The translations under genes were made by a program, and so were the position numbers. Source: a virus (Duplodnaviria > Heunggongvirae > Uroviricota > Caudoviricetes). Taken from it: 4,555 bases of DNA. The notes under the pieces are model-generated. The model was not told where the DNA came from, searched no databases, and was given only the letters and a program-made list of their open reading frames with translations. The first letter of the stretch is position 1. Each line of letters opens with the position of its first letter. Positions 1 to 4,555 of this stretch are shown one piece after another. Location of the stretch: IMG/VR virus record IMGVR_UViG_2529292828_000006, positions 1 to 4,555 of that record; one strand, 5' to 3'.

Positions 1-1
1 G

Positions 2-400
2 ACGTTTGTTATGGATAACCGGAGCAATATTTTTCCACAACCGGCAGATGTGGAACGCGTGGCGGATTATATCGCCGGTCATACTGACCCGATAACCGGC
101 CTGATTGTCGGACAGCCTGATGGTGTAAATGTCACGGTATTTGCACCAAAGGCAAAGCCGGTAAATCCACGGATTTATATATCGCCGAAGACAGCCGAAC
201 TGAAACAGGCTATTACTCACGCCATTAATACCATGTTTTTTAATGAGGTGACGCCGGGCGGTGCACTTGCCCCCTCCCGTATTATCCGTGCGGTGGCAGG
301 TGTTACCGGTCTGGATGATTTTGAAGTGCGTTTCCCGACAGAGATCCAGCGTTCGGAGAATACGGAACTGTTAACACCGGGGACAATTGAATGGCTGTAA
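2..400 (+). CDS. phage baseplate J-like protein, C-terminal portion (5' end lies outside the window)
   Basis: Frame is open from the first base of the window to TAA at 398-400, so the ATG at 11 is probably internal. Its stop overlaps the ATG of the next gene (391), suggesting translational coupling. Assignment rests on synteny (gene immediately upstream of a DUF2313 tail gene and the tail fibre, as in Mu gp47/gp48 and P2 J/I), not on a recognised motif. Confidence 0.5.
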   Translation, partial: TFVMDNRSNIFPQPADVERVADYIAGHTDPITGLIVGQPDGVNVTVFAPKAKPVNPRIYISPKTAELKQAITHAINTMFFNEVTPGGALAPSRIIRAVAGVTGLDDFEVRFPTEIQRSENTELLTPGTIEWL

Positions 401-933
401 CACCCTGGCAGACGGCCTTTCTGCAATTACTGCCGTCAGGGCTTGCCTGGAATAAAAGCCCCGACAGCAAATTATCTGCGCTGGCGCAGGCCATCAGCGA
501 CGTGATTACCACTGCGGCGGATGATGCGCGGCAAATGCTGCGGGAGCGTTTCCCGTCCACATCCCGCTGGTATCTGGGTGAGTGGGAATCATTTCTGGGG
601 TTGCCGGACTGTACCAGCGAAAACGGCACCCTGTCCGAACGCCGGCGGGCTGCCGCGAATAAAATGCGTATGACCGGCAATCTGAGTCGGCGCTTTTATG
701 AATGGCTGGCTGCGCAGTACGGTTTTACCGTCAGGCTGACGGATTCCACAGAAGGCCAGTGGGTTACGCAGGTCAATATTTACGGTATTAAAAATTATCG
801 CAACGCAACGGTGCTGGATAATGTTCTGACGCCGTTACGTGTTTATGAATCGGGTGCGCTGGAATGTTTACTGGAGAAATATAAACCCGCGCATCAGATT
901 TATAAATTTGTTTACCATGACGGAGATAACTAA
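391..933 (+). CDS. phage tail/baseplate protein, DUF2313 family (Mu gp48 / P2 gpI / e14 YmfQ-like)
   Basis: 180-aa ORF with ATG at 391 preceded by GGGGA at ~379-383. N-terminus MAVTPWQTAFLQLLPSGLAWNK... resembles e14 YmfQ / Mu gp48-type proteins as I recall them. Stop TAA 931-933 overlaps the ATG of the next gene by 1 nt. Confidence 0.7.
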   Translation: MAVTPWQTAFLQLLPSGLAWNKSPDSKLSALAQAISDVITTAADDARQMLRERFPSTSRWYLGEWESFLGLPDCTSENGTLSERRRAAANKMRMTGNLSRRFYEWLAAQYGFTVRLTDSTEGQWVTQVNIYGIKNYRNATVLDNVLTPLRVYESGALECLLEKYKPAHQIYKFVYHDGDN

Positions 934-1361
934 TGTTTTATATTGATAACGACAGCGGCGTAACCGTCATGCCGCCCGTATCCGCCCAGCGTAGTGCTAT
1001 CGTTCGCTGGTTTTCAGAAGGTGACGGGAATAATGCTATCACATGGCCCGGCATGGACTGGTTTAATATTGTGCAGGCGGAGTTATTAAACACGCTGAAA
1101 GAAGCCGGTATTCAACCGGATAAAACAAAATTAAACCAGCTTGCACTGTCCATTAAAGCCATTATGAGCAATAACGCGCTGCTGATAAAAAATAACCTCA
1201 GCGAAATTAAAATTGCCGGGGCATCAGCACAGCGTACAGCACGTGAAAATCTGGATATCTGGGATGCCAGCCTGAACAAAAAAGGCCTCGTTCAGCTAAC
1301 CAGTGCCACTGACAGCCCCAGTGAAACGCTGGCAGCCACCGCAAAATCGGTGATTTGTTGA
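933..1361 (+). CDS. tail fibre protein, N-terminal constant part (142 aa; reading frame ends prematurely, probable pseudogene fragment)
   Basis: ATG at 933 with GGAG at 922-925. C-terminal stretch KKGLVQLTSATDSPSETLAATAKSV matches the conserved N-terminal motif of P2 H / Mu S-type tail fibres. ORF ends at TGA 1359-1361, about 80 bp before the crossover site, instead of reading through it into a variable domain. Confidence 0.7.
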   Translation: MFYIDNDSGVTVMPPVSAQRSAIVRWFSEGDGNNAITWPGMDWFNIVQAELLNTLKEAGIQPDKTKLNQLALSIKAIMSNNALLIKNNLSEIKIAGASAQRTARENLDIWDASLNKKGLVQLTSATDSPSETLAATAKSVIC

Positions 1362-1439
1362 TACCCTTACATAGCCAATCAGCACTCTGGATCTCCCGTT
1401 TAAAAGCGCAAATCATGCCATGCAGGCCGGAAACAGCCA

Positions 1440-1473
1440 TTATCTAAAACCTCGGTTTACAGGAAACGGTAAA
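1440..1473. repeat. left crossover site (gix/pix-like 26-bp core site within a 34-bp inverted repeat) of the invertible segment
   Basis: 1440-1465 TTATCTAAAACCTCGGTTTACAGGAA has the 12-2-12 architecture of Gin/Hin/Pin/Cin sites and matches the Mu gix sequence as I recall it (TTATCCAAAACCTCGGTTTACAGGAA) at 25/26 positions. 1446-1473 is a perfect reverse complement of 4528-4555. Confidence 0.8.
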
Positions 1474-2410
1474 TCAGGCTTCTGGCGCATTGCAGAAAAA
1501 CCAGAACGGTGCAGATATTCCGGGAAAAGATACCTTCACCCAAAATATTGGTGCCTGCCGCGCATATAGCGCATGGGTGGATATTGGTGGCGATAGCCAG
1601 GTCTGGACAACTGCGCAATTTATTTCGTGGCTGGAGAGTCAGGGGGCATTTAACCATCCTTACTGGATGTGCAAAGGCTCATGGGCTTATGCAAATAATA
1701 AGGTCATTACAGATACAGGTTGCGGAAATATTTGTCTTGCAGGTGCTGTTGTGGAAGTTATTGGCACTTGTGGCGCAATGACCATACGCATTACCACACC
1801 GAGTACATCCAGCGGTGAAGGCATCCCTAATGCTCAATTTACTTATATAAACCACGGTGGAGATTATGCTCCTGGCTGGCGACGAGACTACAACACGAAA
1901 AATCAGCAGCCTGCATTTGCTTTAGGGCAAACAGGAAGCACTGTCGGAAATGATAAAGCTGTTGGCTGGAACTGGAATAGCGGGGTCTATAACGCAAACA
2001 TTGCTGGTGCATCGACATTAATCCTCCACTTTAATATGAATGCGGGGAGTTGCCCTGCTGTACAGTTCCGCGTGAATTATAAGAACGGCGGTATTTATTA
2101 TCGTTCAGCGCGTGATGGTTATGGATTTGAGGCTGACTGGTCTGAGTTTTACACCACAACCCGCAAACCCTCGGCGGGAGATGTTGGTGCATACACGCAG
2201 GCAGAATGTAACTCAAGGTTTATTACAGGTATTCGCCTTGGCGGTCTGTCATCTGTTCAGACATGGAATGGCCCCGGCTGGTCTGACAGGTCAGGTTATG
2301 TCGTTACGGGTTCAGTTAATGGGAACCGTGATGAATTAATTGATATAACACAGGCAAGGCCAATTCAGTATTGCATTAATGGAACGTGGTATAACGCGGG
2401 GAGTATTTAA
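1448..2410 (+). CDS. tail fibre C-terminal variable (receptor-binding) domain, cassette in the currently expressed orientation (Mu Sv-like); no convincing independent start
   Basis: Frame is open from 1448, directly after the TAA at 1445-1447, to TAA 2408-2410. The ORF track starts it at TTG 1490, which has no Shine-Dalgarno. It begins NLGLQETVN, encoded by the crossover site, exactly as the opposite cassette does. C-terminus ends ...RPIQYCINGTWYNAGSI, a tail-fibre tip motif. Confidence 0.75.
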   Translation, partial: NLGLQETVNQASGALQKNQNGADIPGKDTFTQNIGACRAYSAWVDIGGDSQVWTTAQFISWLESQGAFNHPYWMCKGSWAYANNKVITDTGCGNICLAGAVVEVIGTCGAMTIRITTPSTSSGEGIPNAQFTYINHGGDYAPGWRRDYNTKNQQPAFALGQTGSTVGNDKAVGWNWNSGVYNANIAGASTLILHFNMNAGSCPAVQFRVNYKNGGIYYRSARDGYGFEADWSEFYTTTRKPSAGDVGAYTQAECNSRFITGIRLGGLSSVQTWNGPGWSDRSGYVVTGSVNGNRDELIDITQARPIQYCINGTWYNAGSI

Positions 2411-2412
2411 TT

Positions 2413-2946
2413 ATGATGCACTTAAAAAATATTACTGCTGGCAACCCTAAAACAAAAGAGCAATACCAGCTAACAAAGCAATTTAACATCAAATGGCTTT
2501 ATACAGAGGATGGGAAAAACTGGTATGAGGAACAAAAGAACTTTCAGCCTGATACGTTGAAAATGGTCTATGACCACAACGACGTTATTATTTGTATTGA
2601 AAAGGATGTTTCAGCAATTAATCCAGAAGGCGCAAGCGTCGTTGAGGTTCCTGATATTACAGCAAATCGCCGGGCTGATATTTCGGGTAAATGGATGTTC
2701 AAAGATGGCGTAGTGATAAAGCGAACTTATACCGAGGAGGAACAGAGGCAGCAGGCAGAGAATGAAAAGCAAAGCCTGTTGCAACTTGTCAGGGATAAAA
2801 CCCAGCTATGGGACTCACAGCTACGGCTGGGTATCATTTCCAACGAGAATAAACAAAAATTAACCGAGTGGATGCTCTATGCGCAGAATGTCGAATCCAC
2901 AGACATCTCCAGCCTGCCAGTAACGTTTCCAGAACAACCAGAATGA
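2413..2946 (+). CDS. tail fibre assembly chaperone (Tfa / Mu U family)
   Basis: 177-aa ORF MMHLKNITAGNPKTKEQYQLTK...[13 protein letters not shown]...[14 protein letters not shown]...SGKWMFKDG, recognisable as Mu U / Tfa-type. ATG at 2413 lies 2 nt after the fibre stop, with GGGGAG at 2397-2402. Sits immediately downstream of its fibre tip, as expected. Confidence 0.85.
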   Translation: MMHLKNITAGNPKTKEQYQLTKQFNIKWLYTEDGKNWYEEQKNFQPDTLKMVYDHNDVIICIEKDVSAINPEGASVVEVPDITANRRADISGKWMFKDGVVIKRTYTEEEQRQQAENEKQSLLQLVRDKTQLWDSQLRLGIISNENKQKLTEWMLYAQNVESTDISSLPVTFPEQPE

Positions 2947-2949
2947 AAC

Positions 2950-2979
2950 AAGGCCCGCTATCGGGCCTTAATTTTTATT
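2950..2979. terminator. hairpin terminator between the convergent tfa genes (probably bidirectional)
   Basis: AAGGCCCG (2950-2957), loop CTAT, CGGGCCTT (2962-2969): an 8-bp GC-rich stem followed by AATTTTTATT on the + strand. The minus strand has a weaker U-rich run (TGTTTCATTC) after the same stem. Confidence 0.5.
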
Positions 2980-3502
2980 CAGGCTTTTGTGGCCATTCAG
3001 GATTTGCCGTATCCACACGGCTGACCAGAACACTGTAGCGTTCCCATGCTTCCAGTCGTGTGCGTTCCTCGTCTGTTGCCATATTCATCCTGACAGCGCG
3101 TTCCAGCTGCTGGATGACTGATTCAGCTTCGGAAAGCAATGCGGCCTTTTGTGATTCGGCTTGTTGTTGCTGTTCGTCTGCCGTATAAATCCGTTTAACT
3201 ACAGCTCCATCCTTAAACATCCACTTTCCTGAATCATCAGCGCGGCGGTTGGCTGTTATATCGGGAACCTCAACGACGCTAAAACCTTCAGGGTTAAGTG
3301 TGGAGGCATCTTTAGTGATGGCGACAATAATATTATTTGCATCGTAAACAATCTTTATTGTGTCTGGCTGAAAGTTTTTCACTTCCTCATACCAGTTTTT
3401 TCCGTCCTCAGTGTAAAGCCAGATAACTCCGTGTTTCTTTGTTAACTCATACTGTTCCAGTGTTTTAGCGTTACCCGCTTTTATGTTCTTTAAGTGCATC
3501 AT
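2975..3502 (-). CDS. tail fibre assembly chaperone, paralogous copy (Mu U' / e14 TfaE-like)
   Basis: 175-aa [51 protein letters not shown]...[25 protein letters not shown]-terminal two-thirds are highly similar to the + strand Tfa; the C-terminal third diverges. ATG at 3500-3502 is 1 nt from the stop (3504-3506) of the upstream fibre domain. Confidence 0.85.
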
Positions 3503-3503
3503 A

Positions 3504-4553
3504 TTAAACGCTCGCTACATTATACCAGGTGCCATTTATATACTTTTGAACGGGTCTGTAATAAACGCCCGCTATATTATCGGCAGAGTTGGACCCTGTA
3601 TCCTGAACATTAATACCAGACAATACATGACCTGAAGGGCACTGGAAATTCCATGTTTGCCAGTTGTTCACTCCATAATATTGCTGTGAACCAAGTCGAA
3701 CATCGTGCACGCCGATTTGTCTGAGGTAAGATGATAACCATCCTCCCCATGCAGTACCATTAATGTCACCATTCGATGCCAAAGTCGCTCCACCGGCAAT
3801 TACCGGACCTGGCGAGAAAAATGATTTGTCGTTCGGGTTAAACTGCCATAAGGCTCCATTGCCGTTATCGCCACACACATGAATACATGGTACCGGGAAT
3901 CCCTGCTGTTCAGTCAGCAAATAACCAAAGCTGACCGCGCCGGGATAGCCCTGTCCATTGCGAATGGACAAGCCCTTAACTATCGGCACGTAATGACCAC
4001 CAGGAGTGGGATTCCAGGCAAACTGCGTCTGAACAAAAGGCGCGGTGGCATTATTTAACTGGTCTGCAAATGCGCCACTTCCATCAGGAATTATTCCCTG
4101 ATGAATATATGCAACCCGCTTATAAAAATCAGCAGATGCGGGTTGAAGCCCAAATGCCAGTTGTCCATTTGAATAGAATAAAAGGACACCGTCGCCGCCC
4201 TGTTTAATACCAGTGTCGTTATCTCCGAGAGTAATGGAATTACCGCCCAGTGCGTTATCTGTACCAAGCGCCAGCCCACCATCAATTTTGGCCCCGTGGC
4301 TGACAGATATAGCACCTGTTCTCAGATTTATAGCGAATGGCCTTAATGGGCCGATATCACCGTTTTCGCCTTGTCCTTCAGCCGTCGGAATGAAATGAAG
4401 AAAATCTTCTGAACGACGGAAAATAAGACCGAAGGCATCATTGAAAATTCGCAGCGCATTCATCGTGCCAATTTTCAGTTCTCCGGTCATTTTATCGCCG
4501 GAACGCTGAACGGCGTTACCAGCCCTGTTTACCGTTTCCTGTAAACCGAGGTT
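3504..4553 (-). CDS. alternative tail fibre C-terminal variable (receptor-binding) domain, silent-orientation cassette (Mu S'v / P2 H-like tip); 5' end runs into the right crossover site and the window edge
   Basis: Minus-strand frame is open from the window end to TAA at 3504-3506. The first ATG is at 4490 (ORF-track start) but has no Shine-Dalgarno. Translation from the window edge reads [16 protein letters not shown]...; downstream [26 protein letters not shown]... and the end ...[19 protein letters not shown] resemble the P2 H / Mu S tip domain as I recall it. Confidence 0.8.
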
Positions 4554-4555
4554 TT
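4528..4555. repeat. right crossover site (inverted copy), truncated by the window end
   Basis: 4536-4555 TTCCTGTAAACCGAGGTTTT is the reverse complement of the left site; the final 6 bp (expected NGATAA) fall beyond the window. The perfect inverted match to 1446-1473 covers 28 bp. Confidence 0.75.

Follow-up and report, generated by a model that had tools for sequence, protein, structure and literature searches.

The question raised by this locus is how a phage tail-fibre gene has come to be interrupted just upstream of the invertible segment that carries its alternative C-terminal parts, and whether the interruption belongs to the prophage or to the assembly in which it was found. The window, by which we mean the whole stretch of 4,555 nt that was analysed, is the complete draft contig AQDV01000015.1 of assembly GCA_000355555.2 (WGS AQDV01) from Escherichia coli 2780750. 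Judged by its open reading frames, its Pfam matches and its collinear annotated relatives, it holds the terminal portion of a Mu/SfMu-like prophage (Table 1) and begins inside a baseplate J/gp47-type gene that is open at the left contig edge. Two inverted crossover sites of ~26 bp with a common central dinucleotide, the left one complete and the right one represented by 20/26 bp, enclose two opposed sets of a fibre C-terminal part with its assembly chaperone. Of the serine invertase the contig contains codons 1-11 only, in inverted orientation, and it stops at the other site. The element is an SfMu-like prophage whose host-range switch is of the familiar Mu G/Gin type, and the variable part Sv, which faces an invertase-side site, is in the silent position.

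Table 1. Features of the 4,555-nt window, with the basis on which each was assigned.
Feature	Position	Strand	Basis
Baseplate J/gp47-type gene, 3' end	1..400	+	Pfam Baseplate_J_C; collinear with the L001, L002 and L010 annotations
Mu gp48-type baseplate wedge gene, 180 aa	391..933	+	PF10076 Phage_Mu_Gp48; SfMu_48/Mu_48 position matches
Tail-fibre gene S constant part (Sc), remnant	933..1353	+	PF03406 Phage_fiber_2; L010 match
Inverted repeat in Sc, hairpin-forming, abutting the breakpoint	1337..1352	.	Parent comparison, folding
Breakpoint	1349..1354	.	Sc identity ends at 1353; invertase-flank identity unambiguous from 1354
gin remnant, first 32 of 33 nt, inverted relative to Sc	1354..1385	-	Identical to L010 gin
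Invertase leader/promoter region, 54 nt, inverted relative to Sc	1386..1439	-	100% identity to the L010 and FDAARGOS_1059 gin-side flank
Complete 26-bp gix crossover site, gin-proximal type	1440..1465	.	Half-site scoring 23-24/24
Left copy of exact 28-nt inverted repeat (partner 4528-4555)	1446..1473	.	Sequence
Variable fibre C-terminal part Sv	1448..2410	+	~93% similar to Mu S'
Tail-fibre assembly chaperone gene paired with Sv, 177 aa	2413..2946	+	PF02413 Caudo_TAP
Second tail-fibre assembly chaperone gene, 175 aa	2975..3502	-	PF02413
Second variable fibre part S'v, 349 codons, open to contig end	3504..4555	-	Fused to Sc in L010
Right gix copy, inner 20/26 bp	4536..4555	.	Inverted-repeat match

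A preliminary description of the locus had treated it as a pseudogene in an otherwise collinear fibre gene, and its account of the reading frames stands. The open reading frame that starts at ATG 933 (position mod 3 = 0) ends at TGA 1359-1361 after 142 aa. A second frame (mod 3 = 2) is closed by TGA 1322-1324, open over 1325-1444 and blocked by TAA 1445-1447, beyond which it leads into a variable part of 306 aa (TTG 1490 to 2410), and the third frame is interrupted at 1351 and 1372. Positions 933 and 2410 are unlinked in any frame, every frame being closed by a stop between 1351 and 1447. The TAA was also correctly placed in the outer half of the left crossover site, which reads TTATCTAAAACC-TC-GGTTTACAGGAA with its central TC at 1452-1453. 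Since the T of this TAA lies outside the central TC, where crossover takes place, it remains with the flank after inversion, and the block persists in both orientations, as had been claimed; neither variable part can be reached by reading on from the constant part of this contig, with the segment in either orientation. An in-frame read from Sc across the outer site into the facing variable part is absent from the window and present in a twin prophage, L010 (517 aa), and in the fibre protein P0139 (488 aa). It is solely through the junction described below that the contig lacks this read-through.

The lesion itself proved to be of another kind than the one proposed. When the window was aligned with the intact S genes of SfMu, FDAARGOS_1059 and L010, there was no small indel in 1325-1361; homology is collinear to 1353, halts there, is absent for ~90 nt and returns at the gix core. 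The intact twin prophage L010 (DAZZTJ010000001.1) matches the window at 4,553/4,555 positions, and does so in two blocks that run in opposite directions. With a single mismatch in each block, window 1349-4555 corresponds to L010 6860-10066 and window 1-1353 to the opposite strand of L010 11500-10148; both mismatches fall no more than 6 nt from the junction. Window 1354-1445 is identical to L010 6865-6956, a stretch that comprises antisense invertase codons 1-11, the region upstream of them and the invertase-side gix half-site, such that the order from 1354 is the reverse complement of gin nt 1-33, the 54-nt upstream region, the gin-proximal gix site and then the G segment. What remains of Sc is codons 1-140 and base 1 of codon 141, and its residues 1-138 are identical in the intact S proteins P0139 (488 aa) and P0194 (517 aa). 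The fibre gene is thus without 81 nt (75 nt of coding sequence and TTATCC) and has 92 nt of invertase flank in their place; the loss of 81 nt against the gain of 92 nt is a net +11 nt, which accounts for the apparent frameshift.

The normal order in L010 is mom, com, gin, gixR, Sv, U, U', S'v fused to Sc (the 517-aa fibre), gp48 and J. Relative to this order the window differs by an inversion of 3,283 bp (L010 6865-10147) that runs from the terminal 75 nt of Sc through gixL, the G segment, gixR and the 54-nt spacer to gin nt 1-33, and a simulated equivalent inversion of FDAARGOS_1059 (L001) recreates the junction sequence. The normal Sc tail reads ...GCAAAAGCGGTGAAAATTGCGATGG... through to TTATCCAAAACCTCGG, and the normal gin 5' end reads ...ACAAATGACCAGAATACAG...; the junction found in the window is marked by CGGTGATTTGTTGATACC, and the reciprocal junction predicted for such an inversion would be ...CCATCGCAATTT joined to TGACCAGAATACAG..., also written ...ATCCATCGCAATTTTGACCAGAATACAGA.... 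By these alignments, the break in the fibre gene is an inversion-type structural junction with a reversed gin start and not a set of point mutations. On the same comparison both stop codons are incidental, the first because the Sc frame runs into antisense invertase and the second because the TAA comes from a site that is normally untranslated. Repair would accordingly demand more than the single frameshift correction and TAA reversion that had been envisaged; the 92 nt would have to be exchanged for the missing 81 nt, that is, by re-inversion. Nor does the constant part terminate naturally at this point with the tips starting internally, as had been allowed for in the preliminary description, given that the intact homologues read through to make fibres of 488 aa and 517 aa.

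At the level of single bases, Sc identity runs through base 1 of codon 141, and invertase identity is unambiguous from gin nt 32 and can be extended back to 1349 at the price of one mismatch. Microhomology at the breakpoint is confined to GGT-A (GGTGA in Sc vs GGTCA in the reverse complement of gin), the shared A at 1353 being gin nt 33. On the minus strand the gin remnant begins with a GTG start codon at 1385-1383, and its codons, GTG CTG ATT GGC TAT GTA AGG GTA TCA ACA AAT, encode V-L-I-G-Y-V-R-V-S-T-N once 1353 is included. Ser9 of this remnant is the catalytic serine of Gin, and from the join the frame continues into antisense Sc to form an ORF of 29 codons. The complete invertase of this prophage family likewise starts with GTG and has 197 aa (start codon at 1383-1385 on the minus strand of the window and at 6894-6896 in L010) vs 193 aa for the annotated Mu Gin. 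Residues 22-24 of the L010 invertase are Leu-Leu-Cys, whereas most relatives have Leu-Val-Cys.

The junction lies 1 base past a hairpin in Sc. In the parent this hairpin is CACCGC-AAAA-GCGGTG, with a 6-bp stem, and in the window it reads CACCGCAAAATCGGTG owing to T1347, the sole non-parental base in the contig (G in the parent; Ala139Ser), which falls within the hairpin stem and 6 nt from the join. The folding energy is -8.6 kcal/mol for the parent hairpin and -4.7 for that of the window. In a consensus scan, window 1337-1363, where the Sc hairpin is followed by ATTTGTTGAT from antisense gin, scores as terminator-like, a resemblance that is probably fortuitous. A promoter scan of 1250-1560 found no consensus promoter, with the junction hairpin as its single terminator-like match, and a simple scan of 1386-1439 found no sigma-70 consensus match.

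The TAA in the crossover site had been put down to a CAA-to-TAA mutation of a site like that of phage Mu. Mu does carry TTATCC, and alignment shows it at both of its gix sites, but TTATCT is the native gin-proximal half-site in SfMu, FDAARGOS_1059, L007 and L010; it is the fibre-proximal site that carries TTATCC, translated as Ile-Gln. Sequence comparison therefore makes the TAA of the window an ordinary part of a gin-proximal site that is untranslated in its normal place, and no mutation. Because the site with T is untranslated there, the silent tip is annotated as a protein of its own, 306 aa long and starting at TTG 1490 (P0140), and the stand-alone annotated 'proteins' of 306 aa and 328 aa are silent copies. 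Both orientations occur with the exact alleles of the window, Sc with Sv as P0139 (5 contigs) and Sc with S'v as P0194 (3 contigs). That the lineage is found in both orientations with these alleles indicates that the T-bearing site is compatible with flipping.

Comparison with known systems places everything but the junction on familiar ground. The Mu G segment and Gin switch (S, U, U', S', gixL, gixR) has in common with the window the gene order gp47, gp48, Sc and invertible segment, as well as two opposed pairs of fibre tip and chaperone and 26-bp gix sites with a central TC, and nucleotide identity is ~92% over the gin flank, Sv/U/U' and the sites. In Mu, the reading frame of Sc crosses gixL (TTATCC) to enter the segment, with gin on the far side of gixR, whereas in the window Sc breaks off 81 nt short of the site and abuts an inverted gin start. 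The first tip (1474-2410) is ~93% identical to the S'-type tips of Mu, D108 and P7, and no match between the second (3504-4490, minus strand) and the S tip of Mu was returned by megablast; the differing matches suggest that the two tips of this lineage have different evolutionary neighbours. Identity to the window is 93.8% for SfMu, 95.7% for FDAARGOS_1059 and 99.9% for L010. SfMu and the SfMu-like E. coli prophages share the TTATCT gin-proximal site with the window, and the fibre alleles of the window are those of the intact P0139 (488 aa) and P0194 (517 aa). In SfMu, FDAARGOS_1059 and L010, unlike the window, the S gene is uninterrupted and the invertase (MLIGYVRVSTNDQNTDLQRNALLC...) is complete at 197 aa. 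The fibre-proximal gix site contains AAAACG-TC in FDAARGOS_1059 and SfMu (L001 4429-4454, L002 ~2929-2954) and AAAACC-TC in L010 and the window. Shigella phage SfMu and its G region have been described (PMC4406740), and the G beside the gixL core was there suspected of impairing inversion in SfMu (PMC4406740).

Homologous invertible fibre cassettes are present in P1 and P7 (C segment, Cin), e14 (P segment, Pin) and Shigella boydii (B segment, PinB). P1 and P7 match window 1482-3548 at 90-93.5%, but all of these systems have different constant parts and backbones, and none sets the 5' end of an invertase against a constant part. The segment also has a recognisable signature in assemblies. Window 1446-4555 coincides exactly with the contigs of 3,110 nt (L015-L019) in which other assemblers present this segment on its own, and in many Logan/ENA assemblies, including a metagenome scaffold, the G segment recurs as a stand-alone contig of 3,110-3,112 nt (L013-L019). 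The known artefacts around it, namely stand-alone G unitigs and fold-backs, join at the inverted repeats, whereas the window is joined in unique sequence, 81 to 92 nt beyond those repeats. One such case is L007 1-4744 (WSKO01000058.1), in which a complete invertase gene and the start of com flank the G segment on both sides in mirror image, a structure that almost certainly arose when an assembly folded back on itself at a flipping segment.

How, then, did the junction arise? The account given in the preliminary description, a small frameshifting indel in 1325-1361 together with a CAA-to-TAA nonsense change in gixL, now has next to no chance of being right. The stop codons do lie where it put them, and Mu does have C where the site in the window has T, but the alignments refute it; homology to every intact S gene stops at 1353 and restarts only at the gix core instead of continuing on both sides of a small lesion, the 92 nt between are the invertase-side flank in reverse orientation at 100% identity, the 81 nt expected are missing, and TTATCT is native to the gin-proximal site of four relatives. 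We place an even bet on the join being a mis-join, or a secondary contig, of a short-read assembly of 2013, rather than a fixed arrangement of the strain 2780750 prophage. Cultures contain both orientations of G; read pairs from cells with Sc beside Sv would lead an assembler to set the Sc contig next to the Sv end of a G-segment unitig, and that unitig would bear the invertase flank originating from cells of the opposite orientation. The replaced and replacing pieces would be near equal in length (81 vs 92 nt, a difference of 11 nt). In favour of such an origin, the window is an entire short contig (4.5 kb) of a draft assembly; its right end is the last base common to both inverted repeats, which is the end of the generic 3,110-nt G-segment unitig, and its left end lies in unique sequence. 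The one non-parental base is situated 6 nt from the join, and the junction is unique to one draft contig among the collections searched. Both breakpoints also fall within a few nt of the ends of other draft contigs. P0134, an Sc fragment of E. coli P0299917.10, terminates at residue 139, equivalent to window ~1349-1351, and the invertase fragments of draft contigs L005, L006, L008 and L009 begin at nt 35-39. These contig ends near both breakpoints probably reflect assembly-graph forks created by paralogues, and such forks would be a natural outcome in most genomes, where the 5' region of the invertase is present in ~2 paralogous copies. The fold-back contig L007, from another assembly at this locus, points the same way. 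Against a mis-join, standard assemblers rarely fuse two unique sequences seamlessly on an overlap of 4-5 nt, and both breakpoints lie in one prophage, 3.3 kb apart, bracketing the whole switch as a genuine inversion would. Moreover, the coincidences with contig ends amount to a few cases, other partial invertases starting at codons 10-38, and that the contig is unbroken through 1353 suggests that the normal continuation into the Sc tail had little support in the data.

It is a serious prospect, although we hold it to be somewhat short of an even chance, that the prophage of E. coli 2780750 carries a true, fixed and one-off inversion of 3.28 kb, which would have arisen by microhomology- or hairpin-associated illegitimate recombination with its end points in Sc codon 141 and gin codon 11/12. 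The geometry is just what a simple inversion inside one prophage would give, the contig is continuous over the join, and the breakpoint is 1 nt beyond a hairpin with a 6-bp stem, with GGT-A common to the partner. The remaining element is identical to its intact twin, as would be expected of a very recent lesion, and the contig ends at the boundary of the inverted repeat, which implies two alternative flanks for the S'v end and fits continued flipping or a second copy. What weighs against a true inversion is that it is seen in one draft contig only, which is short, has an unexplained left end and is without support from an independent assembly. The window junction was not found in 5,426 complete E. 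coli genomes, nor in species-representative genomes, viral contigs or metagenomes. The 142-aa product is known from NCBI record EMW50847.1 only, with zero Logan (independent read-assembly) sources, and its chimeric ending was not found in a collection of 15 billion proteins under five Sc alleles (four others and the window's own allele without A139S). The predicted reciprocal junction was likewise not found in complete E. coli genomes, viral contigs or metagenomes. Predicted fusions of the Sc tail with gin, built on L001, SfMu and L010 with several start offsets, were not found in the protein collection by homology or exact look-up, a weak point in that the start codon that would be called is uncertain. 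A natural mosaic boundary was considered for each side of the join and rejected, since nearly all sites with Sc 1270-1353 hold the Sc tail (1,129 vs 1,143 places) and complete genomes align across gin nt 33-38 without a break.

Two further accounts would make the invertase, or the architecture of the switch, responsible for the inversion. Serine invertases of the Gin/Cin family use quasi sites at low frequency (Cin/cixQ), and an invertase or paralogue acting on two secondary (quasi-gix) sites might do so recurrently, which would explain the assembly breaks. Both breakpoints are ~90-105 bp outside the two gix centres and other draft contigs end close to both positions, but we consider this origin very improbable. 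In a half-site scoring scan over L001, the breakpoints scored no higher than 12/24 vs 23-24 for real sites and a background of 9.0 +/- 2.2, with 14% of positions scoring at least 12; at this background level, and with no consistent shared 2-nt core (G1352 is of Sc type and T1354 of gin type), we rejected quasi-gix sites as the cause. Neither junction is fixed in the 5,426 complete genomes, and the starts of partial-invertase contigs are spread across codons 10-38. It is similarly far-fetched, in our estimation, that a genuine junction has formed here at a hot spot of rearrangement, where sites ~90-105 bp outside both gix sites recombine together. Under such a scheme the Sc site beside the hairpin would recombine with gin codons 11-13, perhaps within or due to the invertase/Fis synaptic complex, and one inversion would disable both the fibre gene and the invertase; as a low-frequency event in cultures, it would explain why unrelated draft assemblies break at both positions.

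The two leading accounts, mis-join and one-off inversion, differ in their consequences. If the join is a mis-join, the actual prophage is intact and its switch ordinary. If the inversion is real, the fibre is truncated to 142 aa in both orientations of G, and gin codons 1-11, with the catalytic serine, are split from the remainder of the gene, so that G would flip only through another Din-family or paralogous invertase acting in trans, and no fibre would be made either way; since the rest of the contig is identical to the intact twin, such an inversion would be very recent. The earlier suggestion of a decaying prophage whose switch still flips is not established. Apart from the junction the element shows 100% identity to an intact prophage, the junction may be an assembly artefact, and, were it real, gin would be split too; slow decay alongside a working switch is not the picture that the data give.

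Altogether, the lesion is no new kind of feature but a single-contig oddity, and it carries little biological weight in what is a standard host-range switch of the Mu/SfMu type. It does serve as a caution that short draft contigs near invertible segments can carry joins that mimic pseudogenisation, and that stop codons in silent fibre copies and in gin-proximal sites are normal. The stand-alone G contig of 3,110-3,112 nt, for its part, offers a handy sign in short-read data that a segment is flipping actively or is present in multiple copies. Should the inversion be real, one event would have inactivated a phase-variable gene together with its recombinase, yet this would still be ordinary prophage decay.

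Follow-up and report, generated by a model that had tools for sequence, protein, structure and literature searches.

An array of two alternative tail-fibre tips enclosed by inverted crossover sites invites annotation as a host-range switch, and the question raised by such a locus is whether the arrangement still works as one. We addressed this question for a prophage region that constitutes the entire 4555-bp draft contig of ETEC strain 2780750 (the window in what follows; Table 1).

Identity of the invertible segment

By its sequence, the region is the known invertible 'G segment' host-range switch of an SfMu/Mu-type (Mu-like) prophage in E. coli. The DNA of the window is 92-94% identical to Mu, D108 and SfMu over the matching parts; the Mu annotation beneath the match comprises S, U, U', S' and gin, and relatives that match the window at 98-100% run on into gin, com and mom. 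The tail and baseplate genes follow the Mu-type order (gp47, gp48, S), as in Muvirus-type (SfMu-like) phages, with the first 400 nt collinear with the gp47-like genes of three relatives (L001, L004 and L006) and with exact copies of the 180-aa gp48-like protein on 69 contigs. The switch is thus the textbook Mu G inversion and not a new system. An earlier note on this DNA had placed it in the Din family and called the mechanism known and of low novelty. We agree on both counts, Mu G inversion being well described, and refine the family assignment to the Gin/gix G segment.

In the intact Mu G segment, a pair of 26-bp gix sites encloses the 3.1 kb of DNA that the serine invertase Gin inverts, with the aid of Fis at an enhancer that lies inside gin (in its 5' part in Mu). 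The constant part of the fibre gene (Sc) is transcribed from outside the segment, and its reading frame continues through the Sc-side site into one tip or the other. The chosen tip is co-expressed with the chaperone gene beside it, and the result is a change of host range.

Table 1. Features of the 4555-bp window
Feature	Position	Strand	Remarks
gp47-like baseplate J gene, 3' part	1..400	+	Pfam Baseplate_J, E 2e-14; open at contig start
Mu gp48-like baseplate wedge protein, 180 aa	391..933	+	Pfam Phage_Mu_Gp48, E 4e-28
Constant N-terminal fibre part (Sc), codons 1-140	933..1353	+	protein 99% to L006 fibre residues 1-140; 96% to Mu S
Breakpoint microhomology, GGTGA (Sc) / GGTCA (gin, reverse complement)	1349..1353	.	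join between 1352 and 1354
gin invertase stub, codons 1-11 (VLIGYVRVSTN)	1354..1385	-	Ser9 codon included; GTG start 1385-1383
gin upstream / RBS region, 54 nt	1386..1439	-	identical to gixR-gin spacer of L004, L006
Left 26-bp crossover site, TTATCTAAAACCTCGGTTTACAGGAA	1440..1465	+	complete; gin-side type (TTATCT...)
Variable fibre tip 1, Sv-type	1466/1490-2410	+	homologous to SfMu gp49 C-terminus
Tfa chaperone of tip 1	2413..2946	+	Pfam Caudo_TAP, E about 1e-35 to 2e-35; 97% to Mu U' (BLASTP)
Hairpin terminator, bidirectional	2950..2969	both strands	between the two convergent cassettes; scored as terminator each way
Tfa chaperone of tip 2	2975..3502	-	Pfam Caudo_TAP, E 1e-36; BLASTP 90% to Mu U, 94% to SfMu_51
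Variable fibre tip 2, 349 codons	3504..4555	-	open across right crossover site to contig end
Right crossover site	4536..4555	-	inner 20 of 26 nt; contig end removes last 6 nt

Contents and boundaries of the segment

Inside the segment, two fibre C-terminal parts lie in opposite orientations, each with its own Tfa/U chaperone behind it, and the proposal that the two cassettes are mirrored about a central terminator is borne out by the open reading frames, the Pfam matches and the hairpin between them (-21.9 kcal/mol, z = -4.9; an equally stable fold in 0 of 200 shuffles). Tip 1 (314 codons) is 100% identical to residues 175-488 of the fibre of L006 and has a weak Pfam match to gp37_C. Tip 2 agrees at 99.7% with the L004 fibre (517 aa) over residues 169-517; relative to the tips of Mu and SfMu it is a mosaic, close to SfMu_52 in the last 68 aa only. 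The two halves of the segment repeat each other in inverted orientation but have diverged, with identities of 71% over 266 nt and 75% over 75 nt. No RNA family reached the Rfam gathering score in the window, and a promoter scan gave four promoter-like sites, none of them useful, against 7.6 in shuffled sequence.

The segment is bounded, as had been claimed, by an inverted pair of 26-bp gix-type sites with conserved half-sites and the same central dinucleotide; the left member is complete at the proposed position, and its partner is seen over 20 nt. The left site matches a gix-derived pattern, which had no match in 200 shuffles, and equals Mu gix at 25 of 26 positions. Mu gix sites begin TTATCC; the T at 1445 in the site described here creates a TAA (1445-1447) in the fibre frame. 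The visible 20 nt of the right site, central dinucleotide included, are a perfect inverted match to the left site, and in relatives these 20 nt are completed either by GGATAA (Sc side) or by AGATAA (gin side). The perfect inverted repeat extends over 28 nt (1446-1473 and 4528-4555), or over 50 nt at 80% identity when extended.

Near-identical relatives hold the segment (99.7-100% identical) both ways, with L005, L006 and L008 in one orientation and L004, L010 and L011 in the other, and it is also oppositely oriented in L001 and L002. In the first two groups the constant part is fused to one tip or the other, giving a fibre of 488 or 517 aa. The invertase of the relatives is a 197-aa protein with Resolvase and HTH_7 domains, and the L004 enzyme can be aligned with Mu Gin (PDB 3UJ3) over the full length with few substitutions (E 9e-125). 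The G segment of L007 is flanked by invertase genes on both sides. Several copies of the module are common in E. coli genomes, with a median of two and a maximum of nine places per genome.

A foreign left flank that probably uncouples the switch

It is in the left flank that the window departs from its relatives. Up to position 1346 it agrees with L006 and L011 at 100%, and across the 1353-nt left arm the sole mismatch to either is T1347 on the plus strand, which is G in every relative, changes Ala to Ser and lies 6 nt from the junction. The constant part had been annotated at 933-1361, and as far as 1353 the open reading frame is indeed fibre sequence; the remainder is foreign and consists of three codons (V-I-C) followed by a stop at 1359-1361. 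From 1354 to 1439 the window is the reverse complement of the invertase-side flank, fused to Sc at 1353/1354. Positions 1349-1478/1480 match the reversed gixR-gin flank and recombinase 5' end of L001, L002, L004 and L006 at 97.7-98.5%, and for the flank of L001 and L004 over 1349-1480 the range is 97.7-99.7%, the two BLAST segments overlapping at 1349-1353, and Mu has an annotated RBS at the position equivalent to 1386-1439. The left crossover site is likewise the gin-side variant instead of the Sc-side one. Outside positions 1347-1445, the window equals L006.

This replacement has consequences for both genes. The 86 nt of foreign sequence stand where relatives have 75 nt of Sc, which shifts the frame by +2. 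Of gin, only 32-33 nt are present, on the left rather than on the right of the segment, and the stub reads leftward into antisense Sc as a chimeric open reading frame of 29 codons; where one would expect a gene for a serine invertase (about 190 aa, with Resolvase and HTH_7) beside a site, codons 1-11 are thus the only invertase sequence in the window. The constant part reads in frame across the crossover site into a tip in L006 (488 aa) and L004 (517 aa) and fails to do so here. The earlier note had expected inversion to swap the tip fused to 933-1361, but neither tip can be joined to this open reading frame because of the stop at 1359-1361, the frame shift and the in-frame TAA of the left site. 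To judge from these reading frames, tip 1 is without a usable N-terminus in this contig, the genes for tail fibre and invertase both appear to be broken, and the switch has probably ceased to work.

That an intact phase-variable switch alternately fuses each tip to 933-1361 is therefore scarcely credible. The cassettes and the sites are intact and close relatives operate in this way, but the two stops, the +2 shift and the invertase-side origin of 1354-1439 refute such a switch for the sequence as given, and it is conceivable only if the contig is chimeric. Inverted repeats alone are insufficient grounds for annotation, and 'phase-variable' would be wrong for strain 2780750; a host-range switch that looks perfect can be uncoupled from its constant part and its invertase.

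Origin of the junction

We suggest, with a probability of about 0.6, that the window is the Mu/SfMu-type G segment of ETEC 2780750 whose left edge was rearranged by a real inversion of about 3.28 kb, which disabled the switch. The simplest origin would be one illegitimate inversion in a parent resembling L010 and L011, with one end 75 nt beyond the Sc-side site and the other 87 nt beyond the gin-side site. In the contig, Sc is cut after codon 140 and meets the reversed gin-side flank at 5 nt of microhomology; the missing 75 nt of Sc, together with gin from codon 12 onwards (without the catalytic Ser9), would have been left to the right of 4555. Inverting positions 6867-10150 of L004 once reproduces the contig exactly. 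The same event predicts a reciprocal junction to the right of 4555 (CATCGCAATTTTGACCAGAAYAC, CATCGCAATTTTGACCAGAATAC), where the 75-nt Sc 3' end, reverse-complemented, should come directly after GGTTTTGGATAA. With gin split and neither tip fusable to Sc, the segment would be a disabled relic; another Din invertase acting in trans might still flip it, but with no effect on fibre expression.

Direct traces of this event outside the contig were sought in several collections. No instance of the Sc::gin junction turned up in 5426 complete E. coli genomes, in GTDB with one genome per species, or in JGI metagenome contigs, and the exact 142-aa and 247-aa products occur on this contig only. Absence from these three sets leads us to reject the junction as a conserved alternative architecture. 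The reciprocal junction CATCGCAATTTTGACCAGAAYAC had no match in the searched collections, which exclude the source assembly, and an exact look-up of the predicted 214-aa chimeric Gin, including versions starting at a contig start, found none, the start position of that protein being an assumption. Both negatives carry little weight. The action of Gin on pseudo-gix sequences at both breakpoints was also rejected, as these match only 10-11 of 24 half-site positions (about the 93rd percentile of background).

Two observations on the breakpoint itself may be recorded here. In other fibre genes, similarity to Sc breaks off at the base where the junction lies, and a partial Sc protein (P0014, 139 aa) from another, unrelated strain of the same study (P0299917.10) ends at the same codon.

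The inversion must be weighed against an assembly or library chimera, in which the strain would have a normal SfMu-like prophage with a working G switch and the Sc::gin join at 1353/1354 would be confined to the contig. The window is a short, whole contig from a 2013-era short-read draft, the junction is a singleton in the searched collections, and only one of the two junctions expected of an inversion is visible, since the contig ends inside the right site. The end of the contig in fact coincides with the edge of the perfect inverted repeat, a break typically seen when a culture harbours both orientations of G. The one base that differs from relatives lies 6 nt from the join, as in a poorly supported consensus, and the end of P0014, from the same pipeline and another strain, at the same codon may hint at something systematic at this position. 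We nevertheless consider a chimera unlikely. The source assembly was made from 100-nt reads with Celera, an overlap assembler (PMC5469772). The parental sequences share GGT-A only at the join, an overlap of at most 5 nt that is far under the thresholds of such an assembler, so that several spanning reads would have been needed, and the junction-linked T1347, absent from all relatives, is in the consensus although normal Sc reads with G at 1347, if abundant, should have outvoted it; on both grounds the junction is probably real. Furthermore, the join links points 3.28 kb apart head to head, which circularisation and short fold-back artefacts do not produce. Celera is also established to trim single chimeric reads.

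Other real rearrangements could place the same sequences side by side, such as a deletion between two head-to-head Mu-like/P2-like prophages sharing the G segment, or an inverted duplication of the gin flank that replaced the Sc 3' end and kept an intact gin to the right of 4555. Raw material for such events exists in the multiple module copies that are frequent in E. coli genomes (median 2, up to 9), in the P2-like phage P88, which has the same segment with an invertase, and in the invertase genes on either side of the L007 segment. Both scenarios, however, require more events than a single inversion, and the 100% identity of both window arms to one prophage, L006, argues against two diverged parents; taken together, we regard them as improbable. 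Very improbable is that second-order inversions around the G segment recur and silence fibre and invertase for good, for which template switching through the large inverted repeats or an action of Gin on cryptic sites are possible routes; the only hints of recurrence are the end of P0014 and the shared limit of Sc homology described above, and against it stand the poor resemblance of the breakpoints to gix and the lack of a second junction in the searched collections.

If the junction is real, as the single inversion would have it, the window illustrates one way in which prophages decay, namely inversion at microhomology across a whole invertible segment, and offers a clean case of a G segment silenced in nature. 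If it is chimeric, an error in a public assembly has been flagged.

Comparison with known inversion systems

The G segment of Mu (Gin, gixL/gixR, S/U, S'/U') has the same gene order and the same convergent layout of two cassettes. The similarity to Mu extends to the chaperones (97% to U' and 90% to U), to Sc (96% to residues 1-140 of Mu S) and to gix (25 of 26 positions, the gin-side site having T for C at one position), whereas both tips differ from Sv and S', with merely short stretches at 37-73%. Unlike in Mu, which shows no such fusion, Sc and gin are truncated and fused head to head in the contig.

The best phage match is Shigella phage SfMu (KP010268), which covers 83% of the window at a DNA identity of 93.8%. 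The C-terminus of SfMu_49 and tip 1 agree at 93.6%, the two gin-side sites do not differ, and SfMu encodes a 197-aa Gin with com and mom downstream. In contrast to the contig, the fibre gene of SfMu runs uninterrupted (488 aa) and its gin is intact.

Din-family invertases can substitute for one another and require an enhancer to which Fis binds. The same Din-family mechanism operates in the C segment of P1 and P7 (Cin/cix), the P region of e14 (Pin/pix) and the H segment of Salmonella (Hin/hix), but these systems have other constant parts, flanks and invertase genes. The P7 C segment is 93% identical in DNA to the window over positions 1484-3548, whereas the Hin/hix segment contains no fibre tips but a promoter and the gene of the invertase. 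As regards the other end of the window, the contig start was considered as the internal deletion junction of L005 and rejected; the L005 junction lies about 112 nt further left.

Identity of the segment

The earlier note had described two mirrored tip and chaperone cassettes around a central terminator, and the ORFs, the Caudo_TAP matches and the hairpin are all present (see table). The hairpin, which lies between both halves of the segment, has a terminator score on both strands and a folding energy of -21.9 kcal/mol (z = -4.9); the halves themselves form inverted repeats that have diverged (71% over 266 nt and 75% over 75 nt). Inverted gix-type sites do bound the segment, as had been proposed. 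The left one fits the gix-type pattern (0 matches in 200 shuffles), and the inverted repeat is perfect over 28 nt (1446-1473 / 4528-4555) and reaches 50 nt at 80% when extended.

Features of the window (gene calls from the ORF map and Pfam)
Feature	Position	Strand	Remarks
Baseplate J C-terminus	1-400		
Mu gp48-like protein	391-933		
Fibre N-terminal ORF	933-1361		Phage_fiber_2 match at ORF end
gin codons 1-11	1354-1385	-	GTG start at 1385-1383
Spacer, gin-side gix site to gin start codon	1386-1439		54 nt, reverse complement
Left crossover site	1440-1465		26 bp, TTATCTAAAACCTCGGTTTACAGGAA
Fibre tip 1	1490-2410		gp37_C match, weak
Chaperone of tip 1	2413-2946		Caudo_TAP
Hairpin	2950-2969		
Second chaperone	2975-3502	-	Caudo_TAP, opposite strand
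Second fibre tip (tip 2)	3504-4490	-	No Pfam match; frame open up to contig end
Right crossover site	4536-4555		Inverted partner; 20 nt, then contig end

The best phage match to the window is SfMu (93.8% over 83% of the window), followed by D108, P88 and Mu (92-93% over 1349-4555), and beneath the match the Mu annotation lists S, U, U', S' and gin. The constant N-terminal fibre part (Sc) is 96% identical to residues 1-140 of Mu S, the chaperone of tip 1 is 97% identical to Mu U' and the second chaperone 90% identical to Mu U, while tip 1 shares 93.6% identity with the C-terminus of SfMu gp49. Tip 2 is a mosaic: it is close to SfMu gp52 only over its last 68 residues (97% identical, against 63% for residues 22-94), and its middle part is unlike the tips of Mu and of SfMu. 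In intact relatives the segment is followed by a 197-aa Resolvase + HTH_7 protein and then by com and mom; this invertase can be aligned end to end with Mu Gin (PDB 3UJ3; E 9e-125), from which it differs by few substitutions. The segment is a Mu-type G segment itself, not a mere look-alike. Recognition of the Din family from sequence alone was correct: by mechanism and by family this is the G inversion of phage Mu, a known system that is rediscovered here.

Near-identical loci were found by exact look-up of the second chaperone, and in six of them (L004-L006, L008, L010, L011) the segment is 99.7-100% identical to that of the window. The constant part runs into tip 1 in L005, L006 and L008 (a fibre of 488 aa) and into tip 2 in L004, L010 and L011 (a fibre of 517 aa), and L001 differs from L002 in orientation in the same manner. 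The same DNA is thus found either way round between its flanks, which is what Gin-mediated inversion should produce.

Loss of coupling at the Sc::gin junction

An exact match to the 142-aa product of the fibre N-terminal ORF is confined to a single record, AQDV01000015.1 (contig of 4555 bp, assembly GCA_000355555.2), so the window is a complete draft contig; the source record gives the organism as Escherichia coli 2780750. It is an ETEC strain isolated in Bangladesh, whose draft was built by the Celera Assembler from 100-bp Illumina HiSeq reads (PMC5469772).

From 1 to 1346, and again from 1440 to 4555 apart from base 1445, the window matches L006 at 100%, which leaves 1347-1445 as the sole differing stretch. 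Alignments identify 1354-1439 as the reverse complement of the flank normally outside the other, gin-side site, not as the Sc 3' end. The minus strand accordingly reads VLIGYVRVSTN from gin and then 18 codons of antisense Sc, and the join falls at 1352-1354 inside a microhomology of GGTGA (Sc) and GGTCA (gin reverse complement). The left site is itself the gin-side variant. Sites of this phage group read TTATCC on the Sc side and TTATCT on the gin side, unlike Mu, which has TTATCC at both. In the fibre frame at the differing base (window 1445-1447), C gives CAA (Gln) and T gives the stop TAA, so the silent tip adjoining gin is closed by the site itself.

Replacement of 75 nt by 86 nt shifts the frame by +2, and the Sc ORF stops three codons past the join (1359-1361). 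Stop, frame shift and the TAA at 1445-1447 are three obstacles independent of one another, so neither tip can be fused to 933-1361 in either orientation of the segment, and the proposed alternation of tips on that ORF is blocked. The ORF had been taken as the constant part, which is right for the fibre sequence before the join but not from 1354 onward. The functional claim therefore does not hold for this particular copy which, as it stands, is predicted to be unable to make fibre from either tip, and which by its sequence has no intact invertase gene on the stub side. Din-family invertases are interchangeable, so the segment might still be flipped in trans by another member; even so, fibre expression would be unchanged. 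That the contig ends right where the perfect repeat does would be in keeping with a culture in which both orientations occur. The remaining interest, which is small, lies in the aberrant junction.

Origin of the junction

On L004, the window maps to 5514-6866 and then, as reverse complement, to 6948-10154. One inversion of 6867-10150 (~3.28 kb), in a parent of the L010/L011 orientation, would yield the contig exactly; besides the G segment, the inverted stretch would hold 75 nt from Sc and 87 nt from the gin side. Since the contig shows just one junction, we infer the remainder: right of 4555 the model predicts GGATAA, the Sc 3' end in reverse complement and gin from codon 12, in that order. 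Such a gin would lack its first 11 codons, including Ser9, the catalytic nucleophile of Gin. The Ser9 position carries Ala in the 3UJ3 chain. Gin acting at cryptic sites finds no support, as the breakpoints fit gix half-sites at just 10-11 of 24 positions.

We put the probability of a real single inversion at about 0.6. A chimeric junction is less likely, although the source is a short-read draft and the junction stands alone, with no second copy in 5426 complete E. coli genomes, GTDB species representatives or JGI metagenome contigs. Consistent with a chimera, a partial Sc protein of another strain from the same study and assembler (P0014 of E. coli P0299917.10) terminates at the same codon, and in other E. 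coli fibre genes homology to Sc breaks off at exactly the junction base. Against it, the parental sequences have only about 5 nt in common at the join, so an overlap assembler would need truly spanning reads. In addition, T1347, 6 nt from the join, is the only left-arm difference from L006 and L011 and occurs in no relative; abundant normal Sc reads should have outvoted it, which counts for a real rearrangement. Real rearrangements of other kinds are less probable still. Neither the reciprocal junction nor the predicted chimeric Gin was found in the collections searched, which do not include the source assembly.

P0014 is a 139-aa 'partial' protein whose last codon is the one at the window junction (region 1347-1353), and BLAST homology stops at the junction base in many E. 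coli fibre genes (query positions 67-128). This shared stop point may be just the end of the conserved fibre-repeat motif. Within window 1337-1356, the breakpoint lies just 3' of a small hairpin native to Sc (CACCG-N6-CGGTG), and the junction-linked G1347T perfects a second small palindrome, AAATC-GGT-GATTT, across the join. This signature could stem from template switching, but also from chance.

Variation among related loci

L007 (6294-10705 of GCA_044025295.1 DAZZXO010000014.1) carries invertase genes on both sides of the same G segment, at 6294-6887 (-) and 10118-10705 (+); its two crossover sites are both gin-side (TTATCT), and P2-like tail genes come next (GpU, tape measure, tube, sheath). 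Either a Mu-like and a P2/P88-like prophage have exchanged DNA gix by gix, or short reads were wrongly joined through the 3.1-kb segment that the two share. L005 (11092-11816 of ERZ19637012, a 198-kb contig) has a large internal deletion in a near-identical Mu-like prophage, where a DUF2730 gene runs straight into the final 133 codons of baseplate J; this deletion junction is not the contig start of the window, lying ~112 nt left of position 1. In L001 (FDAARGOS_1059, 4480-4510) the Sc-side site reads TTATCCAAAACGTCGG..., with G replacing the last C of the half-site. SfMu matches the exact core pattern at its gin-side site only, so its Sc-side site must differ in the core too. These altered Sc-side sites may lower inversion frequency.

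Follow-up and report, generated by a model that had tools for sequence, protein, structure and literature searches.

A draft contig of an SfMu/Mu-like Escherichia coli prophage ends within the probable right crossover site of its G segment

The window, that is the whole 4,555-bp stretch of DNA analyzed here, ends in what is probably the right-hand boundary of a phage-Mu-type G segment: as the best explanation taken as a package, positions 4528–4555 are the inner 28 nt of its right 34-bp inverted repeat. The segment belongs to an SfMu/Mu-like prophage of E. coli 2780750, and comparison with near-identical prophages suggests with good probability that an intact gin invertase gene would lie beyond position 4555. 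Beside the left crossover site the window carries an inverted start of gin that stands where the end of the constant tail fiber part is expected. The explanation we favor for this junction, with about an even chance, is that two contig ends were wrongly fused end to end during assembly.

Results

Gene content and right end of the contig

The window comprises contig AQDV01000015.1 of assembly GCA_000355555.2 from end to end. It contains the Mu-like prophage markers Baseplate_J and Phage_Mu_Gp48 (Pfam), and the relative L010 (near-identical loci are numbered with the prefix L) contributes Zn_ribbon_Com and Mom. The 3′ end of the baseplate J gene is colinear with gp47 of L007 and L011, and the gene of fiber end B is 100% identical to that of L010, L011 and L012, its reading frame remaining open across the right repeat as far as the contig extends (Table 1). 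Across window and relatives we found the Mu late-gene order gp44–gp48, S, U, followed by a right end with gin, com and mom, together with variable insertion sites, the Mu-like relatives being inserted at differing E. coli chromosomal loci. In the annotated Mu record the matching repeat is directly followed by the G-segment boundary, a ribosome-binding site and gin, then by com and mom.

Table 1 Features of the 4,555-bp window.
Position	Strand	Feature	Basis
1–400	+	Mu gp47-type baseplate J gene, 3′ end; the contig begins inside the gene	Pfam Baseplate_J, E 2e-14
391–933	+	Mu gp48-type baseplate wedge gene	Pfam Phage_Mu_Gp48, E 4e-28
933–1353	+	Constant N-terminal part of tail fiber gene S (Sc), shortened	Pfam Phage_fiber_2
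1337–1352	+	Short hairpin just upstream of the junction; CACCGCAAAAGCGGTG in relatives, 6-bp stem	
1354–1385	-	First 32 nt of gin; GTG start at 1385–1383, codons 1–11 VLIGYVRVSTN, including the codon of the catalytic Ser9	
1386–1439	-	54-nt gin leader from crossover site to gin start, with GGGAG ribosome-binding site	
1440–1465	.	Complete left gix site, TTATCTAAAACC-TC-GGTTTACAGGAA; outer half of the gin-side type, TTATCT	
1446–1473	.	Left arm of the perfect 28-nt inverted repeat	Repeat finding
1490–2410	+	Variable tail fiber C-terminus A, counterpart of Mu S′	ORF; Pfam gp37_C; alignment to Mu S′
2413–2946	+	Tail fiber assembly chaperone, counterpart of Mu U′	Pfam Caudo_TAP, E 2e-35
2975–3502	-	Tail fiber assembly chaperone in opposite orientation, counterpart of Mu U	Pfam Caudo_TAP, E 1e-36
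3504–4555	-	Variable tail fiber C-terminus B, in the position of the variable part of Mu S	Called gene
4528–4555	.	Right inverted-repeat arm, 28 of 34 nt, up to the contig end	Repeat finding
4536–4555	.	Right gix site, first 20 of 26 bp, TTCCTGTAAACC-GA-GGTTTT	

The window contains exactly two copies of the sequence TTCCTGTAAACCGAGGTTTT, one at 4536–4555 on the plus strand and the other at 1446–1465 on the minus strand. The chance expectation is 0, and none of 200 shuffled sequences contained even one match. Both copies are part of an inverted repeat that is perfect over the 28 nt lying within the window (1446–1473 and 4528–4555), and the repeat finder returned longer arms of 50 nt, 1446–1495 and 4506–4555, which are 80% complementary and enclose this perfect part. 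At the right end the crossover site is represented by 20 of its 26 bp and the Mu-type inverted repeat by 28 of its 34 bp, and the 28 visible nucleotides show no difference from the phage Mu repeat beside gin. The left and right sites are identical over their shared part, including the core dinucleotide TC/GA, and the last 6 bp of the right site lie outside the contig. The window therefore has two inverted crossover sites, each composed of two 12-bp half-sites of imperfect symmetry with an identical 2-bp core between them, as a DNA invertase switch requires.

An earlier note on this DNA had proposed that the window ends inside the right crossover site of a Gin/Cin/Pin-type tail fiber switch, with only 20 of 26 bp present. 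Each part of this proposal stands. Positions 4536–4555 cover the initial 20 bp of a 26-bp gix site and match Mu exactly, the left site is complete at 1440–1465 while the right copy shows exactly 20 bp, and the right site is identified by its exact inverted copy at the left site together with the identity to Mu. The right site is cut short because the draft contig itself stops there. Contigs commonly break at the inverted repeat of the G segment. The Mu U-type chaperone encoded at 2975–3502 is found as an identical protein on at least 24 public contigs.

Relatives carry gin, com and mom beyond the site and hold the G segment in both orientations

Near-identical loci were fetched using the exact 175-aa chaperone sequence and then aligned to the window by BLAST. 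Over window 1475–4555 L010 shows 100% identity, and L011 and L012 are 100% identical from 1613 and 1720, respectively, to 4555 and 99.9% identical over 1–1353. L014 shares 99.97% identity over 1349–4526, L006 and L007 share 99.0% over the whole window, and the G segments of L009 and L008 are 98.2% and 97.7% identical to that of the window.

In five of these loci (L006, L007, L008, L009 and L010) fiber end B lies beside gin, and here the site is completed as ...GGTTTTAGATAA (AGATAA). Beyond AGATAA the five loci continue with a 54-nt leader, TGGCTG...GGGAGATCCAGA, followed by GTG-CTGATTGGC...; an intact gin start in 2780750, 54 nt past the completed site, would read GTGCTGATTGGC.... The gin ORF encodes 197 aa with a Resolvase (E 5e-50) and an HTH_7 (E 2e-17) domain and is followed by com (Zn_ribbon_Com) and mom. 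All relatives that reach the gin side have such a 197-aa Resolvase and HTH_7 gene 54 nt past the site. In L005, L011 and L012 the same inner half-site is completed as GGATAA, after which comes the reverse complement of the Sc end. The completion predicted beforehand, GGTTTTNGATAA, fits that of the five relatives and indeed agrees with both natural states (AGATAA and GGATAA). The serine-recombinase ORF with a helix-turn-helix that had been expected past the site is the 197-aa gene of the relatives.

The arrangement of the fiber ends points to a segment that flips. Fiber end A adjoins Sc in L001, L006, L007 and L009 and adjoins gin in L013 and L014, and fiber end B adjoins Sc in L005, L011 and L012. 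G segments with 97.7–100% identity are thus present in both orientations relative to Sc and gin among L005–L014, which describes the lineage and not strain 2780750. In 23 index blocks this U′ chaperone is found solely on contigs of 2–5 kb, a length matching that of the G segment. The switch appears to be active in this phage lineage. Because the G segment flips, an invertase next to the right site is only one of two natural states. Judged by its closest relatives, the genome of 2780750 would most likely read AGATAA past the site, followed by the 54-nt leader, intact gin, com and mom.

As an accessory gene further downstream, the earlier note had named one that is mom- or mcrA-like. The former is present in the relatives; mcrA is not expected, the context being Mu-like (gp47, gp48, com, mom). 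A different invertible system past the site, either e14 Pin (pin and mcrA) or P1 Cin (cin), is very improbable. The crossover sites of the Gin, Pin and Cin systems are related, and the variable fiber and chaperone genes share 88–94% identity with the C segments of P1, P7 and D6, which would fit such a system. However, Mu gp47 and gp48 are the flanking genes, colinearity with SfMu (93.8%) and with Mu-like prophages extends over the whole window, and every close relative has gin-com-mom and then host genes at varying places, as a transposable phage does.

A candidate enhancer lies past the gin fragment of the window

As established for Mu Gin, P1 Cin and Salmonella Hin, the serine invertase, here Gin, binds two inverted gix sites as dimers, and an enhancer occupied by Fis in the 5′ part of gin activates them. 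Gin cuts the central dinucleotide (TC/GA) and rotates, inverting a segment of ~3.1 kb. The inversion joins the constant 5′ part of S to one of two 3′ parts, each with its own chaperone, and thereby changes the host range.

For G inversion the Fis sites are situated in the coding region of gin, ~550 bp upstream of where mom starts (PMC3378877). The Hin system has its enhancer inside hin, at a native distance of 99 bp from hixL (PMC3798978). In the relatives of the window the center of the site lies 67 nt from the gin start, and the 15-mer GACCAGAATACAGAC at gin nt 34–48 is a candidate Fis site, as it fits the description of the Fis core with G...C ends and Y-R steps at ±3–4 (PMC4784862). The putative enhancer would then lie just past the 32–37 nt of gin present in the window. 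This agrees with the earlier statement that the enhancer is unseen: Fis sites belong to the gin coding region, and the candidate 15-mer lies past the gin fragment of the window.

A stray gin start adjoins the left crossover site

The invertase, too, had been described as unseen, which is correct for most of gin but not for its beginning. On the minus strand, beside the left site, the window contains an exact copy of the leader and of gin nt 1–32; the rest of the gene is absent. Read from 1385 to 1354, the fragment is GTG CTG ATT GGC TAT GTA AGG GTA TCA ACA AA, encoding VLIGYVRVSTN. Similarity to gin reaches position 1349, which corresponds to gin nt 37, with one mismatch, and these 32 nt (37 with the mismatch) are all that the window holds of an invertase. 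The leader at 1386–1439 matches the gin leader of nine relatives exactly. Taken together, window 1354–1473 (120 nt) reproduces, inverted and without a mismatch, the site, the leader and gin nt 1–32 of nine relatives, and window 1349–1480 shares 97.7% identity with the reverse-complemented repeat, leader and first 37 nt of gin in L001. We looked for a sigma-70 consensus promoter at 1300–1600 around the gin leader and found none.

This inverted block from the flank of gin replaces the last 75 nt of Sc. Homology to intact Sc stops at 1353, and the ORF meets a TGA at 1359–1361, resulting in a product of 142 aa. At the junction all relatives read ...GCAAAAGCGGTGAAAATTGCGATGG... and the window reads ...GCAAAATCGGTGATTTGTTGATACC...; Sc of the relatives runs on as ...GGTGAAAATTGCG..., and in a normal S copy Sc would read ...GCGGTGAAAATTGCGATGG.... 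The outer half of the left site is also affected: its gin-side form TTATCT sets a TAA in the S frame, and the Sc-side half TTATCC encodes Gln. In the relatives S comprises 488 or 517 aa; an in-frame read-through of Sc across the site into the variable fiber part was not found in the window, and its failure may be an assembly artifact.

At the exchange point the parental sequences share only GGTGA versus GGTCA, that is 4 of 5 bases. T1347, 6 nt from the junction, is peculiar to the window; all 11 loci compared have G. It falls in the 3′ arm of the short hairpin upstream of the junction and weakens the stem, with a DNA fold of -4.1 kcal/mol in the window compared with -7.4 kcal/mol in the parental form. 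A GGC motif at 1331–1333 precedes the hairpin. The replacement tract measures 86 nt and the displaced tract 75 nt, and both start at the outer edge of the repeat. The left end of the window does not represent the internal deletion seen in L006, the junction of that deletion lying 114 nt further left.

Outside this contig the junction was not encountered. A 151-nt query spanning it gave no match covering at least 80% in 5,426 complete E. coli genomes, and no exact match was obtained in the GTDB representative genomes or in IMG/VR. The 142-aa product of 933–1361 (EMW50847.1) is a single record by exact look-up, from this contig, and the 247-aa fiber fragment likewise occurs on this contig alone. 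A normal Sc-to-repeat contig of 2780750, sought via the 167-aa partial Sc (17 contigs, all of at least 10 kb), was not among the matches listed.

A false contig join is the preferred explanation of the junction

How a false join might have come about is conjecture. In a culture with mixed G orientation, contig ends could have been wrongly joined during assembly, a G-segment contig that overran into the flank of gin being butted onto the Sc contig. Such a butt join is plausible because the true distance of the Sc contig to the repeat (75 nt) is close to the overhang (86 nt). It would leave gin in its normal place.

Other draft assemblies lend support to this explanation on both sides of the junction. 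The Sc side lies within 3 nt of the last base of the draft contig L015 (APYK01000087.1), from the E. coli P0299917 series of a similar accession era. This contig ends ...GCAAAAGCGG at the equivalent of window 1350, whereas another contig from that assembly, 1,055 bp long, overlaps the end and continues normally. As for the gin side, N-terminally cut Gin fragments in other drafts start at codons 10, 12 and 14. Window 1349–4555 is colinear with L014, a normal prophage in the flipped state, and in all searches the junction and the 142-aa product were confined to this contig. T1347 and error-trigger motifs close to the junction also favor a false join; a GGC motif and a hairpin are two known triggers of Illumina sequence-specific errors (PMC3141275). 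On the other hand, the overlap of 4 of 5 bases (GGTGA versus GGTCA) is one at which most assemblers would refuse to join, and the contig crosses the junction unbroken, arguing that there was no strong competing path in the data. The tract lengths of 86 and 75 nt fit a template switch in vivo equally well.

That the junction is real and the switch damaged, by either a template switch or a reciprocal inversion, is rather doubtful. The first of these, an in-vivo template switch or palindrome extension, is our second choice and on its own unlikely. A nascent strand would copy one 34-bp repeat, pair with the other, copy 86 nt of the gin-side flank and return to its own template at the 4-of-5-nt microhomology just past the Sc hairpin. 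The outcome would be a 120-nt perfect inverted repeat and a dead S, with gin, the enhancer and both gix sites intact past the window. Such an event would account for a copied tract that begins precisely at the repeat and reproduces the gin-side flank without a mismatch, for the similar lengths of copied (86 nt) and displaced (75 nt) DNA, and for the GGTGA/GGTCA microhomology at a return point that abuts a hairpin of -7.4 kcal/mol. A repeat of 120 nt, being longer than reads of 100 nt, could also explain the contig break at the right copy, although the contig passes the left copy of the supposed repeat unbroken. The distance of 3 kb between the repeat arms is large for an event of this kind, T1347 is left without explanation, and the structure occurs a single time among the public sequences searched. 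The coincidence with contig ends in other assemblies favors an artifact. If a template switch did take place, the gix-bearing repeats would have guided the copying of the gin flank over the end of the tail fiber gene.

An intact gin past the right site is probable because both the false join and the template switch leave gin in place. A reciprocal inversion with breakpoints in Sc after 1353 and at gin codon 12 would change this, and we consider it improbable. It would flip a block composed of Sc end, repeat, G segment, repeat, leader and gin nt 1–33. Past 4555 it predicts GGATAA, 75 nt of reverse-complemented Sc and a gin that lacks promoter, start codon and Ser9, with the reverse-complemented Sc end fused to gin codon 12 as ...CATCGCAATTTTGACCAGAAT... 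and a right flank reading GGATAAACAGCGG...CGCAATTTTGACCAGAAT. The split would detach promoter, start codon and Ser9 from the rest of gin, right beside the first putative Fis site, and the G segment would stay frozen as long as no other invertase acted in trans. Seen from the left, the junction looks exactly like one end of an inversion, the left site bears the gin-side outer half TTATCT, and the contig crosses this site unbroken, as expected if G no longer flips. Yet two independent breakpoints would have to fall 75 and 86 nt from the repeats by chance, and a 34-bp repeat gives no cause for the contig to break at 4555. The reciprocal junction (...CATCGCAATTTTGACCAGAATAC...) was not found in the GTDB representative genomes or in IMG/VR. 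The predicted 214-aa fusion ORF, in three variants, was absent from a collection of 15 billion proteins that holds the proteins of this contig, a weak negative result as it depends on gene calling and contig ends.

We also considered Gin itself as the maker of the exchange, acting at quasi-sites. Both parental sequences were scored against natural half-sites in all registers from -4 to +2 nt of the exchange point. The parental breakpoints scored 5–11 of 24 against a background of 7.6 ± 2.0; the best half-site at the exchange point reached 7 of 12, and only one did so, while a score of 8 of 12 occurred in a register unfit for exchange. This candidate was rejected: the breakpoints are unlike gix in any register, so that even a reciprocal inversion would not have been made by Gin.

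If the junction were true, it would be a small natural case of inversion repeats promoting the rearrangement of their own flanks. The truncation of S and the stray gin start are not to be taken as biology before the reads or the neighboring contigs are checked.

Comparison with known invertible systems

Among the closest known systems is the G segment of phage Mu, with gixL and gixR, the Gin invertase whose gene contains the Fis enhancer, and then com-mom. The 28 repeat bases and the central dinucleotide are identical, the order gp47, gp48, Sc, site, S′/U′ and U/S, site is the same, and the gin fragment of the window encodes the same VLIGYVRVSTN as Mu gin. Identity to Mu amounts to 98.2% over window 1–1353 and 92.3% over 1349–3551. 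In contrast, fiber end B (~3710–4490) shows no DNA-level similarity to that of Mu, the outer half-site on the gin side is TTATCT in the window whereas Mu has TTATCC on both sides, and in the contig gin nt 1–32 and the leader stand in for the last 75 nt of Sc.

The best overall matches are SfMu (93.8%) and the SfMu-like E. coli prophages (FDAARGOS_1059, L005–L014). The SfMu-like prophages encode a Gin of 197 aa followed by com and mom, but none has the Sc/gin junction or T1347.

Cin of P1 and P7, Pin of e14 and Hin of Salmonella operate the same kind of serine-invertase switch. The fiber and chaperone genes of P1 and P7 are 90–94% identical to window ~1485–3548. The flanking genomes differ, P1 and P7 being plasmid prophages and e14 a lambdoid remnant with mcrA, while Hin controls flagellin. 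According to Iida and Arber, recombination of DNA invertases at quasi-sites (cixQ-type) could reportedly give inversions that end inside the invertase gene. The junction of the window differs from this case, as neither breakpoint is gix-like above background.

Near-identical prophages with the complete site, gin, com and mom are already public, and as a textbook switch the locus is of little significance in itself. The lesson is rather that the window is a whole draft contig that ends in a repeat, as often happens. The system it belongs to is the already known Mu G/Gin host-range switch in an SfMu-like prophage.

Inverted gin fragment and truncation of the tail-fibre gene

Beside the left gix crossover site the window carries, on the minus strand, an exact inverted copy of the gin-side half-site together with the 54-nt leader and the start of the invertase gene (gin nt 1-32 to 1-37). 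This block displaces the last 75 nt of Sc, the constant part of the tail-fibre gene S, and because it replaces the end of Sc, the S product is cut to 142 aa in the window.

Coordinates of the features in the window and in related loci
Feature	Window	Related locus
T (Ser) in place of G (Ala)	1347	
Inverted gin-side block	1349-1473 (-)	
End of 26-kb contig	1350	L015 10418
Stop codon of S	1359-1361	
Outer half-site, gin side (TTATCT)	1440-1451	
Outer half-site, Sc side (TTATCC)		L011 4942-4953
Variable fibre end B	3710-4490	
G segment between two invertase genes		L008 4294-8705 (GCA_044025295.1)
Internal deletion		L006 ~9605 (ENA metagenome ERZ19637012)

Six nucleotides from the junction between Sc and the inverted block, the window has a T where 11 of 11 loci compared have G. 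This base falls on the 3' arm of a hairpin, CACCGCAAAAGCGGTG, and has a GGC motif upstream; it could be a contig-end error, a sequence-specific error or a mutation tied to the rearrangement. Contigs appear prone to break at the equivalent of window 1350. In the P0299917 series of E. coli assemblies (L015, L017), the last base of a 26-kb contig lies 3 nt off the window's junction, and a shorter contig of 1,055 bp from that assembly overlaps it by 722 nt with 0 mismatches and continues normally past its end. Base 1 of the window lies in the middle of the baseplate J gene gp47, through which the relatives continue straight, and no repeat or junction is visible at this position; the contig start there could reflect a gap in coverage, or the presence of an IS element or of a second related prophage.

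Variable fibre end B and the relatives L008 and L006

Coverage by matches to the window falls off beyond ~3710. Fibre end B, one of the two alternative 3' parts of the fibre gene, has no Pfam match, and neither Mu nor most complete E. coli genomes contain a sequence that matches it closely. It is nevertheless 100% conserved in three relative loci (L010-L012), so it seems to represent a receptor-binding variant of its own.

In L008, invertase genes flank the G segment on both sides: on the left stands a Mu-type gin-com-mom order, on the right the gene for an invertase of 195 aa precedes P2-like genes for gpU, the tape measure and gpE, and the constant fibre part is absent from both sides. The arrangement suggests that two prophages underwent a gix-by-gix exchange, or else that the locus is misassembled. 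In L006, a Mu-like prophage, a large internal deletion brings the 3' third of gp47 next to a DUF2730/lysozyme/Mor region and removes the head genes and most tail genes.

Outer half-sites

The outer half-sites of the gin and Sc sides differ in the window's lineage. Read in the S frame, the gin-side TTATCT would give an in-frame TAA, and therefore only the Sc-side TTATCC is compatible with fibre expression. Mu, in contrast, has TTATCC on both sides.
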